Source of the DNA: Planctomycetota bacterium
GTDB lineage: Bacteria > Planctomycetota > Planctomycetia > Pirellulales > Thermoguttaceae
Reading direction: 5' to 3'
DNA: 44,561 nucleotides
Assembly: GCA_025353625.1 (NCBI GenBank)
Contig: JANXOJ010000534.1
Coordinates: 1-44,561 of the forward strand
Part shown: positions 1-44,561 of the stretch, piece by piece
Numbering within the stretch: the stretch's first letter is position 1
Layout: the number at the start of each line of letters is the position of its first letter
Made by a program: the position numbers and the translations under genes
Notes under the pieces: generated by a model
Database searches by the model: none
Told to the model about the DNA's origin: nothing
What the model saw: only the letters and a program-made list of their open reading frames with translations

Positions 1-1200
1 ATGCGCATGAAGTTGAACGCCGCTCGCGAAGTAAAAATCGGACTCTCGCTGCTCGCGATCTTGACGGTGGTTCTGGGCGTCGTCGCCGTTCGACGCTTGA
101 CGAAGGCGACGGACGCTACCGAAGTTGCAATGGCCCCGCCCGTCAATGCGCAGCCGATTTATCCCCCGCAGGAGCGCGAGGCGAACGGCATACTGCCGCA
201 GCCGTCGCATCCAACGGATACTGCACGGCAGCCCACGTTTCAACCATTGGCGACGAGCAAACCGGAAATTAAAGCAATCGCTCCGCCCGTGGATCGCGCG
301 GCCACGAATGCGGCCAATCCACCGGCAACCGCGGCAAACGTGACCCCAGACGCCGATGACCGCTATGCGCCGGTCAATGGCACTCGGGCGGAGACTTCGC
401 CGCCTCTGCCGCCGCCGGCCGTATCGCACGTCCATGCCGATCCCATCGCGCCGGCATTCGTTACTCCGGCGAATGTTGCGCCGTCTCAGCCCCGACCGGT
501 TCCAATCACTCCTCCCGCGACGCCGTCCAGTCCTCCCTTGGTCGCAATCGGCCCCGTTGATACGGAAATAACCACGGAATCGACGCCCGAACCATCCAAC
601 GCGGAAGGTGTCATTCAAGTCGTGCAAGCGGCCGAAGTCCGGCCAACATCTCGCCCCGCGCCGCAGCCGCTTCCGCCAGCGGCGATGCGCGACGGCACGG
701 AAACGATTGGCCCCGCACACGCCACTGGCAGCTACGAGGTCCAACCCAACGATAGTTATTGGACGATCTCGGAGCGCATTTACGGATCGGGGGCCTATTT
801 CCGCGCTTTGTCCGAAGCCAATCGCGGCACGGAGACGCGGCCCGACCGCCTCGCACCGGGCTCGGTCCTCGCGACGCCTCCCGTCGCGCAGCTCGAAAAG
901 GAATACCCCGACCTTTGTCCGCAGGCAGATCGCCACGACGCGGGTCGCGCACGAGCGGACGCCGGTGTCGGCGGAGGAAGCTCCTACATGGTGCAGGAAG
1001 GCGATACGCTTTCGAGCATCGCGCGGAACGAATTGGGCAAGGTCTCACGCTGGGCGGAAGTCTATCAACTCAACCGCGACGCCTTGGGCAAGGAGTACGA
1101 GACCTTGACCCCCGGCATGCAGTTGACTTTGCCCCTTCGCGGCGCTCAGCCTGCCGATAGAACCGCCCGCACTCCAGGCGGCACGCCGAATGTGCCGTAG
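1..1200 (+). CDS. Proline-rich membrane-anchored protein with two C-terminal LysM-like repeats
   Basis: ORF 1..1200. It has an N-terminal hydrophobic helix (IGLSLLAILTVVLGVVAV) and a long P/A/T-rich linker. Two LysM-like units follow (YEVQPNDSYWTISERIYGSGAYFRAL... and YMVQEGDTLSSIARNELGKVSRWAEVYQLNRD...). The ATG is at window base 1, so the true start could lie upstream. Confidence 0.7.
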   Translation: MRMKLNAAREVKIGLSLLAILTVVLGVVAVRRLTKATDATEVAMAPPVNAQPIYPPQEREANGILPQPSHPTDTARQPTFQPLATSKPEIKAIAPPVDRAATNAANPPATAANVTPDADDRYAPVNGTRAETSPPLPPPAVSHVHADPIAPAFVTPANVAPSQPRPVPITPPATPSSPPLVAIGPVDTEITTESTPEPSNAEGVIQVVQAAEVRPTSRPAPQPLPPAAMRDGTETIGPAHATGSYEVQPNDSYWTISERIYGSGAYFRALSEANRGTETRPDRLAPGSVLATPPVAQLEKEYPDLCPQADRHDAGRARADAGVGGGSSYMVQEGDTLSSIARNELGKVSRWAEVYQLNRDALGKEYETLTPGMQLTLPLRGAQPADRTARTPGGTPNVP

Positions 1201-1284
1201 TTGACTGAGGTGAGATGCTGCCTGCACGGAGACCAGTTCTCCCCGCCCTCACCGGCTGCCCCTTTTTCGTTTACGGGCGAGGGG

Positions 1285-1332
1285 AATAAAAAAACCTCGC
1301 CGGCGACAACCGGCGAGGTTAAATTGTTCTTT
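1285..1332. terminator. Bidirectional rho-independent terminator between the convergent LysM gene and rpsA
   Basis: A 9-bp GC stem, CCTCGCCGG (1295-1303) / CCGGCGAGG (1310-1318), encloses a 6-nt loop. It is preceded by AATAAAAAAA, which reads as a U-run on the minus strand just after the rpsA stop at 1353. It is followed by TTAAATTGTTCTTT on the + strand. Confidence 0.65.
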
Positions 1333-1352
1333 ACGGTAATCGGCAATTCCAA

Positions 1353-3167
1353 CTACTCGGCCGCGACTGCTTCGCCCTCCGGCTTGGCTGTGCGGGGAGC
1401 AATCAGCGGACCCGATCCACCGCCGACACCGCCCTTGAGTTCGGCCGGCGGGCCAGCGGGAGATGGCTTGTTGGCACCGGTTGCCGTGGCGTCGGCGGCA
1501 ATTTCCTCCGCAGTCCATTCAACGCGCTTCCGCGAGAGGCCGATCTTGCGCTCGTCGGCATCGACGCGAAGCACTTTGACTTCGATTTCCTCGCCCACCT
1601 TGACCACTTCTTCCGGGTTCTCGACCTTGTGGTCGGCCAACTCCGAAATATGCAGCAAGCCTTCAAGTCCATCTTCAAGACCGACGAAGACCCCGAAATT
1701 GGTGATCTTGGTGACCGGCCCCTTGACGATCTGGCCGGGCTGATACTTCATCGGAATGTTGCTTGCCCAAGGATCGTCGGCAAGTTGCTTCATTCCCAGG
1801 GCAATGCGGCGGCGCTCCTGATCGACGCTCAAGACGCGACATTCTAAAACGTGGCCCTTTTCCACCATCTCGTTGGGATGGCTGATTTTGCGGGTCCAGG
1901 ACATATCGCTGACGTGCAACAGGCCGTCGATGCCCTCTTCGATTTCGATAAAGGCACCGTAGTTCGTCAGGTTGCGGACGGTACCCTTGACGACTGCACC
2001 GATCGGATAGCGATCGGTGGCGCGGTCCCACGGGTTTTCCTGGGTCTGCTTCATGCCCAAGGAAATCTCGTGCTTGTCTTTGTCGATCTTCAGGACAACG
2101 ACTTCGATTTCATCGTCCACCTGGACCAGTTCGCTGGGATGACTGATGCGGCGGGTCCAAGACATCTCGCTGATGTGGACTAAGCCTTCGATACCCTCTT
2201 CCAGCTTGACGAATGCGCCGTAGCTCATCACGTTGACGACAGAACCCTTGATCTGTTTGCCGACGGGGAACTTGGCCGCAACATTTTCCCACGGGCTGGG
2301 CGACTTCTGCTTGAGCCCCAGGGCGATCTTTTCCTTCTCGTAGTCAATGTGCAGGATTTGGACTTCGATTTCCTGGTCGATGGCGACCATTTCGGAAGGA
2401 TGGTTAATGCGGCCCCAACTCATATCCGTAATATGGAGCAGGCCATCGATTCCGCCCAAGTCGACGAACGCGCCGAAGTCGGCAATGTTCTTGACCACAC
2501 CTTTGCGACGATGGCCGACTTCGAGTTCGGCGAGCAATTGGGCCTTCTTCTCGGTTCGCTCGGCTTCGATTAACGCGCGGCGGCTGACGACGATATTGCG
2601 TCGCGCCTCGTCGATCTTGAGTACCAAGGACTGAACGGTGCGGCCAATGTAATCGCCAATATCGGCCGGGCGGCGGATATCGACCTGACTGGCCGGCAAG
2701 AAGACGGGCACGCCGATATCGACGAGCAATCCGCCCTTGATTTTGCGAGTGGCTACGCCGGTGACGACGTCACCTTCATGGACAGAATTCATAACCGACA
2801 GCCAGGCCTCGATCTTCTCGGCCTTGCGCTTGCTGAGGGTGATCATGCCGCGGGAATCATCGACTAGGCCGTGAATGTCCTCGACATCCTCGATCAAGAC
2901 CTTGATCATCTGCCCCGGCTGTGGAAGTTCTTCGCCCTCTTCCCATTCGCTACGGAAGATAATGCCTTCGCTCTTGTACCCGACATCGACTAGGACGACA
3001 TCGCCCTCGGTGCGAAGAACGCGTCCCTGGACGATCTGATTGACGGCAACCTCCTGGGTTCCCCAATCCATTTCTTCCGGCGGTGCCGCTTCCATAGCGG
3101 CGGAAAGTTCACCCTCCCACTCCTCCTCACTGAGATCGAGACTTCTTATAAGGTTACGATTGACCAT
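1353..3167 (-). CDS. rpsA: 30S ribosomal protein S1
   Basis: ORF 1353..3251 contains six repeated S1/OB units (e.g. GxVVxGxVxxIxxxGAFVxL, HISEMSW/HVSDMSW). The likely start is MVNRNLIRSL, with the ATG at 3167; the upstream extension has no S1-like sequence. Confidence 0.95.
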   Translation of the reverse strand: MVNRNLIRSLDLSEEEWEGELSAAMEAAPPEEMDWGTQEVAVNQIVQGRVLRTEGDVVLVDVGYKSEGIIFRSEWEEGEELPQPGQMIKVLIEDVEDIHGLVDDSRGMITLSKRKAEKIEAWLSVMNSVHEGDVVTGVATRKIKGGLLVDIGVPVFLPASQVDIRRPADIGDYIGRTVQSLVLKIDEARRNIVVSRRALIEAERTEKKAQLLAELEVGHRRKGVVKNIADFGAFVDLGGIDGLLHITDMSWGRINHPSEMVAIDQEIEVQILHIDYEKEKIALGLKQKSPSPWENVAAKFPVGKQIKGSVVNVMSYGAFVKLEEGIEGLVHISEMSWTRRISHPSELVQVDDEIEVVVLKIDKDKHEISLGMKQTQENPWDRATDRYPIGAVVKGTVRNLTNYGAFIEIEEGIDGLLHVSDMSWTRKISHPNEMVEKGHVLECRVLSVDQERRRIALGMKQLADDPWASNIPMKYQPGQIVKGPVTKITNFGVFVGLEDGLEGLLHISELADHKVENPEEVVKVGEEIEVKVLRVDADERKIGLSRKRVEWTAEEIAADATATGANKPSPAGPPAELKGGVGGGSGPLIAPRTAKPEGEAVAAE

Positions 3168-3442
3168 GAATTGTAAATTACGCACGCAAAAAAGTACTCG
3201 TTCGCCCCGTCCCCGGCACCCGGGAACTCGATATGGGCCATCGAGAATCACGCATTATATAAGGAATGTGAATAGTCGGCAATGGGAGTGTAAATGCTGC
3301 AAAACGAAAAAATGCCGTTGAAACGCTGGACTTCTCGCCCTATTTGGGGGAGTATTGCGCCAAGTGGCCTAATGATGCCGTCCATGGAGTGGATGCCCCA
3401 CCGAGTTTGCGGATGCGAATCAGAAAGGAAGAAAACAATTTG

Positions 3443-4144
3443 TTATTCGACCCTTCGGTTCCTTGCCTTCTCGCTAAACGGCGGATGTTGCCGCAAGATC
3501 GCGTGACATTCTCGCACGCGTCGCTCGACTTCGGCCAACAATTCACTCTCGTTGCGACCTTTGATCTCGGCAGGCGGGATTGGTTCGCCGAAGTGGATGT
3601 GGATTGTGCCCAAGCCGGGCAGCTTTTGCTTGCGAGGCCACGCGTCGAAGGCTCCCTCGATCGCCACCGGTAGTATCCAAGCCCCCGATCGATCGGCTAA
3701 AAATGTAAATCCGGCGCGGAACGGAGCTACTTCGCCGTCGCGCGTTCGCGTTCCTTCCGGGAACATCAAGACCATCTCGCCCCGCTTCAATCGCCGCAGC
3801 GACTCTTTGATGCCGCTCAATCCCAGGCCATCACGATCGATCGGTATGGCATCGAGCGATTCGATTAGCCAGCGAAAGGGTGCGAAGCGAAATAGTGACA
3901 GCCTAGCGAGAAAGTTCAACCGACGCGGACAGCATGCGCCAATCAAGGGTGGATCGAAATGGCTTTGATGGTTCGATACGACCAATACGCCGCCCGACGT
4001 GGGGACATTCGCGCGGCCGGATATACGCAAACCGTAGGTGGCCACGCCGACCAAATAGAGGAAGTGGCGGAGGAGTTCGTACCAAATGCGGCTGGCTAGC
4101 GAACGCTGGGACATGGGTAAGGGATTGCAAATTGCAAATATCAA
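3443..4144 (-). CDS. plsC: 1-acyl-sn-glycerol-3-phosphate acyltransferase (PlsC family)
   Basis: The acyltransferase HX4D motif (NHQSHFDPP) and the FPEGTRTRDG motif are present, with an N-terminal hydrophobic segment. The start could instead be the ATG at 4114. Confidence 0.85.
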   Translation of the reverse strand: MIFAICNPLPMSQRSLASRIWYELLRHFLYLVGVATYGLRISGRANVPTSGGVLVVSNHQSHFDPPLIGACCPRRLNFLARLSLFRFAPFRWLIESLDAIPIDRDGLGLSGIKESLRRLKRGEMVLMFPEGTRTRDGEVAPFRAGFTFLADRSGAWILPVAIEGAFDAWPRKQKLPGLGTIHIHFGEPIPPAEIKGRNESELLAEVERRVRECHAILRQHPPFSEKARNRRVE

Positions 4145-4171
4145 ATTGGAAAACGGAAAAAGGGGAACGGC

Positions 4172-4858
4172 TCAGGGCATCCGAACGCGGACTAGGGCTT
4201 CTAGGCGGTCGACGACTTGGTTCGGCTTTAGGCCGTCGGTAAGAAACAGGATGGCATCGCTCGCAGCGACGAGTGGGCCGACGTCGCGCGTTGCGTCCTC
4301 ATCGTCTCGTCGTGCTTGGGCATCCACAACCTCTTCCAGTGTGACCGCTTCACCGCGTTGCCGCAGATCGAGCAGGCGACGCTGGGCACGTTCTTCCGGG
4401 CTGGCGGTGAGAAAGATTTTACACTCCGCGTGGGGGAAGACCACGGTTCCCTGGTCGCGCCCTTCGGTAACGATGTCCTTTCCTTGGGCCTCGGCCTGTT
4501 GCAGCACGACGAGCTGCTGGCGAACCTCTGGATTGCCGGCCGAATGACGCGTAACTGCCGTAACTTCTTGAGACCGGACGGCGGCCGTCACGTCTTCTTC
4601 GTCGAGAAAAATGCGATCGGCATCGGTTCGTAATTGCAGTCGGCGAGTTAGCTCCGCCAAAAGTTGCGGGCGTTGCCAGTCGATGCCGCAGCGCAGCCCG
4701 GCGAGTGCAACGGCGCGGTACATTGCCCCGGTATCCAAGTAGTGAAACCCAAGCCGCCCAGCAAGAGCCAGGGCCACGGTACTCTTCCCCGCCCCGGCTG
4801 GTCCATCAATGGTGACAATCATAGCCTCTATTTTGCCACGGATAATCGCGTTCGGCAA
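4172..4858 (-). CDS. cmk: Cytidylate kinase
   Basis: P-loop IVTIDGPAGAGKSTVA followed by YLDTGAMYRAV. It lies upstream of rpsA, as in the conserved cmk-rpsA neighbourhood. The alternative start ATG at 4822 (MIVTIDGP) is at least as likely. Confidence 0.9.
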   Translation of the reverse strand: MPNAIIRGKIEAMIVTIDGPAGAGKSTVALALAGRLGFHYLDTGAMYRAVALAGLRCGIDWQRPQLLAELTRRLQLRTDADRIFLDEEDVTAAVRSQEVTAVTRHSAGNPEVRQQLVVLQQAEAQGKDIVTEGRDQGTVVFPHAECKIFLTASPEERAQRRLLDLRQRGEAVTLEEVVDAQARRDDEDATRDVGPLVAASDAILFLTDGLKPNQVVDRLEALVRVRMP

Positions 4859-4922
4859 CCGTTCTTTTTCCCCGGTGCTTGGTCTCGGCTATTTGGGGGT
4901 ATCTGGCGTATAATGAATTGCC

Positions 4923-5231
4923 ATGAAGCGAATTATCTTCAAATTCCGGGGCGGCCCACTGGACGGGACGACGGTGGCCGGTGAATTGGCAAAAAGTTCC
5001 GAGGTTCGCCGATATTATGCGCTTACGCATCACGGCCGAGTCGGCCAGCGGTTTCGCATGGCCTCGGAATATGCCGTGAACCGGCTCATCGATGAAGTCG
5101 TTGAAGAGATCATCGAAGAGGAAACGCCGTCGCATCAGTTCCAGCAGCACGTCTACGAAGTCGTCGATTGCATCGACAATCGAAAGGTCTTACTCGTTCG
5201 CATCGAGTACGTGCAAACGACGGCGCCGTGA
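4923..5231 (+). CDS. Hypothetical small protein (102 aa)
   Basis: This is an ATG-initiated ORF with balanced, protein-like composition and an acidic stretch (DEVVEEIIEEE). I recognise no family. Confidence 0.4.
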   Translation: MKRIIFKFRGGPLDGTTVAGELAKSSEVRRYYALTHHGRVGQRFRMASEYAVNRLIDEVVEEIIEEETPSHQFQQHVYEVVDCIDNRKVLLVRIEYVQTTAP

Positions 5232-6326
5232 ACCGAAAATTCTCTTCTCGAAGTGTCCAATGGATGCTCCGAACAGTTTTTTGGCAAGAATTTTCGCAAA
5301 CGGAAAAATATTTTCGCCTCCGTTCTCGATAGCACGACGCGCCCATTCACAACGCATCAAAGCATCTCGATTACAACGCGCGGCAGGTCTTGAAATTTGT
5401 TGCGTCGACATGCATTCAAGCGATCGACGATGCGCATTGAAGTTGCTGTCGAGAATCGCATCGAATCTGTTTTGAAGTGCGTCCGTCGCTTTGCGTTCGT
5501 CGATGGAGGGTCGCGTATCGATCGAGCATCGCATGGGGTTCGTCCGACGCATCAACGAGAGTGATTTGTATCGTGCAATTTCATCGCGGATTGCGGCGCG
5601 ATACGATGCATCATGCGGTCGCTATTATTATCGCAACTGATTGCAAAACAAGACTTTATGGCAACGACTCGTGGTTGCAAGTCGAGACGTTTAGACGCAC
5701 GAAGCGTCTGCCAATTGATGTGTGCAGCGCAACGGCGAAGGAGCCATCACCATGTGAGTTTTTCTTCATCGCAAGATGCGATAAGCGATCCAACGGAGCC
5801 GCTTCGTGAGCGTCGCTCCACGTTGCGATGCGCGTCGATGAGCGCGTTGTAAAGTGTCGCGTTCAAACGAACAGCGCACGTTGCAAGGAAGCAGCGACGA
5901 TGCAAGTTTTGCGTTGGCTGAAACGTACTTCGCGACGTTGCACTTGATGTCTTGAAATGTCGCGCGTAGGACGTTCGCGACGAAGAAAATTTTGGGATTG
6001 AACAAGAATTGAGCTTGAATAAATTTTGCAACGCGATAACATTTAGAGAGTTGGGGCCTTGGAGGCTCTACTCTGCGAGTGCTCTTGTGAAGGAAGAGAT
6101 GCTCGCGGGAAGAAGTTTTGGAGCGAGTGACGACATGAAATCGTTCGGCTTCGTGTCGACAGCAACATGTTGCAACATTCGATTCCTTGTTTCCGGAGTG
6201 CATTGTCGGAGTCTCAAACCTTTTTTTGATTGGCGAGGTGCCTTAAGGTGCCGGGTCGATGAATGGCGGGTTGGGAAACGAACGACAAATGACGCTCCCA
6301 AATCGAGTTTGTTAGGAGAACGTACT

Positions 6327-6419
6327 GTGGCCAAGAAAAAGGCAGCTAAGAAGAAAGTCGCTAAAAAAGTCGCTAAGAAGACCGCCAAGAAGGGCGCCAA
6401 GAAAGCGGCCAAGAAGTAG
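6327..6419 (+). CDS. Very basic Lys/Ala-rich 30-aa peptide (histone H1 tail-like KKAAKK repeats)
   Basis: A GTG at 6327 sits 8 nt downstream of AGGAG (6314-6318). The product is VAKKKAAKKKVAKKVAKKTAKKGAKKAAKK, ending at a stop at 6417-6419. A hairpin terminator lies about 100 nt downstream. The longer 136-aa ORF from 6009 has no protein-like N-terminus. Confidence 0.4.
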   Translation: MAKKKAAKKKVAKKVAKKTAKKGAKKAAKK

Positions 6420-6525
6420 GCATGTGCGGTCGGGGGTTCGCGACGGTCGCACGGCCTAATTGCCGTCCTGACCTGAAACGCGTGATCTCTTCTGTGCAGT
6501 CTGTCTTGTCACGACGAGAAAGGAG

Positions 6526-6558
6526 CGCCCGGCACGGCTGACCGGGCGTTTCTATTTT
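6526..6558 (+). terminator. Rho-independent terminator, possibly shared with convergent rnc
   Basis: Stem CGCCCGG (6526-6532) / CCGGGCG (6542-6548) with a 9-nt loop, followed by TTTCTATTTTCTT. On the minus strand the hairpin lies 75 nt past the rnc stop and is followed by CUCCUUUCUC. Confidence 0.55.
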
Positions 6559-6622
6559 CTTGGGTTCAGGCGTCCGGTGCGGCCAGGTATGGCATTCTCT
6601 GACCACGAAAACCTTTCCTCGA

Positions 6623-7363
6623 TCACCCATCCGCCGAATACGGTGCCGCCTTGCCGCTTAGCTCGCTCAAGGCATTCCGGGCAGCCCGCTGCTCGGCTTC
6701 TTTCTTATTTCGTCCCCATGCGGCTTGATGGCGATTGCCGCCGACCTGAGCGGCGATTTTGAAGCACTTACTGTGATCCGGGCCTTTCTCATCGAGCAAC
6801 AGATAGATTGGCGTGGAGCCATGTTCGCGCTGGGCCAGTTGCTGGAGCATCGACTTGTAGTTGGTTCCCATCTCGCCATCGGCGGCCAGTTCGATCTCGG
6901 GCAACATGTGCCGCTCCAAGAATTCCCGCGCGGAGGCGGTGCCTCCATCGAGATAAATAGCGGCGATCAGCGACTCGAAAACATCCGCCAAGAGCGAGGG
7001 CGGCACCGACGGATGCGTCGTCATGCCCTTGCCCAGGATCAGAAACTCCTGCATTCCCAGCGATTCGCTGATCTTGGCGCAGGTGATACGGCTCACGACG
7101 ATCGACTTGATCCGAGTCAGGTCGCCTTCGAGGTACTGGGGATACTGGTGAAAGAGCAACTCGCAGACTACAGCCCCAAGAATTGCATCGCCGAGAAATT
7201 CTAGTCGCTCGTTCGACAACAGGCGATGCTCCGCCCCCGATGCGTGCGTGAGGGCTGCCCGTAGAAGGTTCTTGTCGGAAAAAACGTAGCCGACGCGCTC
7301 TTCACAACCTCTCAGTAGTGACTCGTACGGCTGTACGGGGTCGCTTTGCTCATCCATCAACAT
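6623..7363 (-). CDS. rnc: Ribonuclease III
   Basis: The RNase III signature ERLEFLGDAILG is present, with a C-terminal dsRBD-like segment (KSMLQQLAQ...GPDHSKCF...NKKEAEQRAARNAL). Confidence 0.93.
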   Translation of the reverse strand: MLMDEQSDPVQPYESLLRGCEERVGYVFSDKNLLRAALTHASGAEHRLLSNERLEFLGDAILGAVVCELLFHQYPQYLEGDLTRIKSIVVSRITCAKISESLGMQEFLILGKGMTTHPSVPPSLLADVFESLIAAIYLDGGTASAREFLERHMLPEIELAADGEMGTNYKSMLQQLAQREHGSTPIYLLLDEKGPDHSKCFKIAAQVGGNRHQAAWGRNKKEAEQRAARNALSELSGKAAPYSADG

Positions 7364-7780
7364 GGAGTTACCGATTCAAGATGGAGAGCCCATCCCAAAA
7401 CCCGTTTTGCATCGGCTACGAGCCAAACCAAACATGGTTTTGGGATAGGTTCTCAAACGGTTCTTCGCGGAACCGCTAACGCAAACCGGCGCGACGAACG
7501 AAGTTGCTCATCCTCCCTGGAAGGAGCTCCTCCCGAATCCTGATTGCGTCAGAGGTTCCAATTACCCTCACCAGTCATTGTTACCTGTCCCTACCAATTC
7601 TGTCAACTTGAAAGGGGCAATTTGAGCCCAAATAGCTTATTTGGCACGCCAGGGAATCGGAAAAGCCGAGGCAATCCATTTTGGGCAGCCGCGAAGAGAC
7701 AGAAAATAGCGTTTTCCTGTTCCAAAAGCTGGCGGCATCCCGCTATTCTGCGAACGAAAAGAAGGTTTGCGGCCTTGGGT

Positions 7781-8653
7781 TTACGTTCCCCAATCCCGCG
7801 CGTAGCGGAAATCGCGATCCATCGTCCGCGGCGATAGCTTGGCAATCACCGGCATTCGGCGTTTGTAATGGTTCCGCCGGATCAACGTCGCCACGCGATC
7901 GACAAACTCCGGGGCAAAGCCGCCTTCGATCAACTCTGCCCGACGCCAGCGGCGGTCAACCATCAAAACCATCAGCCGATCGACCTCGGCGTAGCGGAAC
8001 CCCAACTCGTCTTCGTCGGTTTGCCCGACCCACAGGTCGCCGGTGGGCGTTTTCTTCAAAATGTCGTCCGGTACGCCCAGATGAGCGGCCAGCGGGTAGA
8101 GTTGCGTCTTGTAGATGTCGCCGATGGGGTTGATCGCCGACGCCATGTCGCCAAACTGCGTGCCATAGCCCAAAAGTAGTTCGCTCTTGTTGCTCGTGCC
8201 CAACACGAGGGCATTGAACGAGGCACTTTGATCGTAAAGCACCGTCATTCGTTCGCGAGCACACTTGTTGGCCAAGCGCATCCGAGCGGCGTCGGGGAAC
8301 TGGCTGAAGTAGGCATCGATGGAGCCGCTGATGGGTACTTCGAGAGTGCGAACGCCCAAATGATCGACCACCGCCCTAGCATCGCGGTTGGTGGCATCGC
8401 TGGAAGTCTTGTAGGGCATCGTCACGGCCAGGATGTTCTCCGGCCCCAGTGCTTTGGCAGCCAGGAATGTGACGACACTGGAATCAATCCCGCCGGAAAG
8501 GCCCATCACGGCCCGCTCGAAGCCGGCGCGGCGGATCTCCGTGCGGATAAACCGCGTGAGGATATCCGCAACCAGTTCGGCGTTAATGGTCAGGTCGTTT
8601 GCGTGCGCTTCAGCAGCCATAGCGGTTTCGCTTAATGCGGTTAAGTTCTTCAA
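7781..8653 (-). CDS. nadE: NAD+ synthetase, synthetase (PP-loop ATPase) subunit
   Basis: The PP-loop GLSGGIDSSVV is present, along with NKSELLLGYGTQFGD and the C-terminal NHYKRRMPV. The start is ambiguous (8653 or the ATG at 8620); either choice overlaps the upstream gene. Confidence 0.9.
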   Translation of the reverse strand: MKNLTALSETAMAAEAHANDLTINAELVADILTRFIRTEIRRAGFERAVMGLSGGIDSSVVTFLAAKALGPENILAVTMPYKTSSDATNRDARAVVDHLGVRTLEVPISGSIDAYFSQFPDAARMRLANKCARERMTVLYDQSASFNALVLGTSNKSELLLGYGTQFGDMASAINPIGDIYKTQLYPLAAHLGVPDDILKKTPTGDLWVGQTDEDELGFRYAEVDRLMVLMVDRRWRRAELIEGGFAPEFVDRVATLIRRNHYKRRMPVIAKLSPRTMDRDFRYARDWGT

Positions 8654-9497
8654 TCGTCAGCAACAGCCGTTCATCGCGTGCCAGCGGCGTGATTAACCGT
8701 TGCCGCCGTAGGTCGGCCGCATCAAACGTGGCCATTGTCAGCGATTCATCGAGCATCGGGGCCTCGACGATGGTACGGCCGTCGGGGCCGGTCACCGTGC
8801 TACCACCCCAGAAGCAGAGGCCGTCCTCGAACCCGACGCGATTCACCACGATTACCACCGCTCCCAAAAGTTGTGCGTAGGCTTTGGAGAGATGCTCGTA
8901 GGTCTCGGCCGTGCGGATACGCGGGCCTTCGACGCCGCGACCGGGCGAGTTGGAGGGGCAAATCAACACGTCGATCTCTTCGGCCTGCATGATCGCCGCC
9001 GCCGAAAGATGCCAAAAATCTTCGCAGATCAATATGCCCATCCGCCCAAAACGAGCCGTATCGAAGGCGGCGAATCGCTCGCCGGCAGCGAAGTAGCGTT
9101 GTTCTTCAAACAGCCCGTAGGTCGGCAAATAGACCTTGCGATGCAGATGCACGATACGCCCGCCCTCGGCATAGAGGGCCGTGTTGTAGAAGCGATGCTG
9201 CGGTGACTCTTCGACAAAGCCCAGGACGACGGCCATCGGCCCGGCGGCATCGAGCAATTCATCTATCTCCGGCGCGTCCGGGGCAATAGCCACATCGGGG
9301 ACCATATCGCGAACGAAGTACCCGGTGAGCGAAAGCTCTGGAAAGACGATCAGATCGGCTCCCTTCGCGCGAGCCGCCTTGATCTGTTCCAAATGCAATC
9401 CCACATTCCGCTGCCGATCGGCCAACGCCGGCGCAATCTGAGCTAAGGCCACATGGTGGACGGTGGGGCGGGCGGGTGGGTGAGAGGATGATGTCAT
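8610..9497 (-). CDS. Carbon-nitrogen hydrolase (nitrilase superfamily), probable glutaminase partner of NadE
   Basis: The CN-hydrolase catalytic context is present: FPELSLTGY (Glu), a conserved Lys region, and ILICEDFWH (Cys). The gene lies directly upstream of nadE and overlaps it, in the same order as the domains of fused glutamine-dependent NadE. Confidence 0.85.
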   Translation of the reverse strand: MTSSSHPPARPTVHHVALAQIAPALADRQRNVGLHLEQIKAARAKGADLIVFPELSLTGYFVRDMVPDVAIAPDAPEIDELLDAAGPMAVVLGFVEESPQHRFYNTALYAEGGRIVHLHRKVYLPTYGLFEEQRYFAAGERFAAFDTARFGRMGILICEDFWHLSAAAIMQAEEIDVLICPSNSPGRGVEGPRIRTAETYEHLSKAYAQLLGAVVIVVNRVGFEDGLCFWGGSTVTGPDGRTIVEAPMLDESLTMATFDAADLRRQRLITPLARDERLLLTIEELNRIKRNRYGC

Positions 9498-9677
9498 TTA
9501 TCCATAGTAATCACTAGCCCCCGTTAGGGCAATGAGCGGATTACTTTGGAGTGCGACGGCTCGTCATTGTTTTTCAAATAACTTTCGTGCCGGCCGACGA
9601 CAAAACGATCCGATGCGTTCGCGATTTGAACGTCCGCAGTCGGCTTGAAACGAAACATTTTGTATCAATCGCGTAAG

Positions 9678-11504
9678 CTACGGCTTGTTCACCTTGATGC
9701 TCAACTCCCTTAACTGCTTCGCATCGACTTCGCCGGGGGCACCGGTCATCATGTCGGTGGCCCGCTGGGTCTTGGGAAAGGCGATCACGTCGCGGATGTT
9801 GTCGAGCTTTCCGAAAAGCATGACGACGCGGTCGATTCCCAAGGCGATGCCTCCGTGCGGCGGGGCACCAAATTGAAGCGCGTCGAGGAGGAAGCCGAAA
9901 CGCTCCTTGGCCGTTTCGCGATCGATGCCCAAGAGATCGAAGACGTGCTGTTGGATTCCTTGATCGTGGATACGAATCGTACCGCCGCCCGCCTCGTAGC
10001 CGTTGATGACCAAGTCGTAGGCCACGGCCCGACATTTGCCGGGGTCGGTGGTCAACATGGCCAAGTCTTGCGGCCGCGGCGCGGTGAAGGGGTGGTGCAT
10101 TGCCGCCCAGCAGTCTTCTTCTTCGTCCCGAGCAAACATGGGGAACTCGACGACCCACGAGAAATTCATGACGTTGGGATCGTAGAGTTTCAAATCGACC
10201 GCCAGCCGCTTCCGCAAGGCATAGAGCGCCTTGCAGGTGACCTCAAACTTGTCGGCCACAAAGAGCAGGAAGTCGCCCGGCTCGGCACCCATCCGCTGCG
10301 ATATCTTGGCCAATAATTCCGGGCTGAAGTTCTTGGCAATCGGCGAAGCGAGCGAGCCGCCTTCTTCGACCTTGAACCAAGCCAAGCCCTTGGCTCCAAA
10401 GTTTTCAACGATGAACGCCGTCAACTCGTCGATATCCTTACGGGAATAGCGGGCGGCCGCTCCCTTGGCGTTCATACCGCGGACCCGATTGCCGGAGTCC
10501 GCCGTCTCGCGGAAGACGCGGAACTCGGCTTCCTTGGCCAGATCGGTGGCGTCGATCAGTTCCATGCCGAACCGCAGATCGGGTGCATCGTGGCCAAAGC
10601 GCTCCATCGCTTCGTCGTAGGTCATGCGCGGCAGCGGTAGCTTGAGTTCGATGCCGAGAACATTCTTTGCCAAAACGGCCATTAGCCCGTCGATCATGCC
10701 GATAATGTCGTCTGCCGTGACGAACGACATTTCCATATCCAACTGCGTAAATTCCGGCTGGCGGTCAGCTCGCAGGTCTTCGTCGCGAAAGCAGCGGGCG
10801 ACCTGGATGTAACGATCGTAGCCGGCAACCATCAGAATTTGCTTATAGAGCTGCGGCGACTGCGGCAAAGCATAGAAGTGACCCTGCACCACGCGGCTGG
10901 GCACCAGGTAATCGCGGGCACCTTCGGGCGTGCTGCGGCCGAGCATGGGAGTTTCGACCTCGATGAACTGCTGTTCGTCGAAGTAGTCGCGCATCGTCTT
11001 GACGATACGGTGCCGCAGGAGGAGCGTCTGCTGCATCTTCTGGCGGCGAAGGTCAATATAGCGATACTTTAGCCGCAAATCTTCGCCCGGCAGTTCGGAA
11101 GTGCCCGGCTGAAACGGCGGTGGGGCACTCTTGTTAAGAATCTCCAGATGGCGGACGCGAAGTTCGATCGCGCCCGTATCGAGCTTAGAGTTCACGGTCC
11201 CCTCGGGCCGGTGTGCGACTTCGCCGCGAACCAGGATCACATCTTCACTGCGAAGCGACTTCGATTGCTGCAACGTTTCGTCGCCGCGCTCCGGCGTGAA
11301 AACGACCTGCGTCTTGCCGTACCGATCGCGGAGGTCGGCGAACAGTACCCCGCTATGGTCGCGATAGGTATCGACCCAACCGCACAAAGTTACCACTTGA
11401 CCGACATGCTCGGCGCGAAGTCCGCCGCAAGTTTGTGTCCGCAACAAAATCAAAATCCCTTCAAAAGTCGATTGCCGCGACAACCTAACCCGAATAGGGG
11501 CCAA
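9678..11504 (-). CDS. aspS: Aspartyl-tRNA synthetase
   Basis: This is a class II aaRS with an N-terminal OB anticodon-binding domain (LRTQTCGGLRAEHVGQVVTLCGWV). It also carries FRDEDLRADRQPEFTQLD and GGIALGIDR. Homologues usually start at MLRT..., so a TTG start near 11447/11444 is plausible instead of the ATG at 11504. Confidence 0.95.
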   Translation of the reverse strand: MAPIRVRLSRQSTFEGILILLRTQTCGGLRAEHVGQVVTLCGWVDTYRDHSGVLFADLRDRYGKTQVVFTPERGDETLQQSKSLRSEDVILVRGEVAHRPEGTVNSKLDTGAIELRVRHLEILNKSAPPPFQPGTSELPGEDLRLKYRYIDLRRQKMQQTLLLRHRIVKTMRDYFDEQQFIEVETPMLGRSTPEGARDYLVPSRVVQGHFYALPQSPQLYKQILMVAGYDRYIQVARCFRDEDLRADRQPEFTQLDMEMSFVTADDIIGMIDGLMAVLAKNVLGIELKLPLPRMTYDEAMERFGHDAPDLRFGMELIDATDLAKEAEFRVFRETADSGNRVRGMNAKGAAARYSRKDIDELTAFIVENFGAKGLAWFKVEEGGSLASPIAKNFSPELLAKISQRMGAEPGDFLLFVADKFEVTCKALYALRKRLAVDLKLYDPNVMNFSWVVEFPMFARDEEEDCWAAMHHPFTAPRPQDLAMLTTDPGKCRAVAYDLVINGYEAGGGTIRIHDQGIQQHVFDLLGIDRETAKERFGFLLDALQFGAPPHGGIALGIDRVVMLFGKLDNIRDVIAFPKTQRATDMMTGAPGEVDAKQLRELSIKVNKP

Positions 11505-11817
11505 GGTTAAATTCCGGCGAGAGACCCAATTCTAGCTTGCCGCAGCAGAAGCGGGAAGGATGGGAGGATGACGGTATCGTCGCCGGTATCGTCGTTTGCG
11601 GTCCCGGCTTCTGCCGGAATCTGTGTCATTTTTCCGCCTCGAAGCGGGGCTACAAACGATCGCGCAGCAACTTTGCCGTGATTCTTGGGACTTCAGACGG
11701 TTCCGTTATTCTATTTGTTTGACAATTGGTTTTGGCCCTTCCCCCGCGAGCGTGCAGGTGGTGGCAGGGGGTGCCGGGCATGCTCGCAAGTCCGTGAAGT
11801 TGTTATGTGGCAATCGT

Positions 11818-12753
11818 TTAAGCCAACTGAATTTGCTCCGCGACCGCCTCCGCATCAACTTCGCCTACTAACGGCATAAAACGACACTCGCTCAAGCTGC
11901 GGAACCATGTCGCCTGCCGCTTGGCAAGTTGTCGGCTGTGGGTTTTTACCAAAGTGATGGTCGCGGTCAAATCGTGCTCGTCGTGCAAATAGTCGATCAC
12001 TTCGGCATATCCGACCGCCTGCCGGGCAGTTCGGCTCATTTCGGGCGAATGGGTCAAAAGCTGCCGCACTTCATCGACCAATCCGTCGGCGAACATGGCG
12101 TCAACCCGACAATCGATCCGGGCATGCAGCTCCTCGCGCGGTCGATCGAGCACGAAAACGCGACAGGCATCGGCGGGAAGCCCTCGCTCGAACTGCTGTT
12201 GGAGCGAGCTAATCGTCTGACCGGTCTTCTCAAAGACCTCCAAGGCCCGGATGATTCTTCGTGCGTCGTTAGGATGAAGTCGGGCGGCGGCAATCGGATC
12301 GACTTCGGCCAGTTTTTTGTGCATCCAGTCCGGCTCCCGCGATGTGGCTTCCGCCATCACAGCGCGACGAAAGTCCCAATCGGCGGTCGGCCCTTCAAAA
12401 ACGCCCCGCAAAAGGCCTTTCAAATAGAGGGGCGTGCCTCCCACAAAGAGTACGCGACGGCTCCGCGCCTTAATTTCGATGGCAACCTGTTTGGCCGCGT
12501 CAAGATATTGAGCTAGGCTGAAATCTTCGTGCGGTGCGGCCACGTCAATGAGATGGTGCGGAATCCGTCCGCGTTCCGCGCGCGTCGGCTTGGCAGTGCC
12601 GATGTCCATGCCGCGAAATAAGGCCATGGAATCCATCGAAATGATTTCCGCCCCCAGCCGCTGGGCAAGGGCAAGGCCAACCGCCGACTTGCCGACCGCA
12701 GTCGCGCCGCTAAGAAACCAAGCATCGGTGGCAAAAGGCACGGCTATAGTCAT
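11818..12753 (-). CDS. miaA: tRNA dimethylallyltransferase
   Basis: P-loop GATAVGKSAVGLALAQRLGAEIISMDSMALFRGMDIGTAKPT, followed by PHHLID and GGTPLYLK. Confidence 0.92.
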   Translation of the reverse strand: MTIAVPFATDAWFLSGATAVGKSAVGLALAQRLGAEIISMDSMALFRGMDIGTAKPTRAERGRIPHHLIDVAAPHEDFSLAQYLDAAKQVAIEIKARSRRVLFVGGTPLYLKGLLRGVFEGPTADWDFRRAVMAEATSREPDWMHKKLAEVDPIAAARLHPNDARRIIRALEVFEKTGQTISSLQQQFERGLPADACRVFVLDRPREELHARIDCRVDAMFADGLVDEVRQLLTHSPEMSRTARQAVGYAEVIDYLHDEHDLTATITLVKTHSRQLAKRQATWFRSLSECRFMPLVGEVDAEAVAEQIQLA

Positions 12754-12915
12754 TCCAGCCTAGGTAGGGGCTAAATTCGACCGACTCGGAGGTCCGTCCT
12801 ACGTATCACTTTAACCTGTGCGGGATATACAGTACAATCGAGGAAGCGTTCCGCACGGCTACGGACGCCACGGATTGCACGTTTCTGGGCACGTTTCGGC
12901 TGTTGGGTATGAAAA

Positions 12916-14157
12916 ATGTCGGCTGATTGGTTCTGCAAAATTGGTGAAAAGAAAATCGGCCCCCTGAACGGCCAGCAACTCAAGACGGCAGTCGCCAAGG
13001 GCCAGCTAAAGCCCGAACATCATGTGCGGCTTGGCGATGCCGGTCCTTGGGTTCCGGCGGGCCGGATTAAGGGGCTTTTCCCGGAAGTGCCATCGACGCC
13101 AGCACCCGAGGCCAAGCGGGCACTGCCTGCAACAGCCAAGCCGCTTGGGCCGACTACCGGCGGCAAGCCCGCCACCGCGAAAGCAATGCCCTTGCCGAAT
13201 CCCTTGCCGACGGCCGCCGCAGCACCCATTCCGCCGTCCGTAGCAGCACCGTCGCCAGCCGACGTGCCCGAGGAGTTTAGTTTGGGCGGTCATCAAAAAC
13301 ATGCGACGATGAACGTCCACGACTTCGGTTTTGAATCTGCTCCGGTCAACGTTTCAAAGCGCAAGAGTAAAGGGGTACAAGGTCTGAAGAAGGCGGAGCA
13401 GCAAAAGCTGAACGTCATCCTTTTGAGCGTGATCGGAGTGGGGACAACCTTTGGCATAGCAGTCTTTATTTGGGGCATTGCGTCGGGCAAGCTGACATTC
13501 TCTTCGCCGGAAAAGAAGGTCGCGGACCCGACCGAAGCGGCAACTGCGGCTGCTAGTGCGCCGCCGACCGAGGCCGAAAAGAAAGCCGTGGAAGCAAAGC
13601 TTGCTGCCAAGAAAGAGGCCGAGACCTGGAAGAGTATCAACGATAAGATCGTCGTCGGCAAGGTCGAGGTAACCATCCTCAAGCCGTCGGTCGAGGCATC
13701 GCCCGCGGAGGCCAAATCCGATAAGCCCCAGTCCCTCATCGTGCCGATCAAGCTAAACCTCAAAGAAGGAGACACGACGCCCGTCGACTTCTCCGGCTGG
13801 GACGACGATGCCATTCGTAAGAATATTTCGCTCAAGGACGATCAGAAAGGTTCGTACCCCTTGCTCGCCCAGCTTTTTGTTAGCGGCAATGCGAAGTCGA
13901 TCGGCACGAAATGGCTGCAATTGAAACTGGTCTTTCCGGCACCATCGAGCGATAAACTAAAGCTTTTCCACCTGGAATTGCCTGCAGCCGCGTTCAGTGG
14001 GGAGGGCATGATCCGTTTTGGTTTCAAGCCGAACGAGATTACGAAGCCGACGGGTGAGGCGAAGGCCGCTTCGGATGGGGCGGAAGGCACCAAGCCCGCG
14101 ACGAGCAAGAAGCCCGCAGCGGCAGCCAAGAAAAGCGACGAGGATTCCGTTTTTTAA
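12916..14157 (+). CDS. GYF_2 (DUF4339)-type N-terminal domain protein with one TM helix
   Basis: The N-terminus WFCKIGEKKIGPLNGQQLKTAVAKGQLKPEHHVRLGDAGPWVPAGRIKGLF fits the GYF_2 pattern. A P/A-rich linker and a TM helix (LNVILLSVIGVGTTFGIAVFIWGIA) follow, then a C-terminal domain of unknown function. Confidence 0.7.
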   Translation: MSADWFCKIGEKKIGPLNGQQLKTAVAKGQLKPEHHVRLGDAGPWVPAGRIKGLFPEVPSTPAPEAKRALPATAKPLGPTTGGKPATAKAMPLPNPLPTAAAAPIPPSVAAPSPADVPEEFSLGGHQKHATMNVHDFGFESAPVNVSKRKSKGVQGLKKAEQQKLNVILLSVIGVGTTFGIAVFIWGIASGKLTFSSPEKKVADPTEAATAAASAPPTEAEKKAVEAKLAAKKEAETWKSINDKIVVGKVEVTILKPSVEASPAEAKSDKPQSLIVPIKLNLKEGDTTPVDFSGWDDDAIRKNISLKDDQKGSYPLLAQLFVSGNAKSIGTKWLQLKLVFPAPSSDKLKLFHLELPAAAFSGEGMIRFGFKPNEITKPTGEAKAASDGAEGTKPATSKKPAAAAKKSDEDSVF

Positions 14158-14253
14158 TTGCCCCCCTCGCGCGCTTGCACTCCGCGGCCCGGCGAACGAT
14201 AATAGCCGCAATCTTCCTGGAATGACTCTCGATCCATTGAAAAAGGGTGACGC

Positions 14254-17244
14254 ATGAAAACAATCAATCCGCCACAGAATGGCACCGCCGTATCGTTTCA
14301 AATTCCCTCACCCTCGGCATCTCTCCCGTTTACGAAAGCGGGGAGTTGTTTCGCGCTGGGGCTGGTGCTCCACGCCGCAATTCTCTTGGTTCCAATCATC
14401 GCACGATCGGCCGCTGCCGCAAGCGACCGCGTTACGATCAATTTTGATCGCGACTGGCGGTTTCATCTCGGTGAAGTCGAAAATGGCCAAGCTACCGAGA
14501 CCAACGACTCCGACTGGCGGAAACTGGATGTGCCGCACGACTGGAGCATCGAAGGCGAAAACACGGCCGAAAGAACGAACCTGCCGATGCTCAGCATCGT
14601 CGAAGGCAAGTGGTCGTTCCATCGTGGCGACAATGCCGATTGGAAGTTGCCCAAGACCAAACTGGAGGGCTGGGAAACGGTCGCGCTGCCGGCATTTTGG
14701 AACGATCACTCGAACTACAACGACCGGAATTGCTTCGGCTGGTATCGCCGCACGATTACAATTCCCCAGGAAATGCAGGGCAAGACGATCCTTCTCAATC
14801 TTGGCCGCATCGACGATTGCGACGAAGCCTTTGTGAACGGCAAGAAAATCGGTTCCACCGGCCACATGCCGCCCAACTATTCAACCGCATGGGAGAACGT
14901 GCGACTCTATCGCGTCTATCCAAAACTATTGCACGCGGGCGAGAACGTCGTTGCCGTACGAGTCTATAACGGTGAGAGCAAGGGCGGCATGTACGACGCC
15001 GGTGCGACGACGATTAAGCCCGAGGGGCCATTCGATCCACTTTCGCCCGCCGGCGATGGCGGCGGATATCTCAACGGAGGCATCGGCTGGTATCGCAAGA
15101 CGTTCGATGCACCCAAGGAAGCCAAGGACCGTCGCGTCTCGATCGAGTTCGACGGTGCCTACATGGACAGCGATGTTTGGCTCAACGGCAAGCATCTCGG
15201 CAAGCATCCCTACGGGTACACGGGCTTTTCCTACGACCTGACCGACTCGCTCTTGCCCGAAGGAAAGAACGTTCTTGCCGTGCGGCTCAATGTGTCGCAG
15301 CCGTGCAGCCGCTGGTATTCCGGGGCGGGCATCTTCCGGCACGTCCGCCTTCAGGTGCTCCATCCGGTCCATATCGCCCACTGGGGCACCTATATAACGA
15401 CTCCCAAGATCGAGTCCGGCGCGGCCCAAGTGAACGTCGCCACGCGCGTGCGGAACGACGGCAAAGAAGCGGTTGAAGCGACGCTGTTTACCGAAGTCAT
15501 TGGCCCGGATGCCAAAGTAACACGAGCCAGCGGCGATGCAGCAAAGGTCGAAATTCCTCCTGGCGGCGAGAAGACGATCGAGCAGACCGTCACCGTGAGC
15601 CAGCCGCAGCTTTGGTCGATCGATTCGCCGCAATTGTACTGTGCCACGTCGCAAGTGACGGTGGCGGGCGAAACTTCCGACTTTACGACAACGAATTTCG
15701 GCATCCGAACCGTCGAGTTCACCAAAGATCGCGGTATGTTCATCAACGGCAAGCACGTGCCGGTCAACGGCGTGTGCAACCATCACGACCTGGGCTGCCT
15801 CGGCTCGGCGGTACACTTCAGGGCCATTCAGCGTCAGTTGGAAATCCTCAAGGGGATGGGCTGCAACGCCATCCGCACGAGCCACAATCCGCCCGATCCG
15901 GCCTTGCTGGACCTCTGCGACCGTATGGGTTTCGTAGTGATGGATGAAGCATTCGACGAATGGAAAAATGGCAAGACGCCGCTCGGCTACGGCCGCTTTT
16001 TCGACGAGTGGAGCGAGCGCGATATCGTCAGCATGTTGCACCGCGACCGCAATCATCCTTGCATCGTGCTGTGGAGCATCGGCAATGAGATTCCCGAACA
16101 AGGAAGCGGTCGCGGCGGCGCTATGGCCAAACGGCTGTCGGACATTTGCCATCGCGAGGATCCCACGCGGCTGACCACATCGGCATGCCACATGCCGGGG
16201 CCGGCCGATCGCAACGGTTTTGCCCAAGCCTTGGGCGTTTTTGGCATCAACTACAACATCGCCGCGTATCGCCAATTCAAGGACAAGTATTTGCTCATCG
16301 GCTCGGAGACTTCCTCGGCGTTAAGTACCCGAGATGAATACGGTCTGAAAGTTGGCGGCGATGGCAAGGTGCAAATCCAACGCGAGTTTGAACATCAGGT
16401 CACGTCGTACGATATCGTCGGCCCGCAATGGGGATATATCGCCGAGACCGATTTGCTGGCGTTGATGCACTCGCCGTGGGTGGCGGGCGAGTTCGTTTGG
16501 ACCGGCTTCGATTACATCGGCGAACCGACGCCCTTTCGCTGGCCCTCGCGAAGTTCATACTTCGGTATCGTCGACTTGGCCGGCTTTCCCAAGGACCGCT
16601 ACTACATGTATCGCAGCGTCTGGCGGCCCGAGCCGCTCGTTCACTTGCTGCCGCATTGGAATTGGCCCGGCTTGGAAGGCAAGGAGATTCCCGTTTGGGC
16701 GATGACGAATTGCGATTCGGTCGAGCTTTTTCAGGATGGCAAGTCGCTGGGTGAGAAGAAGCTCGATCGCGACAAGGCGTTGCACGTCGCGTGGAACGTG
16801 ACTTACAAAACCGGCACGTTGAAGGCCGTCGGTAAGAAGGATGGCAAGACCGTCGCAACCGATGAAGTTCACACGACCGGAAAGTCGGCCCGATTAGAGT
16901 TGCACGCCGATCGCGAAAAGTTCGCTGCCGACGGCGATGACTTGGCATTCGTGGAAGTTCGCGTCGTCGATGAACATGGAACGGTCTGCCCGGAGGCCGG
17001 CAATCTGGTCCAGTTCAGGGTTACCGGTCCGGCAACGATTGTCGGCGTCGATAACGGCGACCCCATCAACCATGAACCGTTCAAGGCCGACAAACATACC
17101 GTCTTTCATGGCAGAGGCTTGGTGGTCGTTCAATCCAGCCACACGCCGGGAGTTGTGCATCTGAGTGCCGAAACGGTGGGTATGCAGGAAGGCCCCATTT
17201 TGCAAATGGAAACGGTGGCTCCCGAAGAAAAGCCCAATAAGTAA
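14254..17244 (+). CDS. Secreted glycoside hydrolase family 2 (beta-galactosidase/beta-glucuronidase-like)
   Basis: Signal-like N-terminus. GH2 hallmarks are DWRFH, NAIRTSHNPP, an acid/base WSIGNE, IGSETSS and VWTGFDYIGEP. An extra jelly-roll insert lies near the N-terminus (FGWYRRTITIP...LNLGRIDDCDEAFVNGKKIG). Confidence 0.88.
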   Translation: MKTINPPQNGTAVSFQIPSPSASLPFTKAGSCFALGLVLHAAILLVPIIARSAAAASDRVTINFDRDWRFHLGEVENGQATETNDSDWRKLDVPHDWSIEGENTAERTNLPMLSIVEGKWSFHRGDNADWKLPKTKLEGWETVALPAFWNDHSNYNDRNCFGWYRRTITIPQEMQGKTILLNLGRIDDCDEAFVNGKKIGSTGHMPPNYSTAWENVRLYRVYPKLLHAGENVVAVRVYNGESKGGMYDAGATTIKPEGPFDPLSPAGDGGGYLNGGIGWYRKTFDAPKEAKDRRVSIEFDGAYMDSDVWLNGKHLGKHPYGYTGFSYDLTDSLLPEGKNVLAVRLNVSQPCSRWYSGAGIFRHVRLQVLHPVHIAHWGTYITTPKIESGAAQVNVATRVRNDGKEAVEATLFTEVIGPDAKVTRASGDAAKVEIPPGGEKTIEQTVTVSQPQLWSIDSPQLYCATSQVTVAGETSDFTTTNFGIRTVEFTKDRGMFINGKHVPVNGVCNHHDLGCLGSAVHFRAIQRQLEILKGMGCNAIRTSHNPPDPALLDLCDRMGFVVMDEAFDEWKNGKTPLGYGRFFDEWSERDIVSMLHRDRNHPCIVLWSIGNEIPEQGSGRGGAMAKRLSDICHREDPTRLTTSACHMPGPADRNGFAQALGVFGINYNIAAYRQFKDKYLLIGSETSSALSTRDEYGLKVGGDGKVQIQREFEHQVTSYDIVGPQWGYIAETDLLALMHSPWVAGEFVWTGFDYIGEPTPFRWPSRSSYFGIVDLAGFPKDRYYMYRSVWRPEPLVHLLPHWNWPGLEGKEIPVWAMTNCDSVELFQDGKSLGEKKLDRDKALHVAWNVTYKTGTLKAVGKKDGKTVATDEVHTTGKSARLELHADREKFAADGDDLAFVEVRVVDEHGTVCPEAGNLVQFRVTGPATIVGVDNGDPINHEPFKADKHTVFHGRGLVVVQSSHTPGVVHLSAETVGMQEGPILQMETVAPEEKPNK

Positions 17245-17321
17245 AATAGGCAAACTTTGACGGTTATTCCTAACGTTCCGGTGGCCGCGATGACGATTCC
17301 TTTAGACTGCGGGACCGTGTG

Positions 17322-17792
17322 ATGACTCATCACCCCTCGCACTGGGAGGATCGTGTGCGGCGGAATAACGGTGCATTGGCGGCTTGGGTGGCAACGGCGG
17401 GGTTTTTGGCTTTCGCTGCGTCCGGCTGCTGTATGCACTCACGTTCCCGTTGCGAACCGCAGGCTGAGCCGCCGGAAGTGGCCGAAGTTGTCGAGGCCGA
17501 GCCGCAAGGTCCGCCGGGGCCTGAATATCCGCGATTTCATCCGGTGCCCACGCGCCCTGTCTTCGCTCCCGAGGGTGTGGAGTTCGCTCCCGCGCCATCG
17601 ACCTCCGAGGCATCTACTTCTCCACAAGCGTCTTCCAATGAAGGTTGGCATTCCGCCGGAACAGGCAGCGGAGGTTCTCCAAATTGGGTATTTGCCTCGT
17701 CCATGCCGGAATCGGACCTCCGCAAAATGGAGCCTTCCGTCGAACGCCCCACGGACAATCGCCGCGCCGGCCGCTCCGCCCTCAGCCGATAG
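17322..17792 (+). CDS. Putative small lipoprotein, P/E/S-rich
   Basis: There is a hydrophobic N-terminus with a lipobox-like FAASGC. The rest is low-complexity and contains PRFHPVPTRPVF. No family was recognised. The listed ORF starts with GTG at 17319; the first ATG is at 17322. Confidence 0.4.
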   Translation: MTHHPSHWEDRVRRNNGALAAWVATAGFLAFAASGCCMHSRSRCEPQAEPPEVAEVVEAEPQGPPGPEYPRFHPVPTRPVFAPEGVEFAPAPSTSEASTSPQASSNEGWHSAGTGSGGSPNWVFASSMPESDLRKMEPSVERPTDNRRAGRSALSR

Positions 17793-18212
17793 GCCGGAAC
17801 AGGCTTTCCCCCCTTTACCACGGTCCTTCGTGGGAACGCACTCTCCAAGGCGCTCCGCGCCCATAACTTCTCGGATTGCAGTCCTTTACGCTTTAATAAT
17901 GGCCGCAGGAGCGGTCGGGCGTAGCGTCGTAACGGGGAACTATTCCAATCAGCCAGCTTTGGCAACATGGGCAGCCTATGCGGCTGGGGAAGATGCCGGT
18001 CAAGCGGTTCCTTCCGTATATCCGATTTAGCCAAAGTGTTACGGTACTTGCGTGTAATTGAAGCCAAGTGTCCGGTTGATTTCCTGCCGCCCAAAACCGT
18101 TGGGCGCGGTCGGCAGAATCTCAATCCAAGCAGCGTGAAGCCGCCCGAAACACGGTCGCGTCCGAAGGGAAGCGGCGAGCCCTTTGTCTCAACAACCGGT
18201 GACAGGACACTC

Positions 18213-19583
18213 ATGCTCGACCGATCGGCACGAACAATAACGCGGGCACGCTGGGGTCGCATTGCGCTTCCGGCCTTGGCTCTGTTTATCAACGCGCTAC
18301 CCAGCTTGGCTGGCGCATCGGACCATCGGCTGACACCGACTGTGCGAACTGCTCAGTCGGCACGTGCGTCGGTGGTCAGCATTCGCGGTGAAAAGACGGT
18401 GCCGGCGGCAAGTAATTCATCCGGTGCTTCGGATGCACCGCGCCGCGTCAACGGCATGGGTACCGGCGTCGTGATCGACTCACGCGGCTATATCCTCACG
18501 AACTATCACGTCGTCGACGGCGTCCGCGAGATCCAGGTGACGAACGCCGAAGGCAAACGCTATCAGGCTACGCTCGTTGCTCGCGACAGCGAAACCGACT
18601 TGGCCATCATCAAGATATCGAACCCGCAGAAGATGCAGGTAATTTCCGTCGGCACGTCGTCGGACTTGATGCCCGGCGAACCGGTCGTTGCCGTGGGCAA
18701 CGCCTACGGCTACGAGAACACGGTCACGCAGGGCATCGTGAGTGCCTTGCATCGAGCCGTACAAATCAGCGATGCTCAATCGTACGACGATTTGATCCAG
18801 ACCGACGCCCCGATCAATCCGGGCAACTCGGGCGGGCCGCTGATGAACATCGACGGCGAGATGATTGGAGTCAATGTGGCGGTGCGGGCAGGCGCGATGG
18901 GAATCGGATTTGCCATCCCGGTCGATAAAGCGATGAACATTGCAGCGACGCTGCTAGCGTCCAGCGGCGTGAAGTCGTGGCATGGCGTGGTTGCCGCTTC
19001 CGACGCCCCCGCATCACTATCGGGAATGAAAGTCGGCTCGATTGAAAAGAAAAGTCCTGCTGCCGAGGGCGGCTTGCAATCCGGCGACGTGGTTACTTCG
19101 GTGGACGAAACAGAGATTCGCCGCGCACTCGATTTTCAACGGGCTATTCTCGATCGCAAGCCGGGCGACAAGGTCGGTTTGACCGTGCAGCGCGACGGCA
19201 AGGCAGTCAACCTGAACCTGGTGCTAGCCGACTTCCCCGAGGCGGCCAAGCCCGCGACGAACGCTTCCTGGGAAGTTCTCGGCCTGGAACTTCGCACGAT
19301 GGCGACCACCGACTTCTCGCAACGGTTCCACACGCACTATCGCGGCGGACTGGTCGTATCGGATGTCCGGCCGAATAGCCCGGCCGCCGATCAAGGCATC
19401 CGCGCCGGCGATGTCCTGGTCGGCATGCACATTTGGGAAACGGTGTCGCTCGACAACGTAGCCTATATCCTCAAGCGACCCGACTTCAACAGCATTGCTC
19501 CCGTGAAGTTCTTCATCCTTCGCGGCAACGAAACGCTCTACGGCTACATGTCGGTGGGCATGAAGGTTGCTCGGCGACAGTAA
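18213..19583 (+). CDS. HtrA/DegP-family periplasmic serine protease with two PDZ domains
   Basis: The catalytic triad context is TNYHVV (His), DLAIIK (Asp) and GNSGGPL (Ser). Two PDZ-like segments are present (GDVVTSVD..., GDVLVGMH...). The signal-like start MLDRSARTI...ALALFINALPSLAGA is at 18213; the 82-aa upstream extension is not protein-like. Confidence 0.9.
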   Translation: MLDRSARTITRARWGRIALPALALFINALPSLAGASDHRLTPTVRTAQSARASVVSIRGEKTVPAASNSSGASDAPRRVNGMGTGVVIDSRGYILTNYHVVDGVREIQVTNAEGKRYQATLVARDSETDLAIIKISNPQKMQVISVGTSSDLMPGEPVVAVGNAYGYENTVTQGIVSALHRAVQISDAQSYDDLIQTDAPINPGNSGGPLMNIDGEMIGVNVAVRAGAMGIGFAIPVDKAMNIAATLLASSGVKSWHGVVAASDAPASLSGMKVGSIEKKSPAAEGGLQSGDVVTSVDETEIRRALDFQRAILDRKPGDKVGLTVQRDGKAVNLNLVLADFPEAAKPATNASWEVLGLELRTMATTDFSQRFHTHYRGGLVVSDVRPNSPAADQGIRAGDVLVGMHIWETVSLDNVAYILKRPDFNSIAPVKFFILRGNETLYGYMSVGMKVARRQ

Positions 19584-19590
19584 AGCGTCC

Positions 19591-20517
19591 ATGGAACAGC
19601 AATTTATCGCCTGGCTTCGCGAGCGTTTGCCACCCCATCCGCTCTTGCAATTGGGGCCTGGCGACGACGCGGCCATTCTGCGCATGGCGGGCGTCGATGG
19701 CTGCGTCATCACGGTCGACCTGCTTACCGATCGAGTCGATTTCATTCTCGCGGAGGTCGATCCGCGCCGCATTGGTCGCAAAGCCTTGGCGGTGAACTTG
19801 AGCGACCTCGCGGCGATGGCCGCACGACCCTTGGCCGCGGTGCTCGCCGTCGCCTTGCCGAAGAAGGGTGCCGGCGAGTTGGCCATAAAGCTTTACGAAG
19901 GCATCCTTCCGCTTGCCGAACGGTACGATCTGGCCATTGCCGGTGGCGATACCAATACGTGGGATGGCCCCTTGGTCATCACCGCCACGCTGCTCGGCCA
20001 AGTGACCGTGGATGGCCCGCTTTGCCGCAAAGGGGCCATGCCCGGCGACCGCATTCTCGTAACCGGCGCGTTCGGCGGCAGCATTCTTGGTCGCCAGTTT
20101 GACTTCGAGCCTCGCGTGCGTGAGGCGTTGCTACTCAATCGGCGGTACGATCTCCATGCGGGCATGGATGTCAGCGACGGATTGGCAATCGACCTTTCTA
20201 GGCTCAGCCGGGAAAGCGGTTGCGGGGCGATCGTCGAGACCGATCGCGTGCCGATTCACGCCGATTCCGTTCGGCTGGCTCGACAACAGAACGATGGCCG
20301 CACGCCCTTGGATCATGCCTTGGGCGATGGTGAGGATTTCGAGCTTATCCTGGCCGTCTCGCCCTCGGAAGCGGCAACAATGCTTGCCGATCAACCACTT
20401 GGCATACCCTTGACGGACATCGGCTCTTTCGGCGATACTCCAGGTCTGTGGACGCGCGGAAGCGACGGCCACATCGAGCCTTTGGCCGCCACAGGCTGGG
20501 AACATGCGTTTGAATAA
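19591..20517 (+). CDS. thiL: Thiamine-monophosphate kinase
   Basis: Motifs GPGDDAAIL, TVDLLTDRVDF, KALAVNLSDLAAMAARP and IAGGDTN are present. The ATG at 19591 lies 8 nt after the htrA stop. Confidence 0.88.
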   Translation: MEQQFIAWLRERLPPHPLLQLGPGDDAAILRMAGVDGCVITVDLLTDRVDFILAEVDPRRIGRKALAVNLSDLAAMAARPLAAVLAVALPKKGAGELAIKLYEGILPLAERYDLAIAGGDTNTWDGPLVITATLLGQVTVDGPLCRKGAMPGDRILVTGAFGGSILGRQFDFEPRVREALLLNRRYDLHAGMDVSDGLAIDLSRLSRESGCGAIVETDRVPIHADSVRLARQQNDGRTPLDHALGDGEDFELILAVSPSEAATMLADQPLGIPLTDIGSFGDTPGLWTRGSDGHIEPLAATGWEHAFE

Positions 20518-20594
20518 ACGTATTTATCTGGCTCCGCGAGATGCGATTGCGTACTCTACTTGCTCAATACCTTTTTCACATCGCGCGGAACGAG

Positions 20595-21071
20595 ATGAAT
20601 ACTTTGGAACCATTCATTTATAATGCCGACGACGAAGCGGCCACCGCTGCCCTTGGCCGAGCCTTGGCCGACGTGCTTCCGCCCGGCACGACCGTGGCCC
20701 TGTGCGGCACGCTCGGGGCCGGCAAGACGCGCCTCGTGCAGGCCATCGCAGAGGGGCTGGGCGTCAATCGTCGCGACGTGGTCAGCCCGACCTTCGTGCT
20801 CGTCCAGGAGTACCGGGGTCGCCGCATGATATACCATTTTGACGCCTATCGACTGCGCGACGACGATGAATTCCAACAGCTCGGTCCCGATGAGTATTTT
20901 GAAAGCGATGGATTGGTACTGATCGAGTGGGCAGATCGCGTCGAAGGCTCGTTGCCTCTCCATTATATTGAGATTCGCATCGAGGTTACCGGCGAAACCT
21001 CGCGACGATTTGAGGTGCGGCCCGTCGGTCGCCGTTATGAAGAAGTAATCCGCCGACTTGCGAACTCGTAG
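20595..21071 (+). CDS. tsaE: tRNA threonylcarbamoyladenosine biosynthesis ATPase TsaE
   Basis: P-loop GTLGAGKTRLVQAIAEGLG is present, with VVSPTFVLVQEY and HFDAYRL. The size (~158 aa) is typical of TsaE/YjeE. Confidence 0.88.
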   Translation: MNTLEPFIYNADDEAATAALGRALADVLPPGTTVALCGTLGAGKTRLVQAIAEGLGVNRRDVVSPTFVLVQEYRGRRMIYHFDAYRLRDDDEFQQLGPDEYFESDGLVLIEWADRVEGSLPLHYIEIRIEVTGETSRRFEVRPVGRRYEEVIRRLANS

Positions 21072-21104
21072 GTTCCTTTGCGACGAAAGGAACCATTGTG
21101 CTTA
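21071..21104 (+). terminator. Hairpin immediately after the tsaE stop (possible terminator)
   Basis: A 9-bp stem, GGTTCCTTT (21071-21079) / AAAGGAACC (21086-21094), has a 6-nt loop and is followed by ATTGTGCTTA. The U-tract is weak. Confidence 0.4.
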
Positions 21105-21316
21105 CGCAATGAGAAAACGTGGAATTCTCTAGCGAACCGGCGCAAAATGACCGCATCTCGGCGGCGCGAACTTATGCGCCTCTAACGATTCTATCGGATT
21201 TCATAGCGCGATCCCCATAGCTCTCGATGTCCGGGCGATTCTTCCGAATAGTACCAGAGGCTCTCAACACATCGCCGGATCGAGGCGGCGTTACAATAAT
21301 CCCCGCGAGCTTAACT

Positions 21317-21658
21317 GTGAATATCTGGAAACTGTTCGCCACCGCTGTCGTCGTTTGGATGCTTGCTGCGGCTGCCTGGGCCGATGAACCGAAGCCTGCC
21401 GATCCGCCGTGCGTCCGCTGCAATGCACCGCTTTGCATCAGTGCCTGCAACTGTCCGAAATCGATGCCGTGCCTGGGCTGCCCGCCGTGCGGCGGAATAT
21501 GCGTGCCCTATTGTCGCAAGCCGATGCCGTGCCTTTCTTGTCCGCCGTGCGGCGGCATTTGCGTACCCTATTGCTGTAGGCCCATGCCGTGCCTCTGCCA
21601 GCCGATCGTGCGGCCGGATAGTTGCCAGTTGCCGTCGTGTTATGGAGCCGGGAAGTAG
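21317..21658 (+). CDS. Secreted Cys/Pro-rich protein with tandem 20-aa repeats
   Basis: A GTG at 21317 gives the signal peptide [22 protein letters not shown]. The mature part includes [40 protein letters not shown] and PMPCLCQP. About one residue in four of the mature part is Cys. The upstream part of the ORF from 21227 is not needed. Confidence 0.55.
21461..21615 (+). repeat. Tandem 60-nt (20-codon) coding repeat, about 2.5 copies
   Basis: Units at 21461-21520 and 21521-21580 are near-identical (..ATGCCGTGCCT...CCGCCGTGCGGCGG.AT.TGCGT.CCCTATTG..). A truncated third unit starts at 21581. Confidence 0.8.
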
Positions 21659-21863
21659 TCTATGGAGTGCGATGGCTTATGGCCGCTTTTCGTCGGGCCG
21701 AAATCATTCGCCGGACGTCTTTGCTCGGACGACGATTCTTGAAAAGCCGAGGCAAGCCCGCTCTCCAAGGCCCTACTTGGACGTACCCGCTAATCTGCTA
21801 CACTGTGGGCTGCAAAATCAACCGTCGTGCTTGTGCAAAACGCCCTGCTCATGGAGTCTTCCA

Positions 21864-23498
21864 ATGCCCACCAGCCCCTTGACTTCTCTCCCCGCCTGGA
21901 AAGCCTTACAGGCCCATTGCGAGCAAACTCGTAGCGTACATTTGCGGGAGTTGTTCCAGCAAGATGCCGCGCGCGGCGAGCGGCTGACGCTCGACGCCAT
22001 CGGCATCTACCTCGACTATTCCAAGAATCGCGTCGGCGACGAGACCTTGCGGCTGCTTGGACAACTGGCCGAACAAGCGGGCCTTCGCCAGCGAATCGAC
22101 GCCATGTTCGCCGGAGAGAAGATCAACGTCACGGAGAAGCGGGCCGTGCTGCACGTGGCCCTTCGCGCGGCACGCGGCAGTTCGATCGTGGTCGATGGCG
22201 AGAACGTCGTGCCCCAAGTACATTCCGTGCTCGACAAGATGGCTGGCTTTTGCAATCGCATCCGCAGCGGCGATTGGAAAGGCCACACCGGCAAGCCGAT
22301 CCGCAATGTTGTGAACATCGGCATCGGCGGCTCGGACCTAGGCCCCGTCATGGCTTACGAGGCATTGAAGCACTACAGCACGCGGGCAATCGCGTTCCGC
22401 TTCGTATCCAACATCGACGGCACCGACTTCGCCGAAGCGGTCCACGACCTGCGGCCCGACGAAACGCTTTTTATTGTTGCGTCCAAGACGTTTACAACAT
22501 TGGAGACGATGACCAACGCCCACACGGCGCGCGATTGGCTCTTGGCCGGACTCGGCGGCGATGCGTCGGCCACTGCCAAGCATTTCGTCGCCCTTTCCAC
22601 GAATGCCAAGGAAGTCGCCGGCTTTGGCATCGACACGATGAACATGTTCGGCTTCTGGGACTGGGTTGGCGGTCGCTACTCGATGGATGCGGCGATCGGG
22701 CTTTCCACGATGCTCGCCATCGGGCCGGAGAACTTTCAGGCGATGCTGGCCGGCTTCCGCGCAATGGACCAGCATTTTCGCACGGCACCTTTCGACGAGA
22801 ACCTACCGGTGCTGCTGGGGCTGCTCGGCATCTGGAATAGTAATTTCCTTGGGGCCGAAACGGTTGCCGTCCTGCCCTACGACCAATATCTGAAGCGGTT
22901 CCCGGCCTATTTGCAACAGCTCACTATGGAGAGCAACGGCAAGCGCGTGACGCTCGATGGCAAGCCCGTGGACTATCAGACCAATCCCATTTATTGGGGC
23001 GAGCCGGGCACCAACGGTCAGCACTCGTTTTATCAATTGATCCACCAAGGCACGCGGTTGATCCCGTGCGATTTTATCGCCTTCCATCAATCGCTCAATC
23101 CGGTTGGCCGCCACCACGCCATGCTGATGGCCAACGTCTTTGCTCAGGCGGAAGCGTTGGCCTTTGGCAAGACGGCCAACGAGGTCGAGACCGAAGGAAC
23201 GGCCGATTCGCTCGTACCGCATCGCGTTTTCCCCGGCAATCGCCCTTCCAATATGATCCTTGCCGAAAAGCTCACGCCGGAAATACTCGGCAAGTTGGTC
23301 GCGCTGTACGAGCATATCGTTTTCACTCAGGGAACGATTTGGCAAGTGAATTCGTTCGATCAATGGGGCGTCGAACTCGGCAAAGTTCTCGCCCAACGGA
23401 TCATACCGGAATTGGAAAGCGCGAAAGATTCGATACTTGGCCACGACAGTTCAACGAATCGCTTGATCGTTCGCCAACGCACTCATCTCGCGCCGTGA
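21864..23498 (+). CDS. pgi: Glucose-6-phosphate isomerase
   Basis: Motifs [21 protein letters not shown] and [15 protein letters not shown] are present. The homologous region begins at [15 protein letters not shown] (ATG at 21864). The 167-codon upstream extension of ORF 21363..23498 overlaps the Cys-rich gene out of frame. Confidence 0.93.
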
Positions 23499-23564
23499 GA
23501 AGTTCGTTGAGTTCGATGATCGAAACCGCTTAGTCTCATCTTGTCGAGCGAGGTGAGTACGTTA

Positions 23565-24272
23565 ATGCCGCCACGGAAAACAAGCCTCATGGATATTCAA
23601 GTCTTTCCCGACGACAACGCGGTGGCCACCGCCGCGGCAGGCATCATCGCCGCCGAGGCCCGAAGTGCCGTCGCCGCGCGCGGTCGGTTCGTGGTGGCAT
23701 TCAGCGGCGGCCGCACCCCTTGGATTATGCTCAAGGCCCTGGCCGATGCCGAAGTTCCCTGGCACGGCGTCCATTTGGTGCAGGTCGATGAACGGATCGC
23801 CCCTGTCGGACATAAGGATCGCAACCTCACGCACATCCGCGAAAGTCTGCTCGACCGGGTGCCCATTCCGGTTGCACAGGTCCATGTCATGCCGGTTGAA
23901 GAAGCCGATCTTGGGGCAGCGGCCGCGGCCTACCAGCAAACTTTGAATTCCATAGCGGGAAAACCGGCGATACTCGACTTAATTCACCTCGGCCTCGGGC
24001 CGGACGGCCATACGGCATCGCTCGTGCCCGGCGACCCGGTTCTTGAAATTGCCATTGCCGATGTGGCCACGACCGGAATCTACCAAGGCCGCCAGCGGAT
24101 GACACTTACCTATCCGATTCTTAATAACGCGCGGCGGATACTATGGCTCGTTACCGGTGCGGAAAAGATCGAGATGCTGGCCCGCTTGCGGCAAGCCGAT
24201 CCCACGATCCCCGCCGGCCGGGTTCGACAAGATTGTGCATTGGTGCTGGCGGATCATAGTAGTGTCGGTTGA
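23565..24272 (+). CDS. pgl: 6-phosphogluconolactonase
   Basis: Motifs FSGGRTP, VQVDERI and HLGLGPDGHTASL are present. Possible starts are 23541 (TTG), 23565 (ATG) and 23589 (ATG, MDIQVF). The gene is adjacent to pgi. Confidence 0.88.
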   Translation: MPPRKTSLMDIQVFPDDNAVATAAAGIIAAEARSAVAARGRFVVAFSGGRTPWIMLKALADAEVPWHGVHLVQVDERIAPVGHKDRNLTHIRESLLDRVPIPVAQVHVMPVEEADLGAAAAAYQQTLNSIAGKPAILDLIHLGLGPDGHTASLVPGDPVLEIAIADVATTGIYQGRQRMTLTYPILNNARRILWLVTGAEKIEMLARLRQADPTIPAGRVRQDCALVLADHSSVG

Positions 24273-24527
24273 AGGCGATAAAAATTCTTCCCGCTCTATA
24301 TGGGGAAAGAACGACCGTTATTTATTCTGCGGCAGCTAAGAGGGGGCGAGACCGGAATTCCGGATTGTTCGGCAAATCCCGTACCCAAATCCCCTCCGAT
24401 GAGCCAGCCTTGGTTGAAAGTTGGACTACTTTAACCTACGTTTGCTAAACGAACGTGGCGGTCGCATCGAAACTCAGTCGTTTCGGTAATGGCCCTATGC
24501 AAAAACGTGTAACGTAGCGATAAAGAC

Positions 24528-26048
24528 ATGGTTGGCACGGAAACAAAATCTGATCCACGTCGCCAGAACTTACTCCGACAGCTTGCGTCATTGATGCAGG
24601 TTGACGGCAGCGAGAATCAACCTTCGCCATCCTTGCCGGCAACCGGTTCGGTGGTCAAAGCTGCCGCCGCGGCGATTCCTGATGCTGTCGATACCTCAAT
24701 ACCCGCGATTCCACTTCCACCTCAACTACATTCAACGCAACCGACGGCAGCCACGGAGAAGGCGATCGAATGTGCCGCGAGCGGACCTACGGCGTTCATA
24801 CCGATTGCTCCGAACGAGTTCTCTAAGCTGAACTTGTCGGAAAGCGAGGTCGAGTCGCTCGTCCTGAAGTTCCTAATGCACGGACAAAATGCGACCGGTC
24901 GCGACGTGGCACGACAGGTTGGCATCTCGTTCGTTATCGTCGAAAAGCTCTTGTATGCGATGAAGAACGAACGGCTGGTCGTCTTCAAGGCGGCCGGCAA
25001 CTTGGGCGACTACGTCTACGAATTGACCGAAGCCGGCGGAAACAAAGCCCGCAAATACTCGCAGCAGTGCGGTTACTTCGGTGCCGCACCGGTGAGCCTC
25101 AACGATTATTCGGCCAGCGTCGCGGCCCAATCGCTGCAAAACTTTCAGCCGCGAATCGACGACCTCCGCCGAGCATTCGCCGATCTGGAACTGAGCGAGG
25201 AAATGTTCCTTCGCTTGGGACGTGCGATGGTTTCTGGCAAAGGACTATTTCTTCACGGGCCGCCAGGCAACGGCAAGACGAGCATCGCCGAGCGCGTTAC
25301 CCTAGCTTACGGGACGAGCATCTGGATTCCCAAGGCGATCAGCGCCTGGGGCGAAATAATTCGCGTTTTCGACCCCTGCTGCCACGAAGCCATCCCCTTG
25401 CCGCAAGGCCAGGAGTCGATCGACGATGAAAAGATCGACCATCGCTGGGTTCGCATTCGCCGGCCCACGATTGTCGTCGGCGGCGAGTTGAACCTCGACC
25501 ATTTGGAAATCACGGCAAACCGCGGCACGGGCATTGCCGAAGCCCCATTGCAGTTGAAGAGCAATTGCGGCACGTTAGTGATCGACGACTTTGGCCGACA
25601 GCAAGTCAGTCCGGCCGCACTACTAAACCGTTGGATCGTTCCGCTGGAAAAGCGATACGACTTCTTGAATCTCAACAGCGGCCGCAAGATTCAGGTTCCC
25701 TTCGACCAGTTCATCATCTTCTCGACCAACCTCGAACCGAAGGATCTCGTCGACGAGGCGTTCTTGCGGCGGATACCGTACAAGATCGACGTTTGCGGAC
25801 CCACCGAGGCTCAGTTTCGCACTCTCTTCCTGGAGTTGGCCTCGGCGATGAAAATTGAGCCTTGCAAGCCGCCGCTAGACTACCTCATTCAGAAATACTA
25901 CAAGTCGACGGGAAGGGCGATGCGGTTTTGCCATCCTCGAGACCTGTTGCAACAGGTCAAAGTTTATTACGACTTTCTCGGCCAACCGGCGAAGATCAGC
26001 GTCGAATCCCTCGACGCGGCGGCAACCGACTACTTCGCTGTTCTGTGA
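24528..26048 (+). CDS. AAA+ ATPase with disordered N-terminus and a winged-helix-like domain
   Basis: Walker A is GLFLHGPPGNGKTS and Walker B is GTLVIDDFG. A sensor-1-like IIFSTN and DEAFLRRIPYKI are also present. A wHTH-like segment (LVLKFLMHGQNATGRDVARQVGISFVIVEKLLYAMKNERLV) precedes the ATPase core. Confidence 0.8.
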   Translation: MVGTETKSDPRRQNLLRQLASLMQVDGSENQPSPSLPATGSVVKAAAAAIPDAVDTSIPAIPLPPQLHSTQPTAATEKAIECAASGPTAFIPIAPNEFSKLNLSESEVESLVLKFLMHGQNATGRDVARQVGISFVIVEKLLYAMKNERLVVFKAAGNLGDYVYELTEAGGNKARKYSQQCGYFGAAPVSLNDYSASVAAQSLQNFQPRIDDLRRAFADLELSEEMFLRLGRAMVSGKGLFLHGPPGNGKTSIAERVTLAYGTSIWIPKAISAWGEIIRVFDPCCHEAIPLPQGQESIDDEKIDHRWVRIRRPTIVVGGELNLDHLEITANRGTGIAEAPLQLKSNCGTLVIDDFGRQQVSPAALLNRWIVPLEKRYDFLNLNSGRKIQVPFDQFIIFSTNLEPKDLVDEAFLRRIPYKIDVCGPTEAQFRTLFLELASAMKIEPCKPPLDYLIQKYYKSTGRAMRFCHPRDLLQQVKVYYDFLGQPAKISVESLDAAATDYFAVL

Positions 26049-26239
26049 GAACCCCCCAACTTCCGGCAATTCGCAGAAAACTTAGCTTGTTAGAAGTTTT
26101 TTGTTATCAACTCGCCTTGCCGTAGAGGTACGTTTGCGGTATTTTCCGCCGACTTTATATCTCATCCCGGTTACGTTTTCGTCTTTTCGACAGTACCCCT
26201 TACACAAAGCGCAGCAGCCGCCATCGACTCCTAGGGCCG

Positions 26240-29200
26240 ATGAGGGTTCTCCGTGAAAGGGCCGCCATGTTCAGGCAGCCGAACGCCGCATTGCAGAGCC
26301 ATCGCGTGGTAATCTCCGCGTTCGTCGCGTTGGTGCTTATGTTCTGCTCGGTCGGGGTTGCGCAATTTCCCGGCGATGGGCCCATGCTGGGGCCGGATGG
26401 CCAACCCGTGCCCACCAATGCCGCAATGCAAGGCACGGCGATGCCCGGAAGGGGCGTTCCCGCGATACCGCAGGAGGAGATCGTCGTCGATGTTCGCGTC
26501 GAGGGCAATCGAACCATCGCTTTGGACAAGATTCTTTCTCACATTCGCACTCGAACCGGCCGACCGTTGAGCAATGAGCAGGTCGAGCAAGACGTTCGCG
26601 CGCTGAATAAGATGGGCGTGTTCTTGATTGTCCGCACGCGACGGCAGGAAGTTCAAGGCGGCTGCATCATTATCTTCCAGGTTGCCGAGCGGCCGCTGCT
26701 CCAAGAGGTGGCAATCGTCGGCAACGACACGTATTCCACGAAAACTCTGAAGAAGGAAGCCGACATCAAGGTCGGTGACGCAGCCGATCCGTTCGCGGTC
26801 GAAAACGGCCGCCGGCGGATCGAAGATTACTACCAGCGCAAGGGCTACAGTAAAGTCCGCGTGACGATTTTGGAAGGCAATAAAGCGGGCGACCTGCGGG
26901 CGATCTACGTTGTCGATGAAGGCAAACTACAAAAGGTCTATCAAATTAACTTTGTCGGTGCTCAGTTTGTCAGCGCGGCACGATTGAACACGGTTGTTGC
27001 CTCGCGATCACCCTGGCTCACCACTTTTGGCGGACATGCCGACCCGACCTATTACCTACTTGCCAGCGCGGTCGATCGCAAGTTGATCGATGAAGATGTC
27101 GCCAAGCTGACGGCCTATTATCGCGGCTTCGGCTTCTTCCATGCTCGCATCGGTCGCGAGCTGGAATTCAATGAGAACCAGCAATGGCTTACGATTACCT
27201 TCGTGATCGATGAGGGGCCGCGCTATGTGGTGCGCAATACGTCCTATTTGGGCAACACGAAGATCGCGACGGAAAAGCTGGCCAAGGATGCCAAACTGCT
27301 GGGCGGTCAGTTCTTCGACCAGAACCAACAGAATATCGATCTTCAGGCCCTTCGCGATCAGTACGGCGGCGAGGGATACGTGTTTGCCAAGGTCGAGGCC
27401 GACAACCGCTTCCTGGAAGAGCCCGGCAAGCTCGACGTTGTTTATAGCGTCGATGAAGGTGCTCGATATCGCGTCGGTCGCATCAACATTGAGATCAAGG
27501 GAGAAAATCCACACACGCAAATTACCACGGTGCTCAATCGCTTATCGTTCAAGCCGGGCGATGTGGTCGATCTACGCGAGATTCGCAGTAGCGAGCGGCG
27601 TTTGAAGGCTTCAGGGTTGTACAAAGTTGAACCGCAAAAAGACATCGGGCCCAAAATTGTCTATTCGCCGCCGGAAACGGAAGATAAAGAGACCGCGATA
27701 GCCGGCCGTCGCCGCACGAGCTACTATTCCGCACCAGGCTGCGGCGTGCCGATGGCACCCGGCGAGCGTTGCGTCGACCTTTATGTCAGTGGCGACCTCA
27801 ATGATCTGCCGGAAGCGGGCAATCGAGTTCAGCAGCCGCAACAACAGCCGCCGCAACAACAGCCGCAGACCTATAGAACATACGAAACGAATGGGGCGAC
27901 TCAGGGGGCGCCGCAGGGACAAGTTCAACGTTCTGGAGTGGTGCGGACGCAGTATGGGCCGAGCGATGCTTGGAACGCGCCGCAACAAGACTATGCCCCC
28001 GCCGCGCAGCCCTATCCGACGGCTCAACCCTATCCGACCGCGCAGCCTTACTCGGCCGCGCAGCCATACAACGCGCAACCATACAACGCGCAGCCATACT
28101 CGACCGCGCAGCCCTATCCGCCACAGCAAGGCAATGAGACCGCCGGAGCCTACAACCCGCCGGCCGCAGTTGCTTATTCCCAGGGAAATCCCCCGGCACA
28201 AGGTTATCCGGCACAAGGCTACCCAGCACAAGATAATCCAGCACCTCAGAATTATGCTTCGCCTGCCGCCGGTTATGCAGCTCCGGCCTACAACAATGCC
28301 GCACCGGCGACCGCCAGCGGCTATGCCAACAGTGCCGATCCGAACAATCCCGCCGCAACCGGTTCCGGCGTCTACTCGCCCGGCGGGCCGGCCATCGATC
28401 GACCACCCATCGCCAGTCTAGCCGCCGGCAACGGCCTTTACGGCGATCCTTCGCCGACGATGATTCCCACGCCCACCGGCGAGCCGCTGCGCGATCTGCC
28501 CTTCATGATCCAGCCGGAAGAAACGCAAACGGGCCGACTGATGTTCGGCGTCGGCGTGAACTCCGACGCCGGCGTTGTCGGCAACGTAACGCTCGACGAA
28601 CAGAACTTTGACTGGACCCGTCTTCCGACAAGTTGGGCCGATATCGTCGATGGCAAGGCGTGGCGAGGGGCAGGGCAGAAGTTCCGCCTGGAACTGGTGC
28701 CCGGCACGCAGGTCCAACGCTACATGGCCAGCTTTCAGGAACCCTATTTGTTCGACCTAGGCAGCAACCCGGTCGGATTGGGACTCAGTGGATACTATTA
28801 CCAACGACTCTACACGGAATGGACGGAAAGCCGCTCCGGCGGTCGCGTTAGCTTGAGCTACCAGTTTACGCACGACCTAACCGGCACCCTAGCCTTTGAA
28901 GGCCAGGATGTCTCCATCAAGAATCCGGAGTTCCCGGTACCCGATCTTTTGGCCGCCGTGGGCCACAACCAACTCTACAGTTTTTCGGCCCAGCTGGCCC
29001 ACGATACCCGCGACAATCCTTTCATGGCCTCCGAAGGTCACTTGATTCAGGGATCGCTTGCGGAAACGATTGGCACGTACCAGTACATCAGGGCATCGCT
29101 CGAAGCTACTCAATACTACAAGATTTTCCAGCGTGCGGATCGTTCCGGCAATCACGTGCTCAGCCTATCGATGCGCGGAAGTTATTCCGGTGACGACACG

Positions 29201-29575
29201 CCGATCTTCGAGCGATTCTACGCGGGCGGTTTCTCCACGATTCGCGGCTTTGCCTTCCGCGGAGTCACGCCTCGCGATCCCGTCTACGGTATGGGTGTTG
29301 GAGGCGATTTCCAACTGCTCTCCACCGTTCAATACATGTTCCCCATTACCGCCGACGACATGCTCAAAGGCGTAGTTTTCGTCGATGCCGGCACCATTCA
29401 GCCCACCGTGAACCATTGGGTCGACAAAGTCCGCGTGGCCCCCGGCTTTGGTCTGCGCGTCTCAATCCCCATGATGGGCCCGGCACCGATCGCCTTGGAC
29501 TTTGCCTTCCCGATCAGCAAGGAAGACGGCGACGTGCAGCAGATATTCAGCTTCTTCGTTGGGTTTAATCATTAA
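26240..29575 (+). CDS. bamA: Omp85/BamA-family outer-membrane protein with POTRA repeats and a long Q/P/Y/A-rich insert
   Basis: POTRA-like repeats are present (IVVDVRVEGNRTIALDKI..., LQEVAIVGNDTYSTKTLKK..., INFVGAQFVS..., RINIEIKGENPHT...). The C-terminal beta-barrel shows alternating aromatic patterns and the Omp85 motif RGF (FSTIRGFAFRG). The start may be the ATG at 26267. Confidence 0.85.
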   Translation: MRVLRERAAMFRQPNAALQSHRVVISAFVALVLMFCSVGVAQFPGDGPMLGPDGQPVPTNAAMQGTAMPGRGVPAIPQEEIVVDVRVEGNRTIALDKILSHIRTRTGRPLSNEQVEQDVRALNKMGVFLIVRTRRQEVQGGCIIIFQVAERPLLQEVAIVGNDTYSTKTLKKEADIKVGDAADPFAVENGRRRIEDYYQRKGYSKVRVTILEGNKAGDLRAIYVVDEGKLQKVYQINFVGAQFVSAARLNTVVASRSPWLTTFGGHADPTYYLLASAVDRKLIDEDVAKLTAYYRGFGFFHARIGRELEFNENQQWLTITFVIDEGPRYVVRNTSYLGNTKIATEKLAKDAKLLGGQFFDQNQQNIDLQALRDQYGGEGYVFAKVEADNRFLEEPGKLDVVYSVDEGARYRVGRINIEIKGENPHTQITTVLNRLSFKPGDVVDLREIRSSERRLKASGLYKVEPQKDIGPKIVYSPPETEDKETAIAGRRRTSYYSAPGCGVPMAPGERCVDLYVSGDLNDLPEAGNRVQQPQQQPPQQQPQTYRTYETNGATQGAPQGQVQRSGVVRTQYGPSDAWNAPQQDYAPAAQPYPTAQPYPTAQPYSAAQPYNAQPYNAQPYSTAQPYPPQQGNETAGAYNPPAAVAYSQGNPPAQGYPAQGYPAQDNPAPQNYASPAAGYAAPAYNNAAPATASGYANSADPNNPAATGSGVYSPGGPAIDRPPIASLAAGNGLYGDPSPTMIPTPTGEPLRDLPFMIQPEETQTGRLMFGVGVNSDAGVVGNVTLDEQNFDWTRLPTSWADIVDGKAWRGAGQKFRLELVPGTQVQRYMASFQEPYLFDLGSNPVGLGLSGYYYQRLYTEWTESRSGGRVSLSYQFTHDLTGTLAFEGQDVSIKNPEFPVPDLLAAVGHNQLYSFSAQLAHDTRDNPFMASEGHLIQGSLAETIGTYQYIRASLEATQYYKIFQRADRSGNHVLSLSMRGSYSGDDTPIFERFYAGGFSTIRGFAFRGVTPRDPVYGMGVGGDFQLLSTVQYMFPITADDMLKGVVFVDAGTIQPTVNHWVDKVRVAPGFGLRVSIPMMGPAPIALDFAFPISKEDGDVQQIFSFFVGFNH
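28004..28125 (+). repeat. Tandem 15-18-nt coding repeats (AQPY-x units) inside bamA
   Basis: The units read AQPYPT, AQPYPT, AQPYSA, AQPYN, AQPYN, AQPYST, AQPYPP. A second short repeat, GYPAQ GYPAQ, follows at about 28198-28230. Confidence 0.8.
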
Positions 29576-29899
29576 GTATGACCTCTTCCCAGAATATGCC
29601 GCACGCGCCAAGTTGGTGACTCTTTGTTGGAGTTCAAGTGATTGCGAGTCTTCGGGCCTGAAAAACGGTAGGAAGACACGCTATATATCGTGAACTCAAT
29701 CAGGCCCACGTATTGATCGCACCGACACAGAGCGAAAGGCTCATGGTAGGCGGGCAGCGGCATACGCATAAGGATGATTCAGGCATCCCCGCCAACGTGC
29801 CGACTAAGGCCGCTGACGGCATGCCTCCGAACGCGGAGGCTCGTTCGATCAAAAGCCGAAACGTTTTTCCAATTGGCTCGATCGCACCCAGCAAACAGC

Positions 29900-30358
29900 A
29901 TGCACTACCAAATCGAACTTGCCAATTTGCAGGCGATTCATACGGCGGTAATCCGCAGCCGCGTGCCACCCCACGAACTATCGCGGTTCGTTCCTGCTGC
30001 GTGCGGCGAAGTCTGGTCGTTCGTTCGCTCCGCCGGCCTCCCACAACCGGGACGGCATGTGGCCTTGTATTTGGATCGGCAGGGGACCGTCGAGGTCGGT
30101 GCGGAGGTGTCGGAGCCGTTCGTCGGCAACGACCGAGTTCAGTGTTCCCAATTGCCGTCCGGCTGCACGGCGACGACAGTCCACCTTGGACCCTACGCAA
30201 GACTTTCCGAGGCATATACCGAAGTTCGCCGGTGGTGCGCCGAACGCGGACACCAACTCTCAGATGTTTCTTGGGAGATTTATGGACACTGGGACGAGAG
30301 TTGGAACGCCGAACCCTCGAAGATACGCACCGATGTTTTCCACCTCCTCCAAGTGTGA
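29900..30358 (+). CDS. GyrI-like small-molecule-binding domain protein
   Basis: The 152-aa product from the ATG at 29900 (MHYQIELANLQAIHTAVIR...) has the pattern of GyrI-like/AraC effector-binding modules, including WEIYGHW near the C-terminus. The upstream 42 codons of ORF 29774.. are not protein-like. Confidence 0.7.
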   Translation: MHYQIELANLQAIHTAVIRSRVPPHELSRFVPAACGEVWSFVRSAGLPQPGRHVALYLDRQGTVEVGAEVSEPFVGNDRVQCSQLPSGCTATTVHLGPYARLSEAYTEVRRWCAERGHQLSDVSWEIYGHWDESWNAEPSKIRTDVFHLLQV

Positions 30359-30363
30359 GAGGG

Positions 30364-31512
30364 CTATTCCTCCCCCTGACCGCTCCGCATGCTGCAATAA
30401 CTTTCGTAGCGGCGAGCGTCCAGGTGGCCTTCCGCCACGGCGTTTTTCACCGCGCAAGCCTCTTCGTGCGTGTGCGAGCAGTTCGGGAAGCGGCAGAGGC
30501 TGACGTAGGGACGCAGGTCGCGATAATAGCCGGCCACCTCTTCAGGAATCACGTCCCACAGCTCGAAGCTTCGCATGCCGGGCGTATCGACCACGAATCC
30601 CCCGCACCCAATCGGCAATAGTCGCGCGGTCGTCGTGGTGTGCCGGCCTTTTTCGTTCTCTGCACTGACGGCGGCAACGCGGAGGTGCAGGTCCGTATCG
30701 ATGGCATTCAAAAGAGACGACTTGCCGACGCCGCTCTGCCCAGCGACGACGCTCTGGCGATCGGCCACCAACCGCCGCAATCGTTCGATTCCGAAGCCGG
30801 TTCGCGCGCTGACCATCACCAAATGATAGCCCATGCGACTGTAGACGCCGATCAGCGGTTGCAAGCTGGCCGGATCGATGAGGTCGATCTTGTTGATGCA
30901 GATCAACGGCCGGACGCGCCCTTTTTCAGCGGCGACCAGTATGCGATCGATGAGGTTCGGCTTCAAGCGCGGTTCGGCCGCGCTGGTAACGATCAGCAAC
31001 TGATCGACGTTTGAAACCAGCACGTGCCGACGGCCGCGGACGGCGCGAGAAAGCGTGCCGTAGCGCGGTTCGACGCGCTCGATGACGCCTTCGCAGGGTT
31101 GCGATTGTGCGATCGGCTGAAACACAACGCGATCGCCCGCCACGACCGGGTTCCGCTCGTCGGTACTCAAGGTTCTGAGAATCCGCCGCGTCGCACACTG
31201 CACCACGCTGCCATCGTCGCTAAGCACGGTACTGGAAATACCTTGGACGGAAAGCACGCGGCCCCGGCGACAAGTTGCCTCATCAACTTCCAGGTGGACG
31301 TTGGGGACTTCGGCACCGGCCATCTCGGGGGCCATTTCGGCGGTGTGGATCGTCCGCCGCCGCGTCAATTCGCCCTTGCCGCTGAGCCGCTCTTCCGTCT
31401 CGGGGGCCTGCTCCTGGAAGCCGTGCTCGTCAAATTCCCGCGTCCAGTTGGTCTTCCTGGCACGCGGCGTGCGGTTCTTACGAAATTCCGCCCTGAATTT
31501 CTTTTTGGCCAT
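30364..31512 (-). CDS. rsgA: Ribosome small-subunit-dependent GTPase A with a K/R-rich N-terminal extension
   Basis: The GTPase is circularly permuted: NVDQLLIV, INKIDL, GQSGVGKSSLLNA and DTPGMRSF. A C-terminal zinc knuckle, CRFPNCSHTHEEACAV, is present. Confidence 0.92.
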   Translation of the reverse strand: MAKKKFRAEFRKNRTPRARKTNWTREFDEHGFQEQAPETEERLSGKGELTRRRTIHTAEMAPEMAGAEVPNVHLEVDEATCRRGRVLSVQGISSTVLSDDGSVVQCATRRILRTLSTDERNPVVAGDRVVFQPIAQSQPCEGVIERVEPRYGTLSRAVRGRRHVLVSNVDQLLIVTSAAEPRLKPNLIDRILVAAEKGRVRPLICINKIDLIDPASLQPLIGVYSRMGYHLVMVSARTGFGIERLRRLVADRQSVVAGQSGVGKSSLLNAIDTDLHLRVAAVSAENEKGRHTTTTARLLPIGCGGFVVDTPGMRSFELWDVIPEEVAGYYRDLRPYVSLCRFPNCSHTHEEACAVKNAVAEGHLDARRYESYCSMRSGQGEE

Positions 31513-32007
31513 CTATATCGGCTCGTCGCTAATGCGGCCTTGCTTGAGCTTGCCCGGCTCGTCTTTGGAAATATCGAATCGCTGCGGACGCTCGCGATCC
31601 GTGGGAATCGGCTTCTGCCGGGCCGAACGACGTCCTTCCAAACCGGCTCGTTCCAAGAGGCTCTGGCCGAAAATCTTTTCTTCGGAGACTTCCGGCGGCG
31701 GCGGACCCACGGCACCCAAATCGACCGGGGCGTATTTGACCTCATAGGCATGCTTGGCCACCCAAAGAATATCGCCCGGATCGACCCGCTTTTCCGTGAC
31801 CCGGTTTCCATTCACCTTGACGCCGTTGCGGCTGTTCATGTCGCGGACGTACCAGAATCCAGATCGGATAAAAAGTTCGCAATGATGGGAGGAGACGTTG
31901 GAAAACCGCAGCACGATATCGCAACTCTCGCGACGGCCCACCAGGAGCGTTTCTTTCAACAAGGGAATGGGATCGCCACCACCTACCGGGAGTAGTTCGC
32001 CGTACAT
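31513..32007 (-). CDS. FHA domain-containing protein
   Basis: The FHA core is LLVGRRESCDIVLRFSNVSSHHCELFIRSGFWYVRDMNSRNGVKVNGNRV, followed by a basic disordered tail. The stop codon (31513-31515) directly abuts the rsgA ATG (31512). Confidence 0.85.
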   Translation of the reverse strand: MYGELLPVGGGDPIPLLKETLLVGRRESCDIVLRFSNVSSHHCELFIRSGFWYVRDMNSRNGVKVNGNRVTEKRVDPGDILWVAKHAYEVKYAPVDLGAVGPPPPEVSEEKIFGQSLLERAGLEGRRSARQKPIPTDRERPQRFDISKDEPGKLKQGRISDEPI

Positions 32008-32036
32008 TGGATTGCCTTTGCCTTACGTTAGTCGAT

Positions 32037-32074
32037 CTTGTCGCGGAAGCCGTACTGGCTTGTCGCGGAAGCCG
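32037..32074. promoter_or_regulatory. Two direct copies of a 16-nt motif upstream of the FHA-rsgA operon
   Basis: CTTGTCGCGGAAGCCG occurs at 32037-32052 and again at 32059-32074 (22-nt period). This is 30-67 nt upstream of the FHA start codon on the minus strand. Its function is not established. Confidence 0.4.
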
Positions 32075-32286
32075 GGCAGGGTGGGTGTCCAGCATTCCGT
32101 TGCATCCGCATCCGACGCCAAGAGCCACCAAGTAACGATATTTTCCCGGTAGTCGGTTTTCACTGCGACTATCACCACCCGTTCCAATATCCACAACTTC
32201 CACTTTTAGTCTAATAGTCGGCCATCGGCGCGTCAACCCACGGCAAGTGCAGGCGAACTGCAAAGTCCGGGGGCGGGTCCATTTTT

Positions 32287-32600
32287 GGTTCATCCGTATC
32301 AGGACCGCGCGCGGAAAGCGTTACGTCGTAAGCGGCTGCGCCGCTGGATTTTTTTAAGCATGGGGCGGGTGTCCAATCGGATTCAAGAAAACGGCCCCTG
32401 GTGATGAGAATTATCGGGGGCCTAGACGCGCCATGGGCGCACCGGAGCCTGGATATCCCTTGTCAGGTTGCGTCCCTGCGGAGCCCGAAGGTGTTTCTCC
32501 AGCCAGTCCCCTTGTAACCGAGTTGGCAAACGGTAGGTAAGTACTATTGGACACCCGACTTATGCCTTGAAAATCCCTCCGGGCGAAGCCTGCCGTGCGT
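32287..32600 (+). repeat. Copy 1 of a paralogous ~300-nt element (partner at 34501-34815)
   Basis: It aligns by hand with copy 2 in direct orientation. Shared blocks are GGT.CATCCG, GCGCGGA..CGTAAG, AGCGGCT..GGATTTTTT, GTGTCCAAT, AAAACGGCCCC, the identical 27-mer TGGATATCCCTTGTCAGGTTGCGTCCC (32450-32476), GTTTCTCCAG, and ATTGGACAC..GACTTATGCCT.GAAAATCC. Confidence 0.85.
32366..32557 (+). ncRNA. Candidate structured RNA core, copy 1 (unclassified)
   Basis: A 12-bp closing helix (32366-32377 / 32546-32557) encloses the core. An internal hairpin at 32393-32422 has a GAGA loop and G-U pairs that form only on the + strand. A small hairpin GCGCC-ATG-GGCGC is also present. The helices are preserved in copy 2 with compensatory changes. 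The strand and the RNA nature are inferences from only two sequences. Confidence 0.35.
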
Positions 32601-32639
32601 GTCAAGCTGGCGAATCGGGGTCAGGTAGAGACCAAAGCA

Positions 32640-32912
32640 CTAGCTTTGCCCAAAGTTCTCCGCAAACAGCTCTTCCAGGGCCGTTAGGGCGGCTTCGGCT
32701 TGCTCGCCTTCGGCCTCCAATGTCAAGCAAGTTCCTTTGCAGGCCCCGAGCGTGAGCAGTTGCAGAATGTCGGTGGCGTCCGCTTGACCATTTGGCGCGA
32801 CAATCACGACTTTACATTTAAATTGATGGGCAAGAAAGAATACCGCGCCGCTCCCTCGTAGGTTCAGCCCACCGGGGTTCGTTACGACGACATTCCGTGA
32901 ACTCATTTCCAT
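32640..32912 (-). CDS. HPr-like (PTS phosphocarrier fold) protein lacking the canonical His15 and Ser46
   Basis: The 90-aa product aligns by eye with HPr. TNPGGLNLRGS aligns with TAPNGLHTRPA, and NGQADATDILQLLTLG aligns with NGKSASAKSLFKLQTLG. A C-terminal EAEGEQAEAALTALEELF resembles SAEGEDEQKAVEHLVKLM. The active-site His position reads Asn and the regulatory Ser position reads Asp. Confidence 0.7.
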   Translation of the reverse strand: MEMSSRNVVVTNPGGLNLRGSGAVFFLAHQFKCKVVIVAPNGQADATDILQLLTLGACKGTCLTLEAEGEQAEAALTALEELFAENFGQS

Positions 32913-32985
32913 CTATCCCAATCCCTTGGCCGACAATCTCAGTTTAGACCACGTTGCGCCGCTGCGGCAGGACCTTCAACATATA

Positions 32986-33047
32986 TTCCGGGGACACAAT
33001 ACTTAATTCATGGATGATGCCGATAATTTAGTATTGTGTCCCCGGAA
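32986..33047. repeat. 62-nt palindromic element, copy 1
   Basis: The sequence is TTCCGGGGACACAATACTTAATT-CATGGATGATGCCGAT-AATTTAGTATTGTGTCCCCGGAA. It forms an 18-bp perfect stem, then one mismatch, then 4 more bp, with a 16-nt loop. Copy 2 at 34043-34104 is near-identical. Confidence 0.9.
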
Positions 33048-33201
33048 CCCTCCCCGTGCTAATCTCGCTATGCCTTGGATCTAACAAATCCCTTGCTCCG
33101 CGTCAACAATTAAGTTATGTGTCCCGGAATTCGGTGGTGACCGCTTACACTTTACGTGTAGTACGAGGAACAGTACTTTCCGCGCGGCCCAGTGAGGACT
33201 G

Positions 33202-33684
33202 CTACTTGAATTCATTCAGAGCGACGCCGACCAACGCTATGCACAGCGGAAAAAGCGAAATTACAAACGCGATTACCGCAGCCGTTCGCACCCAGTTGGG
33301 CGACTTTCGTGCGAAGAACCATGTTACTGCTGCAAAAGCTGTTCCGAGGAAAGGAAAGATGCAGATCAAGAGCGATATGATAGCGAGGCATTTCACGATA
33401 AACGAGTCACGGAAGCTGACGAAGTGCCGCAAGTCACTTTCGTGACAGTTTCGCAAATCCTCGCAGGAGAGGGTCGACATAAGTTTGGCACCGCAATTCC
33501 CGCATTTGACGAATGTAGAACGGTTGCTGTCAAGAATGGGAATGCAGTGAAAAAGCATCGGTGTTTCTGTTAGGTCGTACGCCAAGGATGGAACGCGGGT
33601 GTCGCCGCATGCCCCGCAGTCGACGTTAATCGGCAAGTTGGCGGTGCATTCATAGCGGAAGCCCAAGATCAAATGCTCTAGCAT
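33202..33684 (-). CDS. Zinc-ribbon-like (2x CxxC) protein with two C-terminal TM helices
   Basis: The 160-aa product from the ATG at 33684 begins MLEHLILGFRYECTANLPINVDCGACGD...VKCGNCGAKL. Two hydrophobic helices follow (IVKCLAIISLLICIFPFLGTAFAAV and AAVIAFVISLFPLCIALVGVAL). GC is about 50% by hand count, below the neighbouring genes. No family was recognised. Confidence 0.55.
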   Translation of the reverse strand: MLEHLILGFRYECTANLPINVDCGACGDTRVPSLAYDLTETPMLFHCIPILDSNRSTFVKCGNCGAKLMSTLSCEDLRNCHESDLRHFVSFRDSFIVKCLAIISLLICIFPFLGTAFAAVTWFFARKSPNWVRTAAVIAFVISLFPLCIALVGVALNEFK

Positions 33685-33688
33685 GATG

Positions 33689-33847
33689 TCACTCCCACGC
33701 CACGACGACCGGCTTATCGATGGAAACGCCCAGCCGCGCGGCGGCGTTGTCGCCGACGATGGCCAACTCCAGGCGATACGTGGAGCCGATGAGGCCCACC
33801 AACATGCCGGGTGCCTGCTCGCCAACGGATAGGAATTTCGTGTGCAT
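33689..33847 (-). CDS. 52-aa protein with weak CsrA-like beta-strand pattern
   Basis: The product is MHTKFLSVGEQAPGMLVGLIGSTYRLELAIVGDNAAARLGVSIDKPVVVAWE. Its stop lies 2 nt before the ATG of the next gene, so only 33685-33686 separate them. RLGVSIDKPVVVAWE matches E. coli CsrA RIGVNAPKEVSVHRE at 7 of 15 positions by my eye alignment. The RNA-binding arginines are not conserved. Confidence 0.3.
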   Translation of the reverse strand: MHTKFLSVGEQAPGMLVGLIGSTYRLELAIVGDNAAARLGVSIDKPVVVAWE

Positions 33848-34001
33848 GAGCCTATTCCAAAGGAAGTGGAGAGTCAAGCAGGGGTACGCAAATGTGACGG
33901 GCACCAAAGCTGACGAGTTCAGGAGGACTGGGTAGATTCGTGGCATGGCACGCGTCGCAAGACATGCTCCTGGAGGAACGGTTTTCCACGTCTTGAATCA
34001 T

Positions 34002-34028
34002 GGTGCGGGTCGCCGCACCCTTTTTATT
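34002..34028 (+). terminator. + strand rho-independent terminator-like hairpin
   Basis: Stem GGTGCGG (34002-34008) / CCGCACC (34013-34019) has a 4-nt loop and is followed by CTTTTTATT. No T-run follows on the minus strand. No + strand gene is evident upstream. Confidence 0.45.
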
Positions 34029-34042
34029 CTGCACCCTTTTTA

Positions 34043-34104
34043 TTCCGGGGACACAATACTTAATTCATGGATGACGTTGATAATTTAGTATTGTGTCCCC
34101 GGAA
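34043..34104. repeat. 62-nt palindromic element, copy 2
   Basis: Both arms are identical to those of copy 1. The loop is CATGGATGACGTTGAT, differing at 3 loop positions. It lies in the same orientation, 1057 nt from copy 1. Confidence 0.9.
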
Positions 34105-34500
34105 CTCCATCGCGGAAAATCCTCGACGTATGTAACAAAGCGCAACTGGATGCAATTCAGAGACTTAAAATTGAGGTTCATCCGCCTGAAGCTTGCGCAA
34201 CGCTTTCACTGCGAACCCGGAGGGATGCAAATGCGAGGCGGGGTGCCCGCATTGACCCTGGAGAGGTCTCCAGCAATTAGCCGGTGGTAAGCGCAGCACC
34301 ACCACCGGTTTCGATGCACGATACAACCTTTTGACCCTGGAGGGAAGAAGAGGGGTCGAAGCGCGGCTGCGACCCATCCGGGGTCGGAAGGCACGCCCGA
34401 ACCGCTAACCCCGGGTGCGCTGCGCGACCCGGGGCTAATCGCTTATATCCCTCCGGGATTGGCTATTGACCCCGTTTTCTGCGGGGATATATTGATTTCA

Positions 34501-34815
34501 GGTACATCCGACTGAAGAGTGCGCGGACGTAAGTTGTTATGCAGACAGCGGCTTTGCGGCGAGGATTTTTTGAGGAATATGTCCAGTGTCCAATGGGATT
34601 CTCAAAACGGCCCCGGCGGATCGAGTACCAGCCGGGGCCTCAGCCGCCATTGGCGCACTGGAGCATGGATATCCCTTGTCAGGTTGCGTCCCCGCAGAGC
34701 CTGACTCCGTTTCTCCAGACCGTGCCAGTATAGCTGGGAACCAATCTCGGATGCAACCACCATCACCATTGGACACTGGACTTATGCCTCGAAAATCCAC
34801 GGGCCAACGGCCCGC
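34501..34815 (+). repeat. Copy 2 of the paralogous ~300-nt element (partner at 32287-32600)
   Basis: It shows the same shared blocks as copy 1. The identical 27-mer lies at 34666-34692. Confidence 0.85.
34581..34781 (+). ncRNA. Candidate structured RNA core, copy 2 (unclassified)
   Basis: A 16-bp perfect closing helix pairs GTCCAGTGTCCAATGG (34581-34596) with CCATTGGACACTGGAC (34766-34781). The internal hairpin GGCCCCGGC...GCCGGGGCC lies at 34609-34639. A small hairpin CGCC-ATT-GGCG is also present. Confidence 0.35.
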
Positions 34816-34880
34816 GCATTCTTGAGCCAGTTGAACCGTTTTTCAGTTGATCAATCCGGTTCGCCGGTCCGATTGCGTGA

Positions 34881-36941
34881 TTAGCGCTTGTAGAGCGGAT
34901 TTTGATCCTGGGGGAATTCCGTGGGTTTGGGTTTGGCGGCGTCGAGGGGAGTGACGAGAATGTTGTCGAAGAGGGCGGTGATGCGGTTGGCGGGGGCGTC
35001 GCCGGTAAGGAAGCCGACCATGCCTTTGGTGTAGAGGGTGTCCTGCTGCGTAATGAGTTGCGTGTCATCGACAAAGGCGGTGATGGTCGTGCCGGAGAAG
35101 CGGAGTTTGACGTTGTGCCATTGGTCGGGGGCAAAGTTGTCGGCCTTGGCGGCGGCGAGTTGGGTGCCGGCGCCAGCGTTGTTGCCTTGCTTGGCGGCGA
35201 AGAGGGCAACGTTGCCGTCGGAGGAAACGCGGAGGTAGTAGGCTTTGGGGACGGTGCCGTATCCGGTGCCGACGTTGTTGACGCGGCCCATGACGCCGGC
35301 GTAGCCGCCGCTTTCAAGAAGGATGTCGGCGGAGACTTCGTAGTCTTTCCAGTCCTGGTCGCCCAGGATGGTGTAGGGCATCCACTCGGGGGCCCAGGAT
35401 TGGGCACGTTTGTCGATGACCTGGCGGAGGCACTTGCCGTTGCCGTCGGGGCGGTCGGCGATTTCGAAGATGCCGACGATGTCGGCAGTGTAGTGGGGGA
35501 GGTAGCCGAAGGATTTGGCGTCGGCGTAATGTTCGAAGGTTTCGAGGTATGGCAGCGGGAAAGATTTGGCGGCAGGGACGTCGGGGAAGGCACCTTTTTG
35601 CTGGCCGGTGGTGGTGGAGATGGAGTAGATGCACTGCGGGTCGAGGGTGATGGAGAATGTGCCATTGGAGGGCATGATGTCGGGCTGGCGGATGAATTGA
35701 TCGGCTGCATTGCTGCGCCAGACGCAGAGTTTGGCAGTGGAGAGGCCATTGCTGACGGTGAAGACGAGGGTTTGGGGGGCTTTGGCGCCCTTGGTTTGGG
35801 CGATGATTGAGTAGTCGGATTCGGGGGATTTGAAGGTGACGAAGGTGCCGCCGCCGGAGAGAGTGCCGCAGGCGTTGTTGAGATAGTGCCAGCCGACTTT
35901 GACGAATTGGCCGTAGTGGGCGTAGCCCCAGAGGTTGGGGCGGGTGGCGTAGTGGCCGCTCCACGGAGAGTTAGCGATCATGGCGGAGGGTTGTTCGGGG
36001 TAGGACTCAATGGGGTAGACGGAGGCGACGAGGTACCAGTTGACGATCTTGGTGACGCCGCTTTTGAGGAAGTTCTCGTTGAAGGCCTGGACGAGGCTGA
36101 TTTCGCAGTCGAAGCCGTCCTTGTAAACGTGCTCTTCGGTGTTCCAGATGGGCTTGTTCATGGATTCGAGCAGTTGGCGGATTTCGGCAGACGCGGGGGC
36201 GGTGGCGATGGTGTGGTTGCTGACGGCATCGACCGAGTTGCGCAGAACCTCATCGGTGGCCATGGTGGGGATCCAGTTCCATTTGTCTCTTTGCCAGTTG
36301 TCGAAGGCGTGGACTTTGACGTTTTGCAGGCCATTGGCGTTGAGGGTGGTCTTGAGTTTCTTGACGAAGTCGATGTTAACGCCTTTTTCGTTGCGGGTGC
36401 CGATGGCGTCGAGGTCGAGGCCGTGCTCGGACTTGAGGCCCTTAATCCATTTGACGTAGTAGTCGGCCATGTCCTGGGACCAGAACTGTCCGTTGCCGAC
36501 CCAACCGGGGCAACCCCACGCGCAGGCGTCGAGGGTGATGGCGGGGTTGCGTTTCTTGGCTTCGGCCATGATCCACCACTCGTAGCCGCGGTAGTAGTTT
36601 TCATCGGTTTTGGTATGCATGTGGCTGGGCTCGGCGCCTTGGGTGGCGTTGCAGTCGCCGGGGACTTCGACCAGCAGGGTGAGCATGGAGGCGCCGAATT
36701 TGGGTTTGAAGAGCAGGTCGAGGACCTGGGAGCGCTGGGGTTCAGGGTAATCCTTCAGGAGGACGGAGGTCGCGCCGCCGCCGCTGACGGCACCAACGCC
36801 GTCGAAGCGCGGGCCGCCGGCATCGCCCTTGAGTGACACGGCCTGGTCGCCAAAGGCTGGCAGTGCAAAGCCAGCGATCGCCAAGCTGATGAGGGAAGTA
36901 ACGAGCGCGATGGGTATTCTTGTTTTGTTGATAGGTTTCAT
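34881..36941 (-). CDS. Secreted glycoside hydrolase family 59 (galactosylceramidase-like) with C-terminal lectin-like domain
   Basis: The product resembles vertebrate GALC as I recall it, along its whole length. [38 protein letters not shown] parallels [65 protein letters not shown] and SPWSGHY also match. The C-terminal part is [18 protein letters not shown]. The signal-peptide start [14 protein letters not shown] is at 36941. Confidence 0.85.
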   Translation of the reverse strand: [686 protein letters not shown]

Positions 36942-37065
36942 GTCGTGATCCTTGCCGAAGAACTTCATCCGCTGGTGGAGGAACAACGCGGAAGTTTGCT
37001 GCAACGCTGTGCGGTTAATTTTGAAACAGGAGCGAAGCGAATTCGTGAAGTCGCTTCGTTGTAGG

Positions 37066-39768
37066 TTACGTCGTTATCATCAGTCTGCTTGAGTTGAACA
37101 TGAAAGGTCGTGGCTTCACCGTTGATTGAAATACGTAGACGCCCGATCCGACGGCAAATACCGCAGCCGACGCGTTGGCAGGAATATGAACCTTTAGCGT
37201 GAATTCCTTGCCTTCAGCCAGCCACGAGGTCTCGACCGAGCCGCGGACTGAGTTATACGTGGTCGAATCGCTATTCAAACCAAACGGTATGCCGGGTTTG
37301 ATCTGGACCCCTTCGGACCCCGGTTTCAGTGGTGAGATGCCGCCGACATAGCGATAGAGGTAGGCGAGAATGCCAGCGTACATGTCATGGTTGTGGCTGC
37401 GGCCTCTCCCGTAACTCCAGTTTTCAACAATCGTCGTCGCGCCATGGTTGATCATGTTCATGTAGCTCGGGGGCGTCTCCTGCATAATCATGGTTTGAAC
37501 CAGTGTGCCTTGCCCGGCATCGCCTAGCGCCTGCCAGAGCGCACCGGTGGCGATATCCCCGGTCGTCACGTGATTCGCCACCACGGGTCCAAAGTCGCCG
37601 ACACGGCCATTGCTTGGCGGCGATCCGTTTGCCTGCGGATGGGCGATGTCATTGATTAGAGCCTGCCGCACCGCTTCGACCTCGCCCTCGGGAACGATTC
37701 CGAATACCAGCGGAAGTGCCTCGTTGGCCTGCTTTACCGGCTGATAGGACTTTGATTTCGGATCGAAATAGGCCCGGTTGTATGCGTCGCGCACCCGCGT
37801 GTAGTCTTGGGCGTAGGCGGACGAATCGTCCGTCTTGCCCAGCACCGATGCGATGTTGCCCATCAAGCCCAAGTCATATTCGTAAACGGCGCCCTCGACG
37901 TTCCGCACGTCATCGCCCGCGGGCGCCATCCAATCGCCTAATCCGTAAGTGACCAGGCCGTTCACTTCCTTGCTTTTGAAGTAGGCAATATATTTCCTCA
38001 TCGTCTCGTAATTGTCGGACAGAATCTTTTTGTCGCCGTACGTCTCATACATGATCCAAGGGCAGATGATCGCGGAGGAACCCCATGCCGGCGAATCGTC
38101 GAATGGGCCGGCCGACCGATCACTCTTTCTATGGTACCAATTGGGCGCGATGTCCGGGCAAAGGCCGCTGTCCCGCTGCGCGTCGCGGACATCACGCATG
38201 ATTTTCGCAAAATACGTCTGCACGTCGTTGGTGTAGACGGTCGACGGCGGCGTGGTCCAGACGACTTCCTGCCATCCCAACCGCTCGTAATTGGGGCCAT
38301 CCGTGTGAACCGATTCCAGATTACTCAGTAAGCCCCGGAGGGTCGGGTCATGGATCTGCATGTAGCGTTTATCGGACGCAGTAAATGTTCCCACGTCGCG
38401 CGCGGCGGTGCAGACAAAATGCGAGGCGGCCTTTTGAATCAGCGGCAACGCGGTGTTCTGCGGATCGGTCGTCGCCCCTTCGACTTGCAAAAAGCGGAAC
38501 CCGGTCGCATTCAACGTCACGCCCCAAGTCTCCGAACCGCCCCCTTTAAGCGTGTAAGTCGACAGCCCGGCCCGGCCCGGATGCACGCGGCCGCTGCGCT
38601 GCACGTGCTTCCCCAGCTGAAACTTCACGGTCTTACCGGACGGTCCCTTGACGGTAATTTCGTACTGGCCATTGACGTTTTTCCCGAAATCGTAAACGTA
38701 AATGTTCGGGCTGGGATTGGTAACCTTTTGCGGCGCGAACACCTCCCGCACGCGCATCGGAGGCGCGGACTGCGCCGTAAGCACACCATTCTTACGTGTC
38801 ACAGCGACCGCGCTGGCCCACTTCGAATCGTTGAATCCCGGCTTATTCCAACCCGGTTGCTCGAGCCGGGCATCGTATTCCTCCAACCCGTGGATTTCCG
38901 AATGCGTCAGTGGGCTGCTGCTCGATTTCCATGACGGATCGCTCACCACATCACTGCTCGTCCCGTCCTGATACACTATATGCAGTTGAGTGATCATCCG
39001 CATCGGGCCGAAATTGCGCACGCCCTGCCTGTCCTTGACCTCGGCGATCCAGCCATTAGCCAGCACGACCTCCATGGCATTGCTGCCCTGTCCCACCAGT
39101 GACGTGACGTCAAAGGTCACATCGTCGGCTGTTTCGTCATAGTCGGTCCAGGCTGGATCGATCACGTGATCGCCGACCTTGGCGCCATTGATGAAGGCAT
39201 TAAATTGCCCCAAGCCGCAAATGTATAAATAAGCGCTGCGGATGGGATTGTTGATTTGGAACTCTTTGCGAAATTGCGGTGTCTGTTTTGCAGTGGTCTC
39301 AGTGGCCTGCGCATCGCCAATCCACTCGGCCTGCGCGTTCCAGTCTTCCGGCTTGAAGAAAGAAGTGATGAAGGGGCGGGCATCGCTCCAGGGCGAAGCC
39401 TGTCCCTGCGCATCCCACGTGCGAACTTTCCACCAATACTCGGTTGTCATTTCGAGTGCGCCTCCAGCGTACACCACCCCGGACTGCTGCGCTGAAACGA
39501 CCTTGCCGCTGTTCCAGACCAAGTCATTCGCGTTGTCCAATGCCGCCTGGCTCCGAGCCACGATGATTTGATATGCCGATTGGACGGCACTGCGGGCTGG
39601 ATCGTTGACGACCCATCCAAAACGCGGGGTCGCGGTATCGATGCCTAGCTGCTCAAAATTGTCGATGATCCGCGCTTGCGCGGGCTGCAATGGAGCCGCC
39701 TTCGACGCCAAGACGGTCGTGGCCAAGCCGGCAAACATTGCGAGGACAGTCAAACGGCGAAAAAGCAT
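37066..39768 (-). CDS. Secreted alpha-L-rhamnosidase (GH78)
   Basis: Signal peptide MLFRRLTVLAMFAGLATTVLA. The GH78 N-terminal pattern is present (PRFGWVV...QSAYQIIV...WNSGKV...YWWKVRTWD...WSD) along with LYICGLGQFNAFINGAKVGDHVIDPAWTDYDE. The central part looks like a six-hairpin catalytic region. Confidence 0.87.
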   Translation of the reverse strand: MLFRRLTVLAMFAGLATTVLASKAAPLQPAQARIIDNFEQLGIDTATPRFGWVVNDPARSAVQSAYQIIVARSQAALDNANDLVWNSGKVVSAQQSGVVYAGGALEMTTEYWWKVRTWDAQGQASPWSDARPFITSFFKPEDWNAQAEWIGDAQATETTAKQTPQFRKEFQINNPIRSAYLYICGLGQFNAFINGAKVGDHVIDPAWTDYDETADDVTFDVTSLVGQGSNAMEVVLANGWIAEVKDRQGVRNFGPMRMITQLHIVYQDGTSSDVVSDPSWKSSSSPLTHSEIHGLEEYDARLEQPGWNKPGFNDSKWASAVAVTRKNGVLTAQSAPPMRVREVFAPQKVTNPSPNIYVYDFGKNVNGQYEITVKGPSGKTVKFQLGKHVQRSGRVHPGRAGLSTYTLKGGGSETWGVTLNATGFRFLQVEGATTDPQNTALPLIQKAASHFVCTAARDVGTFTASDKRYMQIHDPTLRGLLSNLESVHTDGPNYERLGWQEVVWTTPPSTVYTNDVQTYFAKIMRDVRDAQRDSGLCPDIAPNWYHRKSDRSAGPFDDSPAWGSSAIICPWIMYETYGDKKILSDNYETMRKYIAYFKSKEVNGLVTYGLGDWMAPAGDDVRNVEGAVYEYDLGLMGNIASVLGKTDDSSAYAQDYTRVRDAYNRAYFDPKSKSYQPVKQANEALPLVFGIVPEGEVEAVRQALINDIAHPQANGSPPSNGRVGDFGPVVANHVTTGDIATGALWQALGDAGQGTLVQTMIMQETPPSYMNMINHGATTIVENWSYGRGRSHNHDMYAGILAYLYRYVGGISPLKPGSEGVQIKPGIPFGLNSDSTTYNSVRGSVETSWLAEGKEFTLKVHIPANASAAVFAVGSGVYVFQSTVKPRPFMFNSSRLMITT

Positions 39769-40171
39769 GGTCTCTCGGATACGGCAAAGTTTACTCTGGG
39801 GTATTCGCCTCGTAGCCGTTCAATCCCTGGCGCACGCCAAAGGATCAAAGCCGATCGCTACGGCGATGATTGTACTTGCCCCTCTGCGGGAAAGCAAACG
39901 TCCTCCGCAAGATGTTTCTGGGGTGGAGTTGCATCGACAATAACTTTCAAGTTGGGGTGCGTGAGGTGTTTGGCACTAGCCGTCTGGCACGGGAATCACG
40001 CAGTCCAGCAACGATGGGCGGCCGTCATCGAGAATCCGTGGCCGATCAGCCCAAGTTTCTCAACACATCCGGCGAAACAACTGCGGCCAGTCTCGGACCA
40101 ACGCTGGATTTCCTCGATCACGCTCGATAGCGTGAAGTTGGCAAGGTGTTGATGGAGCGACCCCAGCACGC

Positions 40172-42634
40172 TCAGGCGTCGACTTCAATATCGCCCTGGA
40201 GCTTGGCCTGGCAGGCCAGGATGTAGCCCTGGGCCCTGTCTTGATCGGTCAGCGCATCCTCGATGGCCATTGTCACTTGGCCCGAGACCAGCTTGACGCG
40301 ACAGCATGCGCATGTGCCGGAACGGCAGGCGTTGTCGATGGAGACACCGGCCGTATCGGCCGCGTCGAGTATCGTCGCACCGAAGGGAACGGGCGCGGTC
40401 ACGCCGGACGCCAGGAAGGTAGCCCTGCCCGCGATCTCTGTTGATTTGACATCCCTCGCGGACGGATCGCGTTTGATAGTCCCGAACGCCTCTCTCTTGA
40501 TTTGGGCATGGGGGACACCGAGCGAGACGAGTGCGGCCGTGACTGCGTCCATCATCGGCGGCGGGCCGCAAACATGCTCCCGATGGGCCGCCAGATTAGA
40601 CACGGTCGAAGCGAGCAGGTCCGCATCGATTCGGCCGATGCGCCCAGACCACGGCTCGTCTCGCGGGCCGCTCATGGTGATGGTGACGGCGAGATTGGCA
40701 TTGAGTGCCTGGAGTTCGGCCAGTTCTTCGCGAAAAATAAAGTCGCGCGGCGATCGGAAGCCGAGGATCAGGTGCATCTTGCCCGACCAGCTCGTCGCGG
40801 TGAGGTAACGCACCACGCTCATCATGGGTGTAATTCCCACGCCTCCGCCGATCAGTACCACGCGGTCCGCTTCCTTGCCGCTGAAGATGAAGGTTCCATT
40901 CGGCGCTTCGATTTCGACCTCGTCCCCGATCCTGAGTTCGTCGTGCAACCACCGCGAGACCAGTCCTTGGCCTTCGCGCTTGACCGTGATCTCGATCCGG
41001 TCACGCCAGGTGGGTGACGACGCGATGGTGTAGGAACGTTTGATCGGGATGCCCCGAGGCGCGACGTGGAGCGTCACGAATTGGCCCGGCAGGTACTCGA
41101 AGGGGATTGGGCCTCCGCCAGGGGGGCTGAAGCGGAAGGTCCTTACCTCGTGAGCCTCGTCGGCCACGGACGAGAGCGTGAGCTTGCCCCGCCACCGGAT
41201 CTTTCCGGTCGCCGGATCGTTTTTCCGGTAGCCCGAAGGCTGGTTCCTGAGCTTGGAGCGTCGCGGTACGGTCTCCGCCGGCTCTTGGCGTGCGCGTGCG
41301 CTCGGGAAGCACTTGCCGAACGCTACCAGCAGCTTGAGCGGGCCGTCGAGCCGAATCTGCCTCCGCAGGAGTGCCCACACCACGTTTTTTTCATTCCTCA
41401 GAAAGCCGATCCATGTCTGCGAGTCGGCGGTAACATGGAGATCGGGCCGGCCGATATGCCCCTCCTCCACGCGCATTTTCTGGTCCTCGATCACGACGGT
41501 TGCTTGCCGCTGTTCTCGTCCGGTGAACGTGAAGTGGTAGGTGGCGTTCAGTCCCGCCGACTTGCCTGGTTGGAAGACGTGCGGCATTCCGCTAAGGAAA
41601 ACCTCAATGGTGTTTGGCCTCAGGCTGTTGCCCACGTGCTTGATTTTTTTATGGGGAAATCGTTTGGCGACGTGATCCTCGGCGTCGGAATTCTTGGTGA
41701 CGTAAATCGTCTCTTCCTTCTCTTGAAGCGGCCGCACGATTTCGTTGAGATGTGAATTCCGATCGGCGAGGAACGGCCCAATAACGTCTTCTCCGGCAGG
41801 GCAGACCGCCAAGCAGTACGCCGCTTTGTAGTTCGCGCCGTAGGATAGGCTCTGCCACATCGAAGCCGACTCGGCGTCGCTGACGCGACTGCGGTAGTCG
41901 CGGGCGTTCTTGCTGTCGGCCACTTGCTCGACCCAATCGGTGAAACCGCCCATGAACTCCCGGTAATTGTGGGTGTAGCAGGACGAGAAGTTAAAATCTC
42001 CATCCGGCGAGATGGCCCCCACGGGGCATGCGGCCACGCACAGTTTGCATTCCAGACACGGGTTGTAGTCGATCGGCCGACTGGACTCTGAAACGTCGGC
42101 ATCCAAAAGGATCGTCCCCAGAAGGATGAAATTGCCGAACTTCGGATGGATCACGTTGCGGTGAATGCCCATCATTCCTAGCCCTGCCGCCACCGCGACC
42201 GGCTTGTGCGACACGACCCATATCTTGCCAGGGAACCGGTCCATCTCCATCGGGAATCCCATCGCTGGGTTCAGTGCCCGGATTCCCCGGTCTTCCAGAG
42301 TCTGGACCACGCTCCGGGCAATTTCGTTAACCTCATCGCCACTGTGGTGGAATTCGTTGTTGGCGACCGAGCGAGCCGGTGTCCGAATGGCCTCTCGGTT
42401 CATGCGAACCACGAAGCTGACCAGCGTCTTGGTGTGGGGAAACGCCTTAAGGATGTCTTGACGCTGATCGTCCAAAGCGGGTCTGGCGATCTCAACAAAG
42501 CCCACGTCATCAGCGCCCGTGTCGAGGACCAGTTGCTTCAGCCAGCCGGCATCCAGCGCCTCCTTCTTGGGCGGAACGGAATGTCCGGTCTTGAGCTGAA
42601 TCCGCTGCACGGTCGGGTGATCTTCGAGCTTCAT
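40172..42634 (-). CDS. Four-module redox fusion: QueG/reductive-dehalogenase-like Fe-S domain, SCP2, FNR-like FAD/NAD(P) reductase, 2Fe-2S ferredoxin
   Basis: The N-terminal module carries GLGMMGIHRNVIHPKFGNFILLG plus CLECKLCVAACPVGAI and YCLAVCPAGED. The SCP2-like module reads ATYHFTFTG...TADSQTWIGFL...IRLDGPLKLL. The FNR module carries RSYTIASSP and GGGVGITPMMSV. The C-terminal module carries CRSGTCACCRVKLVSGQV...ILACQA. The start is taken as the ATG at 42634 (MKLEDHP). Confidence 0.8.
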   Translation of the reverse strand: MKLEDHPTVQRIQLKTGHSVPPKKEALDAGWLKQLVLDTGADDVGFVEIARPALDDQRQDILKAFPHTKTLVSFVVRMNREAIRTPARSVANNEFHHSGDEVNEIARSVVQTLEDRGIRALNPAMGFPMEMDRFPGKIWVVSHKPVAVAAGLGMMGIHRNVIHPKFGNFILLGTILLDADVSESSRPIDYNPCLECKLCVAACPVGAISPDGDFNFSSCYTHNYREFMGGFTDWVEQVADSKNARDYRSRVSDAESASMWQSLSYGANYKAAYCLAVCPAGEDVIGPFLADRNSHLNEIVRPLQEKEETIYVTKNSDAEDHVAKRFPHKKIKHVGNSLRPNTIEVFLSGMPHVFQPGKSAGLNATYHFTFTGREQRQATVVIEDQKMRVEEGHIGRPDLHVTADSQTWIGFLRNEKNVVWALLRRQIRLDGPLKLLVAFGKCFPSARARQEPAETVPRRSKLRNQPSGYRKNDPATGKIRWRGKLTLSSVADEAHEVRTFRFSPPGGGPIPFEYLPGQFVTLHVAPRGIPIKRSYTIASSPTWRDRIEITVKREGQGLVSRWLHDELRIGDEVEIEAPNGTFIFSGKEADRVVLIGGGVGITPMMSVVRYLTATSWSGKMHLILGFRSPRDFIFREELAELQALNANLAVTITMSGPRDEPWSGRIGRIDADLLASTVSNLAAHREHVCGPPPMMDAVTAALVSLGVPHAQIKREAFGTIKRDPSARDVKSTEIAGRATFLASGVTAPVPFGATILDAADTAGVSIDNACRSGTCACCRVKLVSGQVTMAIEDALTDQDRAQGYILACQAKLQGDIEVDA

Positions 42635-42707
42635 GGCTGCTCCTTGTTGTATATGCAAGTATGTGGCAAAAGAGATATTAGCTTCCCATCCCCAAGCATG
42701 GCCATTC

Positions 42708-43709
42708 CTATTTGACCTTGACGACGACTTTGCCTTTGGCACGGCCTTTTTCGACGTAGGCCACGGCCTCTTTGGTCGATTCGAATGGAAAGACCCGATC
42801 CACGACCGGACGGATGGCCCCGGAGTCGATGAGGGCCGCGATCTCGCGCAATTGGTCTCCGCTCGCCCTCATGAAAAGAAATGAATAGGTGACGTGATGA
42901 CGTCTTGCTTTTCGCCGAATTCGATAGCTCAAGATGCGCATTACCAGTTTCACAAACCAGGACGATTCAATCTCTTTCGCAAATTCGGGGTCAGGCGGAC
43001 CGGCGATCCCAATGAGTTTTCCACCGGGCTTTAGCACGCGGAGAGATTTTTCTAGCGTCGCTCCGCCCAGGGTATCCAGCACCATGTCGCAATCGCGCAC
43101 GATCGTTTCGAAATCGTCTTTCTTGTAATCGATGACAATGTCGGCACCGAGGCGCGCCACCCATTCGAGATTCGCCGTGCTCGTTGTCGTTGCGACGGTC
43201 GCGCCAAGATGCTTCGCCAACTGAATTGCGAATGTTCCCACGCCACCGGAGCCTGCGTGGATGAGAACCTTTTGCCCTTTCCTCAGGTTTGCTCTTTCGA
43301 TAAGGGCTTGCCACGCGGTCAAGCCGACCAGTGGGATGGACGCTGCTTCTTCCATGGTGAGTCGTTTTGGCTTTAGAGCCACCGAATCTTCGCGAATCGA
43401 AATGAACTCTGCGAAGGCACCGATACGATTCTTGTCCGGCCGCGCATAGACCTCGTCGCCTGGCTTGAATCGCCGCACTTGCGAGCCGACTCGGATGACG
43501 ACTCCGGCCAGATCATTGCCCAAGATGAGCGGTAAGCGGTAGGGCAAAATGAGTTTGAAGGCACCGTCCCTGATCTTGAAGTCCAGCGGGTTTATGCTCG
43601 CGGCGTGGATTTGGATCAATACGTCATCGACCCGCACCTCCGGGTCTGGCATTTCGCCAACGCGTATGCCATCGTTCTTTCCATAGCGATCAATAATGAA
43701 TGCCTTCAT
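42708..43709 (-). CDS. Medium-chain dehydrogenase/reductase (NADPH:quinone oxidoreductase-like)
   Basis: The N-terminus is MKAFIIDRYGKNDGIRVGEMPDPEV...VLIQIHAASINPLDFKIRDG. The nucleotide-binding motif is IHAGSGGVGTFAIQLAK. There is no obvious catalytic-zinc Cys/His pattern. Confidence 0.87.
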   Translation of the reverse strand: MKAFIIDRYGKNDGIRVGEMPDPEVRVDDVLIQIHAASINPLDFKIRDGAFKLILPYRLPLILGNDLAGVVIRVGSQVRRFKPGDEVYARPDKNRIGAFAEFISIREDSVALKPKRLTMEEAASIPLVGLTAWQALIERANLRKGQKVLIHAGSGGVGTFAIQLAKHLGATVATTTSTANLEWVARLGADIVIDYKKDDFETIVRDCDMVLDTLGGATLEKSLRVLKPGGKLIGIAGPPDPEFAKEIESSWFVKLVMRILSYRIRRKARRHHVTYSFLFMRASGDQLREIAALIDSGAIRPVVDRVFPFESTKEAVAYVEKGRAKGKVVVKVK

Positions 43710-43760
43710 CGTGCTTCCTTCCCGGCCGCATCCGCAAGTAGTGTTGGTGGTCTAATCGTT

Positions 43761-44561
43761 CTAGATCGACCGCTTTTCCAGGACCGCTGTGCGAGGCAGC
43801 GATGTTGGCAGCGCGTCGAGTTGCAGATCCCTTCGAATTCCAGCGTCCAAAACGAAGGCGGGCGCAAACCTGCGAAGCAATCGCAGGCGCCACGCGAGCC
43901 ACCCGGCAGTGTACCGGAGCTTCGGACGAGCCGCACTCGCCGCTTTCAGCACGACGTCCGCCACGACTCCTGGCTCGTCGGCAGCGGCCATCACCTTCTT
44001 CAGGGTCTCGCTCAAGGCAGTACGAACCTCGCGATACTCATCGAGCTTGGAGTCGGGCTCCAGGAAGTTCGCGTCGAACTGCGTCTTCGTATAGGCTGGC
44101 TCGATAACTGAAACCCGGATGCCTCGCGTGCGCAGCTCGTGGTCGAGCGATTCCGAATAGCCTTCAACCGCGTGCTTGGTCGCGGCATAGAGCGCCCCGT
44201 ACGGCATCGGCAGGAACCCAAGGACGGAGCCGGTGTTGATGATGCGGCCAGCCCCTTGGCGTCGCATATGGGGCACGACGGCGCGCGTCATCCGGAGGAT
44301 GCCGAAGAAGTTCGTATCGAAAATCGATCGGGCCTGTTCGATCGAGCTTTCTTCCGCTCCGGCAGGTGCGACCCCGAAGCCGGCGTTGTTCACAAGCAGG
44401 TCGATGCGGCCTTCCAGGCGAATAAATTCGCCAACGGCGGCCTCGACGGATTCATCGCTGGTCACGTCGAGGCTCAGCATCTCGAACGCGCGCTTGCCTG
44501 CTTGGCCGCCCCGCCGACTGGTGCCGTAGACCTTGTACCCAGCCTTTGCGAGCCGCTCCGC
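43761..44561 (-). CDS. Short-chain dehydrogenase/reductase (SDR), 5' end outside the window
   Basis: Motifs LVNNAGFG, the catalytic YAATKHAVEGYSESL and IEPAYTKT are present. The reading frame stays open upstream of the listed Met to the window edge (AERLAKAGYKVYGTSRR...), so the N-terminal TGxxxGxG region is missing. Confidence 0.85.
   Translation of the reverse strand, partial: AERLAKAGYKVYGTSRRGGQAGKRAFEMLSLDVTSDESVEAAVGEFIRLEGRIDLLVNNAGFGVAPAGAEESSIEQARSIFDTNFFGILRMTRAVVPHMRRQGAGRIINTGSVLGFLPMPYGALYAATKHAVEGYSESLDHELRTRGIRVSVIEPAYTKTQFDANFLEPDSKLDEYREVRTALSETLKKVMAAADEPGVVADVVLKAASAARPKLRYTAGWLAWRLRLLRRFAPAFVLDAGIRRDLQLDALPTSLPRTAVLEKRSI

Follow-up and report, generated by a model that had tools for sequence, protein, structure and literature searches.

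Two probable foldback MITE relics in a Planctomycetota contig carry a conserved structured module shared with ISL3 and IS110/IS1111 elements

IS10 restrains the expression of its transposase through RNA-IN/RNA-OUT and fold-back inhibition. Leader and antisense restraint of transposase expression is also described for the 5′ UTR of ISPpu9 with Asr9, and MITEPpu9, which adjoins ISPpu9 and carries the ssr9 sRNA gene, has been described as a hitchhiking selfish element (PMC12288879). Here, we describe two elements in a 44,561-nt stretch of Planctomycetota DNA (the window) that resemble MITEPpu9 in being short, non-coding and multi-copy, in having ends that appear to be copied from an autonomous insertion sequence (IS), and in carrying an RNA-type module found both linked to transposases and alone. 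They differ from MITEPpu9 in their ends, which are ISL3-type inverted repeats with 8-bp duplications rather than IS110 A/B boxes; in their right half, which is an inverted duplicate of the left half (foldback); and in their module, which is common to two unrelated transposase families and three phyla. We found no description of the module or the MITE in the literature. We consider it probable, at roughly 0.8, that both elements represent old and diverged copies of a foldback MITE, non-autonomous and with ISL3-type repeats, that carries a portable module.

The two elements are direct copies of ~300 nt that share a 27-mer, TGGATATCCCTTGTCAGGTTGCGTCCC, as originally noted. BLASTN aligns them at 73% identity over 234 nt (E = 3e-30) and 90% over 31 nt, and MAFFT gives a mean column identity of 79%; the 27-mer forms part of an 82-nt block with 84% identity. 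Covariance model R1 finds exactly two copies in the window. Both are intergenic, and the core of each is conserved well above its flanks. End-to-end alignment with intact members upholds the predicted left starts (32287 and 34501) but places the 3′ ends further out, at 32616 and 34837. The features of the two copies, all on the + strand, are as follows.

32287..32616, +, copy 1, probably a complete but decayed type-A foldback MITE, 330 bp (end-to-end alignment with intact MITEs L118, L017 and L007)
32287..32312, +, copy 1 left terminal inverted repeat GGTTCATCCGTATCAGGACCGCGCGC, fitting the family consensus GGTTCATCCGRCTGAAGnGTGCGC
32331..32355, +, copy 1 GC hairpin AGCGGCTGCGCCGCT then GGATTTTTTT, terminator-like on the + strand (terminator-like site scan)
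32346..32518, +, copy 1 conserved structured module with helices S1, P2, P4 and P5 (model R1)
32346..32377 (32341-32377 in the inverted-repeat alignment), +, copy 1 5′ arm, whose partner is the 3′ arm (MITE fold) or 32428-32444 (helix S1)
32393..32422, +, copy 1 hairpin P2, with compensatory changes across the family
32447..32504, +, copy 1 stem P4, 9x9 internal loop and hairpin P5, holding most of the 27-mer (32450-32476)
32546..32576 (to 32582 in the inverted-repeat alignment), +, copy 1 3′ arm, repeating the 5′ arm in inverted orientation
32593..32616, +, copy 1 right terminal repeat, degenerate (family alignment)
34501..34837, +, copy 2, probably a better-preserved type-A foldback MITE, 337 bp (end-to-end family alignment)
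34501..34526, +, copy 2 left terminal inverted repeat GGTACATCCGACTGAAGAGTGCGCGG (family alignment)
34563..34734, +, copy 2 conserved structured module (model R1)
34563..34596 (34567-34596 in the inverted-repeat alignment), +, copy 2 5′ arm
34609..34639, +, copy 2 hairpin P2, with compensatory changes across the family
34645..34660, +, copy 2 segment pairing internally with the 5′ arm, the 3′ strand of S1, CGCCATTGGCGCACTG (S1 covariation)
34663..34720, +, copy 2 P4, internal loop and P5 (P5 34678-34705; loops 34669-34677 and 34706-34714)
34766..34798 (to 34795 in the inverted-repeat alignment), +, copy 2 3′ arm
34812..34837, +, copy 2 right terminal inverted repeat (family alignment)

Well-preserved relatives show the hallmarks of mobility. 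Species-representative genomes searched with an exact 18-mer yielded 30 loci, of which 27 are true homologues, spanning Planctomycetota, Acidobacteriota, and Verrucomicrobiota; a second search with a different 20-mer reached at least 120 metagenome contigs. One Pirellulales MAG has six copies on four contigs. These are ~95% alike, and their sharp ends are formed by GGTCCTTCCGGGTTTGTTGTGGG and its inverse, with near-identical 8-mers outside. Well-preserved standalone members generally have sharp ends, ~25-nt ISL3-type terminal inverted repeats, and 8-bp target-site duplications, which are perfect in L017 and L118 and match at 7/8 positions in L011 and L022. Judged by these sequence features, the family is one of MITEs, because sharp ends, ISL3-type repeats and 8-bp target-site duplications occur together. 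The window copies, at 330 and 337 bp, fall below the ~600 bp usual for such elements and are non-coding, and the core reading frame is broken at points that differ among copies. At the family level, they are dispersed at unrelated sites, some nested within other insertion sequences, with two in the window itself. Their ends fit those of an autonomous, transposase-bearing IS, the complete ISL3 element at L007, whose perfect 23-nt repeats, compared directly with the MITE repeat, agree with it at 20/23 positions. A partner ISL3 element would be expected to end in GGTTCATCCGRCTGAAG. Annotated plasmids showed no similarity to the element.

The window copies have decayed from this state. Terminal inverted repeats, clear in intact relatives, match at 20/26 positions in copy 2 and at 11/26 in copy 1, where they are degenerate. 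No target duplication is recognisable around copy 1 (flanks CCATTTTT / GGGGTCAG), and the 8-mers flanking copy 2, TGATTTCA (34493-34500) and GTTTTTCA (34838-34845), match at 5/8 positions. The MITE status of the window copies thus rests on homology to intact members. Both are probably immobile relics, since copy 1 has lost its repeats and duplication and no transposase was recognised in the window: tblastn found none of the IS110 family, and none of the ISL3 type was noticed. A family with many copies, terminal inverted repeats and target-site duplications speaks against a private pair of RNA genes, and the original prediction had itself named dozens of copies with such duplications as the mark of a simple MITE. 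For the annotation of the window, the outcome is mostly deflationary: the pair is, in all probability, transposon debris and not a new host RNA.

The module at the centre of the element is a genuine conserved structure that is absent from Rfam. It spans ~175 nt and has four helices, S1, P2, P4, and P5. In an alignment of 23 sequences from genomes, pairing holds in 86.7% of cells, and 23/40 pairs show changes on both sides. With 95 independent sequences from metagenomes, the paired share of cells is 89.8%, compared with only 29-45% in slid controls, and compensatory changes are seen in 29/40 pairs; none of 500 shuffles reached the observed value on any measure. Compensatory changes affect 9/11 pairs of P2 and 9/12 pairs of S1 in the genome sequences, and 11/11 and 11/12, respectively, in the metagenome sequences. 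The S1/P2 loop is variable, while the 9x9 internal loop of P4/P5 is near-invariant. Against Rfam 15, there was no match at the gathering threshold across the window, none at E <= 10 on the elements, and none at E <= 0.1 in nine related loci, in keeping with the expectation that no known RNA family would fit. Of the proposed novel structured RNA, a four-helix module with very strong covariation therefore stands, but its two window copies are most likely transposon relics. This well-supported motif is a by-product of the analysis and is abundant in soil, sediment, and wetland metagenomes. The covariance model can be used directly to mask what is, in genomes of Planctomycetota and Acidobacteriota, a frequent source of spurious “novel ncRNA” predictions.

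The family alignment also revises how the helices of each copy are read. Each copy does have the predicted long-range inverted repeat, and its arms are longer than first noted: 37 nt and 73% complementary in copy 1 (32341-32377 / 32546-32582), 30 nt and 90% complementary in copy 2 (34567-34596 / 34766-34795). This pairing, proposed as a closing helix with compensatory changes over ~170 nt, represents the foldback MITE's extended inverted repeat and not a helix of the module. Where the module sits within a full ISL3 or IS110 element, no 3′ arm is present, and the 5′ arm finds its partner in an internal segment. The stretch at 32428-32444 and 34645-34660, originally taken for a third small hairpin, fits better as the 3′ half of this helix with the 5′ arm. 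The second hairpin, at 32393-32422 and 34609-34639, is confirmed and shows covariation throughout the family. An open frame, IPCQVASPQSL.., crosses the core and joins the transposase frame in some IS110 copies. Protein coding is nevertheless ruled out by stops and frame changes in most copies, with no conserved frame through the module; the conservation is therefore at the nucleotide level.

Outside the MITEs, the module occurs in two transposase settings: the 5′ leader of complete ISL3 elements and the non-coding ends of three IS110/IS1111 lineages. The motif is common to two mechanistically unrelated transposase families as well as to MITEs, in at least three phyla. The only recurrent long ORFs adjoining family members are IS110- and ISL3-type transposases; among the at least 120 metagenome loci listed, 28/120 have an IS110-family transposase in fixed geometry to the module and 12/120 have an ISL3 transposase. 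Five full ISL3 elements share the order left repeat, module, 413-417-aa transposase, right repeat, and the two transposases tested match Pfam DDE_Tnp_ISL3 at 1e-71 and 3e-72. In one ISL3 clade, the module is the native 5′ leader, downstream of the left inverted repeat and ahead of the transposase start codon. The three IS110-family lineages match Pfam DEDD_Tnp_IS110 and Transposase_20. They carry the module on the transposase strand, upstream of the gene in one lineage, the Acidobacteria type, and downstream of it in the remaining two. In both ISL3 and IS110 copies, a hairpin comparable to that of copy 1, followed by GGATTTT, stands ahead of the module. Foldback derivatives have arisen repeatedly around the module (e.g., L009).

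Each copy consists, in order, of a left ISL3-type repeat, a GC hairpin with GGATTTT, the ~175-nt module, ~50 variable bases, and an inverted duplicate. The duplicate corresponds to roughly the first 70-100 bases (arm plus terminal repeat), with indels making it shorter than the left part, and gives rise to the long-range “closing helix”. The MITE would have formed from the left end of an IS, simply retaining the module. It may then have spread by means of an ISL3-family DDE transposase acting in trans, which would recognise the terminal repeats and make 8-bp target duplications. The core is far better conserved than the remainder of the element. One explanation would be that MITE copies of the module are themselves functional; conservation in active source elements would yield the same pattern.

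What the module does in those source elements can be proposed with less confidence. It may be a cis-acting leader RNA that controls transposase expression, a tentative reading to which we give somewhat less than even odds. Such a leader could insulate the transposase gene from outside transcription, or could gate translation. As in the IS10 and ISPpu9 leaders, the module follows the IS end and comes before the transposase start codon, with a terminator-like hairpin ahead of it. A further likeness is found in the ISL3 copies, where a separate predicted hairpin pairs UUCCGG with CCGGAG and would bury the ribosome-binding site. Unlike those leaders, the module is much larger, more conserved, and portable between IS families, and its regulatory role is a proposal. 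The IS1111-type elements, with the module downstream of the transposase, are a poor fit to a simple 5′ leader. If the module is a regulatory leader, transposons exchange expression-control modules.

A broader reading, which we regard as unlikely, is that functional RNAs associated with transposons include a new class, represented by the module, which moves among ISL3, three IS110/IS1111 lineages, and foldback MITEs. It would act either as a guide or scaffold, spread by MITEs across the genome, by which IS110 recombinases would be retargeted or regulated in trans, or as a leader that senses a ligand or host factor and ties transposition to cell state, and the window copies would be active RNA genes.

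Another reading assigns function to the opposite orientation, and we hold it to be slightly less likely again. The product could be on the − strand, as an RNA-OUT/Asr9-like antisense RNA controlling the transposase, or the arms could carry outward promoters for neighbouring genes, which in the window would be the FHA-RsgA genes left of copy 1. Antisense RNAs in IS110 leaders have a precedent in ISPpu9 (PMC12288879). A promoter-like TGGACA-16-AAAAAT is present on the − strand in both 5′ arms (32375-32348 and 34592-34565), pointing outward toward the − strand FHA gene, and promoter-like sites numbered 5 in the scan, against an expectation of 1.7; however, consensus promoter scans are weak evidence, and weaker still in Planctomycetota. 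The P5 loop reads GGGA, a GNRA tetraloop, on the − strand, whereas one U-G pair of P5, invariant on the + strand, becomes an A-C mismatch on the −. Single-side helix changes on the + strand comprise 180 A-C and 63 G-U (A-C on + being G-U on −), which points to the − strand, but the background at unpaired sites, where G>A is ~2x C>T, explains much of the A-C excess. A strand call from G-U versus A-C counts was rejected because it is confounded by this background substitution bias. The original argument that G-U pairs favour the + strand is no firmer, as it drew on the copy 1 hairpin only and the family-level signal is ambiguous. Model R1 scores copy 1 at 133.6 bits on the + strand versus 19.1 on the −, and copy 2 at 155.4 versus 17.2. 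Folding of the + strand against shuffled sequence gives z = -4.5 for copy 1 and z = -8.4 for copy 2; copy 2 folds well on its − strand too (z = -7.0), and single-sequence folding therefore selects no strand.

It is improbable, to a degree just beyond that of a − strand product, that the module is an IS110/IS1111 recombinase guide RNA and the MITE copies are stand-alone guide genes acting in trans on recombinases whose genes lie elsewhere in the genome. Position and general form are what commend this idea. In three IS110-family lineages, the module occupies the non-coding end and is on the same strand as the transposase; bridge RNAs are found at this position (PMC11208160). Compared by description, its pair of stem-loops also resembles that reported for bridge RNAs (seekRNAs): each has a large internal loop, variable in the first and highly conserved in the second. 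A preprint suggests that bridge RNA acting in trans is possible (10.64898/2026.08.14.744561). In L028, both S1 strands share suggestive 7-8-nt matches with CCATTGGAC upstream of the transposase, where the left-end junction is only a putative one; L027 and L030 gave scattered 6-8-mer matches to IS ends, a weak signal. Specificity for DEDD recombinases, however, is not seen, since ISL3 elements, which are of the DDE type and require no guide RNA, have this module as their native leader. The 9x9 loop cannot be the donor guide for all lineages, because it is near-invariant across IS lineages with unrelated ends. Neither is the left flank complementary to its cognate RNA: across 19 copies of the Acidobacteria-type IS110, it matched its own RNA over 6.0 nt and the RNA of other copies over 5.9 nt. 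The window copies do not lie beside a recombinase, as other members do, and tblastn found no IS110 recombinase anywhere in the window. With this cognate versus non-cognate left-flank comparison negative and the k-mer matches weak, a bridge-RNA guide role is not supported. Were the module a guide-type RNA, MITE-borne copies would be a new route for RNA-guided recombination systems to spread guides.

Marginally less credible than a guide RNA is a role at the DNA level only, through hairpins or cruciforms in single-stranded or supercoiled DNA or through binding sites for transposition proteins. The whole MITE is a long imperfect palindrome, foldback derivatives have formed repeatedly around the module, and the conflict between strand tests is expected if both strands fold. 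Against this, a large, asymmetric, near-invariant internal loop between covarying stems is typical of RNA, and no ~175-nt folded DNA is known to serve ISL3 (DDE) or IS110 (DEDD) transposition.

That the two copies are paralogous host genes for a new trans-acting structured RNA is the least likely reading: it would suit their strong covariation, lack of an Rfam match, intergenic position, and core conservation above the flanks, but the family has terminal inverted repeats and target duplications, sits at unrelated or nested sites in up to six copies per genome, and is patchy over three phyla and tied to transposases, while several pairs, above all in P5, are broken in copy 1 and BLASTN finds no similarity to the element at the syntenic place in four relatives (73-81% FHA identity).

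Several specific identities were also rejected. There were no matches to 6S, tmRNA, SRP, riboswitches, HEARO, or other Rfam families. A retron RNA is not indicated, as a Pfam scan of ten neighbouring window ORFs found no reverse transcriptase family. A link between 65-nt palindromes and the elements was dismissed, the palindromes being missing in 154/154 fetched loci. RNase P (RF00010) was rejected because there is no Rfam match even at E <= 10 and RNase P helices are absent from the element. On its − strand, copy 1 does have a 19-nt match to the rnpB P4 region, which stems from copy-1-specific substitutions and is missing in the family consensus. In the four relatives, a true class-A rnpB (279-290 bits in two of them) lies upstream of the FHA gene, in the slot that copy 1 occupies in the window.

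The two window copies are related elements. In direct orientation they align at 73% identity over 234 nt and 90% over 31 nt (BLASTN), and MAFFT alignment of the pair likewise bears out the likeness put forward in the original prediction. The common 27-mer is exact and lies within an 82-nt block shared at 84% identity. Each copy also has the long-range inverted repeat claimed for it, at greater length: 30 nt, 90% complementary in copy 2, and 37 nt, 73% complementary in copy 1. The genes around both copies are all on the - strand.

Features around the two copies, in order along the + strand
30364-31512, - strand: RsgA GTPase
31513-32007, - strand: FHA-domain protein
32287-32616, + strand: copy 1
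32640-32912, - strand: HPr
32984-33048: first 65-nt palindrome
between the two palindromes, - strand: small ORFs
34041-34105: second 65-nt palindrome
34501-34837, + strand: copy 2
34881-37004, - strand: GH59 glycosidase
next after the GH59 glycosidase, - strand: rhamnosidase

No Rfam family accounts for either copy. Rfam gave no match at gathering thresholds across the entire window, nor at E <= 10 on the two elements, the check that had been proposed for them; ARAGORN found no tRNA or tmRNA. The + strands fold better than shuffled sequence (z = -4.5 for copy 1, -8.4 for copy 2). The - strand of copy 2 does so as well (z = -7.0), and single-sequence folding thus cannot choose between the strands. 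About 40 nt upstream of the copy 2 left end is a sub-threshold match to Acido-Lenti-1 RNA (34428-34460; 19.6 bits, gathering score 37; E = 0.23). The region's best sigma-70-like site (TTGACC-16-TATATT, 10/12, 34466-34493) adjoins that left end and points inward.

The family is large and widespread. The central 18-mer ATCCCTTGTCAGGTTGCG, scanned against a single genome for each species, returned 30 loci, 27 with extended flanking similarity. Carriers include Planctomycetota (Pirellulales, Planctomycetaceae, Gemmataceae, Phycisphaerae, and Kuenenia), Acidobacteriota, and Verrucomicrobiota. A second scan, using a different 20-mer (GCAGAGCCTGACTCCGTTTC), matched at least 120 metagenome contigs; many of the hits are at contig ends, as expected of repeats.

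Standalone copies have the sequence hallmarks of MITEs. One Pirellulales MAG holds six copies on four contigs; these are ~95% identical, their similarity breaks off sharply at GGTCCTTCCGGGTTTGTTGTGGG at the left end and at the inverse of this sequence at the right end, and they are bordered by AT-rich 8-mers that are near-identical left and right. Elements of the window subtype have the terminal sequence GGTTCATCCGRCTGAAGnGTGCGC, and two of them, at loci L017 and L118, are flanked by perfect 8-bp duplications (TTATATGT and ATGTAAAC, respectively). Numerous copies with target-site duplications, which the original prediction had named as the mark of a MITE, are present in the family. Both window copies can be aligned over their full length with these intact elements, which sets their limits at 32287-32616 and 34501-34837. 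Copy 2 retains 20/26 positions of the terminal repeat and 5/8 of the duplication, while the ends of copy 1 are decayed, with no recognisable duplication. The left ~95 nt and the right ~70 nt of each element are imperfect inverted copies of one another. The long-range helix that had been read as RNA structure is thus formed by the innermost stretch of this extended inverted repeat, which makes the element a foldback MITE. Judged by sequence, both window copies are probably mobile-element relics.

The predicted partner transposase of these MITEs belongs to the ISL3 family. A complete IS at locus L007 is bounded by perfect 23-nt repeats, GGTCCATCCGGGTTTATCGTGGG, which match the Pirellulales MITE repeat at 20/23 positions in direct comparison; its transposase is a DDE_Tnp_ISL3 protein (Pfam, 1e-71). 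ISL3 elements are known to generate 8-bp duplications and to have repeats that begin with GG. A window-subtype MITE is nested in the leader of this same element. At another locus (L029, ~6750-7000), a MITE copy splits an ISL3 transposase gene in its 3' part, which shows directly that the family inserts into other mobile elements. The MAG concerned is labelled Schlesneria paludicola DSM 18645, which points to a cultured strain where the family could be studied.

Both window copies contain a structured motif that is new to Rfam. This part of the claim of a novel structured RNA stands, although the pair itself probably represents mobile-element relics. A four-helix model fits the 23 genome-derived copies, from all contexts, in alignment A3.

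Helices of the conserved module
S1: 5' arm paired with an internal segment
P2: hairpin
P4: stem closing a 9x9 internal loop
P5: apical hairpin

Across these 23 sequences, 86.7% of cells are paired and 23/40 pairs have changes on both sides. The covariance model built from them, R1, detects two copies in the window and no others (+ strand scores, 155 and 134 bits; - strand scores, 17-19 bits); in the first 100 metagenome loci it yields 99 matches. Covariation was then checked on 95 distinct metagenome sequences outside the R1 training set; with the alignment fitted to the model and the P5 3' strand set by the search pattern, 89.8% of cells are paired, compensatory changes occur in 29/40 pairs (398 cells), and 0/500 shuffles attain the observed value on any of five measures. 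Slid controls are paired at only 29-45%. S1 differs wholly in sequence between subfamilies while its pairing is kept: CGGUG-U-CCAAUGG with CCAUUGG-CG-CACCG in one, AGGGC-AAAA-GAAUGUG with CACAUUC-UCCC-GCCCU in the other. No conserved reading frame through the module was found, nor any description of it in the searchable literature or occurrence among annotated plasmids.

The module occurs in two types of insertion sequence. Five complete ISL3 elements share one layout: left repeat GGCTCTTCGGCAGAATCTGTGGGT, hairpin GGGGCTCTGCCCC, GACCCCGGGATTTT, module, 100-150 nt, a 413-417-aa transposase, and right repeat; these full elements lack the 3' arm. This position makes the module the native leader in this clade of ISL3 elements. 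It is also found at the non-coding ends of elements from three IS110-family lineages, between which transposase identity is only 26-29%. In the Acidobacteria type it lies ~150 nt upstream of the transposase gene, and a sharp left end, ACGCATTATGAAAG, is seen in at least 19 copies. In the IS1111 type, which has 13-bp subterminal repeats, it lies downstream of the gene, as it does in the Kuenenia type, near the right end. Among the matches listed for 120 metagenome loci, many on short contigs, an IS110-family gene is present in 28, an ISL3 gene in 12, and the foldback form with its 3' arm in 25.

At L030, and at about 20 loci like it, the Acidobacteria-type left-end box (ACGCATTATGAAAG-GCGCC) returns, degenerate, just after the module (..CATTATGAAAAAAGGGCGC); relative to the 18-mer, the two boxes lie around -201 and +64. 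This pair resembles the A/A' box arrangement of ISPpu9/ssr9. At locus L015 the module segment stands by itself, with no transposase. Together, this suggests that the segment can move as a separate unit. The closest documented analogue is ssr9/MITEPpu9 of ISPpu9, where an RNA module moves both together with its IS and independently of it (PMC12288879). At L009 (~1-700), in a foldback derivative of the IS1111-type element, ~110 nt of inverted right-end sequence replaces most of the transposase, and the module again sits between long inverted repeats. Foldback formation around the module seems to recur.

We infer that the module may be a portable cis-regulatory leader. This preferred reading draws on three features: the module separates the IS end from the start of the transposase, a terminator-like hairpin lies 5' of it, and, in ISL3 copies, a stem on its 3' side buries the ribosome-binding site. 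A guide role in IS110 elements would liken it to bridge RNAs, which its placement and two-internal-loop architecture recall. Both S1 strands also match CCATTGGAC upstream of the L028 transposase over 7-8 nt, a suggestive match in an element whose left boundary is undefined. However, DDE-type ISL3 elements have the module at their head as well, IS lineages with unrelated ends share its conserved loop nearly unchanged, and in 19 Acidobacteria-type copies the left flank fits its own RNA no better (6.0 nt) than that of other copies (5.9 nt). These three results argue against the guide role.

The strand carrying this putative leader has mixed indications. The + strand is favoured by the direction of the transposase and by an invariant U-G pair in P5. 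Family-wide, single-side helix changes on + comprise 180 A-C against 63 G-U, and the P5 loop on the - strand is GGGA; both favour -. Since G>A exceeds C>T ~two-fold at unpaired sites too, the A-C excess is only weak evidence for the - strand. On the - strand, a promoter-like TGGACA-16-AAAAAT lies within the conserved 5' arm of each copy (32348-32375 and 34565-34592), facing outward. The copy 1 site aims at the FHA gene, and copy 1 could possibly feed transcription into the FHA-RsgA genes.

Copy 1 is located at a synteny break. Syntenic loci retrieved through FHA homologues (four relatives, L001-L004; 73-81% FHA identity) all carry a genuine class-A RNase P RNA gene that is divergent from the FHA-RsgA genes and lies immediately upstream of FHA (4/4, BLASTN; in two of them Rfam scores it at 290 and 279 bits). 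This slot is that of copy 1 in the window, which has no rnpB there or elsewhere. The regions compared were window 32007-32287, L001 5420-5860, L002 5278-5662, L003 ~5250-5695, and L004 ~3392-3828. The break falls exactly at copy 1, with HPr in place of an RHH-like gene and rnpB; the window also has no HflX after RsgA. The - strand of copy 1 has 19 nt in common with the rnpB P4 region, but RNase P models give no match to it at any threshold, and the likeness is due to copy-1-specific substitutions absent from the family consensus. We treat it as a coincidence at a synteny breakpoint.

Other repeats are present in the window. The two 65-nt palindromes (95% identity) are each near-perfect, with a 23-bp stem, TTCCGGGGACACAATACTTAATT..., and enclose ~1 kb in which small ORFs lie on the - strand; a weak SAM_HAT_C fragment occurs in one of these ORFs. 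None of the 154 fetched loci contains the palindrome, which could represent a further small repeat or mobile element. At 21452-21571 and 28002-28143, the window has a 60-nt repeat in tandem (80% identity) as well as short repeats with an 18-nt period, the latter inside the large Omp85/POTRA (BamA-like) ORF; both are probably coding repeats.

Follow-up and report, generated by a model that had tools for sequence, protein, structure and literature searches.

Within the window (the whole stretch of DNA analysed, a complete contig of 44,561 nt from a Planctomycetota bacterium), two long hairpins enclose an ORFan, a gene fragment and the truncated beginnings of two transposase genes, whose positions are detailed in Table 1. 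In each hairpin, a perfect stem of 18 bp was followed by a single T.T mismatch and a further 4 bp. The 23-nt arms were the same in both copies (46/46 positions) and the loops agreed at 13 of 16 positions, all three differences being transitions confined to the 16-nt loop; the two loops are in direct orientation. Thus, the identical arms, the three loop differences and the single orientation described in the first-pass annotation were confirmed. The repeated unit measured 65 nt (32984–33048 and 34041–34105), with a spacing of 1057 nt. The window contained four copies of the 18-mer where 0.02 would be expected, and five TIR copies were counted, all inside 32983–34106, i.e. within 1.1 kb. The folding energy of the hairpins was -35 to -37 kcal/mol (z about -7 to -8).

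A T-tract was absent after both hairpins on both strands, in agreement with the earlier observation, and the combination of GC-rich stem and U-tract of an intrinsic terminator was not found in the hairpins. The sole T-runs precede hairpin 2 and are part of a small terminator-like stem (34002–34019), which overlaps a tandem duplication whose second copy takes in the initial 3 nt of hairpin 2. Comparable "stutters" were present upstream of 31% of the TIR copies elsewhere, and from them a putative cut site is predicted within or just after AATTCCGGG. No target-site duplication was detected around hairpin 1 or hairpin 2.

Table 1. Features of the hairpin locus, in order of position in the window.
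Feature	Position	Strand	Description
Hairpin 1, TIR doublet	32986–33047	+	Forward TIR 32986–33008, 16-nt loop, inverted TIR 33025–33047
Stub L	33054–33071	-	ATA (mutated ATG) GCG AGA TTA GCA CGG = (M)ARLAR, first 6 TIRYT codons
Promoter-like layout, stub L	33078–33106	-	TTGACG 33101–33106, 17 nt, TAGATC 33078–33083, 6 nt, start codon
Degenerate left TIR (IRL) of stub L	33108–33131	-	Differs from the 25-nt consensus by 3 edits
p161	33202–33687	-	161-aa ORFan, CxxC...CxxC motifs, hydrophobic C-terminal part
DUF62 / SAM hydroxide adenosyltransferase, 3' fragment	33689–33835	-	Nucleotide homology 33689–33823 (135 nt), amino-acid homology to 33835
Promoter-like layout, stub R	33910–33938	+	CTGACG 33910–33915, 17 nt, TAGATT 33933–33938, 6 nt, ATG
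Stub R	33945–34025	+	MARVARHAPGGTVFHVLNHGAGRRTLF, first 27 TIRYT codons, ATG at 33945
Tandem duplication	34015–34045	+	GCACCCTTTTTATTC x2, 16-nt period
Hairpin 2, TIR doublet	34043–34104	+	Forward TIR 34043–34065, 16-nt loop, inverted TIR 34082–34104

The DNA between the hairpins had been described as a two-gene cassette of low GC content (48–53%); it proved to hold one ORFan and the 3'-terminal 135 nt of a DUF62 gene. The GC content was about 50% only in roughly 32850–33600 and 56–59% in 33450–34050, so that the low value applies to part of the interior, and 33048–34042 as a whole had 54.0%, compared with 58.3% for the window. A search of 5.8 billion proteins returned the ORFan, p161, alone, and PHROGs and NCBIfam had no match to it; it may be a real gene, since its GC3 (0.64) exceeds GC1 and GC2. 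The DUF62 fragment matched PF20257 (profile positions 45–83 of 84) and was 83–85% identical at the nucleotide level to the full genes in two other loci (L203 and L204), while the rest of the gene was absent from the window, also beyond hairpin 2. No Rfam family was found in the whole window at gathering thresholds, and 32200–34900 gave sub-threshold chance matches only; omega-RNA or HEARO matches (Rfam) and tRNA or tmRNA genes in the window were likewise absent.

Searches with GH59 and RsgA retrieved relatives at ≤79% identity only, and the best homologue of the HPr-like protein (68% identical) comes from a contig only about 1 kb long, too short for synteny. Exact look-ups of p161 and the HPr-like protein gave no record, and neither they nor the metagenome scan described below yielded further DNA of this organism. 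In a comparison of synteny, a check proposed in the first-pass annotation, the FHA-RsgA pair was conserved; synteny stopped at 32007 in all 80 relatives, and therefore no empty site could be defined. The TIR motif was present in 0 of 80 related Pirellulales loci (about 1.1 Mb).

Both hairpins adjoin the start of a gene of the TIRYT type. Stub L, on the minus strand, is followed on its 3' side by GGAGGG (33048–33053) and then by hairpin 1. The distance from its degenerate TIR to the former start codon was 41 nt, the canonical distance being 38–41 nt, and 30 shuffles yielded no TIR match even at edit distance 4. This TIR had been noticed before as a degenerate solo right arm; the repeat is real, and its role is that of the left TIR of stub L. 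By eye, 17 of 21 nt of stub L were alike with the gene start of the L010 locus.

Stub R, on the plus strand, was the best of 960 window ORF segments in the search for TIRYT-like sequence (E = 0.001), and showed 52% identity to the TIRYT protein of locus L075 (E = 1e-6). No left TIR for stub R was found within edit distance 5; the candidates at 33835–33854 (12/20 matches) and 33881–33891 (GGGGTACGCAA) were at least 6 edits from the consensus and are not claimed. A weak TIRYT-like match at 34068–34205 on the minus strand (E = 1.6), partly encoded by the hairpin, was also rejected. The remainder of the TIRYT gene was absent beyond hairpin 2.

The stub pattern occurred at only two sites of the window, against about 0.02 expected. 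Judged from their sequence, both stubs are non-functional because they are cut off before the HUH motif. They were alike at 30 of 54 positions (56%), and one start codon has been lost. The stubs point outwards, each ending at a hairpin, and are thus inverted to each other while the loops are direct, so that the relation of loop to stub is reversed between the two hairpins. An intact TIRYT gene was not found in the 44.5-kb contig, and the earlier statement that the window lacks a RAYT gene therefore holds for intact genes but not for the two truncated RAYT-like starts abutting the hairpins.

To place these features, the hairpin arms were compared with sequences from other genomes. Each arm corresponds to one copy of a 25-nt motif, AA-TTCCGGGGACACAATACT-TAATT. 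The 18-mer was found in more than 119 loci from many phyla, about 17 of which are chance matches by our own estimate. In about 14 loci, the motif lies 35–41 nt (in a few, 67–129 nt) upstream of the ATG of proteins of 203–234 aa. These motif-linked proteins (about 225 aa) matched Pfam Y1_Tnp above the cut-off, with E values from 1e-9 to 1e-14, and scored 64–77 bits against NCBIfam REP_Tyr_transpos, below its equivalog cut-off of 80. In the alignment of TIRYT proteins, N59-H60-x-H62 (the HUH motif) and Y120 were invariant. In loci L007, L010, L072, L049 and L115, an inverted copy of the motif coincided with the stop codon or lay only a few nt away from it. The layout TIR / -35 / 17 / -10 / 6–7 / ATG was common to many TIRYT loci sampled by protein, and a leaderless TIRYT transcript is predicted. 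Carriers of an intact gene include cultured isolates of Sphingomonas, Novosphingobium and Mesorhizobium. One 25-nt TIR variant was unchanged in Planctomycetota, several proteobacterial classes, Omnitrophota, Desantisbacteria, Clostridia, Saccharibacteria and others.

Doublets with loops of 1–40 nt were present in 15 of 119 loci. Elsewhere they form stand-alone units of 45–90 nt; one Planctomycetia MAG carries two dispersed 84-nt units. Copies of the motif were extragenic, with 19% located in long ORFs, which account for 76% of bases (p = 3e-65). The search for further copies suggested in the first-pass annotation revealed a repeat that is multi-copy and strongly extragenic in other genomes. 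Gene stubs adjoining doublets were not found in other genomes, PLSDB yielded no plasmid match to the hairpin, and a metagenome scan with the left arm and loop start of the hairpin recovered seven loci, none related to the window. A literature search by sequence found nothing.

These comparisons identified the arms, at the sequence level, as the TIR of the TIRYT family, in which a RAYT-like gene lies between TIRs with the core GGGGWSAS (Di Nocera et al. 2013, PMC3733652); elsewhere the motif brackets Y1_Tnp genes for proteins of about 225 aa at a fixed distance. The link to Y1 transposases of the IS200/RAYT type and to REP-like elements, already proposed for these hairpins, is in accordance with this result. 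We consider it probable (roughly 0.82) that each hairpin is a head-to-head TIR doublet of a TIRYT/RAYT-like Y1-HUH transposase unit ("TIRtron"). The doublet would be a miniature, gene-free TIRtron, composed of left TIR, 16 nt and right TIR and analogous to a REPIN or MITE, and a TIRYT enzyme that works on single-stranded DNA would use the hairpins as its substrates. Given that the arms match perfectly and the stubs now only to 56%, the hairpins may be either younger insertions or kept intact through interaction with the TIRYT enzyme. The DNA between them would then be rearrangement debris and not cargo. If transcribed, the 22–23-bp duplex would also be likely to serve in the processing or stabilisation of the p161-HPr transcript. 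On this reading, the locus is a small burial ground for selfish DNA within a planctomycete chromosome rather than a mobile cassette of two genes. Counting against this interpretation, the arrangement of stub plus hairpin is without precedent in other genomes, and direct loops combined with inverted stubs do not fit a simple history of two decayed copies; the contig without an intact TIRYT gene, the 80 Pirellulales loci lacking the motif and the missing left TIR of stub R weigh in the same direction.

According to a second explanation, both hairpins are right-end remnants of two old TIRtrons decaying in situ, immobile and functionless, with their identity due to gene conversion or chance. The position of each hairpin on the 3' side of a TIRYT stub, the contig without an intact TIRYT gene and the internal deletions known for TIRYT genes elsewhere (as in locus L047) agree with such an origin, and it is a serious, if minority, possibility. 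The stubs, however, are down to 56% identity and have lost one start codon, yet the 46 arm positions are identical, also to the cross-phylum consensus; all three changes fall in the loops, for which uniform decay gives a chance of (16/62)^3, about 0.02; and the opposite loop orientation relative to the two stubs argues against it as well. Whatever their origin, the hairpins might mainly act as RNA or DNA structures for the neighbouring genes, in transcript processing or stabilising, as an insulator or in protein binding. They are very stable, hairpin 1 separates p161 from the HPr-like gene on the strand that codes for both, an RNase III gene is present in the window, and in locus L089 doublets adjoin intrinsic terminators at gene ends. 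Nevertheless, a host regulatory element is unlikely, as the hairpins have neither U-tract nor Rfam family and their sequence turns up in unrelated surroundings in different phyla, which fits a selfish repeat better than a locus-specific regulator.

The mobile cassette itself, with the two direct hairpins as the ends of one element and about 1 kb of cargo moved by a Y1 transposase in trans, is very improbable. The near-identical units in direct orientation 1057 nt apart, the lowered GC of part of the interior and an ORFan without relatives, as is often the case for foreign DNA, are compatible with it, but the supposed cargo is a patchwork of the ORFan, the 135-nt gene fragment and two decayed, outward-pointing transposase-gene starts, and the interior was found nowhere a second time in the databases, the window being the whole contig. 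Doublets elsewhere stand alone or, in L089, are inverted around an ordinary gene. Ends of IS200/IS605 type, as suggested in the first-pass annotation, are non-identical imperfect hairpins, whereas both hairpins here are the same doublet. A more speculative extension of the TIR-doublet reading, to which only a small chance is assigned, sees the doublet hairpin and not the transposase gene as the persisting unit: a replicator, akin to a REPIN, of an ancient TIRYT system that spans phyla, its sequence kept perfect by its enzyme and preferring TIRYT genes for landing or recombination. The miniature derivative would thereby be a parasite of the autonomous element. That each hairpin caps a truncated TIRYT start would follow from doublets landing in TIRYT genes or recombining with them, and a direct hairpin pair could then also carry intervening DNA to new sites.

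On the basis of the TIR-doublet reading, the locus is re-annotated as a scar of two TIR doublets, one degenerate TIR, two transposase-gene stubs, one gene fragment and one ORFan, and the hairpin system belongs to the known, little-studied TIRYT/TIRtron family. No biochemical data on TIRYT proteins, including TIR binding or cleavage, were found in the literature. In a family so little studied, the fixed TIR layout and the unchanged cross-phylum 25-nt variant together provide concrete substrates for testing DNA recognition by this HUH branch.

Several known systems share features with these hairpins. Bacterial MITEs (NEMIS, RUP, ERIC) are likewise short, non-coding and intergenic, with two TIRs of a parent element and a strong hairpin, but classical MITEs derive from DDE-transposase IS with target-site duplications, which neither hairpin here has. 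Elements of the IS200/IS605 family end in distinct imperfect subterminal hairpins without TIRs; their TnpA has about 130–150 aa, and tnpB or omega-RNA are often present. With IS608 and ISDra2, the present system shares a Y1 HUH enzyme of one superfamily (Pfam Y1_Tnp), the presumed recognition of hairpins in single-stranded DNA and the lack of target-site duplications; it differs in that the same perfect doublet occurs twice, with no tnpA or tnpB inside and no omega-RNA match.

In REPIN/RAYT systems (Bertels & Rainey 2011, PMC3116915), as here, two inverted short repeats and a short spacer form a long hairpin with conserved arms and loops free to vary, and the repeats are extragenic, multi-copy and associated with a RAYT-type gene that has the repeat on its flanks. 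In contrast, apart from AATT...AATT the 25-nt monomer lacks an internal palindrome, it carries neither a GTAG nor a CGTC tag, and the associated protein, with 64–77 bits, stays below the NCBIfam RAYT cut-off mentioned above.

The closest system is that of the TIRtrons. It differs from the locus in that the window holds two gene stubs without an intact gene-plus-TIR arrangement, and the published core has 8 nt, whereas a 25-nt consensus with the TIR / -35 / -10 / ATG layout was obtained here. The TIRYT system found here is probably subclass 2.1 of the TnpA_REP proteins of Quentin et al. 2018 (PMC6006769); an HTH / DnaA_C domain is reported for that subclass, and three associated proteins of about 225 aa gave no Pfam match to a C-terminal HTH domain (Bac_DnaA_C / HTH_23 / HTH_28) at E ≤ 0.01, which bears on the subclass assignment only and not on TIRYT membership according to Di Nocera et al. 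TIR repeats of TIRtrons occur as singles, dimers or groups (PMC3733652; PMC6006769), and dispersed single, dimeric and grouped TIRs were also found here, in many phyla including Planctomycetes. In related loci (L007, L010 and L072), a Y1/HUH gene has inverted TIRs on both sides at a constant distance, and the arms of the two hairpins contain GGGGACAC, which fits the core GGGGWSAS (PMC3733652, PMC6006769).

The 18-mer TTCCGGGGACACAATACT of the hairpin arms was scanned in one genome per species and was found at >119 loci among the matches listed, against about 17 chance matches expected by our own estimate. Listed loci belonged to Planctomycetota, Alpha-, Gamma- and Deltaproteobacteria, Omnitrophota, Desantisbacteria, Clostridia, Saccharibacteria, Armatimonadota and others. 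Alignment of 155 listed instances gave a 25-nt consensus, AA-TTCCGGGGACACAATACT-TAATT. At about 14 listed loci the motif lay 35–41 nt, in a few 67–129 nt, upstream of an ATG. The proteins encoded downstream (203–234 aa, N-terminus MARLARIV..PHHVTQRGNRR) matched Pfam Y1_Tnp above cut-off and NCBIfam "REP-associated tyrosine transposase" with 64–77 bits, slightly below the cut-off of 80, and retained the HUH motif and the catalytic Tyr. An inverted copy was located at the stop codon or within a few nucleotides of it; both ends were present in loci L007, L010 and L072, and gene 3' ends or fragments adjoined the motif in L049, L115, L023, L036, L038, L057 and L106. These associations identify the arm motif as the terminal inverted repeat (TIR) of a ~0.75-kb unit (TIRtron) encoding a RAYT-like enzyme (TIRYT), and the Y1/REP-like affinity suspected in the first-pass annotation was right.

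To describe the family free of motif bias, 80 TIRYT genes (L213–L292) were sampled by protein similarity. The upstream TIR differed by protein clade, with AAAAGGGGACATTCTACTTTT common among planctomycetes and AATTACGGTGACAGTGCACTTAATTGAC common among Alphaproteobacteria, while a GG[GT]GAC core was kept. Many sampled loci had the same layout: TIR, TTGACA-like box, about 17 nt, TAnnnT box, 6–7 nt and ATG. This layout, whose boxes we read as a promoter, points to a transcript with little or no leader. Cultured carriers included Mesorhizobium, Sphingomonas asaccharolytica, Novosphingobium and Bosea, so the family is not a metagenome artefact. In L075, a Planctomycetaceae MAG, an intact TIRYT gene was preceded by a full TIR that sat within the loop of a longer and older hairpin, built from the variant TIR GTTCCGGTGACACGATACC... 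(5470–5640, reverse strand); the 3' end of this gene, with a degenerate right TIR, was tandemly duplicated (4700–4800). A "grouped" TIR array was observed in L033, a Desantisbacteria MAG (1515–1711), with six direct copies of the 18-mer within 200 nt, 23–51 nt from start to start.

Features of the hairpin region and its surroundings in the window
Feature	Coordinates	Strand	Description
Phosphoglucose isomerase ORF	21363-23498		N-terminal extension of ~217 aa
Tandem repeat in this extension	21452-21571		60-nt repeat encoding Cys/Pro/Gly-rich units
1111-aa ORF	26240-29575		contains the 18-nt periodic repeats
18-nt periodic repeats	28002-28143		CCGCGCAGCCCTATCCGA...; Pro/Gln/Tyr-rich low-complexity stretch
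rep2, left copy	32320-32585
HPr-like gene	32640-32912	-	PF00381, E = 1e-19
Hairpin 1	32986-33047		18-bp perfect stem, one T.T mismatch, 4 bp; 16-nt loop
Stub L (truncated TIRYT start)	33054-33071	-	ATA GCG AGA TTA GCA CGG; family start MARLAR, ATG mutated to ATA
Stub L promoter-like boxes	33101-33106, 33078-33083	-	single G after TIR, TTGACG, 17 nt, TAGATC, 6 nt
Fifth TIR copy	33108-33131	-	left TIR of stub L; edit distance <=3 from consensus, canonical context
p161	33202-33687	-	coding-like GC3 excess
DUF62 / SAM hydroxide adenosyltransferase fragment	33689-33823		last 135 nt of gene, in ORF upstream of p161
Stub R promoter-like boxes	33910-33915, 33933-33938	+	CTGACG, 17 nt, TAGATT, 6 nt; layout as in stub L
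Stub R (truncated TIRYT start)	ATG at 33945	+	ATG, then MARVARHAPGGTVFHVLNHGAGRRTLF; runs into hairpin 2
Duplicated GCACCCTTTTTATTC	34015-34045		16-nt period; second copy reaches first three bases of hairpin 2
Hairpin 2	34043-34104		18-bp perfect stem, one T.T mismatch, 4 bp; 16-nt loop
rep2, right copy	34540-34800
GH59 (galactocerebrosidase-like) gene	34881-37004	-

The arms of the two hairpins were identical (46/46 nt) and the loops, in direct orientation, agreed at 13 of 16 positions, all three differences being transitions. The repeated unit measured 65 nt, since a TA at the left and a C at the right were also common to both. This stem and loop comparison, together with folding (-35 to -37 kcal/mol; z about -7 to -8), bore out the two similarly oriented hairpins with identical arms and three loop differences described previously, and the reported lack of a T-tract after either hairpin held on both strands. 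The 18-mer occurred four times in the window (0.02 expected). At an edit distance of up to 3 from the consensus the window contained exactly five TIR copies, all clustered inside 32983–34106; shuffles contained zero. Each hairpin combines a forward and an inverted TIR around a short spacer, which makes it a TIR dimer or miniature TIRtron.

Similar doublets, with loops of 1–40 nt, were present at 15 of the 119 listed loci. A Planctomycetia MAG (L022) carried two 84-nt doublet units, 96% identical and 6.7 kb apart, which differed mainly in the loop, and in L089 an ordinary response-regulator gene was flanked by two doublets with inverted loops, each adjoined by an intrinsic terminator. Across loci, TIR copies avoided genes (19% inside long ORFs vs 76% of bases, p = 3e-65). 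Of 141 full TIR instances, 44 (31%) were immediately preceded by tandem-stacked truncated copies of the first 5–12 nt of the TIR ("stutters", e.g. aattccgggtaattccgggtaaTTCCGGGG...), compared with 9–14 of 141 (6–10%) at control positions; examples are L010 3570–3616, L043 1000–1045 and L039 2098–2130, and the duplication before hairpin 2 is a related feature. Stutters may mark the cut or join site of the enzyme.

Beside each hairpin a truncated TIRYT gene start was recognized. The "solo right arm" reported inward of hairpin 1 proved to be a genuine TIR copy, the left TIR of stub L, whose start codon lies at the canonical 41 nt from it; six codons and GGAGGG are followed by hairpin 1. Of 960 ORF segments from the window, stub R matched a TIRYT profile best (E = 0.001; next 1.7); it was 52% identical to the start of the TIRYT of L075 (E = 1e-6) and ends ahead of the HUH motif. 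On both strands of the window the codon pattern AT[GA]-GCN-Arg-NTN-GCN-Arg occurred only at the two stubs (about 0.02 expected, by our arithmetic). The stubs diverge outward, each facing its own hairpin, and in register they were identical at 30 of 54 nt (56%), a value reached by 0 of 20,000 random segments.

Between the stubs, p161 had no homologue but itself among 5.8 billion proteins and matched no family. The DUF62 fragment was 83–85% identical in nucleotides to complete genes in related contigs, in which the gene lies downstream of gatB (in L204, of amidase/GatA-like gene fragments) and upstream of an aminotransferase gene; the stop codon and position 33823 were the exact limits of homology, and the remainder was absent from the whole window. 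In three ENA contigs of these relatives (L203, L204, L205) many genes, namely gatA, DUF62 and the aminotransferase gene, were broken into adjacent fragments, a pattern suggestive of frameshifts introduced by long-read assembly rather than of true pseudogenes; these split genes explain why the protein database contains "short" DUF62 homologues. The proposed "two-gene cassette" is thus one ORFan and one gene fragment flanked by two decayed TIRtron starts. This patchwork does not support the reading as a mobile cargo segment, nor do the near-identical TIR doublets at its ends support that of IS200/IS605-type ends. The lower GC content noted for the interval 33048–34042 was real (54.0% vs 58.3% for the window), but values of about 50% were restricted to roughly 32850–33600.

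By analogy with HUH Y1 enzymes such as IS608 TnpA and E. coli TnpA_REP, a TIRYT is predicted to bind the single-stranded form of the hairpin, cutting it at the foot, and the doublets would be its non-autonomous substrates. The arms are fully identical, the loops at 13 of 16 positions and the stubs at 30 of 54, and confinement of all three changes to the loop has a probability of (16/62)^3, about 0.02, under uniform decay (our arithmetic). From this contrast the hairpins are probably either younger than the stubs or kept intact by sequence-specific use, a reading that we favour over pure in-situ fossils. Both hairpins lie exactly on the 3' side of TIRYT stubs, and the loops are direct whereas the stubs are inverted. 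This might reflect insertion of doublets into TIRYT genes with later deletion, joining of the ends of different copies by the enzyme, or exchange between arms that flipped a loop.

The window spans an entire contig (44,561 nt) from the chromosome of a Pirellulales planctomycete; its housekeeping genes include rpsA, cmk, rnc, nadE, aspS, miaA and pgi. RsgA was 75–79% identical to that of Planctomycetia MAGs, and FHA-RsgA was kept in 47 of 80 relatives, with no conservation past 32007; none of the 80 related loci carried the TIR motif, and additional DNA from this lineage turned up neither in exact look-ups nor in a metagenome scan or a plasmid search. The HPr-like gene and the entire hairpin interval are enclosed by two direct ~240-nt copies (81–84% identical) of a second repeat family, rep2. 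The rep2 terminal stem of ~30 bp (GGATTTTTT..GGTGTCCAATGG / CCATTGGACACC..AAAATCC) shows two compensatory changes between copies; a short arms-only form was found in L170 and a diverged copy adjoining an ISL3 transposase gene in L203. No Rfam match was obtained, and rep2 resembles a MITE or a structured RNA. The HPr-like gene lies apart from other PTS genes, and in a search of 5.8 billion proteins identity to the best homologues reached only 65–68%. Among species-representative genomes, the best relatives of GH59 came from one MAG each of Opitutae (65%) and Tepidisphaeraceae (60%) and not from Pirellulales; GH59 and the neighbouring rhamnosidase gene may have been acquired horizontally. The true start codon of the phosphoglucose isomerase may lie downstream.

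No biochemistry of TIRYT proteins was found in the literature searched, and the value of the region is mostly that it offers concrete substrates and a layout for biochemical work on this family. RAYT-like genes with long flanking TIRs were named TIRYT, and their units TIRtrons, by Di Nocera et al. 2013 (PMC3733652), who described TIRs as moderately abundant repeat families with single, dimeric or grouped copies; most TIRYTs fall in TnpA_REP subclass 2.1 (Quentin et al. 2018, PMC6006769). Seventeen doublets from other genomes were inspected, and none adjoined a TIRYT stub. The feature described here consists of TIRtron-derived TIR dimers within a small relic cluster, a kind already described and under-studied; many TIRtron TIRs have a common GGGGWSAS at a roughly constant distance to the gene (PMC3733652), and compared with this core the hairpin arms contain GGGGACAC.
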